Origin: Bugula neritina
Taxonomy: Eukaryota > Animalia > Bryozoa
Direction: 5' to 3'
DNA length: 64,000 nt
NCBI GenBank assembly: GCA_964035545.1
Contig: OZ037767.1
Span: 28,598,628-28,662,627, forward strand
Each line of letters starts with the position of its first letter. The stretch's first letter is position 1. A program made the translations under genes and the position numbers. Positions 1 through 64,000 of the stretch are shown here, piece by piece. A model generated the notes under the pieces. The model was not told where the DNA came from, ran no database searches, and saw only the letters and a program-made list of their open reading frames with translations.

Positions 1-3000
1 TTATTGTAAAAACACCTAGTAAATTCTACTCACCTCAAGACTATCTGATCAATGGCAAAGCATAGTTGGCAGTTCCTATATGTTTAATAACACATGAGGC
101 CATGGATGCAGTGCAGCAGTTACACCTACTACTTTTGTATGTATTGCATATTCTGTTACTATGAGGCGTTACCTAATTTCTAAATAAGTCTGTTTTACCT
201 TTAAAAGTATATAATTTAAAACACACAAAAATTGTACCTTTCCAATAGGGAAGTACAAACTCGCACCAATTACTTGCAAAGTTGCAGCATTTAGCACTCG
301 GTTCAGCAGAATTTTGCAGCATTTAAAGTTGTCTGGCTGTGAAATAATGCAACTGAGTTTCAAACCCAAATATCAAACAAACATTATAAACCCAGGCCAA
401 GCAACAATTTACATCTCAGCAGCCAATGCCTAATGACCATTCTTTCATTCAAACTTTTCTTTACTCAATGAGAGTTTAGTTAGCAGGAATACAGTTGAAA
501 GAATCAAACAAATGACTGCAGAACTTCTTCTTGTATTGTGGATGTAATTTAATGGTGGCTAGTCAACTTTTTGGTTCCAGTGCCACATGCAGGACTCTTT
601 GATGCAATTAATTCCTTTAATATGCAAGTAGTTATATCGATCACATCCAACTGTCTCATAGCTACCCTGGGACTTCGTACAACTTCTGCTGGTAGATTTG
701 AACACTAAATAATTGAACTACTACTAGGAATAATAAATAGAGGACTAGAGCTACTATATAATGATTATTGCTACTGTTGGCATGGCAGTGGAGATGCCAA
801 CCTACAGGTGAGACCTGTCAAAACAAATGACAACCTCATGCAAGTGCCAGTTAGCTGCTGAACGACCAAAGCATCTTCTGTAGGCTCCATCAAACTCCAA
901 TTATCTTGTAACAAGTGAAATAGATATAAATTAGCAAAAATTCTGTCAAAATGAAAGATTACCAGTTTCTCTCCTGTGAATTATGGCACTTAATGTACAG
1001 CATGTCTGGATACCGCAGCTGCATTGTGCCAAAGTAAGCTCCATCAGTTATAAAATAATAAATATGACAGTCAGTAGTCAAGAATGACTTTTGGCTCCAA
1101 CTTATGACAAATGTCCAGAAACGGAAAAAGTAGCAATTATAGAAATGAATGTATTAATAGTAAAAGGCATTAATTTCAAATTCCATCGTAAGGCAATACA
1201 ACTTGGACCAAATGACATTTTTATTGTAAGTTGTAACTGGTTTGATGAGTAGAGTAATTATAATCACAATTATTCAATGGCTACAGGAAATCTCTGGGAT
1301 GATGGATTGTAATAAAATATGGTTTGTCATCCCAAATCTGCATTTTTCAGCATCAAATCCTAATTTGAACAACCCTCTTAAGAGTTGAGCTGCATTCCAA
1401 TACTACGATATTTTTATCTTTCTATTATGATATAATAACACTAGTAGTGCTACCTTATATATGAACTGCCTATAATATACTTGGTGCTCATTTAACTTGC
1501 AAATATATTCTTCGTATGCATCTGCAAAGTAGTCTTAGTTTCAGTCTCAGTCTGAGAGGTAACGTAGTTAGAATTTAGGGCTAGGTATGACTATTCTTTT
1601 TAATTCTTTTTCAAACAAGATTTAAAATCCATGTTATATACTAATAAACTTTATGCTCGTTATACAAAGTGGAATATATTTGAAGCAGTTTATGGTTTTG
1701 CATTTTTGCCAAAGCAATTATTTCAAATTTTGCAAAACTTGCTTTTTATTTGATGGCTACACCTCTTCATCACCGTAGGCATTAGCGAAGATCACAGGAA
1801 GGTGCTATTGATGTATTATCTTTACGTCTAAGAGAAAAAAGAGCTCGCAGCCTTTCAACTGCAGAATAAAAGCAGATGCGAATGATTTATTATAGCCTGG
1901 CCATGCCCTACCAGGCACATTGTTCAACGGCAAGCATACATATACCTTTCAACACAATATAAGTTGGCTATGAGTTTGAGTAAGTATCTTAGAAAGAGTA
2001 GGTGTACTTGGAGGAAGCTGGCTTCTAGAGTCATAGTGTTACACATTATAGACGTCAACACTGCTGCAACTACCCACGCAGTATAATTAAGTGAACAATG
2101 TGTCTCAAACTGCATTTATCAATGGCAGTTTAATAGTGGTAAATGGTAAGCAAGCAAACGTTTCCAGCTACTGGTGTCGTCCATAGAGTGGTTCAAAATT
2201 TTTAGTCAAAATTTCAATTTTATTAAGTTGAAAATTTCACAGAGTTGTCTTGCATTGTAAAAGTTAAAATGATGGTTTTCTTGAGAATTTCAGATTATTA
2301 GTCAAAGGGAATGATAAATTCTTGTAGATAAAGGCCTTTAATTATTACCTTCTTGATTAGAAATCTTTGAATGAAGATTCATTTAAGTATAAGCTTTAAA
2401 TTTCATAATCCTATTAGCTACTTTTCTCAAATACTGCTTTCACTCAATTAACTTTGGGGGTGCATCCTGCTACTAAATGACAACAAATAGTGGTTAAGTG
2501 AGTCATACTGTTGGAAAGTGATTTTCAGTCTCGGACTGATTTCAGTAAGGGGAGATAGAATCAGTGGAATGAACTAAATGCCAGTAGCCTACTAAATGTA
2601 TAAAAGGACTGGCTGGTCTAAAAGACCTGGCAAGAACTTACAGAAATAAACAAATACATTCAGTAATGGTTCTGCACCAATATTTTATAGTAATTTATAT
2701 AAAGCGCTAAAAGAAATAGATTTGGTTGCAATAATGCTAAGATAGAACACTTGGTATATTATTACAGCAAATTGACCAATGACTTGGAAGAAGATAGGCT
2801 TAGTTCAAAGGCACCAGGTGACAATTCAAGTGAGTTCCATCATAAAACCAACTTTAAATGTTTAAATGGTAAGGGCTGATGAAATCCTTGTCTGGGAAGA
2901 TTTTAAAGAACATATTATAGCTTAAAATTGCAAATTTCTTTACCAAACTCTCATGGCTTAAATTTGCATAACACTGCAGACCTGTAGACTGTATTTTATT

Positions 3001-3496
3001 CTATAGCTATTATTATAATAATAGGATAAGTTGTTAGATGCAATATTCCCAGCTTAATTGAAATTGTGCCATTTAAATATTATATAACAAAGAGTAAACA
3101 GTTATGTATCTCATCTTATTCAATTTGTAAAACTGTAACTATAATCCTTCTTTGGTCAATAGAAGCTTAATGTTTTCTTTCTGGGATCTAATACAATATC
3201 ATTATCCAATAAATCCAATAAAATAAACACTACTTAACTACAATAGTTTCTATGGCTCTTATTTACATTGACAACAACAAATAGATGCTACGATTGAGCA
3301 GGCTAATGCAACGGACTACGCGTCATTTATGAGGCCACGCCTAATTAACTATAAACTAACCAATCAAATTAAAAATTATTTTACTGTTATCAGGGCGCTA
3401 TGCTAAGCCTGACTACGCTGTATTTTTCATGTAGCAGGCTGCGGCAAACGTCCAACTTATAATTTACCAGAAAATACGATCAACACCGTCATCATT

Positions 3497-5661
3497 ATGC
3501 TGGATGCTAGACCTTCTACGACTAACTGGAGGTATCAAAGAAAAATGGACATCAAGCCTTCTGCTGAACTTAAAAAACGTCTTTTCAACGAGCCTCAATC
3601 TGGTGAAAACCTTCAATCGGATATTAATAACTTACTTGGGGAGATACAGCAGGCCGACCAGCTTCGTTGGAACTTTGATTTTACACGCAATGTTCCCCTA
3701 CCAGGCCGGTACAAATGGCAGCTTGTAAGCTCATCAAAGCATTTAGAAGAAATGAACAATAATGATGGCGGCTCCAAGACTCCCCAAACTCCTTCCAAAT
3801 CTAGATTTTCCAAACCTGAATCCAGTGTAGCAGCAAGCCCTAGCACACAGAGAATTATATCAGGTAAGAGAGCCCTCAATTTCTTTACGTCATACTGTTG
3901 AATGAAATCATTCAATTTTAATTTAATGCGGCCATAAATGCTGCTATTGTTGAAGCAACACCCTAACATACCAATATGGATATGCTGGATACTGATGGTA
4001 GTTAGTTATTTGTGCTGTTGAATTAGTATTACTATTAGGACGTCCAGGCACTTGAGTCTTGGAATTGAGTAAAACGTGTTAAGCTGTAAAAACCTCATCA
4101 AAACAGTGGACTAGCATGCTAATATTGGCTAATTGATGGGCTATATTAAAATAGTCATAATGTTAGTTAGATTGGCCATTGGTATAGCCTACCAATACCA
4201 TCATGGAAGTTTGAGAAGGAAGTCTCCAAAATAATATTGATAACTTTCAGTTTCCTCAATGCATATATTCATTTTCATTTAGTCTCTCAGTGTTGAAAAA
4301 GATATCCATTCGATCTTAAATTGTTTTGGAATTGAAAATAATATTCTACTCCTGTCAGCATTTCAATAAATGTAATGCATTGTCATCCATTTCAAGTTCA
4401 AACAATCTGGAAGTATAATATAGGCAGTAAACTCATTTATAAACTTATGAGTTATTTCACTTAACCTAGTCATACAGGATTTTTTTAAATTGCTATCATC
4501 TCATTAATGTTATCTGCATATATCATGAAAATATTTTTTCAGTATCTACAACTTTTCACAACAGAGTTAGTCCAAAAATCCACCAGCATAATATTCTGCC
4601 GAATATACTGAACTATTATATGCTGAAGTCATTTGATTAGTATTACTATTTAGCCAATATTAAAAATGTTTCCTTCAGTGGAAGTAGTCTGCAACTGTGG
4701 TGTGTTTGGCCTTGAAATTGAAATTGTTGATCAAGTATTGAATAAGTATTAAGTGATTAAAAGCCGCTCAATCTGCTAGCATTTCAGTTAGTCATGGTTG
4801 GTTACGACATATTTATTATCATATACAAATAACCACCTATTTGTTTCTAATGCCGGCTCTAATCTACACATTCAAATAGATTTGAATTTAGCGCAAATCA
4901 GTTTGTTTGTCTTCGACTATAATATTAGCACAGCATTATTTACTCGAGTAAACAACGCCCTATTCAACGTTTCCAAAGATGGCTTGGCACGTTGCCTGGA
5001 TTTGCGCTTGAATAGAACAATAGCCACAGCTTGGATTATCAACGAAATTATAGATTTGAATAATTATCATTCCCTAATCTGCCATTTTCATTGGAGGATG
5101 AAGGGAGCCCTTTTTATAGATATTTCAGACTCACAGGTGGTTTTGGTTATCTGTTTTCTCACCCGGAGTGTTGCAACTGCTGTCTACATAAAACTAGGTG
5201 TGTGTAGTATTTGTAACCAAGTAGTATTTGTAACATATAGTTATACAGAGCACACAACTGGTAAAGTGATTACATAACAAAGTGTGTCATTGACTTGCTC
5301 CTAGCCTGCATTATGTAACCACCATAGATAGGTTTTACTGATGGTTAGTATTGGTCTATCAGTCTGGCAGGAATGATTGTTTACTAGCCACTACCCGCCA
5401 TAATCTGGTTAGTTTTCGAACCCATGACAGAATACCCACTGGCTTTTGTTTGTAGAATTTTTCCCTCTGAAGAAAAGAAGCTCGCCTTCCACACACGGTG
5501 ATGAAATAAAAGTGAAGAGGGCGAGAGTTTCATCACCCCTCCTTCGGAATCACGAAGCTAAGCCAACCGTGTCCAGGGCGTTGTCGGGCACATTCAGGCC
5601 CATAAAGTCGTTGAGTTTCGAGAATGACGGAGCAGACTGTGATATCTACGAATCTATTTAA
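3497..5661 (+). CDS. Cip/Kip-family cyclin-dependent kinase inhibitor (CDKN1/dacapo-like), ~190 aa
   Basis: Exons 3497-3863 and 5456-5661 (GT-AG, phase 1, 573 nt). CDI domain: Cy motif KRLF and RWNFDF...PLPGRYKW. The splice creates a PIP box QRIISEFF followed by a basic PLKKR. Family is clear; p21 vs p27 vs p57 orthology cannot be assigned. Confidence 0.9.
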
Positions 5662-7134
5662 TGCCTACAGTGAGTATTAAATAACTTGTACTTGAGAGGT
5701 ACATGGTGCATATTCCCTAATATACTCAAAGCATCATAACCCTTAATGCTGCCCTCACCAACAATGAGGACTTTAGCGGCAGCGCTAGAAGACGGCATGC
5801 AGTAATCGCATTTCTGTGGTTGAAGGTTGCCTGCACAATAACCACAAATCATGCTTTCTACTCTAAACACAAACTAATGATCAATAATCATAATAATATT
5901 TGCTGACTAGTTTACTATAGCAGCTGCCAGTGGTTTACTCCAGTCAATAGTAACTAATGTAATCAATAGTTTGTGTAGGCTGCCTGGCTGGGGTTAGTAG
6001 TTAGTAGCCGTGAATTAGGTCAGCGGGCATGCTGACCTCACTTTGATAGACTTTCCATTATATCAGATTGAATTACAACTGACTGTATAATTATTACCAT
6101 AACCTGCGAAGGCTGCATTGCAGCTATCAAAATACACGTAACTGTAGTAACAGCATGCCTAGTGGATACTCTGTCTGCATTTAGATGAATTCATATTTAT
6201 TATATCTTTATTTGCCATCTCTAACGGAACAATTTGAATATAAACCAGTTGGAGGCAGCTGCCTGCTTAATTATACAATCAAGTTTAGCTCGGGTTCCCA
6301 TTGGCTAATGCCACTCTAAGTTGCACATGCTCAGGGGGTGTGTTTATAAATTCAAACAGCCCTCCAATTTGACATAGCATAGTTTCTCGCGTCTGTTTTG
6401 ATTTTTATTGTACTTGATGCTTAGCATATCATAGGGCTCATGTTAGCTTTCAATCCTATAGCAAACAGAAGCTCCTAGATTGTGAGTCTTTTGTTTGAAT
6501 CTAACCGAATGGCTTCAATTATTTGAAATTGAAAGGGCCGCTCTCTTTGTGCACTGTTTGAAATAGATGCAACTTTACAACCCTGTGCTATAACAGAGGC
6601 ATCTAAACTAATACAGCCTCTGAGAATAATTAAAACAACATTTGCATTAGCCGAGCCTTTCAATATAATGGATACCTGTGCATGTAATCAAAGATTAGAT
6701 ATTAGAGCTGACCCAGTTTATAATTGGCCTTTTGTTGCTCTTATCTGCATGCCTTTAGTCATGCATACCCAGAATTTCTAAGCAAAAGCGTAGTGACCTA
6801 GAAAACATTTGGGTTATGCTGGCTGAGCCAACACATGCTGATGTAAGGCTGGTAGTAAGATAATAGGAGCTTATCTGGTATTTACGGGCTGTTATATCGC
6901 ATAGGTAAACTCTACACTCAAGATAAATATATAGATGCAGCATAAGCCAGCGTCATATTGAGTAGATAGTCTATTGAGAGCTATCAGGTGTTCCACATTA
7001 CCAACCAACCAGAAGTGGGTCGGCTGTTTAAAAAATGACAGTTATGTTATTATATCAAACCACAATTTTATTTTTAGCTCGGGTGATTGCCAACTAATAT
7101 TATTGTAACTAATAAATTATTCTTTTCCTTGTAG

Positions 7135-7600
7135 GCTAAGAGGTGAGAGATGTTACTGGCAATGCTTTACAACTAGTCATGGTGGTTCACGTGCAATCCA
7201 AGTTCTTGCAGAAGTGCCGAGTTTTGATCTTGATTTTCTGTTCAGCTTACTCTGCTGCATTATTTTTAATTTTCATTATTAATATTTAAAATATTAACAT
7301 TTTAATTTTAGCGATATTTTAAAAGCGGATTTTTGCTACTGTACTTCAAATATCAAGAAGTGTGATAACAAAATAGGCATTGTTTTTTATTTGGCTATAT
7401 TGTCAGCAGTGGCTAGATTTAATGGTGTAATTGTTGTCTAATGTTGTTAATCATGTATATTGCCCTTATTTTTATATGCTGATCTCATTTTTGCGTATTC
7501 TGGTTAGTATATCGTTTTTTTATATGCATGTATGTAGTCTCTTATTTATTATAGTGTGTAGATATAATTATTGACAATAATTTAATTACTAAATAAATAT
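7135..7600 (+). other. Probable non-coding 3' UTR exon of the Cip/Kip gene
   Basis: Strong donor CA|GTGAGT at 5670, 8 nt after the stop codon. Acceptor TTCTTTTCCTTGTAG ends at 7134. AT-rich UTR-like sequence follows with AATAAA near 7592. The end coordinate is approximate. Confidence 0.5.
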
Positions 7601-8196
7601 TATTTAATTTTTACTCCTAAGCTAGCTGCTTTTAGCAAATCTAGCCTGTAAATAATTTAAGCAAGGCTTGCGTTTCTATAGGTTGTTCCATTTTACGGAC
7701 ATCATTATGTTAAACATGACTTCTACATTTTAATGCTTCTAAAGCTATTATGTTCTCTGTATTTAATATTTAAGTGTCAAATGTTCTTGATTTTGTGAAA
7801 TATATTTGAATATGAAAGTAATTACAATACAATTGTTAAGAAAGCACACTTCTACCTTGTTCATGATATTAGTTAGCTAGTACTTATGTCTCAAGCATGA
7901 TATGACACCAGAAAACTTCAAGTTAGCACAGCATAAGAAAGAAAACGTTACACTAAATTTATAGCAACATCTTGTAAATTTATTTATTTTGTCAACTTTT
8001 TTAGTGCAGAAAAAAAAACCACAGCAATTTTACAATATCGAAAGTTTAAAAAACTAACTAGTTTAACAAAAAAGTTAATGGCTTTTGGCATAAAATAATC
8101 AATTGAAGATTTTGGAAGAAATAATCTAATTAGCAGTTTTATTGATTCAAAAACCATAAATCAGATGCAGAACTATTATTAGGCTTCTCTGAGCTC

Positions 8197-11100
8197 TTAA
8201 AAAGCCTTCCTGTAGAACATATTCTGGCCCCTGTACTGTTGTCCCTAAAATGACAATTATTTATATCAACAGTGAGAATTACGAATTGGCAAGGTTCCCA
8301 TTTTGAGATAAGCATTTCCTGTATAAAAATGGCAGTAATATATGAGGAATGATACAGCAGCATTCTTCTAGCAACCTATTAGCATGCATAGTGAAGGACC
8401 TGGTGAAAAGTACACAACACAGCAAACAGTACATGGGCTTTTCCAAAATAAATATACATTTAAAAAAAATAGAGCTTGGCTATGAATTAAAATAACACCA
8501 TGCATACTCAGATTTTTATTCAAAATTAGCAACATAGTTCAAGAGGCTGGTTCTTTATCAAGGTTGCCTCAGTGAGCTGTAAGTACTACCAGTCAGTGTA
8601 CTGTGAGTACTACCAGTCAGTGTACTGTGAGTACTACCAGTAGTGTACTGTGAGTACTACCAGTCAGTGTACTGTGAGTACTACCAGTCAGTTTACTGTG
8701 AGTACTACCAGTAGTGTACTGTGAGTATTACCAGTCAGTGCACTGTGAGTACTACCAGTCAGTGCACTAAGCTGATAGATCATGCCATATTGTCTTCCAA
8801 CTCAAGAACATTAGATTTAAGTACCCTCCTCTCAAATTTAGAACATTCTAATCTCTCAATACATCTAGAAAGCTCTTTCAAACAGAACAGACATGGGAAC
8901 AGGTTTTGGAATATCCAGAAGTTTTGCAGACTATCAGGAGACTTTCAACAACTCCAGACTTGCCAACATGAAAGCAACGAGCTAAATAAACATTCCAACA
9001 TTTACAAATATCTCCTTCTTAATGAACATCAAGACACACCGACAGTCTAGAAGACAAGTTCAGAAATCCTGAAGTGTTACACCATCTTAATGAAACTTTA
9101 GAATTCACAGAGTTATCCCTTTTATTAGTTTTACAAATTTATATGGAGCAAGGAAGACAACTCCCAAAACATAAATCTATAATAATTACATAATTTGCTA
9201 TACGGTAATTTATGCAAACCTGTTGAACATTTCGCACAGCCCCAGCCCTGATGAGAAGAATTTTTTAAATGCAGAAAAGCTGAGATATAATATTTGCTAA
9301 TGATTTGTCTGGAGTTAAGCATCTACATTAAAAAATGTAAACTTAACACATTTTCTATTGTATTATTGATGACCTGAAATTTGGCTTTTTTACATCTTCG
9401 GGCACTAGTAGTGTACGAAGATCTCCATTCACACTGCCAAAAGTCTACATATTTTTATAAAACATTACAGGAAAATACAACCTGTCTTGAATAGCCTGCT
9501 ACCTATGCTAGAAATTAATGCCCTACAGCTATCAACTCAAGAGGAAATAACTCCAAATACTGAATGAGCAGATGAACTGAGTAAAACGAACTAACAACCA
9601 ACACAAACAGCAAACACAAACAGTGTAAAGCCATCATAGAATTGGCAGTTACGTACCAAATCACACAATTTGTTATAATGACGACGCCAGCTCACACATA
9701 ATGGAATGTCATTTGGTGGTTCAATTCTACAAGATTTAAGCACAAACATACAGGCATACTTGTATAAGAAGTTGAGTGCTAGAAACATACCATGACAGTT
9801 AATTGGTGATACACACCACGCCAAGTGGGACAAACTGGAATATTTAGCTTCAACCTAAAAATACCAGATAAATATAGAAAACATAAAAACAGCATGTTTA
9901 GTGGAAATACAATTATGTATCTTCGGTAATTCAAGAATACAATACTAAATTTGTGAACCAAATACCATGTTAGTCCCTCGTCAAATTCAATACTTCAAAG
10001 GCTGGTAACAGAGTCGCATAACTACTCAGCAAGCTTGCCTTGTACTGAAGCTTTTAGTGAGAGAATTGATACAGGAATATACAATTTAAGCATTGAGGTC
10101 TAAAATGGGGGAGGGAGGGGGAGTTTAATACAATAAACAAGAGAGAGAAATATTGGAGTCACATACCTGCGGCAAGAAGCAGAAGTGACTACAGACGCCA
10201 GTTGTAGTGGGTACACCAGACTGATCATGTACAGCTGCAACACAACACATTATGCAACTAACTACAGCAGTCAGTAGAGAGTATAATAGTCTAATGCTAA
10301 TGGCAACAGGAAATTGTTGGCCTTTTAACCAAGTAATGTTCTGTTAACCTTGAACATAAAAGTTTTTTTCATTGAAGATAAAAAACTAATAGAATAAAAT
10401 AAAAAACACAAATAGCATAATACCTCTACAAGCAACAGTTTGGTGAGAATTGGTGGCAGGTGAAACTAAAGTAAGAAGAAATGAGAGATTAACCAATCAG
10501 GAGCGGTTTTACAATGAGTCTATGGTGTGGTAGGAGAAAAGATTGGAATATGACTGGAAAGACTAAATGGTTGACAATTTAGGAACTTAGAATATTAAAA
10601 GGTTACATGGGTGGCATATATTTTATGAAAATTAAAAAACTGAAAGTAGAAGAGAAAGAAACACACTATGTATACAGTATGTAAAAATTAAAGACTTTTG
10701 CCGAATAAACAAGGAGTTACTTTCTCCTGAAAGACAACTGCAAGCAGCAACTGGTACTGAAGAGAGAGTAGAAGATACACACCTGCACCAGAGAAGTGTA
10801 GTTAGAGCTGCTCTCCTGAAATATACATTATAAGGTACAGAATTAAAGTAGCTTTAATCATCCACTAACAATATCACATAATCTCAGGGAGACAAACTAG
10901 GCATGTGTTTACATTAGCAACTAACATTCAATATATTTTATAACAAACACCAAGTTATAGAGTCTGAATCACACAACAGCTACTTTATCAGACCATAACT
11001 AAACTGAATGGAGTAACAGGAAAACAGCATGTGAACTAGATTGTTCAGACAGAGCAGTTACGTTAGAATAACTTACAAGTGCTTCTTCATTCAGTCCCAA

Positions 11101-14100
11101 ACTTTCCATCATTCTGTAGAGAAGGTACATGGTGGTTCCTGAGAGAGCAATAGTGCCTGCTTCAGCCACCATCCTTGGCACTAGCCCACTGTAATACAGA
11201 GAGAATGAGAAGGATAGGGGGTACTAACCCACTGTAAAACAGAGAGGATGTGAAGAGTACTAAACCACTGTAATACAGAAAGACACTAGGCATGCTTTCT
11301 ACTACTAAAAATTACGAGAGGCTTTTGTGTAATTCAATTTTATCAGAGAAGCAGAGAAAAAGGGTTTTTATCTATAGTCAACGAAGCAAACTGCATAAAT
11401 TCTATAATTTCAAACTCTGGCAATCCTAAATGATCATTGGCGATACCAGGAAGGGCATTTAATTAAAACATTTCCTGTGCTAACATATCTCCAATGTGAC
11501 ACTATTTTCTAACCCACAAGAAATTCTGACACGAGATTCTTACTAAGATAAACAAAAAGTTTCATAAAGTCAACGCAATAAATTAACCACCAGGGTTCTA
11601 ATCTTTAATAATATATCAAGTGTAAAGTCGTATTGTAACAAATTAGAACTTTGAAACTTAACTAGAGGGAAAAAGCACTGAAAGATGTGGCTCAGTTATA
11701 GCGTTGTCAACTGAATCACTCTGTTTTCTTAATTTATGTAAAAACTCCATTACCCCTCTCTCTCACAATGTGTAGTATTTACTGTATATTATGATACAAG
11801 CTGAACTTTACTTTTACCTGAAGAAACCAGAAAATCCTTCCGTTTGGTAGATTTCTTTAATGGTACTAAATAAACCGGAGTAGACTTGGTCTTCGCTGGC
11901 TATTGAACAAATCATTCTCACCATAACCACTAGAAAAATTTCAAGCCCAGTTAGCATCAACACAAAGACAGGTAAAACTTAACCTAAAATAATCACACCC
12001 TGTAAAATAATTATTGAAATAAAAATGACTTGAAGACACTAATTAAAAAAGATTTTTGCTACACAGAAGAGTTTATCTCTTGCATCACTGAATGTATGGG
12101 GGTTTTGGGTGCGATTTTAACCAAAGATTTTAATGTGTGTGAGTGAGCAAATGTGTGCGTGAGTGCATGTAATAAGATGTTACCTTGCAAGGGTTGGGTG
12201 ACCACAACTCCAACAGTCTTAGCAGCACACTCTACAGTCATCTACAAAGGTACTACTGTACACTAGAGCACGACACAAGAAATAAATGAGTACAAAAAAT
12301 TACACAACATAATAAAACATAAAAGACAGAAAGTCAAAACGTGAGTATAAAAGAGAATTTACTAGACAGGAAGTGACGTGAATAATACACGACTCACGTC
12401 ATATATGGTGCTGGCAAGGCCCTTACTTCTCACGGACTTGTCACCATCACCTGACCGATCTGGAATGGCTGCTTTTATTTTCTACAATTATGAAAAACCT
12501 TTTCAGCTGCAAATAAAATCTTGTACATCATGTCTAGCTATAGCAAAGCAAAACATCTTTACATACATACACTATAAGTAAAATATATACGCAGTAAGTA
12601 CAATATATAATATACACTTAGTAAGTATAATATATACCTAGTAAGTATAATATATAATATAGACTCAGTAATTATAATATAATTATATAATATGCGCTCA
12701 GTAAGTATAATATATACGTAATATACACTCAGTAAGTATAATATATACGTAATATACACTGTATGTACACTCACGGCACAGAGAGCATCTTCTATAGCAG
12801 TGCTTGTTAAAGAACTGACAATCCTAGGAGTAAGTCCAGTGAACAAAACAGTGAAGCCGTCTCTTTTCCTCAAGAAATTTGCTGCAATAAGAACACAACT
12901 ATGGCAAACTTTGCAGAATTGGCTCCTGCAGATTGGGCAAACTATTCTCAAGGTGTTTCCGTTACGATTTCACATACAAATTTTTTAATTACAGCAAATA
13001 ATTTTCAGTAGAAAAATTTCATTCTAACTGAATTAAATTTACTTTCAACTGAAACAACCTTAATACCAATCTGTTGCTCTGTTTTACTCTATTTTTGTTT
13101 AATGCCATAACAAAGACCTGTTAAATTGAGAATTGATTGAAAAATCTTACATATGCTCAAAACAGTTGGTGTTTTATCAAGACGCAAGTGAATGAAAAAC
13201 TCAAACTAACACGCTTATAAAAAATAAGGAGTGCATGGAAATATTAGTTTGCGCGTTGACAGATAAGTATTGAAACAGGTTCATGCCGGACTATTATAGA
13301 GTTAATTAGTTCAACTGCTGGCTTCCACTGACAATGTTTTGATATTTTAATCCATCATTTATTTATACACAATTATAACTCTTTTTAAGATTGTAAAAGT
13401 CCATTCAGCATTTTCATAGGCAGAATGCCTTGCAAGCTAATTACACCAATTAAGTAACAAACAGACCCAAAAAATTGTAACCAGCTAGACCATAAAAACC
13501 TGGCCGTCCATGTTGGGAACCTGGTTACCAGCAGACAGGTGATGTCATGATGCTCATTGATAATATAAAGAGCTTTTAAAAAATATTAAAAAATCACATG
13601 TAAATAATTTTTTAATTGCAATTTTGCCAATTGTTAAACGTGAGTGTACATAGAGCAGTACCTGTTTATAATGCTCACCAGCAAACTACAATTTATATAA
13701 TGATAACAACAAGGAAGTCTTATATAATTCCTAGCGGGCATATGGTGTTTTTTAATAAAACATATTTCTTTTTTTCGATGAAGTCTACCAATTTTCCACA
13801 ATGCAGTCTTTTCAAGTCTATAACACAACTTGAAATAATAATTACAACACAAAAAGTATATATTTGAACCACGCTCAGCCACTAACACCTATTATATCTT
13901 ATGAGCTCTTTTCCTTAAATGATACAAGTTTGAAAGCTTTTTTCAAAAGAAAAAATAAATGATCATGATGACACAGTAAGATTTCCATTGCAAAACTCAC
14001 CATAAGAAAGCAGATTAGGGTAATATCTCCCAGGTGTTCTTGTCCACAAAGATGGCCCAATAGTAGCAGGTTGTGGTTCATATCCTACCTAAACATTTAT

Positions 14101-14919
14101 TAACTAGTTACTTATTGCCATCAAAATTCAATAACAGTCTAAGTGAGAAAAGAAAAGGCCTACTTGCATAATCATTTTTTTAATAAGTTTTAAGCTTATC
14201 GCAAATTGAATATCATAATATTTATTAAATATAACAATATGAATATATCTTATTTTAGTTAAACTCAAAGTGATTGATGCAGGTGTTCATGAAAAATCAG
14301 TATCATGGAGAATTGGGTTAAATTAAATGACTGTTATTGATTGCAGTGCTACTGATTGTTCATGGACATCTATTGTTCATATCATCAGTCTTTAATCGCA
14401 TTGAGTTTGGTTAAAAGCGAAACATTATGAACAATATATGTTTATATATATAACTTATAAGATTAAGTTTACTTGAAAAAAAACTTTTACTATTACTTAG
14501 TTTCATTTAAACTAAATGCCAAAAAGACTGATAGTGATTTTAATGTGAGTGTGACTCATTATCATAGTACTCATAATTATTAATTACCCAGCACAAATGT
14601 TTAGAATTTCAGGCATTTTTAATTTTTACAAATATATCAAAAGGCTACAAGACACAAATTGAAGTAGTACTAGTAGTACTAGTACAACTACATAATCATA
14701 TATTTATAACATTAATATGCAAACAATACAAGTGCATTAAAAGTATTTAATTAAATTTCTCACTTGTGCTAAGGTTCTGACAACTGTCATGGGATAAAAA
14801 GCTGTTACACCAACAATGCCTAAGACGGGTCGCGCACTATTAGGCACCTCTGGGGCTGTACTACTGCTTTTCTTAGCAAAACCACCTTGTTCCATAGGCC
14901 TTGAAGTTGGTGCAGGCAT
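8197..14919 (-). CDS. MTCH2: Mitochondrial carrier homolog (MTCH1/2 family, outer-membrane insertase), ~309 aa
   Basis: Exons 14764-14919, 14001-14088, 12775-12881, 12398-12481, 12184-12241, 11818-11929, 11077-11188, 10783-10815, 10167-10234, 9791-9854 (or 9657-9726) and 8197-8244; all GT-AG and frame-consistent. Motifs AQVGYEP, DGFTVLFTGLTPR, EGFSGFFSGLVPR and C-terminal RGQNMFYRK resemble MTCH2. Confidence 0.88.
8578..8768. repeat. Minisatellite, 23-24 bp unit (GTGAGTACTACCAGTCAGTGTACT), ~8 copies, last intron of MTCH
   Basis: Directly visible tandem copies. Confidence 0.9.
9657..9726 (-). CDS. Duplicated alternative penultimate exon of MTCH (exon 10b)
   Basis: TGTAG acceptor and GTACGT donor; 70 nt with the same phases (2 in, 0 out) as exon 9791-9854. 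Encodes IEPPNDIPLCVSWRRHYNKLCDL, similar to LKLNIPVCPTWRGVYHQLTVM. Confidence 0.65.
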
Positions 14920-15442
14920 AATGATAACGATACTAAAAATATTAATATAGCAGAATCAATAAACCAAAAAATATGTACCACTACTAATTAATAGTCGCTC
15001 TGTAAATATATCTTTACCACCGGCTTATTCAATCAATAAATTTGCTTAAAAAATACAGAATGCTTTCATTCAACTTCAAGCGACAATCAAATGAAGCACT
15101 CAGCGGAAAGTAACTTTCGCCCAATTTGGACACTTGCTGGATTCATAATTTGGCGATTGGTTTACCTTATCACGCAACTTTTTTTTAAACATGCATGCGC
15201 GTATTAAATGTAAATTTCAAGTGTTTAACAAAATTATCTATGGTAGACTATATTTTTTATCGTAGATAAAACTATTTAATTATTTTGTTTTAATTATATT
15301 TATATTGGAACAAAACTAAACATAAATGCGTTGACGTACTTAGAGAGGTGGGCGTGCTATCAACTTTGCCACGTTGGGCGCAATGCATTTTGGCCACGAA
15401 TAATCAACGTAAACAAATCAGCAGTTTACAGAAAAGGTTCAG
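14920..15442. promoter_or_regulatory. Probable bidirectional promoter for MTCH (-) and vigilin (+)
   Basis: Head-to-head arrangement. CpG-containing segment with GTGGGCGTG (~15349). A strong donor CAG|GTGAGG at 15443 suggests a non-coding vigilin exon 1 ending at 15442. Confidence 0.55.
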
Positions 15443-16988
15443 GTGAGGTGCAATGGATTTTTTTTTACTCTGACCGTGATATTGCATTTTTATGTTTTGT
15501 TGATTAAATTTGGTGCTGCCGCTACTAGATACTTTACAGAGTATCCCTGTGAAATTTTTCTACATGCTTAAAAAGTTTATCAGTAATACCATCCGAGTGT
15601 ATCACTAATTTTACTTGTACGTTTACTTTTAGTTTTACACTTTCACTTTGACTTAGACTTAGAGTTACTGTTAGTAATACTATTACTATTGGTATTACTA
15701 TTAGTGTCTTGAAAGTTGAAGTTGATCTAGATCAGAAAAAATGAAATGACTAATACTAATAGTATTACCGTTAGTAATACTATTAGTGTTACTGTTACTG
15801 TTAGTATTACTATTACTATTAGTATTACAGTATTAGTAATACTATTAGTATTAGTATTACTATTACTTACATTACTATAAGTATAAGTATTACATATACT
15901 ATCAGTATCACTGTGAATAAAATTTTCACTATTACATTTACTATTAGTATTAGTATTAGTAATACTAATAGTAATTGTAAATAATTGTTCATTATAATAT
16001 TAATATAAGTGTTTCATTAACTAATTAAATCAAATGATTAAGTTTAATTGCTAATTTGAATTGTGTCTAACTTGGTTGAAAGTCAAACTCATTGCTATTG
16101 CACTTAATGTTATTTATGTAATTCAAATTCCATAAACTTTAAGTCTGACACTCATTTAGTGATTCATTTTTAATGATTTGTCAAGAAATAAAGAAAAAGA
16201 TTCAAGTTCAACAACTCTAAAGGATAGTTTAATTGCATATTGATATTGCCGGCTGTTAAAGTATCCCAAATAGATCAGCAAAAAAGCCAAACATTAATTG
16301 GTATTTGTACTTGTGTTGTTATTAATTATCAATTTATATTACCTAATAAGTTGATTGATTGATTGATTGATTGATTTATTACATATCACAAACATGACAA
16401 CACGTTGCAAAATTCAGTGTAAATACTTGCTATAATAAGTAGGAATGAACAAAAATAAGAGAAAAAAAATCAAAACTCTGTTGGATTATTTAAAATAAAA
16501 GCTCATTTAAAGTATTTACAGTACTAATACATATACATACATATACATACATACATATACATATACTAATACATATCATTATCGTAATATGTTATTCAAA
16601 GTTTTAGTTATTTATGAAATCTACTTCACTCGTATCAAGTATGATATGTGAAAAATAATTTTGCCAACTGCAGCAAGTCTGTCTATAATGGTCAGTGCTG
16701 GTGCTGTGATTGACTTGAGTTGTAGCTATGTAGTATGTGCTAAGAGGCCTACTTACTGTTGTTGTCTTTCCCTAGATATTGAATCACTGTGGCTTTCAAA
16801 CATATCAACACTCATTAGGACGGATTTCCGGGACAGTTAAGTAAGTCTAAATCACTTATTCTGGCATCATAAATTAAAATTGTCTATCTAATGGGTTAGT
16901 AGTAAATACAATAGTGTTAGACTTCTGAACTTTTCATTGCTTCTCTTGGTTCCACAGCTCTGTACGACTTTGGAAACGTTTACCGACC

Positions 16989-18030
16989 ATGAGTTCAGCT
17001 GAAGAATCTAATGGCGTGGCTGGGATTGGCGAGGTCTATGGAGAAGCTTTCCCAGTTCTTCCAACTCGAATGAAACCGCAAAAAACGGTTACGAATGGAA
17101 AGACTGGAAAGGATCCTGAACATATCAAAGCCACTCCTGCTGGATCTCACCCACACATTAGAAGTTCTACCATCACCCAGGTATAGTCTACACTCTACAG
17201 TATGCTAAGAGTCATGTTTGATGAATAATCCTAACGTTATCACTTCTGGAAGCAGAACATTTACATAAGTACGGAGTACCTTGTAAGGTTGCACATAAAT
17301 CATATCAACATAGTCTATTCACCTTGTTGATGGTGTGGCTCTAACCACATGAGTTTGTCCTGGTGTTGGCAGGTCTTTCATGTACCACTCGAAGAGAGGC
17401 GTTACAAGAAGCTGGACCAGGCCTTCAGTTCTGACCGGACAGCCCAAGACCAAGCATGTCAGCAGATCTCCAAGCAACACGATGTTCACATCGAGACCAC
17501 CCTGGCCCGAGACCAGTCCCTCACCGTTGTCCTCACTGGCAAGGCTGATGCCGTAATGAAAGCCAAACGTGACGTCATCAATCGACTTCAAACTCAGGTG
17601 AGTTGTCAGTCTTCTCTATACACGTGCTATCGCAAGGAGTAGTCCAGCAGCTTCAGTCTGTAACTGTGTAATGTTACTGGAATGTAGGCACAGGTCACCA
17701 TCAGCATCCCCAAAGAGCACTACAAGTACATCCTGGGAGCCAAAGGTAAGAAACTGGCCGACTTGGAGCTGGAAACAGCCACCAAAATATTAATACCAAG
17801 GCAAGAGGACTCAAGTGACCAAATCAAGATTACTGGCAACAAGGAGGGGCTGGACCGCGCCATGCATGAGATTCAGCTGATCTCTGATGAGCAGGTAATT
17901 CACCGCTGTACTAGTAGTACTAGTAAAAGTAGTACTAGTAGGAGTAGTAGTTATAGTAGTAGTAGTACTAGTAGGAGTAGTAGGAGTAGTAGTTATAGTA
18001 CTAGTAGTAGTAGTAGTGGTAGTAGTAGTG

Positions 18031-18061
<31 letters not shown>

Positions 18062-21000
18062 TAGTAGTAGTAGTATTAATAGTAGTAATTAATGGTAACC
18101 TCCATTTCACTCTGTGTGTTGAGCTACTGGTACTTCTACCATATGCTGGTAGATAATGATGTTATCAATAAATGACTACAAACCTTTGCCTATAATGTGA
18201 CCTGAAGCTCCATCACCATATGTACAAAGGTTACTTGCCTCAAAGCTGATGGTCTGTTTAGTTGAGATTGAACTATTAGCAATACTAACAAAAACTGTAG
18301 AGCTGGAAAAAGCAGTGCAGTGTTCAGTTTTAATATCTACGCTTGAAAACCTGCCAGTATGAATATCCACCGGGAGTTTGCATAAACCATTAGTTATTAT
18401 ATTTAATTTATGCAGGCTAAACTGGCGTTTGAGAGATTGAATATTCCTAAGATATACCACCCATTCATCACTGGAGCTAACAACACCCAGCTTAAGAAGC
18501 TGCAAGAGTCTACTGGAGCACGCATTAACATCCCCCCACCCAGCGTCATGAAAGATGAGTTGACTGTGGCAGGTGAGAAGGAAGGAGTGAAGAAAGCGGT
18601 GGAAGAGATCAATCGAATTTATAATGAGAAGAAGCAGAGATGTCAAACCGTAAGTTCTTGACATCACGCCAGACAACTATGCATAACGAGACTGTCATGC
18701 CTTGATTGTTGCGCACTGTAGAATGTCACGTTTTTCAAATTCTAGTTATGACATCTCCTTGTATCTTGCATCATAGCTAGTTGGCATATTTGTACTCATT
18801 TATACTGTTTAGTAACATGGACTTAATTCTGTATCCTCAGAGAGCTCTACATCTACCATATTCCTCTACATCTACCATATTTCTCTATGTCTACCATATT
18901 TCTCTATATCTACCATATTTCTCTATGTCTACCATATTTCTCTACATCTACCATATTTCTCTACATCTACCATATTTCTCTATGTCTACCATATTTCTCT
19001 ACATCTACCATATTTCTCTACATCTACCATATTTCTCTACATCTACCATATTTCTCTACATCTACCATATTCCTCTACATCTACCATATTTCTCTATATC
19101 TACCATATTTCTCTAAGTCTACCATATTTCTCTATATCTACCATATTTCTCTATATCTACCATATTTCTCTATATCCACCATATTTCTCTATATCCACCA
19201 TATTTCTCTACGTCTACCATATTTCTCTACATCTACCATATTTCTCTACATCTACCATATTTGCTGTAACTGCAGGTTTCGGTCGAAGTAAGCAAGAAGC
19301 AGCACAAGTACGTCATCGGCCCAAGAGGTCAGGGACTGCAGGAGATCATGGCTCAGTATCAAACCAGCGTTGAAGTTCCACCCCTGGATTCCCCCTCCTC
19401 CACCATCACGCTGAGGGGAGACTCCGCCTCCCTTGGCGCCGCCCTCAGTGCCGTCTACCAGAAGGCTAACAGCATCGTCTCCTTTGAGGTGGCTGCCCCC
19501 TCCTGGCTCCACCGGTTCATTATTGGCAAGCAAGGAGCCAATATAAAGAAGGTATTTGTTGTTTGAGCATATGAATGTACCTGGTGGGAGGTTCTGTTGA
19601 AGTTTAGCATACGTTGATTCTAGTCTGATTTATCTATGTATGTGGCTGCATGTCTGGTGTGGATTATATTAAATGCTGTCATACTTATTTCTTCCTGAAG
19701 CTGAAAGCCAACTTACACAATTGTTACTCCTTGTACATATATGAGAGTATGTCTATATGCACTGTGTATGTGCACTGTCTGTGTGCGCTGTCTATATGCA
19801 CTATCAGCACACAAAGTATGTTCTTCCTACAGCTGATGTCTGAAGTACCCAAGGTTCACATCGAGTTTGCTGATGGAGAGGACAAGATCTGCCTGGAAGG
19901 ACCACCAGAGGAAGTGACTGTGGCGCAGAAGGAGCTGGAGAAGATAGTAGCCGAGTTGAAGCGCACCATGGACTTTGCTGAGGTGAAGGTTGACAAGAAG
20001 GTAAGAGTATTGACTCTGTTGTGACATTCTAATTTCACTTCAAACATTCCACATTAGGAACCACTCTGTATACAATACTGTCAGACTTTCTACAACATTT
20101 GTCTAAACTTTAAGTGTTGTGTGTGTTTGTAGTACCACCGTAATATCATTGGCAAGTCTGGAGCTAACCGACAACGTATGATGACGGAGACTAACACCAA
20201 CATTAGAATACCAAGTGAAGACGACTCCAGTGAAATCATCAGGATAGAAGGCGATCCTGCTGGGGTCAAGGTCGTCAAGGCTGAACTCATGGAAATGGTC
20301 AAGAAAATGGTAAGACTTGCCCTCCAGGCTGGACTTATATTAATAGACCGGCACAAACATGCTCACTATTCAGTAATTAGCAATCATCAGGTTATATATT
20401 GCACGTGACTTTGGTAATTAATCTTGCTTATTCTGGATTATTGTGTGGTGGTGACGGCAATAGACTCTCTGATTTGCAGGATAATGAACGATCACGGGAC
20501 ATACTGATAGAGAACAGGTTTCACCGACAGCTCATTGGACAGAAAGGAGAGTCCATCAAGGAGATAAGAGATAAGTTCAACCAGGTTCAGATCTCTCTGC
20601 CAGACTCTGACAAGAAGAGTGACATTGTGACGCTGAGAGGCCCAAAGCAAGACGTAGAGCAATGCTTCCAGTACTTGACCAAGCTGAACAAGGAACTGGT
20701 AAGTTTCCCCCAACTTCTGAACACTTTCTTATAAACAACCTCTAAACACCTTCTTATAGACAACTTCTGAACACATGTGTGTCTTATTCATGCTAGTGTA
20801 GCACACTGTGTATGCTAGAACTTCAACTGTGCTGTGCATTCAGGAGCTATCTATGTGTGCTGTATGACAGCAACAGAGTGATCTTGTAGTTAATGTCTTC
20901 TGCTACTAAACAGTTTTTTGTAACATTATAAAGCTTTGTATTTACTGATCATGAAGATATATTTGGTCAGAATGTTATGTTTCATTATAGAAGGTGAAAT

Positions 21001-24000
21001 GTTCTCTATATGTGTATGATGTAAGGTTTAGTGATAACTTTTCTATTTATTTTCTTGGTTTTCTGGTGAAACTATTTAGAAAAATTATACAAACACTAAG
21101 TCTGTTGAAATTAGTGTTACTTCGGCTTTTAAATGGTACAAAGTGCAAAAGGTGACAAAACCTTTACTTCTTCTGCTGCCCACAAGACTTTCTGTAACAT
21201 TCATATTATTGCCTTGATTCTTTTGATTTTGAACTTATCTTGCGAAGAAGTTAGAATTTGTATTCTAATGAAAATAGAATCACTGTTGCAGACTAGAGAT
21301 TGAATGTTAATTACAGTTCTTCCTAGCTAAGGTTTTCCTATGACTACTATTTGCAGGTCTTGAATAACCATGTTGGGGAAGTGAAAATATTCAAAGACTT
21401 CCATAAGAATGTGATTGGCAAAGGAGGTGCCACCATCAAGAAGATACGAGATGAGACAGACACGCGTATTGACTTGCCCAATCAGATGTCGGCCTCGGAC
21501 ACCATCAAGATCACCGGCAAGAAGGAGAACGTGGAGAAAGCCATCACCATGATAGAGAAAATACAGAAGGAGCTGGCCAACATAGCGGAGGAGTTTGTTG
21601 ACATTCCCCACAAGCTGCACAACTCTGTGATCGGTGCAAAGGGCAGATTCATCAGAGCTCTTATGGAGGAGTGCGGGGGCGTGCAGATCAGGTTCCCCGC
21701 CGAGAACTCTGCTAGTGATCGGGTGAGTAGGCTAAGTTATTCTTTCTGCAGCTCTAGGGTGAAAGTAGCAACTGTTTGGTGTCACATGTAGTTCATCTAA
21801 CAAGGTAAATAGTGTGTCTTTGCTTTGATATTACCAACCTGTTGATCATTACAAGGAAATGTTTGTACATGCGACACACCAACACATTACAAGAGTTTAA
21901 TATTGTTTGCTGACCCACTAACCCTTGTTGTGCTAATTGCTGTTGTTTGCTGACAGGTGGTAATCCGAGGTCCCAAGGAGGACGTTGAGAATGCCAAGAA
22001 GCAGCTTCTGGAGCTGGTTGAAGACCGTAAGATCAACTCTTACACTGCTGAGCTCAAAGTCAAGCCTGAGTTCCACAAGTTCCTGATTGGCAGGGGAGGA
22101 GTCAACATACGCAAGGTTTGTCCATGTAAACTGACTCTTAGTATTATCTAGATGCTGTGTATCGAAATCCATAACTTGTAGTCCAAGTGTATGTAATCAG
22201 ATACTGAGCTTAGCATTATATACTCTGTGTACTTGATATGAACTGCTGGCTGAGTCTCCATTTACTCTCTTGGTTGTCTCCCGTACCTGCGCAGTGATTA
22301 TCTCCTCCGGTATAGTTGACAACACGCCGTGTTTATGTTGGCAGGTGAGAGATAATTTTGGAGCAAGAGTTATCTTCCCAGCTGTTGGTGATGAGCAGCC
22401 CGACATCATCACTCTGATTGGCAAGAAGGAGAGTGTGGAGAAGGCTAAAGCCCATCTTGAGGAGCAGATAGTGGAACTGGTGAGCACAGCCCTGTATTTC
22501 CTGTTGGCTTGTTGTGTACTTTATGTAGAGTTTATATTCATTCTCGTGGGTTGGCTGATCATACATACACACACTATATAGCATAGAGTCATAGACTATA
22601 ACCTGACCCTCATGCTTGAATATTCTCTAACAGGAGAAGATCGTGGAGGACACTGTGGACGTTCCTACCAAGTGGCACAAGAACTTTGTTGCACGACGTG
22701 GTGAGATGCTGACGCAAATTGCTGCCGATTACGGAGGTGTGAGCATCAGCCTGCCGCGCAACGGGTCCAACAGTGAGACCATCAAACTGAGCGGCGCCAA
22801 GGAGTGTGTGGCCGGAGCCAAGCAGAGGATACTGGAGATTGTCGATGATCTGGTGAGTGTCGACAGCGCTGACGGACTGGCTGACAGAGTAGCTAGAGTG
22901 TGTCATGGTGTCAGTTCACTCAGCAACCTCACTTCCTGTGCAATTGGCTGACCATAAAATCCTCACTTATTCTCATCTATCTCCATCTCCGCTTTGTCCT
23001 GTTCAAGTAGCGGGAAAAGACGATAGACAATATAATGAGGGAATAAAACTTTATTATTACTTGTTGAGATGAAATTTATAGCTTGAGTTCTGTTGTGTTG
23101 CTGTAGGAGGCACAGGTTACTATCGAGTGTGTCATACCCCAGAAACACCACAGGAGTGTAATGGGAGCCAAGGGTATCAATGTTCAGGAGATTACTAAAC
23201 AGTACAATGTCAACATTAAGTTTCCCGAGAGACCACGTCAGAGTCGACCTTCAGAAGACCTTTCACCTCAGGTTAGCTGGCAGCTGCAAGATTTTTCTAC
23301 TGTAAGGATATAATATTTTAAATGATTACAAAACAAGGAAATATTCTGAAACTGCTTTTGTGGAAAGGCTGCTTTCATTTTTAACTGCAACCGATTGCGT
23401 AGCAACTTGAATAGGACTCTGTTGACTGCACCATCGCACCTACTGTGACTGGAGTCTGCTGACAGTGTACATTCACTTGACCAAGATACAACTGTTGGCA
23501 TGTGACTACATGTGTAATAAACATATGGGATAATGAATTATATATACAATATTTTATTATATACAACAGCGATTTATCATGATTGTATTTAACTAATTGA
23601 CAACTTGCTATCTGTCAATTCTGAATGTGGACTCAATGTTATTTAGACTGTGGATACAATGTTAGTTAGACTGTGGATACAATGTTATTTAGACTGAGGA
23701 GCCACCTGCACTCAGCAATGGGGACGGTGACGCCACCACACCCTCACCACAAGATATTATAATGGTGAGCGGTAAGAAGGAAATGGCTGAAGATGCTAGA
23801 GATGCTCTGCAAGCACTCGTTCCTATGACCAAGGAGATGGAGATACCTTTTGAGTTCCACCGATACATCATTGGACAGAAAGGTGGGCGCGTGCTTCTAG
23901 TTAGCGCTGGAGACAGTTCGTCTTAGCAGTTGTTCCACTGCAACCTTTTGATGCTATAACTGTCTAGTGTCCATGCTTTATTGGCTTATATAAATAGAAC

Positions 24001-25551
24001 TAACTGCGCCAAGTCTATTCCTTGAGTGAAAAGCTCAAACTACTTGAATGCCACAAATGTATACTCGCTCGCTGGAGCATACAGATGCTGTGCGTTCCCT
24101 CTACCCCCTCCCCCCTCTCAGTAGAGTTGATGTCTATTTGACTAACTAGCTGTGTGCCCTGACTGCAGGTAAAGATATTCGTCAGATGATGGAGACTTAT
24201 GACGTGAACATATCCATTCCCCCGTCCGACCTGTCTAGCGACATTGTGAAGATCTCTGGTGTGGAGAGTAAAGTAGACAAAGCTATTGTCGGCCTGGAGG
24301 AGAGAGTTAAGGAACTCGAAGGCGAGAAAGCAGACAGGGTGAGGCCATAGCACATTTCTTTGCTAGAGCTAGTAAGCCACTGTGTAACACAGGGTGTGGC
24401 ATGTTAAATGCTTCACAGGTCTTGAGATCTATTGTTGGCAAGAGTAACTCTATCTTTAAATTACCAAAAGCTGGTGTAGACATAAATGTTGGACTTGCTT
24501 TTGATTATGTACAACCTGAAATATCTGAAACTGTTTCCAACTATAATGATTGCCAAGTAAAGACATGTTATGGTGTAACAGGAGCTGAGAAGCTTCACAC
24601 TGGACATCTCAGTTGACCCGAAGTACCACCCCAAGATTATTGGCCGTTCTGGTGCCGTCATCAAGAAACTGCGCACCGACCACCAGGATGTGAACATCCA
24701 GATGCCGAACAGAGACGCAGAGTTTCCAGATAAGATCACCATCTCTGGCTACGAGGCCTCCGCCAATGCTGCCAAAGATGCTATTCTCAAGATAGTGTCT
24801 GACTTGGTAAGTTGAGTGTGAATATTGCTTCTCACCAGATGTAACACACACAAGTGCTGGGTGGAGAAGTGCTTATGCTGGTGTATTGATTATGCCGAGT
24901 GTTTTATAGGAGTCTCTAACCACCCTACAAGTGACTATTGATGCCCGTGTTCACAACCGTATCATCGGTTCACGTGGCGCTGCCGTTCGTAAACTGATGG
25001 AAGAGTTCAAGGTTGATGTCAGGTTCCCAAGGAGCTCTGACAAGGAAAAGGACCTGGTGGAGATAACTGGAGCTGAAGATGATTGCTATGACTGCCAGGA
25101 TGAGCTGCTCAACCTTGCAGAGGAATATGTAAGTGTTTTGTGTAGATTCTTCGTGGCTGTTCTTATTCTGTCGGTACTGGCCATTAGCCCGCTAGCAGTA
25201 CTATAGATACAGTAGCTACTCTGATTGTAAGAAAAAACAGTTTATTATGCTTGAGTTTCTTGGAAGAAGCATTTCTGAGTTGTTGGCGTACAGTTTGGTT
25301 GTATCTTGCTGATGGACTCTCTTTTTGCTTTCTAGATGCAAGACGTCATCGACAGAGAGGAAATGAACCAATTTATGAAACCGTCCCGTCAGCAGGAGCA
25401 GCCCAAGAAAGAAGCGGCCCAGAAAGGCTTCGTTGTGTCTGGTGCACCGTGGGATACCAACAGCACTGAAGACTTCCCTACTATTGGTGGGGGTGCAGCA
25501 CCCGCTGCCAATGGGGGGTCCCGTGTCGGTCCCTGGGGTAGAAGGCATTGA
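16989..25551 (+). CDS. HDLBP: Vigilin (high-density lipoprotein binding protein), multi-KH-domain RNA-binding protein, ~1253 aa
   Basis: 18 coding exons: 16989-17180, 17373-17597, 17688-17894, 18416-18649, 19276-19551, 19833-20000, 20133-20309, 20480-20698, 21357-21722, 21957-22115, 22345-22479, 22634-22852, 23107-23271, 23693-23882, 24169-24338, 24582-24806, 24910-25128, 25336-25551 (3762 nt, in frame). N-terminal ITQVFHVPLEERRY, repeated KH GxxG loops (IIGKQG, LIGQKG, VIGKGG, LIGRGG) and C-terminal GFVVSGAPW...EDFP...WG are vigilin hallmarks. Confidence 0.96.
17908..18088. repeat. (AGT)n-type microsatellite in a vigilin intron
   Basis: Visible trinucleotide tract; it explains the Ser- and Thr-rich ORFs in the track. 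Confidence 0.9.
18846..19261. repeat. Minisatellite, 19-bp unit (TCTACCATATTTCTCTACA), ~22 copies, vigilin intron
   Basis: Visible tandem copies ending ~14 nt before the acceptor at 19275. Confidence 0.92.
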
Positions 25552-28500
25552 TCTGCTCCGCTGGATCGTTCCTCCCTCTTTCTACTCTAATGCTGACATA
25601 AAAATATACAAAAAAACTGGAAGTTTTATTCTAATAAACAGACTTTGTAATTATATTATTTTCAAAGGTGCTTTCAGTTATGTTGTTGCCAATAGTTTGT
25701 GTAATAAGCAGAATTTAACTACATTGGTCATGTAAAACTTCTCTAATTTTAATTAAACTATTTGGGAGGGTCAACAGTGGTCCATTGTTTCAACTATGCA
25801 TTATGCAATATTTTTTCCCATTTTTGTATTTTTGACTAGACTGTACTTGAGTGTACTCTATACCAAATCACTGTCTGATATATAAACAGCTTAACTGATG
25901 ACTTATAAATTTTCCAATAAAAATTGAACCTCATATTTTTATTTAATGTTATTTGGTTATTGGTCTCAGAATTTCTATTTTAAGTCGCCCACTTTGTCAT
26001 TGCTATTACTACTGTATCTGTTTGTTATTGAAATTTTCCAGCTCATGTAGATCATATAATAAATATAATTATAATGTCGATTATAGCAAAAGCTATTGAA
26101 TATGTTATCCAGTGTTCTATTGGTGTGTTACCATGATATACTTTATCACAAAGTTTTGAAATTGGTTTTGACCTGAGAAGTTTTCTTTAGCTACATGTAA
26201 CCGATAGAATAACCATTTTTGAACTTGTATTTTACTGGAAACTTTAACTTGGTATTTTACTAAGTATCGGCAAAAAATTAACATTTTCTAGATTAGTTAA
26301 AGCAGCTAATTTTAGTCATGTAGATTATTGGGAATATTTGATTTTACACTGCAAGAACAAGTGCAGCACCTGTAAATTGCTCAATGAAAAATAATAATGG
26401 TGACGTTTTCAAAGTAAAAGCTCACAGCATGGCTATAGTTGTAATCAACAGCTATATCTACATATTTTTGCTCAGCCCAAATGAAAGTATAACCTTTATT
26501 TCATATACACATTTATAGCTTATAGATCAAAATAATATCTGCTGCAGTACAAAGCCATCATAATTCTAGACAACTTGCAGTACCATCAAATGCTCAGCCA
26601 TAGAAGCTATGGAATAGCAAAAGTTTCATTCACACACATAAATTCCATTTTGTATTGTAAAACAGAAGGCTACGTTCAACATTATTATATAGTTTTTCTA
26701 GAAGATAAGTTTCCCGAGCAACCTTTGCCAAGAAATTCCTGTGAAGAAGTACAATGTTAAAAGTCATGGCTTAGCCCAAGTGACACTGATTCTGTTGCAC
26801 ACTCATGATTTTATTGACAATCATCAGCTAAATATAGCAACAACTCACCAGACCACATTTCTAATGCTACTAACTTTTCAACTAGCTGTATCTCTTGGTA
26901 TAAAGTAATTCTATTATAATTGTTCAGGTTTAAATGTATTATTTATGCATGTAGTTAGTTATTATGGTGATTGCCATGACTCAACCATAATATTGTCTCT
27001 ACCACAGCTCTCAAAGGAGGAGACATAAAATTATGTTTCATTCAATAGCACAAGTCACGAGAAGTTGTCTACCTGTGAATTATCACAATTACACACTAAA
27101 ATCAAAACTCATCATAAACTAGAAATAAACCCATGCATATCAAAATTCAAAAATTTGCTATTTAGCTTTATAATTTAGAAATGTCCTGCTATAATTAATA
27201 GTGATTGCCAAAGTTTGGTAAGAGCTATATACTTGCCATGTTATCTTAGACATCTAAAGTCCATGGCTTGTGTTGCTGGTACTGATTATTTCTGTATCCA
27301 AGGGAGACGATGAACAAGTTTGATGGACTATTATATAGCTTTTTATGTTGTTTGAACTGGGTTGATGCATTTGAGAATATAACACAATATAATTGCAATG
27401 AACTGTGTGAATATACCACCAGCACTATGAGCTACCAATATGCTGCATGCCATCAAAAATAGCACTGTTGAAATGCTTTGAAGTGAGCATCATTATAAAG
27501 GTCAGTTCCATATTCATAAATATTTTCATTTATACTACTTGAACATTAAATTTGCCGAAAACTATAAAATTGTGAAATAATTGCTCTAAATGTTGCTTTA
27601 AGTTTGAAGTTTATTGACTATAATAGGAAACAATGTATGTCATTATTCACCAACCCCCCCCCCCCCCCCCTACCGCATAATAAAAAGAAGGAAAATTTCT
27701 CCAATACAATATAATTCCTTCTCATTACTTTATAAAAGGACACAATTTAAATAGCTGTTGCATTATATACAAGTTTTGTAGTATCAGCTCCAATTTGAGC
27801 TCATACAACACATCTTTATTTTTAAATACCAACCATATTATTTTTGTGACTTTTAGCAAAAATGATTGTTCATGCTATTTATACTCGACAGAAAAAAAAA
27901 ATTGTTTTAAGAGTTATCGCTCCAACTTTAATCTAACTAAATTGCATCAAAAGACAATTGAGCGAGTCCATTATTCTTCATTATTATAATATTTATCATT
28001 TCATTACAGAGGTACTGAGTGAAAGTTGGATTAAGTTTATGAGCTTATACTTATACTTACACTTACAGTAAGTGCAATTTATACTAATACAGTTACTAAT
28101 ACTACTTATAGTTATGCAGGTATTGATAGTAGTAGTAGTTACTAGTCAGTAGTATAATTCTAATCACAATAATATAATAATTATAGTTTAATTTATAATA
28201 ATATTAATATTAATAATATTTTAATAATATCATTATTAATAATTATAAATTAAAATATAAATTAATAATTATAATGATGATGTTATTGTTAATTTCAAAA
28301 TTTAAATTAATAATTATGATGTCAATAGACAATTGCAATGGTAGTACTAGTCGTAGTACTACTAGTAACTAGTTGAAAATAAAATTTAGTTTACAAATGA
28401 TAATAAACAATATTATGTATTACATATTTATATCAAGAATATTTTAACTTATAATAATATAAATAATAATAATCAAATTAAAAATAGTAATAACACTAAC

Positions 28501-29085
28501 AGTGAATGAGAGATAAATAATGGTAATACTAGTAATAATTTCAAGTTTTATTTTTATAATACTAATTCATTAATTGAACTTAGTAATACTAATAGTAATA
28601 GTGATAGTGATAGTCCTATGTTAATGATGAAATGGAAAATTTGTAAATATGGCAATGCTTATTTACTAGATAAAAATATTGATATACTTTTTGTTAATTT
28701 TAATTATTAAGTTTATTGTATCAAATCTTGTTGCTATTTTAATGTACATGAAGTGCTTTATTACATTTTTATTTATGTATTTTTTATGTATTCATATTGT
28801 CCTTGCTATTGCTATTTAACTATAGCTATCACTGTAAAGTATAATGCACTAAAATCTAGTCTAACTTTAAAGTTTGAGAATAAAAAAATAGTTGGTAAGT
28901 ATCATTAGTAATCATAAGTAATGAATTACACTCAGCATTTCAGTGTGAAGATTGGTTATATTATATTATTATATATCCTAATTGTTATAATTATTTATGT
29001 TATCAATATTATATTCAATATTTGTTTTGATGTTGCTTTAATAGTACTCATATTTGTACTTATAGCCAATTTTATTGTTACAATG

Positions 29086-29087
<2 letters not shown>

Positions 29088-29181
<94 letters not shown>

Positions 29182-29365
29182 TAAAATGAGTGTTTATAAA
29201 ACGTTACTAGAGTGCTCTATAGAAATAAATCTAGAGCATAAACATTAGAAGAAATAAAATGAGATTTGATGGCTAATTTATCTGACGAGTGCACATCGTT
29301 CTTGTGTACGAAACTACTAGTAATGAATGCCATTATATTAATCAAATCTCATTTTATTTCTTCTA

Positions 29366-29390
<25 letters not shown>
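29088..29390. repeat. (TA)n microsatellite interrupted by a ~190-bp insert carrying a 27-bp perfect inverted repeat
   Basis: TA runs at 29088-29178 and 29367-29390. Arms 29244-29270 and 29341-29367 are exact reverse complements. Confidence 0.75.
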
Positions 29391-29396
<6 letters not shown>

Positions 29397-32300
29397 ATTC
29401 TTTGCCATTATGGCTATAGTCATGATCAAGTGCTTAGAGTTATACTTAAAATCATGATGCGGTGTATAATATTAAGTCATATTGGGCTGTGATTGTTGCA
29501 ACTTGGAGGCTTGAGAATGTAGTATTAGTACTTTAATAATGTATATACTACTACACCTCTTAGATTTATGTAGTAGAGCTTAACTTGAAGTACGAGGGTT
29601 AATATGAGTGTAAATTCTAAATTAGATTGTTTTCTTGGGCATACATTAGTGCTGAGCCTGGGTAAAACTTAGTTTATCCTTCGTTGCTGTAATGTTGCTT
29701 ATATTTTCAAATACTAATAGCTAGAGTATTATGCTAATGCTTGTATAATAGTTTGAATTTTACAAACACATGATTGAGTACGACATGTACGAAATCTTAT
29801 TTCTTTAACTAAAGAAGCTCTATATAACCTGCTCAGTAGTGGTTTTGAACTAAATGGATTAACAAAATATTAAAAAATATATAAATAAGCCTGTCTAACA
29901 CACCTACAGATATTTCAATGTTTAATAGCTTGAGGAAGGAGTGGCAAACTAAGCAGATAAAAAATGCATGTTACTTTGGTCTAGTTGTAGCTTACATCCG
30001 TTTAATATTTAAATTCTTGGTTTACCAAGCAAGGGAAGTGTTGTCACTTTATTAAAAATTTAGTATCAAATAGTCTTTATCTTTCTGAGATCTTTTTCAT
30101 GCGGATTATTCTCTGAATAATTTTTGTTCAACAAAAAGTCTTGTTTTTTTTCTAAATGATCAAACAGCCCAAAATACTTTGATAATGCTAGGCTTTGACT
30201 TTTGATCATAAATAAAAATAAATATGTTACGGCTGATGTTATACGAGTTGGCTTCAACATGGACAACTTTTGTGATAATATCTACAAAGAAAGATCAACG
30301 AATTTGAAAAATTGCACTGGTGAGTGTTCTATTAAATGTCTCATATATTTAGATACAGATTTAAACAGTTTTATTGAAAAAAAATCAAAGATTTAAAGGA
30401 GTTTGTCATGGAGCTATTTTATTAAAGGTGTTAGGTCAATATTGCTTGTAATATTCTAACCATCTGTAAACTGTAAAAGTTTGTTTAGATGTGTAAGAGA
30501 ACAAACATGTGCAAAAGAGAAGTTAGTCAACTTTTTATAAAGTATTGGTAAACCACTTTGCTTTTCTTTATGTTAACGATAAATTGAGTAAATCGAAAGC
30601 TTTTTAATACGGTAAAGTGTAGGTTCAATATGGCTAAATAAAATTAGTACATTTGTAAATTTCAGATAAAATTTATGCCAGCATTCTGAGTTTTCTTCTC
30701 CCGTTAATAAACGCGTTATAATTCTAGGTGTTGACTGTAATATTATTTCAGGAATTCACTGTTCGCAAAGTAGCATTCAGGTGGCGCGGTACAAAATAAA
30801 ATCAATTAAATCGCAAAGCGTGGAAGACGGGCAAAACAAGCTCTGTGGACTTATAAACTCAGGTGAGTTTACTATATATTATGTTTTGTTGTTTGTAAAC
30901 GGTAGGTTAATATTACAGCCTCTTCTATAGACATTCAGCCTCATGTTTATATTTCATGTGACTAGGGCACTAGCTCTAGGCATACAATCACATTATTTTA
31001 GGTTGAGCCTGAGCAAGTGTCAGTGTGTTTTTATTTTATGAATTTAAAATAAAATCATGATGAATATAATGATAATCATAATGCTGATAGCCAATAGACC
31101 AGCATTGCGAAGAAACTGGAAAAATAATAGTTTACCTACTTCTACTGCCTATTACTATTACTATTAGAGCTAGTTTGGTACGTGTTGGATTTAGTTTTAC
31201 TGCTGTTGAGTTGCAATTTATTCACTGTGAATTGTAATAATAATACTTATACTAAGTCTAATATCTCATAACTTTATTGCTGACCATAATGATAATCATT
31301 AAATCGTCTTGGAATATATTTATATTCAATATTATATCACTATTTTAATTTTCTTGTGGTAGGTAGTTGGGTCATCTCAATGCATTACTATTACTGTATA
31401 GCATGTACTTGTAGTTGTGTCAAAATGACTGAAGTTTCATAGATTCGAAATTTGTTAATATGACTTTGTTTTAAATGGTTGTTTAAGTAACACTCTTCTC
31501 AAATATGTGACAATAATTAAATATTCACCGCGTTGATGTTATTTACTTCATCTCTACTCACCGAAATTGACAAAATTTGTAGCAGTTTTAGCTTTTGAAT
31601 ATTTATATTTTATATGTGCCTTGCATTCCACCTTTAGAAAGAGAACCAATTACGGTTGTTGGATTTTTTGTAATTATAGCTGAGTAACTTAAAGTAGCAC
31701 CTCCTCCCTTAGAGCTAAGGATATATCTCCCTAGGGCTCGTGTAGAACTTATATTGTAACAGTTATTATAAATATTATAAATGATAAAATATTGATATTT
31801 ATTCCAAAATCCTAACAGTCTGGGGTAATTATAATTATGTAGGATTTGGTTTGCGAGTATAGTGTATAGAATATTATATACTGTATAGTATATTATATGC
31901 TGCCAACAGTTGTCAAGGTTACCAGGTTTTGGTGGTGCTGCTGCATACTAGGTATGGCATATATCTAAAGTTTATTCAGGCTGTCCCCAGTTGTACTCAC
32001 TGTGAGTATTGATCCAGACCAGACTGGTTTCACTCTAGTAAATATCATCCTTAAGTGGTTTCGGTTGATGTTAATCTATTCATTCTATAATGCATACATT
32101 ACGCTAAATCTGATTTATTGATAAGAGAATTGCTTGCGTCACGTGACCCAGCCACCTTATTTACTACCCGCTCCATAGCACATGACTCATAGCTTCTGTT
32201 GCAATGGTCTGAGTCATAATATTATTATATCATGTGGTAAACACGTTTGGCTACCTGAAGTAGAGTGACAAATACTTATGGAGATGGTAGCAGTAGTTGC

Positions 32301-33073
32301 TCAATCGTGTGGTTTATTGCATCACTCATCTAGAATAATCTATTGTATAATGTATTCATTGATTTAGTCATTCTGTGTTGTGATAGCCAACATTGGCATT
32401 GTTGAGGTACTTCACTAAAAACAGCCAGTCTGCCTACTTGTCTGACAATCACGTGAACCCAATACTGGATATTATTATATAAACTACTTGCCTACTACTA
32501 CTAATGATCAACTGTGTGTAATGAACTAAGCAAATTACCCATTGTGCTACTAGGTGCATGGGAGTAGGGTTCGGCTAAGATGAATAATCAACTTGGATTT
32601 GGCATATCTTAGTGTTAGTTTACTGATAATTCTCTATTTTCTATATTCCTATAAGAACTGAAACATGGAAGTTTATACCAACTTCTTATTCTAACTCCTG
32701 AATGCCTACTTGCTTTAAATTCCCAGAGTATATTATGACAGAAATCTTTAGTATTTATACAAACCTCATGAGTATTATAGTCCTGAAATTCTACCCTATT
32801 TGTGGGGATAACTAAGGTTATAAAGCAAAAGGTCTGCCATTCTGTTAAAGGTTAAAGAAATATTAACTCTGTTTACAGACCAAAGTCATAGTATGATTAC
32901 ATCAATACATTGTACTATTATTTCTATGTGCATTTCATCATTTATATAGACTGTAGAAATGAGTAATAATGGTAGTGATGCACTCAAATATTCGTTAGCT
33001 GTCCATAGTGCAGTTGATCTTTCTCAGACTATCATTTTGTTACAGGATATTTTAGTGACTCAACATCGCCATC

Positions 33074-35818
33074 ATGACCAACGTTTGGGCAATTCCCGGA
33101 AGCATGACTTCTGACTACATCAGTAACACCACACAGTCGGCCACCAGCGACACCACCGTCATGCTCTACATCAAATCTGGTCCCGATGGAAAGAGCTTTG
33201 GGGGCTGTCCTTTCTGCCAGAGCGCTGTCATGATGCTGCTGGCTAAGGTAGGTCTCTCTTCATTGGCTGCTGCTCTGTTCTCTTCCTTCTCATTGGCCGA
33301 CTTATAGTTCCTAACGTCCTCTAACTGTCAAGGCCACATGTGGCTACCAGATATGTTCCTGTAGTTGATGTACTAACAACTTCTTGGGTCGTAGGAATTT
33401 TGTTGTTGCAAAACTTTAACTGAAGGTGAATGAAAGCTGAGCGGTGGAACAAAAGGTGTTCTTTGTTTTGTGTGCATTGTGTTTGCCTGAATGCTAATAC
33501 ACTGGCCATTCATTTGAGGTATGAAATACTTTAAACAATGACCAAAATCAATAGTTATCTGGTGTCTCTACTCTGTTCTTCTACCCTCTCTCTCTCTCTC
33601 TCTCTACTCTCTACCTCTACTCTTTCTACCTGTGGTTCAGTTTTGTTATTCTCCTTGGTATAGCCTATTACCAAGTCCATTGCCCCTGCTGGTCTCTCCA
33701 CATGACACTACAACCATACTCCTTTATCTAAATAAAATGACCAGGTTACTGTGATCTCACTAGTAATTTGTTGTGATTAAATAACTGGGTGTTTACATTT
33801 CCATGTGACAGCTGTAGATTGGGTGTTGTGAAATGTGCAGTCAGGTGTCGGTTGGATACTTGTGCTTTCTCATTTCCACTCTGTTGAATATAACTTACAT
33901 CTATTCTGATTTGTTGAATACAGCTTACATCCATTCTGATTTGTTGAATACAACTTACATCCATTCTGATTTGTTGAATACAACTTACATCCATTCTGAT
34001 TTGTTGAATACAACTTACATCCATTCTGATTTGTTGAATACAACTTACATCCATTCTGATTTGTTGTCTAACCTTTCATCTCACTCTCAATAGTCTTTCA
34101 TGGAAATCTCTTCAATAATAATCAATAACTATCTTGAAAGCAGGACAAAAGAGTTTGAAGTTTTGAGTGGAAACTAATAATTTCTGTGAAAATTAAGGAC
34201 AATGTTGTGTTTTACAATCTCCTCAGTAGAATTTGCCTCCATTGCACAAACAGGTTTCCATTTGTAGACTGAGCTCACTCCTATTGACTATATGATCAAG
34301 ATTGTTGATTTGAGGAATCCGCCCCAAGAATTCAAACATCTGTCCAACAAGGTTCCTCTGCTAAAGTATGGTCAAAGCATCTCCATCACTGACATGGATG
34401 AGTTTGTGAATTTCTTTGACTCCCTTTGGTCTGAGCACCCCATAGAGTAAGTAAGCTTTATCAACCAGACGCTGTGTTGAGACTTGCTTTGATTTTCTAT
34501 AAATGCCTAATTCCATGTACTTTTGGTTCCACAGTGAGTGGACAACAGAGATATCTATCTTGTCTTCTAGTAGCAGCTGTTTATCGTTGTTGTCATTTTT
34601 TGTTTTTAGGACAAAGGCGGAAAAAGCTACGGCAGTCATCCGAAACCTTTTCTCCAAATTTTGTTTTTACGTCAAGGGTGTCTCAAATACGTCCTCCGCA
34701 CTCGTGCGAGAGTTGGCTAAGATCAATGACTATCTGGGCGCAACTCAAACTACTTTTCTCGCTGGCGACTCACTTAGTCACGCTGACTGCTTAGTTCTGC
34801 CTCGACTGCAGCATGTCCGGGTGGCTGCCAAGGTATTCAGAGGTACGTGTCCAAAGTAAACATTAGCCGAGCATCAATTGCATTTGTATCAACTATTTTC
34901 ACTCCATAACTCCTGAATTTCTTGTTGGGAAAGCTGTACATTCTTAGTGGTGTTGGCAAAGTTTTGTATGAAGTAGAAGAATTAAATGTAGCTTAACTCT
35001 CTTGGGAATTTAAGTGTATCTTCTGTTATAGGAATCAATAATAGCACTAGTGCAAGCACTGCTGGAATAAGCTGTAACGTATTCTATACTTTGCAGATTT
35101 TGATATCCCAGCAGAATTTAAACACCTGTGGAGGTATCTGGAGGCTGCATACAAGTGCAAAGTCTTTAGAAATGCTTGCCCGAGGGATCAAGAAATCGTA
35201 CAGTTCTGGACTGAGTACCCTAATGTACCCAAACTTTCACCCGCAAACAGGAAACTATATTCTACTAAATCTGAGGCTATATACACACTGGAAGTGCCAG
35301 AGGAGCTGAGAACTCCTGAAATCAAAGCAGAAGACTCCAACACTGCTACAGAAGAGCCAGCACCTTCTGCAGAAGAGCCAATCACAGCGGCAGAAGAGCC
35401 AATCACAGCCACAGAAGAGCCAATCACAGCTGCAGAAGAGCCAATCACAGCCGCAGAAGAGCCAGCGCCTTCTGCAGAAGAGCCAATCACAGCTGCAGAA
35501 GAGCCAGCGCCTTCTCCAGAAGTAGAAGTTGCATCAGCTGCTACTGAAGTTAACAACCTGTCAGTAGGCGATGTGCCTGTCTCTGGAGAAGATGCGGACC
35601 AACTGCCTCCTCCACCGGAGGACACCGCGTCTGGTGGCTCCTCTGAGAACGAACCAGCACCAACTTCTGAGGAAATTCTGCCACCACCTCCTGAGGACAT
35701 GATAGCAGCGACTGAAGACGCTGAAACTCATCAGAAAATGTCTGAACTTTCTGTTAAAGAGGAGGATAGAGACTCCGGCACCGAAGAGCAAACAAAGGAG
35801 GAAGCCATCGGCTCATAA
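33074..35818 (+). CDS. Chloride intracellular channel (CLIC, GST-fold) with an acidic repetitive C-terminal extension, ~435 aa
   Basis: Exons 33074-33247, 34268-34446, 34610-34842 and 35097-35818 (1308 nt, in frame). Motifs [42 protein letters not shown] and LWRYLEAAY...CPRDQEI. A likely non-coding first exon ends at 30862 (CAG|GTGAGT), with an acceptor just upstream of the ATG. Confidence 0.9.
33884..34066. repeat. Minisatellite, 30-bp unit (TTGTTGAATACAACTTACATCCATTCTGAT), ~6 copies, CLIC intron
   Basis: Visible tandem copies. Confidence 0.9.
35345..35515 (+). repeat. Coding 21-bp repeat (AEEPITA / AEEPAPS heptads) in the CLIC tail
   Basis: About 8 in-frame units within ORF 35294-35818. 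Confidence 0.85.
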
Positions 35819-37241
35819 ACTGTTACATTCAATCACTGGTTTATTTTTCCAACTATTTTTTAATAAACATTTTGCTTTGAAATTTTACAACAGTCAACTT
35901 TCTAAGAACCCACAATGAAAGAGACTTGTTTTTATCAATCGTTATATTTTTACTGGTTTTTAAGATTCTTCAGTTATCTGTTTGTTTATTCATCTTTATC
36001 TACAAGAGAAATCTTGATTGAACTTTGAAGTCACTTGAACGTCTCAGTTTATCATTCTGTGATAGCAGTACCAGCAGTTCAGATAATTTGCTTATTTGGT
36101 GAAATTATTAACTATCTTTCTCCTTGAGTGGAAGTAACTTAAAATATTAATATAACTAATCATAATAAATATAGGATGAGGAACGAAGGTTCATATCTTT
36201 TGTTATCTATTCTTATTAGCAATATAAAGTTTAACTGTAAACTTTATCTTGCTATAGTAGTCAACTGGATATATTAGTAATTAGATGGCCGTTTATTTCT
36301 GTCATCAATTTTGAACCTCAAAATGCCCAAAGCAGTTATATGTTGCAAATTTTAGTACAAGTCAATTTAAATTACTTTCAGGAGTTGAATTCTACATATT
36401 GCTGCTTTTAATTAATTTTTAGCTGACTAAATGTAAAACATATATTCAAGAGTTTGCTAGAAATGGGAATTTTGCTAGCATTCCCTCTGCCCTTGATTAG
36501 TGCTAGAGTTGCCATTGAAAAACTATTTTAAATTAGAAACTTTACCAGTGCTCGCTCTATATGGAGTACTTTGAACTCTTCAGAACGCTGCAGGCAGCTA
36601 AAGGCCAGTATTATGTGTAAGCCATTCATTAGGTTTCAAATGCTGGTACATTACACAGCTTGGTTGCAGATGCTACTGAGCTTGTAATTACAGTTGAGAG
36701 CTCATTTAAATATTTGTCATAGTTTTTGCACATGTATGGGGGAATTATTTGGCTTTTATTTCCATCTGTAATATGCTCTTGGTGTTAAAAACACATATTA
36801 AGGAGAAAAGCTGCAGTATTATGTTGAATATACAGAGTATTTCTCCCAGGTGTGTAGGGGAGGAGAAATAATTCCATGGGTTTTCAAAAGAAGTTGGATA
36901 GAGGAAGTAATGGCGAATTGTTGTAGAATGCTGTTCATTTCTTTTCTTCTCTTTGTTTGCCTAATCTTATCAAAATGTGATAATATTAAGCCTCTCTAGG
37001 TGTGATATGTACTAGTAGAGTAAAACACAGCTAGCTAGTTTGAGGTTTGCAATGTTTGCTGTGAACTGCACACTTTAGCATCTATACTTACGGCTATCTA
37101 GCATTAATGCTAATAGCTGTATTGCTAATTTTTCTGATGTAAAGCCACTTGTTTACATAGGACAAAAGGCTCCCTGTTAACAGCATGTTACTAATATTTG
37201 GTGAATCTGTTTTTCATGATTATTATGCATTTGCTTCAGTT

Positions 37242-38605
37242 ATGAGTGATCAAGATCGGAAACCTAAGCTATTTGGCGAGCAGAATGTTGGTAGTAATGT
37301 TAGCATGAGTCACCTCATATCAACGCTATCAGAGTATGAGCCAGTGGTAAGTTGAGATTCTGATGCTATTTATTCCCATTATTCATTGTTTTCTATCCGA
37401 GATAATATAGTGGCATAGTGAACATTGTTGTTATCTGTATCAGTTAATATATATATTTTAATCAGTACACTGACTACCATTTCACCACCCAGCAACCGTG
37501 CTTCAATAACAGCCAGGCACTTGCTCTAGAGCTCCCTGTGTTTGCTCCAGAGTTCATTCCAATAGTACGAGAATTTTTTAACCAACAGGAAGCTGACATT
37601 TTACAATTTCCTCAACTAATATATCATTGGCCACTATTATTCATGACTAGCTCACCAAGTTCAACTGCCCTAATGACCTTTTCACACATGCTGAAGAATC
37701 TTGCTAAATATTTAGTGTGTCTTTAACAGAGCCATTACATGTTAAATTACACTTTTTAAAGCAATATAATTATCCTAATAGCATTTTTTCTGGCTTCAAC
37801 ACTTTTATCAGTATTTAGACTCTAATAAAATTAGCATTTATATATCAATATTATTCTACTATTCATCTTACTCAACTATATTGCATTAAATATATTTCAG
37901 ATACCAGATGTGGTTACAGCACACTATCTCAATGAAGCTGGGTTCGAAGCAATAGACCCCAGGCTGTAAGTATGCTACTAGTTTCTATATTCATTTAAAT
38001 CGAGGCTCAAAGCCTTGAGGATTTCCACTCTATTGTGTACTGTCTAATAATTCACTGCTCACCAGGCAGCTGTTTTTCAAGCCAACTTTTCATAACCTAG
38101 TGCAGATGTTTGCAAATGATACAAAAAAAGGTCTAAAATAAAATGGCCTTTTTGTCATAATTATTTTATTTTGCAGAACTTTATTATCACTTCCTTAAAG
38201 TAGAAAATATTTGAACTGATGAGACATCAGATATTTAGTATACAAGTTATAATTATGAACATGTCCATCTGAGCTAGCATAACCTGTTATCTAAGAGTAG
38301 CCTGTGGTCTATTTGTTAGTGTGCGGATGGTATCTCTATCCACCCAAAAGTTTATATCTGACTTGGTCAATGACTCCCTTCAACAGTTCAAGATGAGACA
38401 GTCAGCTGTTAGCAAGAAGCAGAGACAGGTAAAATATTTACTAATCTGCATGCCGGATATTATCATTCCTTTGACTTGGTAATTTTCTATAAATCAATAT
38501 TGTGTTCTCACTCAGGATAAGAAGACAACTCTAACACAGGAAGATTTGACAGCAGCTCTCACTGAATATGGAATCTCATTGCGAAAGCCACCATATTTCA
38601 CATAA
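37242..38605 (+). CDS. TAF10: TFIID/SAGA subunit TAF10, ~122 aa
   Basis: Exons 37242-37346, 37901-37965, 38320-38428 and 38516-38605 (369 nt). Translation EYEPV-IPDVVTAHYLNEAGFEAIDPRL-VRMVSLSTQKFISDLVNDSLQ...TLTQEDLTAALTEYGISLRKPPYFT matches the TAF10 histone fold. Not in the ORF track because the exons are short. Confidence 0.93.
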
Positions 38606-38917
38606 TAGTTGAGACTGTTGGATGACAGCTATAGTGTTGAAGTCATTATTTTTATTACTTTATAAAAAAATATGGATTTGTATAGTTTAGCATTATTAAA
38701 AATAAAATTTCATAAAACAAGTAGGTGTGGGAAATGTTTAGGCACTCTTGTTTCAGCGAAGCATTAAGCTTGTAAGAACTTAAGCTAAAGATTGGGTTAA
38801 AGCATTTAGATTGTAAGAGTAGGTTTAAAAAGTCTTGACAATCAAAACAATCACCAGGAAGGAAAACGATTACATCTCTAGAGTTTTCTTGACTCAACAA
38901 TTAATATTCATCACTGT

Positions 38918-41548
38918 TCATAGCTTATTGGGCATAGACATGGTCCACAAGCTTTCCCTGTTAGCTGTGTCACCTCTGCATTTGACTCGCCTTTCACCCT
39001 GCAACTTCTGTAAGTGTAAAAGTACAACTTCTGCCGCCTCCCCATGCACCTCCAGTGGGTAATTCTTGTACAACACCTGAACACAATCATTACTATGTGA
39101 TGCCGTACTGCATGCTAGACTGATATATTGGCACCAATTATTATATCTTTTCTTGCATCAAAATATCAAATTTATAGCAACCATTTGAAAAACTGTTTGT
39201 GTCTTTTAACACAATTTATGCAGCTTTGATTTGAATGATCAAACATTGCATTCTTGTTGACCTCGAAGGTTTTTGTTATATATTTTTATTTTGGTCTGAC
39301 ATCATTTTGTACCTGAACAATGGTGAGAGCTGATTGGTCACTTTGCTGCAGAAGGCTGACTATTTGCTCCTCCCTTTGTTGCCTGTGGCTGATGTAATAG
39401 TCAATATGTGGAATTGGTTCGGTCACCACAGGCCCTAGGGTGAATATCCATACACACTTGAATGTTGGCATTGCTTAGTATAATAAACTATACAAGTAAA
39501 AGCTAAAGGTGAAAAATAAGTATAACCTCTTCATATCTATCATGTTGTGCCAATGCATGCAGTTTATTCAAATATAGAACTGATAAAATACCATGTCCTG
39601 GGTAAATAATGGTGGGTTCCATTTCTTTTATATCTTTCAATGATTGCATATAGTCGGCAAAGTTTGTAAACTTTGTGGTACCTTCACCTATGAAAACATA
39701 AAAATCATCAGTGATTTATAGTAATAAAAGTTATTGAAAGCAAGATCTGGCTATTTAAAATCATTATGTTAGTAATTTTCAAATCAATTGAATTCACACA
39801 CCAGCTCACAGAAAATAAAAGAAAATAATAGTAATTAGTAAGCCTGTAAAAAAAGATGACAACTCCATAAAACATGGCAGTGTGACTGATGAAATATTCT
39901 ATGGAAAAGAGTAAATTATACATTTTGAAATTATTTTTTTCATACTATTTCCACTAAGTTTATTCAAACACAAAGCAGTAAGTACACAATAGTAGGTACA
40001 CAGTGGCAAGTAAGTACTTAGATATAGTTACAGTGGTAAGCACACAGTATTAGTAAGTAGTAAATATATGGTATTAACTATCAACCTACCTAGAATAGTA
40101 TCACCTGAAAATATGGCCCTTTCTTCTTCTAGCCACAGTATCATATGATCATCTGTGTGTCCCGGGTTGTATTTGGCTGTGAGAGTAGCTCCCTCAACCT
40201 AAGGAACTAACAGAATTTGAGGCTAAAGAATCTTAAGGCATAGTAACTGTGAGTAAATTTTTCAAACAAGCTAGATAAAGAAAGACGTTGGCATGCTTTG
40301 GAATGAAGCAATTTTTTGTAGGATTATAGCAGTTGAGTAAATAAATCAAGATGCAGAGAGCAGGAAAGAACAAATTTCCAGAGCGCAAAATAGCAATAAG
40401 CGTAACAATAATATACTAACAGAAAAAACATGATTATCTTGAATATAGTTGATAGGACCATCTTCGTATTTGTGGACAGATTTGAGTTGAGGAGACTTGA
40501 AGTCAAACTTGAAGGCTGGGATATCCTGACCACACAACTTCCGAGTGTCTGATAGACCCCCTGTATGACATCACAAACTGTGTGTAGTATGACATCACAA
40601 ACTGAGTGTAGTATGACATCACAAACTGTGTGTAGTATGACATCAGAGACTGTGCGTAGTATGACATCACAAACTGTGTGTAGTATGACATCAGAGACTG
40701 TGTGTAGTATGACATCACAAACTGCGTATAGTATAGCACGCAACCAACTTAAAAACTTCTCATGTTTATAAAATTATGATGGAATTTTCAACTAAAACAT
40801 TAAATAAATATAAGTATGATAAATTAAGGAAAAAGCTTTTCCAGCAGTTTAGACTACAGCATGAGCTTTACCTTTATTTATTTATTGCACCATCAGATCA
40901 ATTATAGAGAATGAAGACTACAAATGCTACGGCTGAACTATCTGCCTTGCAGGTGCATTTAGCGGAGATGTAAAACACAAATAAGATGCAAAACATTAGA
41001 GAAACTTGTAGCTGTATTGGCTAGGTTTGAATTCTTATGAAAAGCTTACTGGGGACAAAAACAGTTTTCAATGTTTATATAATTACTAACACATCTTCAA
41101 AAATAAGCAGTTTTTTGTCTTGAAATATGCACAAGAAAATCCAACAAACATATACTGTTACAGAAATGGTAAATAAAGGCAAAACACACTTATTATTTCA
41201 TTTATACTTACCAATATGATCTAAATGATAGTGTGTGATAATAATTTGTGATATTACAGACTGGGTATCCGTGAGCACCTTTTTCAATAAGCTTTGATAT
41301 TCTGATACACTACAAAACAAAGCTGCAGGTAAATGATGATCATAGGCATCATGATGGTGAAAGAAATGTATTCTTATTAAAACTCACTTGGGATTTCCAG
41401 TGTCTATTAGAATTCTATGTGTTCCAGTACCAACAAGATAAGTGTTGGTTCCTAGCAAAGTCATAGGAGAAGGGTTGCAGCCCAATATACTTATTACTCT
41501 GTTGGACAGGTACTGTATTTTAGTTAAGGGTGTGAGGCTATGCGCCAT
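38918..41548 (-). CDS. LACTB2: Metallo-beta-lactamase-fold endoribonuclease LACTB2, ~294 aa
   Basis: Exons 41388-41548, 41212-41309, 40421-40560, 40090-40198, 39592-39687, 39313-39434 and 38918-39076 (885 nt). Motifs [28 protein letters not shown] (HxHxDH), [24 protein letters not shown] and YISHRQQRE. Confidence 0.93.
40563..40735. repeat. Minisatellite, 24-bp unit (TATGACATCACAAACTGTGTGTAG), ~7 copies, LACTB2 intron
   Basis: Visible tandem copies abutting the acceptor of exon 40421-40560. Confidence 0.9.
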
Positions 41549-43726
41549 TATTATTCTACCTGGAATTGAGAAAAAATTCAGAAAAAGAACAGCAAAAGAA
41601 AATAGCAAAAAATAATACCACAATTATGACAATTTGAATTTTTTTCAACCTTGTTTTTACCATAAATAAAAATTTACAGGTTTTCAAACAATTAAATGAT
41701 AATACTTATAGTTATACGGTATACAGGCTTACATTAGACACGAAGACAGTTGACTCAAGTACTAGCTTAAGCAAGTCTTTGAAACTTTGGTGAGTAACAG
41801 CCTAAATACTAATAGCAAATTTAAACTTAGATTTATACTTCGTTTTTCAATTACAGTCGTACTTAAAGTTAAACAGAATAGTGAAACTGAATAGTTTTGA
41901 TTTGAATTTTGCTTAATTTCCTAGATAGAAATTTTTTAATTTCCTTCACTCAACTTTACTAAATTAGGTTTAAACCAGTTTCAGTGCAGTAAGTTTTAGT
42001 TTGAGTAAATAACTAAATTAAAATATGAATATTTAATATTAACTGCGTAGCCATAATCATATTCATAATGATAAGTGAAAAATATAAACTAAAAGTAAAA
42101 CTTAGAGTTAGAACATTGCAAATCATTGCTTTTAAAATACGTATGCATATTTCTATTTATCAATTTATAGTTATTATATTTATTCATCTAATACAGGTTG
42201 AAGCTATTTTTTCAATTACAATAATAATCGATGATCTTGAGGCAAATTTTTGAAATGTTTGCAAGCCAAAGTGAAAGTACTAATACCACAGGGTTAATAA
42301 AATAAATCACTTCGACTAAAATTTAGAATTACAAACAGCTTGGCTGGCTACAAAAGGTCAATGTCGAACTCTCGTCGTAAGAAAACAACTCCTTGTCTTG
42401 CTTTTCATTACATAACTTCATTTTCCTCACTCACTTGGGAAAATTGTTGATTAACTTTAAACAAGCATTATTAACTTAAACTCGGTACTTTTTTCAGCAG
42501 AGGTATAAATGCAACTTGAAAGTTAGAGCTACAAGCAATTGAGTTGAAAAAATTTTTAAAGTCTATTTTCTTTTTTGAATGAAAGATCACATTTTAAAAC
42601 ATAAATTATATTAAGAAATTTACAATAGACATTGGTTTCCATTCAGACATATTTTATGGCATCAATTATATGAACTAAACTAAGACTTAACTGCAGTAAA
42701 ATATTTATATTTTTTTCTCAGCTTTAAATCCTTTCCTGTGGATGTATATCTTTGCTTCATTATCAACAAAACCATTACCATATTGCCTTTCCTTATAATT
42801 GCATGGTACTGTAACCCGTCAGCTATCATTTTCATCTTTAGATGTGTGTACAATCTTTGTATTCAACCCAAAGCTGAATAATAGCTTAGCTTTCTAATAT
42901 AGAGAAAGAAATAAAATGCAATTTTACATGCAGGTATACTTGCATGTCAAGGTTGAAATAATTTTAAATTCTGCAGCTACATTTATTACAATTGACTTGC
43001 ATAAAATATTAGAGTTGTTCAAAAATATTAAAAAGCCTGACCAGTCATAAGAAAAACTAGAAAATCATGATAAAAAATAAATTCCCATGTCACTTATGCC
43101 TCAAAAAAGCTCCATTGGTAATAAGCCTGAATGAAGAGACTGAACTTTAAAAAGTCGAAGCACTTAGAAAATTTTAAAAGAGATTTTAGTTTTCTACCCT
43201 TTAAAAAATTCAACTTCTACAATAGGCAATGAATTATGAGCTAAAATATTAAAGTTGCATAACAGGGATTAAATAATACATTTCAATACAGTCTAAAATA
43301 ACAGCACCTGGCAAAATGATACAGAAAGACTCCACCACTACAAGCAATACTAAATCAGTTATATATAAATTTCTCTGATAATGCAATGAAATCTTTTGTA
43401 AATACTATTTAGATTGTTTCATATATATATACTCATAGGTGTGGCCAAAACATGTAAATTTATAAAAGTGTTTCAAGATTTGCTTTAATTGTTGAAAATG
43501 CATGTATATTTCAAAAACTTCAAGAAATTGTCTGCTGGTATGGTCAAGGTAAGGAAGATAACTCTTAATAGCTTAAAGGCCAATAGTTTCAGTTTAAATA
43601 ATTATTTGAATAAAAATATTTAAAAGTAATATATGGGATATTATTCTGACAGAACATAACTCCTAGTCTCTGTATTACTGCAGCCTCTAAAAATGCATTG
43701 CAGGATTGGCTGTGAAAGGATAACTC

Positions 43727-44061
43727 TTAATCTTCTGGCAAATACTTGTAAGGATTAAGTATTCCTTTAGGATCGAATGTTGTCTTTAGTATTTTCATGA
43801 AATGCACCATTTCCCTTGACTTGCTGTGATAGATATATTGTCTTTTCTTAAAACCTGTTCCAAATAGAGCACGAGTAAATAAACTATTATACAATCAGAC
43901 GGCCGGAGTTTATAATAAACATATGTTAGTCACGTATACAATGCGACTTGAACAGAAAAAGCAATTCCGGATGGTATATATAAACCTATAGTAAAATACA
44001 CACTTACAAACTGCACTGGACACCGATGCTTTATGCTATGCTATACATAACTATCTTGACC

Positions 44062-44119
<58 letters not shown>

Positions 44120-47100
44120 CACTAAAGATCCTACAAAGGTACTTTGCTATTGAATGAAAGGCAAAGCTCAACTTATTGAAGAAAAGACTCAAGATATTGA
44201 AACCTTCCATGAAACTAACCAAGTCCATGCTCGGCACTGATGCTGCCGTCCCGACAGCGTGTCCAGTCATACACATACGGCTCAATCATATCCATGACTT
44301 CCTGACTATATTCTTTACACGTGATGTTAAGGTGAAGGTTACCTAATAAAATGTAACGGCTTTACATAGGTGTATATGTTAGATAGTAGTGCTATAATGT
44401 GCACAGGATACATTGTATATGTTAAATAGTAGTGCTATAATGTGCAGAGTGTACAATGTATATGTTAGATAGTAGTGCTATAATGTGCACAGTATACAAT
44501 GTATATGCCACATTGAATTACCAATACGAATGTTTAATGGGCCGTACACACAAATGTACTTGGGAAAATATAGGAGCAGTCTGAATATACGGTCATATAA
44601 ACAATGTAATACAGACCATCACCAAGATGGCCATATCCCACAACACGTCGCATCGCCGTGTCTTTCAGCCTCTCTCTCAAATCCTCTACCAGATCGTACC
44701 AATGAGCAAGTGGCAAAGATAAGTCATATTTAAAACAATATCCGTCTAGCAGTAAACCCTCTGCCATTCGCTCTCTTAGGTTCCACATGTACTGTAAATA
44801 ACAGTGAGACTATATAGTATACTGTATATAACAGTGAGACTATATAGTATGCTGTGTAGTGTGTATACTGTGTAGTGTGTATACTGTGTAGTGTGTGTAC
44901 TGTGTAGTGTGTGTACTGTGTAGTGTGTGTACTGTGTAAACTTTACAGTGTGTACCAGTGCTATCAGTAAGATGTACGTACAGTTACTACGAGAAAGATG
45001 TACATACAATCGCTAAGAGAAAGACATACGTACAGTTACTACGAGAAAGATGTACGTACAGTTAGTACGAGAAAGACATACGTACAGTTAGTATGAGAAT
45101 AACGTACGTAGAGTTAGTACGAGAAAGATGTACATACAGTTACTACAAGAAAGATGTACGTACAGCATACTGCGTGTGATCTTGAGCTACTGTCCCATCT
45201 GTTATCAGCTCATTGTCCATTAAATACTGCAGCAGAGTGTCTAACTTAGATTTATCATGTTCTTCATTAGAACCTGAGCAGTAATACATATCATAATAAT
45301 ATCACATAATATAATATAGGCTACACATAATATAGAATATAACAATACACATATATAACAATACACACATAATATAGAATATAACAATACACATATATAA
45401 TAATACACACATAATATAGAATATAACAATACACATATATAATAATACACACATAATATAGAATATAACAATACACATATATAATAATACACACATAATA
45501 TAGAATATAACAATACACATATATAATAATACACACATAATATAGAATATAACAATACACATATATAATAATATACACATAACATAGAATATAACAATAC
45601 ACACATATAATAATATACACATAATATAGAATATAACAATACACATATATAATAATATACACATAATATAGAGTATAACAATACACATAATGTATATAAT
45701 AATATACATACAATATAGTTATATATAACAGACGTTACCTGAAGTCTCAATCAGCAAGTAAAATGGAGACTCTGCTATGGGATACGGCAGCTCCAGGTTC
45801 TCCAGCATCAGATGACGCGACGCCAAGTCGAGAAACTCAAAGGCTGACAGAATTTCTCCAACATGTTTCTTAGTGAGTGATAATATCTTGAGACAGTCGG
45901 CAAAGGTTTCAACAGCTGGTTGAGATGAAAGCATCATTTCAGCAAGTGTACATAATAAGACAACTCTAACAAGTGTACATGGTAAGGTGTAAAGAAATTA
46001 AATATAAATAACAGGCGAATTATATAGTTTGCAAAATATAGAAGGGAACACAGCACTCTTATTAAAGGTCAAGACAATATTAGGTCAATTGAATATTACA
46101 AGAGAAGACAACCCCATACAATATACAAGTGAACAATTACGGCAGTCATTAGAAAACAACTACGTACATATTATTTGGACGCACACATAATACAACTGTG
46201 GTGGAAATTTTTAAAATACAAAAAGAAAAATTATTATTTAGGCATCTTCACTAACCAATCAGAGCACTGTTTACAGAATTGGGTTTAGTAGGACACTTGA
46301 TAGTGGCTGCAGTAATAAACCCCAGTGTACCCTCAGCACCAATAAACAGCTGCTTCAAATCATAACCAGTATTGTCCTTAATTAGAGGATTCATGTTGTT
46401 AACCACGTCTCCATTTGCTAAAACCTGAAACCCAAAGTTATGTGAAGGGAAATCTACCAGCCAACAGTTTCGACATCAGCCTATACTAACCACTAAACAA
46501 ACGCTGCCTACAATACAACAATATAAATATGACACGATATATCTTGCATTTTATTCTATATACTCATTTTATTATAAATTATTAAAACAATGCACATATT
46601 ATTCAGCTGACAAGGCACAGCTCAATTTATACAACCAACTGGTAAGATCCATGACTACTTATACCTGTTTAACACTCACAAATATTAATAAAATTATTAT
46701 TGCTTAAAAAAGTAACATTTCTTTGCTGCATAAGCGACGGTATATATGATGAATGTTGACCTAAAAGTGGCAACCAGATAAAGACATTACGTGAAAATGG
46801 TGAATATACAAGGTGGGACTAGAGTGGCAGCCATAAAGTCACATGACACGGCATGACTGCCTGGTATAACAAGAATTCACTGATTGAGAAAATTATACAA
46901 ACTCTAAAGCTGATGCATAAATAGGAAATAAAGAAGCTTTTTCATGAGTTTATGGCCTCTTACCACTTCTAAGCCAAGGACGCTCCCGTGGAGAGAGCCA
47001 TATCTGATCAGCCTTATTCCACCAGCATTTGTGGAAAGGTTACCTCCAATATGGCAGCTGCCTTTGGCGCCTAAATCTAGGGGCATCATGAGATCGTGTT

Positions 47101-49045
47101 GAGACAGTGCCTTGTCAACATTTTCCAGTATGCAGCCAGCTTGACACATGAGAACACCTGCGGGTAGTGTCACACGCTGGTACATGCATCACCATAGACA
47201 AAGCAGAATGCAACTCTTTGCAAGCGTGATGACAGCATGAACATGTGTAGGTCTAAAAATAGGCATAGCCTGAGGCGTACCTAAGGTCAAAATATAGTGT
47301 ATTGGTTTTGTGATTGTAACTTATCATCTCCGTGAATCTTTTGGATAAAAGGATAATTAAACCGCCTTTGAACAGAGTCTTAGTTCATATTTCATCATAT
47401 TTCTATTTCCGAACCATTTAATTTCAATTTTCATTCTACAATGCAGTTTCAACAAGAAATAGATGCAAGCAACCACAGGAAACTGAATAGGTGTCATCTA
47501 TAATATCGGAACATGCATGCAGCTATATGCACAAATCCAAACTACAGAAGTGTAAGACCACAGTCTACCTGCAGTAGGGTCAATGTTTATCACTTTATTC
47601 ATCCTGGCAGTGGAGATAACAACTTCATCAAACACTGGCACACTGCCCCCTACCAAACCTACAATGACAAAATCGTTGTGAACAAGAATACAATATAACG
47701 ATCGATATACAGTATAAATATAAAGTAATTTTGAGAATCAATCTCAAACTATTAAACTTAAGAATGATCAGTTGAGATAACAAATAGACTTCCTATGCAT
47801 CAAGAAAATTATTTCATCGATGTATTTAATAACAGCAAAATATAATTTAAAGTAAGAACTTTACCAGTGTTTCCTCCTTGTGGGCATACAGCTAACGTCC
47901 TTTCATTACAGTATTTGAGAATAGCTGAGACTTCCTCAGTGCTTTCCGGTCTCAAGACAACCTCACTTTGACCTTCAAAATGTATGGATACAACGAATTG
48001 GATACACAATTTGGCTTATACAGAAAACTTTGAAACACTCAAAATTATTAAAAGTTATCTCCCCGTTCCGAGATGTGTAACTGATGCAAAAGTACGGTTT
48101 AAAATTGCAAAAATAATAATACTTATTCAAGTAACTACTACTTGTAACATGCACAACTTTTATTAAAATAACTTTTAAAACAATTTATGCAATCCATATT
48201 AATACAACTATAATTTCTTAGGTAACATAGTTGTGACCTGGCATTAAAATATAGCTCTTTGCAACTGCACCTTTACTTGAACTATAGAAAACAAGATTGA
48301 ATAAAATGAGTCTATTGAACTAAATTCTATCATTGATAAAAGTTATTTAGAATAAAAAATGAACTTCAAAAAAGATGACAATGTAGATATATTGACCAAG
48401 AAAAGATATTCTAGTAAATATAATTACCAGTATTATAAAACTTTGTTCTATGATAAGTTAGAAACAAAGCAGTTAGCCAATTGGTATTGCCTATAACTTT
48501 ACTGCAGCATATTTTAAATTATTTCATTTCAAAATCTCATTCTCAATAACGTGCAATTAACAAAAATAAAATTGAAAAATTAAAACACAAAAGTGTACTC
48601 ACTAACTAATACTCGGCCAATTATATTATTGCTGTAGAAACTTGTCGTAGTTCCTTATGAAATCCACACAAAACAGCCCTAATTTGCATCCAGTGCAAAG
48701 TTTCACCAGTGCAGAAACCAGCTGTTCACTAGAATAACTAACTAAATTAATTCCTATAACGATAATCACATTTGATGTTTATTGATTTCTCAAATTCCAC
48801 TAACCTCTAACTGTTTTCAGCCAATCAGTATTATAAAACTCTAAATCACTTTGTAAAACATTTCCTTTTCCCACTATGCTTTCAAACGTGTTTACATCTC
48901 TTTCTGTGAGAGGAGAAAATGCTTTCCTGCTTAAATTGGGATATCTATCCTTTGTAAGAGCCACATCACTGGACAAGAGCCTTGCGGAAAGCAAAGGACC
49001 AAACCTTGTGTTGCAAGCAATCAGCTGCCTAACCACACTATGCAT
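43727..49045 (-). CDS. D2HGDH: D-2-hydroxyglutarate dehydrogenase, mitochondrial FAD-linked oxidase, ~504 aa
   Basis: Exons 48805-49045, 47865-47972, 47569-47658, 46964-47157, 46256-46424, 45739-45915, 45164-45273, 44617-44791, 44220-44342 and 43727-43854 (1515 nt). Motifs [75 protein letters not shown] and [11 protein letters not shown]. The Arg-rich N-terminus looks like a presequence. Confidence 0.95.
44370..45710. repeat. Cluster of intronic tandem repeats in D2HGDH
   Basis: ~43-bp unit at 44370-44505; 30-bp duplication at 44792-44850; 16-bp unit at ~44852-44937; 26-bp unit at ~44972-45163; 42-bp unit at 45305-45710. The span also includes two D2HGDH exons. These repeats account for the Tyr/Cys/Ile-rich ORFs in the track. 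Confidence 0.85.
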
Positions 49046-49729
49046 GACGCATTTAATATTTTGATTGAAAGTGGCTACAAGTAAAAGTCAAAATATGAAA
49101 GTTAAAAAATTTATGTAAGTAAACTTTGTTGAAAAATATATTTCTACCACATTCAGAGTGGTAGTCTGGCAGTTTCACTATCAGTTTAAATAAAAGTTCA
49201 AGCTTAACCTAATCAGTTAATGCAAGTGTCTATCACAATATTTATTAATCAGACATAAGAAATTAAATTTAAAAACAGTTTAAATTTAAATAAAAATATC
49301 ATAAATTAAATATAAGTAAAACAGTTAATGATATCATAAATCAGTAAAACTAAATGACTTTATTATTATGACTACTATAAGTATAAGTATGATTATCAGT
49401 ATGACTTTGAGTATGAACATTACTATGACTCTAGTCTATAAAATTGACTTATTTATTAAATATCTCCATGACTATTAGACTCACTTAAACTTGGTTGGTT
49501 AAACTTAATAAATAACTTTAACGTTTGACAATCACAATGACATTCACATTGACTATGAGTACGAATATGATTAAGTTTCAAATTTAAGGTTAAACTTTAA
49601 ATTTAAAGTATTAGTAACTGTAATACTAAGTATCAATATTATTAATATCCGTATTATTATAACTCAATTTATGACAATCAGTTATTTAGTACGAGCATGG
49701 CTATGAGATTAACTTTAAGTTTAAGCACC

Positions 49730-50160
49730 AAAATGGCATCGGCTAGTCAACTGTTAATGTTATGGGATGGTGGCACAAACATATAAATCGTTGAGCTGTG
49801 ATCATTGTGTGCAAAGTTGTTATTTTAATTTCAAAACATAGTGAGTAAGCATTAATAAAATTAAAACGATTATTTAATATTTCTTTTTCAATCAATTTGA
49901 GCGTGCAGTTTGAGTTTGCAGGCGCTGCATCAGTAATTTAACCTGTGGGGTATAGCGTTTTTTCCTTCGGTGAAACTAAATAGCTCAAGGGCGTAATATA
50001 GAATAAATCACCTCGCACGCCCCATCATCTAATTTATAAGGAGTTGGCTAAAGAAAAAGAAATTGCATTTGACTCGTTATATATCAGCATGATAAAAATA
50101 ATATTATGTTGGTGTGGGAAACTGTAAATTTCATCACCATCACAATGTACGTAGGTACAT
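49730..50160. promoter_or_regulatory. Probable bidirectional promoter core for D2HGDH (-) and NPRL2 (+)
   Basis: Divergent genes, each with a splice acceptor just upstream of its ATG. This GC/CpG-richer island contains CACGCCCC (~50016) and is flanked on both sides by periodic AT-rich tracts. Confidence 0.45.
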
Positions 50161-51942
50161 TATCTGTAAAATTTTACTATAACCAAATTCTGTAACTTTA
50201 ACTGTAAGTATTAGTATAGGCTATAGCTGTGTAACGCTTTTTTCACACTAATTACTAATGGCTAATGCATTCTTCATAAGTTCATTACTCATAACAAATT
50301 TAATTTACATTTAGTTTTACTTTTAGTTTTAGTTTTACTCATTGACATTAGTCATTACTCACATTAGACTTAGTCATTAGACTTAGTCATTACATTTTCA
50401 TTTTGATTTAGTATTTACTCATAGTCATTAGCCTTAGGCTTAAGCGTTAGCCTTAGGTGTCATGATTATATTTGTTATTTATTATCATTATGATATATTC
50501 ATATTGATAATAAATATAATGATTAAGTCTTGAGTTCACAATCACAATGACTATCAACTATCAAGTAATACTAATATTAAATATATCAATACCCAATCCC
50601 GATGGGCAATGATTCAATCAGTATAGGTATCAGTATGAGTATGAGTATGACTATGAGTATCATACTGATAATACTGATATACATAATATTAATAATATCA
50701 ATGAGTATAGATTACAAGTAATAGCACAACGACAATTACAATGTGAATAGGTATCGTAATGATAGTGATAATGATAATGATTATCATTATCATGAATATC
50801 ACAGCAATAATAAAATTAAAATAACATTTACATTGACATTGGGTTTAACTAAGCAGCTGCAGTTAACTAAAATGATTTCAAACAAGTTAACGGTTATTCA
50901 AGTCTAGTCATGGTTTAAATAAAAACCTTTCATTCCATTGTGATTGTCAAGTGTAACTGTTGCTAAGCCCTAATTTCAAATTTCTTCAGCATGAATTTGA
51001 AATATTAAGACTTTTGAAATTCCAGATATAGTTGAACATGATTACTGGAATTATCTTCACCGCACTCTTCGAATTTAGCTTTTAGTTTTTTAACTAAAAG
51101 CTATACTCATACAGTCATACTGCATAAGCACTAAGTCTAAAGTCTATAGGGGGCAATTTTAATTTGGTACTTTAATTAGCAGAAGCTTGAAAAACTTAAA
51201 GTTATTAAATTAAATCTTATAATCTTATAAATTGGGTCTAGTCAATAATTTGAGCAAAACCACTAGAGTTGAAAAATTACAAGTAATAAGTTGAGTATGG
51301 CAATATCTGAATGAAACGAATTTTAGCAATAAACATGACTTTGCCTCTAGTTGTGTAGTTTGGACTGGTCTTTAAATTATATTCAAAGACTGTGAGTTAT
51401 TAAATAAATATATAAACTTATTTGTATTTGAATTAAACATAAACCAGGGTACAACTTACAAATTTCAGATTTGATCTAAATCAACAGTGGAAGTCCAGCA
51501 TAAAATCTACTAGTATGGGAGTTGTATGTATAAATATGTGTCACCTAAGTTATTAGTCACTAATTATAACAGTAATTGCATTTAATTTAGTTACTTTAGT
51601 TACTTTAATTTAAAGTTTAAATACTTAAACTTTTTTTATAGTCTAGAACCGCACATATACATTATATGCTAGTGAATAAACTTTGTTAGTATCTTAAAAT
51701 TTACCTTGCCTCTGATATTTCAAGTTAACCATTATCAGTAAATTGTTCTTAGCATATACTTCTGTTGCCAATTATTGAACTAGCAATCGATTAATTTCTG
51801 TCTACATATTTAAATATAAATTGTCACACTCAAAAGATACTTCCTTGCAACTGTGTAAAAATAGTGTAACACAAATAAAATATTCACTTTGCTATTACAT
51901 TGTTAATGTGTCTTTGATTTTATTTGCTAATTATTAGGGATT

Positions 51943-53193
51943 ATGTTGGTGCTTGTAGAGAAAAAAGAATATATGATGGCTTCTGAAGTTAAAATTGAGA
52001 GTATATTTTTTTGCCAGTTTGACCCCAAAGAAGGGCCACAGATTACAGATCAAGTTCCTGAAAATAAATATACAGTTATTTCAGATAGTTTCCATTTTAT
52101 TCAAAACTATTTGATCCCTAGAGAAGAACTTCAACAAAAGCTTATTACTGTCAAAGCGTTTGGATTCAAAATTCTTGGCTGTCCAGTCCATGTGAAAAGC
52201 CCTATCTACTCACGAAATGCCTTCATCTTCAATGTTTGCTTTGTTTTTAAACCAAATGCCAACACCTCATGTTATGAATGGGTTCTAAAAAAACTTGTTC
52301 AGTACTTCACTGTTCTTGAAATAGAATCAAACTATCTCAGTGCCATTTCAGATGGAGTCTTGAAAGAAAAAACGCCAACAAAAAAATATTATACTTCTCT
52401 TAAAGATGTTTTGGAACAAGTTTTGCATAAGTTAAATACATTGGGTTGCTGTGCCATTCCTATTGATGAGGCAAACACTATACACCTAAAGTTAATGCCC
52501 AGTTACGATGTGCCTCCAACTGTACGTGATCACGATGTGCCTCTGTTGACCTTTAAACTCGAAGAGTACCATTTCCAGCAATGGGATTTGGCCACCCAAC
52601 AAATTTTACCTCTTATAGACGGTTTCAAACATGTATCATTGATTGCTGCTGAAGCGGGAAAGGATGTGCAATTAATTAAAGCGTTGATAGAAAACCTGCT
52701 TTACTTCAAGCTAGTTAAAATAATACCGATTTTCCAATATTCTAATGTATACATGGTTACTTCAGATATAGATAAACTCTACAGATGCAAAGAATTGCAA
52801 CAGCAATTTTTGAGAGACGTGCAAATGTGTAGCAAAGACTTACCCAACTTTGATAGTGTTATAAAAGTGTTTTCCTGCTTTAATCATGGTACTATGGCAA
52901 CAGTGAAACAGGTAGCTATGCGCCTTCAACCGCACAAGCATCTGAATATTGACATTAGGAAGTTGATTCAGTTTGGTGTGGTGCACAATTTTATGCGCCG
53001 TATTCATAAATACCCAATACGCATGGCTGGGTCAGCGGATGTCCCTCCACTTGATGCTGTAGGAAGCCAAATCATGAAATACTCTGATGGAAAGCACTCG
53101 TATGATGAAATTTGTTGTGCCCTGAGTATGAGCTATGAGGAACTAGAGGCCCGAATTGAAGAAAACCCAGCCATACTTCTGTGCTGGAAGTAA
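51943..53193 (+). CDS. NPRL2: GATOR1 complex subunit NPRL2, single coding exon, 416 aa (or slightly shorter from the downstream Met)
   Basis: Motifs IESIFFCQFDPKEGPQITDQVPE, YSRNAFIFNVCFV, WDLATQQILPLIDGFKHV, PIFQYSNVY, RKLIQFG...RRIHKYP and DGKHSYDEIC...CWK. Acceptor TTATTAG lies 5 nt before the ATG. Confidence 0.95.
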   Translation: MLVLVEKKEYMMASEVKIESIFFCQFDPKEGPQITDQVPENKYTVISDSFHFIQNYLIPREELQQKLITVKAFGFKILGCPVHVKSPIYSRNAFIFNVCFVFKPNANTSCYEWVLKKLVQYFTVLEIESNYLSAISDGVLKEKTPTKKYYTSLKDVLEQVLHKLNTLGCCAIPIDEANTIHLKLMPSYDVPPTVRDHDVPLLTFKLEEYHFQQWDLATQQILPLIDGFKHVSLIAAEAGKDVQLIKALIENLLYFKLVKIIPIFQYSNVYMVTSDIDKLYRCKELQQQFLRDVQMCSKDLPNFDSVIKVFSCFNHGTMATVKQVAMRLQPHKHLNIDIRKLIQFGVVHNFMRRIHKYPIRMAGSADVPPLDAVGSQIMKYSDGKHSYDEICCALSMSYEELEARIEENPAILLCWK

Positions 53194-53963
53194 TATAGAG
53201 CGTATAACCTGTGCTATGCAGAGTTTTATATACTGAGTTTTATTTTTTAAATATTTTTGTACTCTTTTATAGCATGTTTAATAACATACAACATGTATTA
53301 CATTTCTGTAATAATATATTTATTTAATACTATAATATATAATTGAAGTTGAACTAGTGATTTCTCAATATAAAAGTGAATGGTTCCGATGTATTTAACA
53401 CTTGCAGGAAAGTAACTGTAATTAGAAAATGATTATTTTATCAATTGGTATGCAATACTTAGTAGTTTAATAAAAGAGATTCCACTATCTCATTTGTAAC
53501 TGCACCTCTAACACGTATTGCATGCATAAGTGTGTTGTTTCGTTGTAGTATAGTTATGTAATTAAATGTTAGTGATACCATGTATGAGTACAGGGTATGC
53601 TTTGCAAGAAGCTGTGTTGAATTAAAGTGGTGTTAATTCAAAATTGTCTTCTCTCGAAACTAGTAAACCCTGGAAGTTTACAATTGCCACCATAGGTTTT
53701 GAATGCTCGTCATCTGTACAGATCAAAGACTTGTGCAGTTGATGTACATAGTTCATAGCAGCAATATCACGCACTTTATGACTGATCACAAGGCATGCTA
53801 TATGCTTACAGACTAAATAGTGCACACAAAAAGCCACCACCTTCTTACAGACATGCTGGTCGACCTTGCCATTAGGCTAGCATGCTGCGACTGCCTGATG
53901 CACCCTTTCTCAGACGGGAGTTTTTCTTGGAGGGCTTCCAAGCAATACCAAGTCTATTGCAAT

Positions 53964-54934
53964 AGACCATGTAAGATTGGTACATTTAGTACCTTGAACC
54001 AATTTTAGATACTCACCACTATAACTTATATAAACTTCTGCAAGTTCAAATGCAATATGCATACTTCTAGGAAATAGTTGTGCAAGCTTTATTACATGCA
54101 TTATTTTATTTCATATCTTAAATTTATGAATCATGAGTTCATTTTTCAAAATGTTTAAATTAAGTGCTTAAAAAATGCATTTAAAGAATGTATTCCTGAA
54201 AAATTACCCTGGAGCAGCTTGACCACAACCCCAGCTGTTCTGGCAAAACACATTTAATGACATTTTTATTGACATAGTGGTAAATGGGCTGGTTGTTTTT
54301 GGCAGTTGGGTATCCACACGCGGTTCTGCAATTTTACACAATTCTGATTGGCTGGACTCTACATGACCAGCTAATGATTGTATCTGATTGGCCTAATAAT
54401 GCATTTGCATTTGAAAATGTGGAGTTTTATATAAGTTATAGTGGTGATATTTTAGAGTTGGTACACGCCCCTTTTTGGTTAGGTTTTATAGTCTGATCAT
54501 GCTGTATTCATCTACAACACTTCAGTGTATGGGAAAATTATTAGTATTACGAAATCTGTTCTGACTTAGTTTGTAAGCAACTATGTATAGGCAGTTATAA
54601 CTTAGGGTGATTTCATCAAAAGGCCTTAGAATATCAAATCAACCAGTGCTGCTACTTGGTTGTATTGTAAAGCAGTAGTGAGAGCATAGCATACTAGCAC
54701 AGTCACTGAGCTGCAATGACAGTGGCTACACCAAACTTATCAGTTCCATTATAATATCTTATGTAAGGCATGTAAAAACACTAGGCTAGTCTCTGTTAGT
54801 ATGTAGAGCAGTAGCACAGTTACAGCAGTCACACCACTCTACCCTGTCTACCAAACGCAGAGGTAGCAATAATGATAATCATTTCATGATTTAGTTTTAA
54901 ATCAATGCATACTACTAAATACATTCTCATAGCC
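53964..54934 (+). repeat. Left terminal inverted repeat (971 bp)
   Basis: Reverse complement of 58923-59891. The identical 70-aa ORFs 54284-54496(+) and 59359-59571(-) confirm the mirror symmetry. Confidence 0.93.
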
Positions 54935-55972
54935 AACAGTAAACAGAAAGCAAATGAATCACATCACAGAGCTTGCTGACATACTCTACCTAATGGGAAC
55001 CAGGAATTTTAATGTGAAATTCGTTGTTGCGACAGCATGAGTGAATAATACTGTGGGTGTCTTGCAATCATTTACAGTTCAACCAATGGCCTATATTTAT
55101 GTTAGATGGGTTAGGAATAAATAGCAAATTGAAACTTTTATGTGGTACTTTGTGGTATTATCACACCAGAGTTGATGAAATAACATTCATGCTGTAAATG
55201 TAAAATCTGCTAAGGATATCACTTATGTTTTGCTTGCTATTATAATACAAATACCTTCTGTTAGAAACTTACAACAGAAACTAATTTAGAAAATATATTT
55301 TCCCCAGCGTACGTCATTAGTTTGTACCATACTCTGGCATGCTGGTACTAACACTCATCTCATAACAAGATTTAGTGGATTATAGTAGCTACACAAAAGG
55401 TGAGTAACTATTACAACAATAATTAACTAAAGTCAGTCGCTGAACATGTGATTTCTGTCTACATTTGGATAGTTCTGTAGCAAAGTACAGAAATTTATTG
55501 AGCATATGCGTCTATGTATTTTAGTAATAGATAAAAATTTGTTAGTCTCTCACTTTTCGCATTTCCAACTAGATCTGGCTAAAAATAGATTTATTTAAAT
55601 CAGTTTACTGTGAAGGGCTGAGATGTTTGTGAGCAACTATTCAAATGCTGTTCTTATTGAATGCACAACTTTTTGAAAACAGGTGAAAGTTTCAGTCAAC
55701 AATGGCTACTATATCAAATTTCCTCAACTTTTACTTACTCAAAGTCACCAATATTGGCTACATTAATTACTGGCTTTAGCACAAAACTGTGTTCACAACT
55801 TATATTCCAAAAGATCTGTGATATATTCCTCAACTTTACAGCATGCCAGCATTTATGTTGGGGGAAAAAAATCTTACTACCTTTTGTAATACACATTTAG
55901 TTATATCAGGTTTTGTTCTGGTAGGAATCTAATCCAATACTGAATATTTTGCTTGGCATTTTACAGATTGGC

Positions 55973-56664
55973 ATGAGAATCTGCGCAGTTAAAAACTGTC
56001 ATAATGGAGATTATAAACTTCAAAAGTTTCGAAAGAGCAATCCTGGACAATTGAATCCTTTTACTCTTTATACGTTCCCACGAAAAAATGAGCAACAGCG
56101 TCACGACTGGTGTGTTTTAATAAATCGGAAGGATGAATTAGGAAATTTATGGACTCCAAAACAGCGTTCTAGAGTTTGCTCCTTACATTTTAAAGATGGT
56201 CAGCCAACTGAGCGAAATCCAAACCCAACCCTTCACTTGGGATACAAATGCACCAAAACTTATAGTTCAAGAGGCACAGAAAACAGTGGTTTTGACAAAA
56301 CAGCTGGAAAAAGAAAAGAACAGAAAAAATATTCAACAAATGTAAAGCAACAGAATTCATCTTACAGCCATCCTTGTAGTCAAACTTCATTAGAGGTAAC
56401 TGAGCAAGAAGAAACTTTGCTAGCTAATGCAAAAAAGAGTCCTAGGCGTTTAAATATTGGACCAAAAGTTATAAGAAAAAGCTCAGAATTTTCCAAGTAT
56501 AAACAAAAGGCAGCTGTTAGGAAAATTAAAGTTTTCAAAACGTTTACTACAACAGATGAAAGAACCAAGTTTTACACTGGAATACCTACACGATCTCTAT
56601 ATTTTTCTTTAGCAAGGTAAAAGTTTAAAGTTTATTACCGTACTATTAAAATTACACACACATT

Positions 56665-56714
<50 letters not shown>

Positions 56715-57953
56715 TTTTTATTTAAAAAAGTCTCACCCTCCTATATAGTTTCATACAGTAATCAACTGCACTAAAAATAAATAAAATTAAGTAAAATATA
56801 ATATATTGAATTAAATCATCATTAAATATAAATGTTGTAAGTTTAAGGTGTTAAAAATATGTTTACCCATCTCAAAAATTGAAAATTTTATGCATCAAGG
56901 CTCAACAGGCAACGGTGGCATTAAAGTTACTGCTGTGTGTTTAAAATAAATAGCAACACTTATGAAATATTTTAAACATAAAATATTATAAAGCAATGAT
57001 AGTTAGCACAATTATTTGAGGCTATAACAGTTTTTATTCCTTTTTTATAATTATTAGACACAGATTAAGCTAAATGAATATAAACTGAGTAACTAAATAT
57101 ATGTTGAACATACACTGATATAATTTCCAGCTGTTAATTTATTTTTTATTTTTTATATAGATTTATATGCCCAAAGATGAGGTGTCTTACTCTCAGAAAA
57201 AAGTTAACAAGACAAGATGAGCTTTTGTTGGCTTTGATGAAGCTGCGTCAAGGTCTGCAGTTTCAAATGCTTGCTGACCTTTTTTATATTTCTAGAATGC
57301 TAGCAAGCAAAATCTTCAAAGATACATTAACCATTCTAGCAAAAGAATTAAAAAATCTCATTATTTTTCCCCCTAGAAAGAAATTGAACACTCCTCTCAA
57401 TTTTCAAAGTCAGTATCCCAACATTCGGTGCATTATTGATTGCACAGAAATATTTATATGCAAGCCACAGTCGAAGTTGGCACAAGCCTTGACGTGGAGT
57501 GAATATAAAAAATCAAATACAATCAAATACCTTATTGCAATCACACCCAGAGGCACTATATGCTTCCTTTCACCTGGAATGGGAGGTAGGGCCTCAGACA
57601 AGTGCATAGTTAATGATTCTGGCTTCTTGGGTCTCATAAACCCAGGTGATGTGGTCATGGCAGATAAAGGCTTTATTATTGAAGAAGAGCTAATAGGAGC
57701 TGGAGCCAAGTTGGCCATGCCACCTGGGAAGAGAGGCCATTCTCAAATGACTAGAGCGCAGTTACTGCAAACTAAGTTGATTGCTAACCTTAGAATCCAC
57801 GTTGAAAGAGCAATAAAACGGATAAAGGAGTTTAATATTTTAAATAGTCCTGGGGGTGTAAGCTTACTGTTGGCACCTCTTTTAGATAAGATAATGGTAG
57901 TCTGCTGTGCTCTCTGTAATCTGCAGCCACCGTTGGTAACCGATGAAGTGTAG
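55973..57953 (+). CDS. THAP-domain DDE transposase (Harbinger/ISL2EU type), ~478 aa, two coding exons
   Basis: Exons 55973-56616 and 57161-57953 join in phase 2 (GCAAG|GT...TATAG|ATTT), giving 1437 nt with no stops. THAP C2CH: CAVKNC...FP...W...RVCSLHF. Also KFYTGIP; HTH LLLALMKLR...LADLFYIS; and catalytic IIDCTE, ADKGF and RIHVERAI. Confidence 0.92.
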
Positions 57954-58922
57954 CACTTTTATAATAATATTCTTCTTGATGTGCTATTGTATACGCATGT
58001 GCTATACCACTATGCTTTGTAAATAAAAGTCTAATAGTATTATACTTGGTCATATCTGCTTGCCTCAATGATTGTTGAAAAGGATTTTGGGTGAAAGTAA
58101 ATGGCAGCTCAGACGTGATACTCATTTTACAAAATGCTAACTTATGTGTACATAATATTCTGTTATATAGTATCAATTTTGTATGCAGTCAGTGCTGAAA
58201 TATAATGCTTTCATTTTGGTGGTATCGGCATTTTTTCTGTAGCTATCATGTTGCATCACACAATATGAAAATTTTTTCAAGCCCAATGTTTAATGACCAT
58301 TTATTCTAACATTCCAAATTATTAGGAGAGAGCCTTTGTATTTTGCTCAACTGACTAAAACATGTATTGAAAACTCATTAGTAAAGTTATTGCATTAGTT
58401 TCAGAGCTAAGTACATATATTTCATCCAGCAATGGCTTGAGGCTGAGAAGTTCAACTTGAATATCACTTATACAAAAACATGGCAAATTGCATAAAACAT
58501 TACTTCACAGTTAAAAGAAACTAGACTATATTGTCCCATGCATGGCTGATGTCATTACATTTGTAGAATAATCATGCTGTTTAGCTAAGTAAATCGTATA
58601 CAAGAAAGCGTTATCAACATGGTACCATGGTGATAATACCAACTAACAATATAGACCCACATGCAAGGCACTACATGCTAATCCTCATTTTTATACAAAA
58701 TGTCTACATTATCTATTGCTAAAAGCTGTGCATTTAAACTCAATGCAGATGAATATGTGACTGAGTAAAAAACTGCTGTTCTACAAATTTAAAATAAAAT
58801 AGTAGTGGGTACACAAGCAAATAATTTACGGTTATAGCGTAGGCTAATGCATTTGTAATGAGCATGTAATATAATTTCTTAAATAATTACATTAAAGTAA
58901 ACTGAAGCACGCAAAGTAACCA

Positions 58923-59891
58923 GGCTATGGGAATGTATTTAGTAGTATGCATTGATTTAAAACTAAATCATGAAATGATTATCATTATTGCTACCTCTGC
59001 GCTTGGTAGACAGGATAGAATGGTGTGACTGCTGTAACTGTGCTACTGCTCTACATACTAACAGACTAGCCTAGTGTTTTTACATGCCTTACATAAGATA
59101 TTATAATAGAACTGATAAGTTTGGTGTAGCCACTGTCATTGCAGCTCAGTGACTGTGCTAGTGTGCTATGCTCTCACTACTGCTTTACAATACAACCAAG
59201 TAGCAGCACTGGTTGATTTGATATTCTAAGGCCTTTTGATGAAATCACCCTAAGTTATAACTGCCTATACATAGTTGCTTACAAACTAAGTCAGAACAGA
59301 TTTCGTAATACTAATAATTTTCCCATACACTGAAGTGTTGTAGATGAATACAGCATGATCAGACTATAAAACCTAACCAAAAAGGGGCGTGTACCAACTC
59401 TAAAATATCACCACTATAACTTATATAAAACTCCACATTTTCAAATGCAAATGCATTATTAGGCCAATCAGATACAATCATTAGCTGGTCATGTAGAGTC
59501 CAGCCAATCAGAATTGTGTAAAATTGCAGAACCGCGTGTGGATACCCAACTGCCAAAAACAACCAGCCCATTTACCACTATGTCAATAAAAATGTCATTA
59601 AATGTGTTTTGCCAGAACAGCTGGGGTTGTGGTCAAGCTGCTCCAGGGTAATTTTTCAGGAATACATTCTTTAAATGCATTTTTTAAGCACTTAATTTAA
59701 ACATTTTGAAAAATGAACTCATGATTCATAAATTTAAGATATGAAATAAAATAATGCATGTAATAAAGCTTGCACAACTATTTCCTAGAAGTATGCATAT
59801 TGCATTTGAACTTGCAGAAGTTTATATAAGTTATAGTGGTGAGTATCTAAAATTGGTTCAAGGTACTAAATGTACCAATCTTACATGGTCT
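58923..59891 (-). repeat. Right terminal inverted repeat (969 bp)
   Basis: Mirror of the left TIR; by eye it differs by ~6 substitutions and one 2-bp indel. Confidence 0.93.
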
Positions 59892-61235
59892 ATTAGTAAT
59901 TCTTCATTGCAAGGCTCCAACAATTCTTTCAAAGCCAGCCATTTGTTTCAAGTATATAGTATTATAAAGGGAGACCCAGGATAAAACTGACTTCAATTGA
60001 CTAAAAGTTCCAGTGCATTGCATAGACGCAATTCCCTAAAAAGTAGGGTTACAAAATCTCTGTTTACCTATTGAATTAACATCTAAGTTCTTGACATTTT
60101 AATTTCTGCAACTTCGTACTATAGAAGAGTTGCACCAGTTATATCAATCAGAAAACAGCATTGGTAATCAATTAAAAACCTGGGAGCATTCCGCATTTGC
60201 ATTTATAATAGAATAATTATGGCATTCATAACATTATTATGTAATATATGTTCAACTCTTACATGCAGGGCCATTATATTTGGATAGATTAGTGTAAATG
60301 ACACAATTAAATTAAAGCTTATGTTGTATTTGTATTTTATTAGTGAATAAAGAAACAGCCACAGTTGAGAATATGGTGTTGATAAAATAACAGCATTATA
60401 AAATATATAAAAATATGGCATATCTTTCAGCTATAAATTGACTGATTGTGGTGATCTTTTTCAACAAACTATGACCACAAAAGATAAGATAACTAAGACG
60501 AGCAACTAGCTGAAAGAGCCATCAACAATTGAGCTTCAAAATATGCACATACCACTTGGACTCTGAAAGTTAACTGTTTACAGTAGTAATAAAAAATTGG
60601 TTGATAAAATATCGAGTTGTGGGAAATGCTGCCATATTAAATGGCTCAAGTCGTCTCCCACAACAACATATGAAAATTAAACTTCTTTTTCCACACGAAA
60701 AATGATACATCTTGGAACTAACAGCAAATTAATAAACTACAGATGCAAATAATACAAGAAATTGCTGAAAGTTAATCTAATATAGTTATTAAATATCTAG
60801 AAATTAAATTATAAACCTTTTCACATAAATATAACACATCAACGGAAATAAAATACTAAATTGAAATAGAATGTATTTGTAGGTTGAGTTACAATATTTC
60901 ACACTAGTACAAGTGTCACTCGTGTATGTAACTAATAGAATTGGTAATAACAGCATTAAAAACCCGCTGTGGATTATAATAGGACACCGGTTCCAACACA
61001 AACTGTACAGACAGACATATAACAGTCACACGTCTCATACTTTAGACTGTGATTCTAAGCCAAAATAGGCGGGTCTTTCTTATGCCCTAAATAAAATTTT
61101 GCTCAAAGTCTAAAACACCATAAATTGATCTCTTTACAGTGATCCGACCTGCCACAATGGCGGCAGCATGAGTAGCTATTGCCATGCTGCATCTCTTCTA
61201 TATATCTTATCTTTTCAGCAACGCCCAACTGCGTT

Positions 61236-63277
<2,042 letters not shown>

Positions 63278-63314
63278 CTGAAAACAGAAGAGAATGAATT
63301 GATTAGTGAATATC

Positions 63315-63422
63315 TTTGGTATATTGTATATAGAACCTTTGGTATATTATATATAGAGAGCCTTTGGTATATTATATATATAGAACCTTTGGTATATTAC
63401 ATATAGAACCTTTGGCATATTG
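63315..63422. repeat. Short minisatellite (AGAACCTTTGGTATATT + variable TA), ~5 copies
   Basis: Visible tandem copies. Confidence 0.8.
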
Positions 63423-64000
63423 TACTGCTAGTAAAACGTGAGCAGACAGAGCTGTATATAATGCTCAGTACCAGCCGCAATCTATCCCTCTGTTATTACT
63501 GATAATATCTTCAAAAGAGGTGTCTACTGTTGCAGGTGCAACTTGAGCTACTGCTAAGCCCAGGGCTAGAGAAGTTGCAGCTGTAATTCATTTTAGCTGG
63601 TCAGTTGACATTTGAACAAGCCATTCAGTCAGTAGCTTCGTCCAGTTTGCACACAAAAGGTTGTCAACTTAGTAGTGTTTGCACCGAGTAAACATCCCGG
63701 GGAGAGACTAGCCTAGTGACTGCTGGATGTGTAGTCAGCCATTGCTTGAGGGACTGCATTGTGCTCGAGTAAAAAACTACCAGGAGGAGGGGGGAGAGCT
63801 ACGAGTCCCTATTTAATGTCTCAATATTGAACACAGCTAAAAAAATCACATTTCTGGTCACTAGAAAGATTTACTGGCATAGAGTATAGACATTTTGAGT
63901 CAAAATTCTATTCCAGGTTTAGAAGTTACATCATCTAGGCACATTTTTCAGACTAGTGACTCGCTAACTGTTATAGACAAAGAGCTGAAACATCTGATAG

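Follow-up and report, generated by a model that had tools for sequence, protein, structure and literature searches.

Tn10 and Tn5 are flanked by IS units that encode the transposase, exist and move alone, and have usable inner ends. Long, internally repetitive TIRs are known from the Drosophila elements Foldback and Galileo, with a P-type transposase in Galileo, and the subterminal repeats of En/Spm (CACTA) as well as the IR/DR ends of Tc1-like elements consist of short binding motifs of 12-30 bp. The ISL2EU group belongs to the PHIS (PIF/Harbinger-ISL2EU-Spy) superfamily surveyed by Han et al. 2015 (PMC4482050). Its members target A/AT/T and duplicate the AT, and their TIRs in that survey were 6-259 bp long, usually starting with GG (PMC4482050).

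The 64-kb stretch of DNA analysed here (the window) contains an element which, in our assessment, is likely to be a young, probably transposase-competent representative of a large ISL2EU (PHIS) family of the genome, a one-gene derivative of 9.3-kb elements in which a 531-bp piece is an integral part of the TIR. The first-pass annotation had instead proposed a Tn10-like composite, with two inverted 531-bp units, each possibly an independently mobile MITE, bracketing the transposase.

Structure and coding capacity of the element

The element spans window positions 53964-59891 (5,928 bp) and is bounded by TIRs of ~970 bp (Table 1). These were detected as an 832-nt inverted repeat (53961-54792 / 59063-59894), extended at 97% by 54792-54934 / 58923-59065. 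Compared directly over ~970 bp, the left and right TIR differ by one 2-bp indel and 6 substitutions, none of them within positions 1-728, where the arms are identical over the entire 531-bp unit and beyond. At the outer end the sequence is AGACCATGTAA; at the inner end of the unit it is AGACTATAAAA on the other strand. AAT precedes all 61 family ends examined, the window copy having the form AAT/.../ATT, which fits the ISL2EU target A/AT/T. From these flank motifs and the literature, an AT target-site duplication is presumed; no empty site was found, the single flank tried being unique in the genome. Dozens of copies with the same TIR architecture occur at different loci, excluding an assembly artefact. 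The 5.9-kb element, its TIRs, arms, core and end sequences all lie where the first-pass annotation had placed them, the flanks and TIR length agree with the AT duplication and kilobase TIRs it described, and its proposal that transposition proceeds via the outer ends is supported.

Table 1. Coordinates of the element's features in the window.
Feature	Position	Strand	Remarks
Left AT of presumed 2-bp TSD	53962..53963	.	context A/AT; flank GCAAT/AGACC
Left TIR, 971 bp	53964..54934	+	homologue of 9.3-kb relative's TIR positions 1-1016
531-bp unit, outer half of left TIR	53964..54494	+	terminus at one edge, flipped terminus copy at other
Outer arm, TIR 32-99	53995..54062	+	holds 22-bp core 54013-54034
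Candidate promoter-like motif series, inward	54344..54434	+	CTGATTGG 54344-54351, 54384-54391; ATTTGCAT 54403-54410; TATATAA 54428-54434
Flipped ancestral terminus copy, TIR 436-531	54399..54494	-	inner arm and inner 'end' AGACTATAAAA; core 54426-54447
Deletion junction relative to 9.3-kb two-gene relatives	54934..54935	.	~3.26 kb missing, YqaJ exonuclease gene included
Transposase exon 1, THAP domain	55973..56616	+	Pfam THAP E 8.9e-10; ATG, frame, GT donor 56617 checked
Intron, 544 nt, GT...AG	56617..57160	+	(TA)22 at 56667-56711
Transposase exon 2, HTH_Tnp_4 and DDE_Tnp_4, stop included	57161..57953	+	Pfam E 6.6e-12, 2.4e-46
Right TIR, 969 bp	58923..59891	-	531-bp unit 59361-59891; cores 59408-59429, 59821-59842
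Right AT of presumed TSD	59892..59893	.	context AT/T; flank GGTCT/ATTAG

Two ORFs, with THAP (55949-56620) and with HTH_Tnp_4 plus DDE_Tnp_4 (57177-57953), combine into a two-exon THAP-HTH-DDE model of 478 open codons. Across the intron, the frame continues through the junction codon AGA (...SLA-R-FICPKMRC...), and it is likewise open at this point in a 9.3-kb relative (C7 copy, see below). The DDE_Tnp_4 Pfam profile was matched over its full length. Exon 1 shares ~91% amino-acid identity with the C7 copy; exon 2 is 100% identical to a twin element (C2) and 97% to the 9.3-kb copies, with a dN/dS of 0.27 against the C7 copy. With its open frame, GT-AG intron and this dN/dS value, the transposase gene is open and under constraint, and the enzyme is predicted to be probably still competent. 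On the sequence evidence of AAT flanks, THAP, HTH_Tnp_4 and DDE_Tnp_4 domains and the YqaJ gene of a 9.3-kb relative, the element is an ISL2EU transposon; domains and AT target agree with the eukaryotic THAP-DDE type that had been recognised before. The P superfamily, with Galileo, is ruled out by the DDE_Tnp_4 catalytic domain, and the flanks fit a 2-bp AT duplication.

Relatives in the genome and the missing YqaJ gene

Two-gene elements of 9.3 kb are present in the same genome (C7:6554030-6563318, C8:2186243-2195527 and C1:21302304-21311548), the C7 copy encoding a YqaJ domain (Pfam, E 2.1e-18). They share the TIR architecture including the 531-bp unit, the AAT flanks and exon 2 (97%) with the window element, which differs by the absence of 3.26 kb with the exonuclease gene and is, for lack of that gene, not a complete family member. 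Element positions 1-969 correspond to C7 element 1-1016, and positions 970-1118 to C7 4275-4422. A 3.26-kb deletion starting from the inner edge of the left TIR removed the YqaJ gene and gave rise to the 5.9-kb one-gene form. The twin at C2:15409488-15415432 aligns without a break across the deletion junction and has different flanks; the 5.9-kb form therefore moved after the deletion. Being present at two loci, this form also has a bearing on whether transposition requires a YqaJ exonuclease encoded in cis.

In the first 243 bp of the TIR, all 18 informative sites side with an abundant 3.5-kb non-autonomous family and not with the 9.3-kb copies. The lineage of the window element is therefore a plausible, sequence-inferred source of transposase for the 3.5-kb copies. 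Judging from the known behaviour of the family, the THAP-HTH-DDE transposase would recognise the outer TIR, roughly its first 250 bp with the 22-bp core, cut at the AGAC termini and insert into A/AT/T, duplicating the AT.

The ~1-kb TIR with the 531-bp unit is common to every subfamily found (9.3, 5.9, 3.5 and 2 kb). Constraint is confined to its outer part: the best-conserved segment is the outer arm (94.4% over 12 subfamilies, compared with 85% for the inner arm), and conservation with the sister families B and C is restricted to TIR 50-258 (~81%), which includes part of the outer arm. Between the window and C7 copies, 80 differences are fixed in both arms, vs 7 sites at which the arms of one copy disagree: the two TIR arms evolve in concert.

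The flipped terminus at the inner boundary of the 531-bp unit

Within the TIR, an inverted repeat of 61 nt (53995-54055 / 54405-54465, 79%) can be extended with one gap to TIR 32-99 vs 436-502 (56 of 69 positions). Both arms contain a perfect 22-bp core, mirrored in the right TIR, for which 257 genomic matches with at most 2 mismatches were found, vs a single one for the reversed control. The flipped copy aligned with positions 9-98 of the outer terminus of families B and C at 66-67 of 91 positions, with a local score of 51-56 (shuffle maximum 25). The terminal 31 nt of the inner end matched the B/C terminus at 20-22 of 33 positions (p<=0.006) vs only 12 of 31 for the active outer end (shuffle p 0.5-0.7). 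The flipped copy retains ancestral B/C-type sequence that was lost from the family's own outer end, and at position 54494 it amounts to an inverted, nearly complete terminus that has AGAC and mirrors the outer one in its offset. Based on these alignments, the inner boundary is genuinely homologous to a terminus. That two inverted terminus-like sequences edge the unit had already been noted; the flipped-copy alignment supports it more strongly. In the reading we favour, the inner boundary would represent the terminal ~100 bp, duplicated long ago in inverted orientation and no longer acting as an end, and arm-to-arm homogenisation would have put this duplicate into both arms and would keep the TIRs alike.

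A near-complete flipped terminus with AGAC at a symmetrical offset makes a historical short, two-ended element a live alternative. A complete short element would then have lain on one or both sides of the transposase segment, arm-to-arm copying would have evened both sides, and the inner ends would have been decaying since. The inner copy indeed covers nearly all of the terminal 100 bp and keeps the B/C-type sequence lost outside, the two termini of the unit both face outward like those of a complete mini-element, arm-to-arm copying is seen in the family, and one copy has a palindrome that reaches unique DNA, 230 bp beyond the ends of the element. Moreover, the tip of sister family B recurs within its TIR as a weaker flipped copy (TIR 368-402); an internal copy of its own terminus was not found in the distant family D. 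Yet a search with the inner end at <=1 mismatch turned up no such MITE with A-type ends in the present-day genome, nor was there one among 100 of the 238 B/C-type termini, those listed first, whose pairs lie ~3 kb or more apart. Furthermore, the inner boundary shows no AT or AATT footprint, the segment inside position 531 gave no direct matches and so has no termini of its own, and the same data are explained if one inverted duplication arose within the TIR during repair. We regard this origin as doubtful. Similarly tentative is a capture origin of the kilobase TIRs, in which a complete short element beside the transposase segment reached the other side through fold-back repair, yielding a MITE-flanked composite as the ancestor of the whole family. 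If this were true, a fossil of that event would survive in the flipped terminus (TIR 436-531), and the copy with the 230-bp overrun would show that the copying process is ongoing.

The inner arm could also be a functional cis element, either a second, oppositely oriented transposase-binding site that helps to pair or bend the ends, or an inward promoter with CCAAT boxes, octamer and TATA box. This would suit the identity of the core in both arms despite 20% divergence of the surrounding arm sequence, the promoter order of two CTGATTGG motifs, ATTTGCAT and TATATAA, the conservation of the CCAAT boxes (56-end alignment), and the four occurrences of TTGGTACA in the window, every one of them in the TIRs. 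However, the inner arm is no better conserved (85%) than the remaining TIR, is partly deleted (18-21 bp) or carries core substitutions in subfamilies present at several loci, and has no counterpart in families B, C and D. The putative start would lie 1.5 kb upstream of the ATG, and both genes of the 9.3-kb relatives point outward from the centre, which makes a TIR promoter unnecessary. A function of this kind appears unlikely.

Regarding mobility of the 531-bp unit itself, 46 inner ends match exactly in the genome, and each is followed directly by one common inner-TIR stretch, G(A/T)T(C/T)A(T/C)GCTG. Of 84 inner junctions detected genome-wide at <=1 mismatch, not one is followed by ATT, as a solo module would be. 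Nearly all of the 47 exact 531-bp units occur as +/- pairs at element ends. Six matches with a single core and two apparent solo candidates were all located within full or rearranged long TIRs, and among the core matches inspected (first 100 of 257 listed) none was a solo core outside a long TIR. These searches depend on good preservation of the inner end, and in the BLAST step the best 40 candidates were scored, so that old, decayed solo copies would escape detection. In the copies compared, there was neither a breakpoint nor an identity step at position 531. The single-stranded unit folds into a long hairpin (z -5.2), and its ORFs are all <=70 aa and without Pfam match. Assignment to MITEs was rejected: the hairpin and TIR-bounded structure fits, but dispersed solo copies with TSDs were not found.

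The unit is therefore not a discrete or mobile module of the kind annotated, and solo copies with AT TSDs did not turn up in these searches. Because the 531-bp piece was seen only as part of longer TIRs, the Tn10-style composite is rejected, a proposal contradicted in all tests run. A working composite, in which each unit is or recently was a mobile MITE and the outermost two of four usable ends move the 5.9 kb, is close to refuted and highly improbable: the edging of the unit by a terminus and a flipped copy, the core common to both arms and the MITE-typical hairpin speak for it, but every unit inspected is surrounded by a long TIR, ATC and not AAT precedes the inner end, whose tip is unlike the active terminus, and products using the inner ends were not seen.

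Comparison with known transposon systems

With Tn10 and Tn5 the element shares inverted flanking units that create four end-like sequences, of which the outer pair moves the whole. Here, in contrast, the units are non-coding, were not found alone and have inner ends without sign of use. The analogy is in fact reversed, since the supposed modules lack coding capacity and the transposase gene is central; a composite with flanking units supplying the transposase was rejected for this reason. The element is not a eukaryotic Tn10 but has arisen through gene loss from a two-gene type of transposon that is already known.

Foldback and Galileo resemble it in that their TIRs are on the kilobase scale and internally repeated, and in the many foldback-like derivatives that lack genes. 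Galileo differs from the window element, whose catalytic domain is of the PIF/Harbinger type (DDE_Tnp_4), whose flanks fit a 2-bp AT duplication and whose TIR is without tandem subrepeats. Additional copies of end-proximal sequence within the end region are also a feature of En/Spm and of Tc1-like IR/DR ends, but here a single ~100-bp segment is involved, which includes the very tip, is inverted and is poorly constrained.

The closest agreement is with ISL2EU: AT duplication in A/AT/T, a transposase with THAP, HTH and DDE domains, a YqaJ-exonuclease second gene in full-length relatives, and occurrence in animals only. Differences are the ends, which begin with AG instead of the usual GG, the lack of the YqaJ gene in the window copy, the flipped terminus copy inside the TIR, and the TIR length of ~970-1,075 bp vs 6-259 bp (PMC4482050). 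The TIRs of this family are thus ~4x longer than any ISL2EU TIR in the 2015 survey, and with such long, concertedly evolving ends, each holding a fossil flipped tip, the family is well suited as a natural system in which to study how long TIRs originate and are maintained.

Terminal inverted repeats and the 531-bp unit

The ISL2EU transposon at 53964-59891 of the window has a terminal inverted repeat (TIR) of ~970 bp at both borders, recovered by the inverted-repeat search as 832 nt, then 143 nt at 97%. Direct comparison of the left and right TIR revealed six substitutions and one 2-bp indel, with zero differences over positions 1-728 (TIR positions are counted inward from the outer end of the element). 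A nested inverted repeat is present in each TIR; its outer arm (TIR 32-99) and inner arm (TIR 436-502) agree at 56 of 69 positions and share a perfect 22-bp core. The TIRs, arms and core described in the first-pass annotation were confirmed, and its quoted end sequences were correct. Identical architecture occurs at dozens of loci, and therefore the possibility of an assembly artefact was dismissed. In the 216-Mb genome, the 22-bp core had 257 matches at ≤2 mismatches, compared with one for the reversed control; the GC content of the window is ~34% on average. The 8-mer TTGGTACA occurs just four times in the 64-kb window (53977, 54458, 59390 and 59871), always inside the TIRs, at TIR 14-21 and 495-502 and in direct orientation within each arm.

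The same annotation had proposed a Tn10-like composite, in which the outermost 531 bp of each TIR (TIR 1-531) may form, or derive from, an independently mobile unit. Solo copies are expected of such a module. None was found when the unit and the inner 440 bp were compared with the genome by BLAST (best 40 candidates scored), in a census of the 22-bp core (among the matches listed) or of unit-spanning patterns, or by junction patterns (ATT, GAT, or nine unspecified nt and then W or S). Nearly all of the 47 units with exact cores stood in +/- pairs at the ends of elements, with sizes from 2.1 to 9.3 kb according to the paired ends of the retrieved loci. A genome pattern search for the inner end plus junction yielded 84 matches at ≤1 mismatch; the inner end followed by ATT, as in a solo copy residing in an A|AT|T site, had zero matches save GTT variants of the common junction. 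All 46 exact inner ends ran on into the inner TIR as G(A/T)T(C/T)A(T/C)GCTG, other continuations amounting to 0/46. Conservation was unbroken across TIR 531/532 in an alignment of 56 TIRs, with no identity step, and no elements bounded by inner ends were seen among the loci examined. Exchange of the unit as a block was rejected as well, given the missing step at 531 and mosaic boundaries near 250 and 760.

Several candidates for solo units were discarded: C3:19649093 (C1-C8 are contigs of the same genome) turned out to be the right-hand terminus of a copy of the 3.5-kb type, C1:15642446 an old fragment that had been rearranged, and six single-core loci (among the matches listed) long TIRs of another subfamily. 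With zero solo copies and the uniform continuation of the exact inner ends, independent mobility of the unit was not upheld. Judged by the tests that define these classes, and within the searches above, the window element does not qualify as a composite of the Tn10/Tn5 type, nor its 531-bp unit as a MITE family.

Flipped terminus and sister families

That the unit is bounded by two inverted end-like sequences was borne out by comparison with two sister families, B and C, which have only TIR 50-258 in common with the window family. Positions 9-98 of the B/C outer terminus match TIR 436-525 in inverted orientation at 66-67 of 91 positions (local score 51-56, shuffle maximum 25). Over its last 31 nt, the inner end agrees with the B/C terminus at 20-22/33 positions (p≤0.006), vs only 12/31 with the family's own outer terminus (p 0.5-0.7). 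These alignments identify the inner boundary as an ancestral terminus in near-complete, flipped form; the 531-bp unit is built like a two-ended mini-element. In family B, its own tip is present as a weaker flipped copy, and such a copy is absent in C and in the distant family D. A terminus plus flipped terminus was thus rejected as a general ISL2EU design.

According to the mechanism we propose, the transposase would recognise approximately the outer 250 bp of the TIR, cut at AGAC and insert into A|AT|T, and the flipped terminus, copied to each arm, would now be an unused relic. Repair could have produced this relic through a single inverted duplication within the TIR; that a short two-ended element was captured and then copied from arm to arm appears improbable. 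Among the matches listed, B/C-type termini also occur back to back, 3 nt apart, at C3:15327509-15327563 and C2:28843942-28843996, where the junctions read CATGGTCT-AAT-AGACCATG and CATGGTCT-TCT-AGACCATG. Adjacent insertions would account for them, as would abutted-end junctions.

Read inward, 54344-54434 in the inner arm contains CTGATTGG, CTGATTGG, ATTTGCAT and TATATAA, mirrored in the right TIR: a pair of CCAAT boxes, then an octamer and a TATA motif, arranged as in a Pol II promoter. Across the family, the CCAAT boxes are kept. A role of the TIR as transposase promoter is unlikely, because the two genes of the 9.3-kb relatives diverge outward from the centre.

Constraint, exchange between copies and gene loss

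Across 12 subfamily representatives, conservation peaked in the outer arm at 94.4%, above any other TIR segment, and was 85% in the inner arm; subfamilies found at several loci carry 18-21-bp deletions or core changes in the inner arm. Between the window lineage and that of the 9.3-kb two-gene relative on C7, both arms share 80 fixed differences, with just 7 discordant sites: the two arms of one copy evolve in concert. All 18 informative sites within TIR 1-243 agree with the abundant 3.5-kb non-autonomous family, and the sites at TIR 764-907 agree with the 9.3-kb family. The window lineage is a mosaic, which suggests exchange between members of the family, and the 3.5-kb-type TIR 1-243 makes it plausible that this lineage supplies transposase to the 3.5-kb copies.

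The 3.5-kb copies, e.g., C8:4410624-4414198, contain a partial internal inverted duplication, with element positions 4394-4893 reversed beside 3749-5928, and beyond position ~620 only one arm still matches. One of them, C3:2502017-2505517, is flanked by a perfect 230-bp inverted repeat (2501787-2502016 and 2505518-2505747) with no other location in the genome; therefore, the palindrome extends beyond the transposon ends into unique DNA. Fold-back copying past the ends could explain it, as could an assembly artefact. The 257-bp flank of C3:2502017 was rejected as a MITE family yielding empty sites, as it is unique in the genome. At C1:14654820-14671564, the TIR of a family copy is apparently interrupted close to position 596, where ~7.5 kb of other sequence intervenes; by its match coordinates this is probably a nested insertion.

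The 9.3-kb reference copy, C7:6554030-6563318, was pieced together from retrieved loci. The window element corresponds to this copy without positions 1017-4274, a stretch with a gene that runs leftward and encodes a YqaJ domain (E 2e-18). A second 5.9-kb copy, C2:15409488-15415432, aligns without a break over the same deletion junction and has different flanks; therefore, the one-gene form moved after the deletion. The window element is a gene-loss derivative and no complete family member.

In the surroundings, an ORF of 416 aa without introns (51943-53193, plus strand), encoding an NPR2 (nitrogen permease regulator 2 / NPRL2) domain (E 2e-84), ends ~770 bp upstream of the transposon. Downstream, 62167-62290 and 63314-63421 hold two microsatellites, (AT)46 and (AC)15, as well as a 23-bp unit repeated 4.5 times in tandem.

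Transposase gene and comparison with ISL2EU elements

The claim of THAP-DDE coding capacity was substantiated by two ORFs, one with a THAP domain, the other with HTH_Tnp_4 and DDE_Tnp_4, in a scan run exon by exon. The two-exon model comprises 478 codons. Identity in exon 2 is 100% to the second 5.9-kb copy and 97% to three 9.3-kb copies; dN/dS against one 9.3-kb copy is 0.27, based on small counts.

Transposase model of the window element (window positions) and sister-family copies
Feature	Coordinates	Remark
Transposase exon 1	55973-56616	
Transposase intron	56617-57160	GT...AG
Transposase exon 2	57161-57953	
Family B	C5:8897012-8904541	exon 2 amino-acid identity 88%
Family C	C8:1294859-1298963	

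Han et al. (PMC4482050) described A|AT|T as the ISL2EU target, with AT duplication, a THAP-HTH-DDE transposase, a YqaJ exonuclease as second gene, and TIRs spanning 6-259 bp. AAT precedes 61/61 family ends examined (56 in a first set plus five added), in agreement with this target. By its sequence, the window element has the ISL2EU membership features tested and appears to operate like ISL2EU. The element is itself an ordinary representative of an unusual family, with one new detail. Three features set it apart from the catalogued ISL2EU families: TIRs some four times the length of the published maximum, ends that begin with AG where GG is usual, and the flipped terminus embedded in its TIR.
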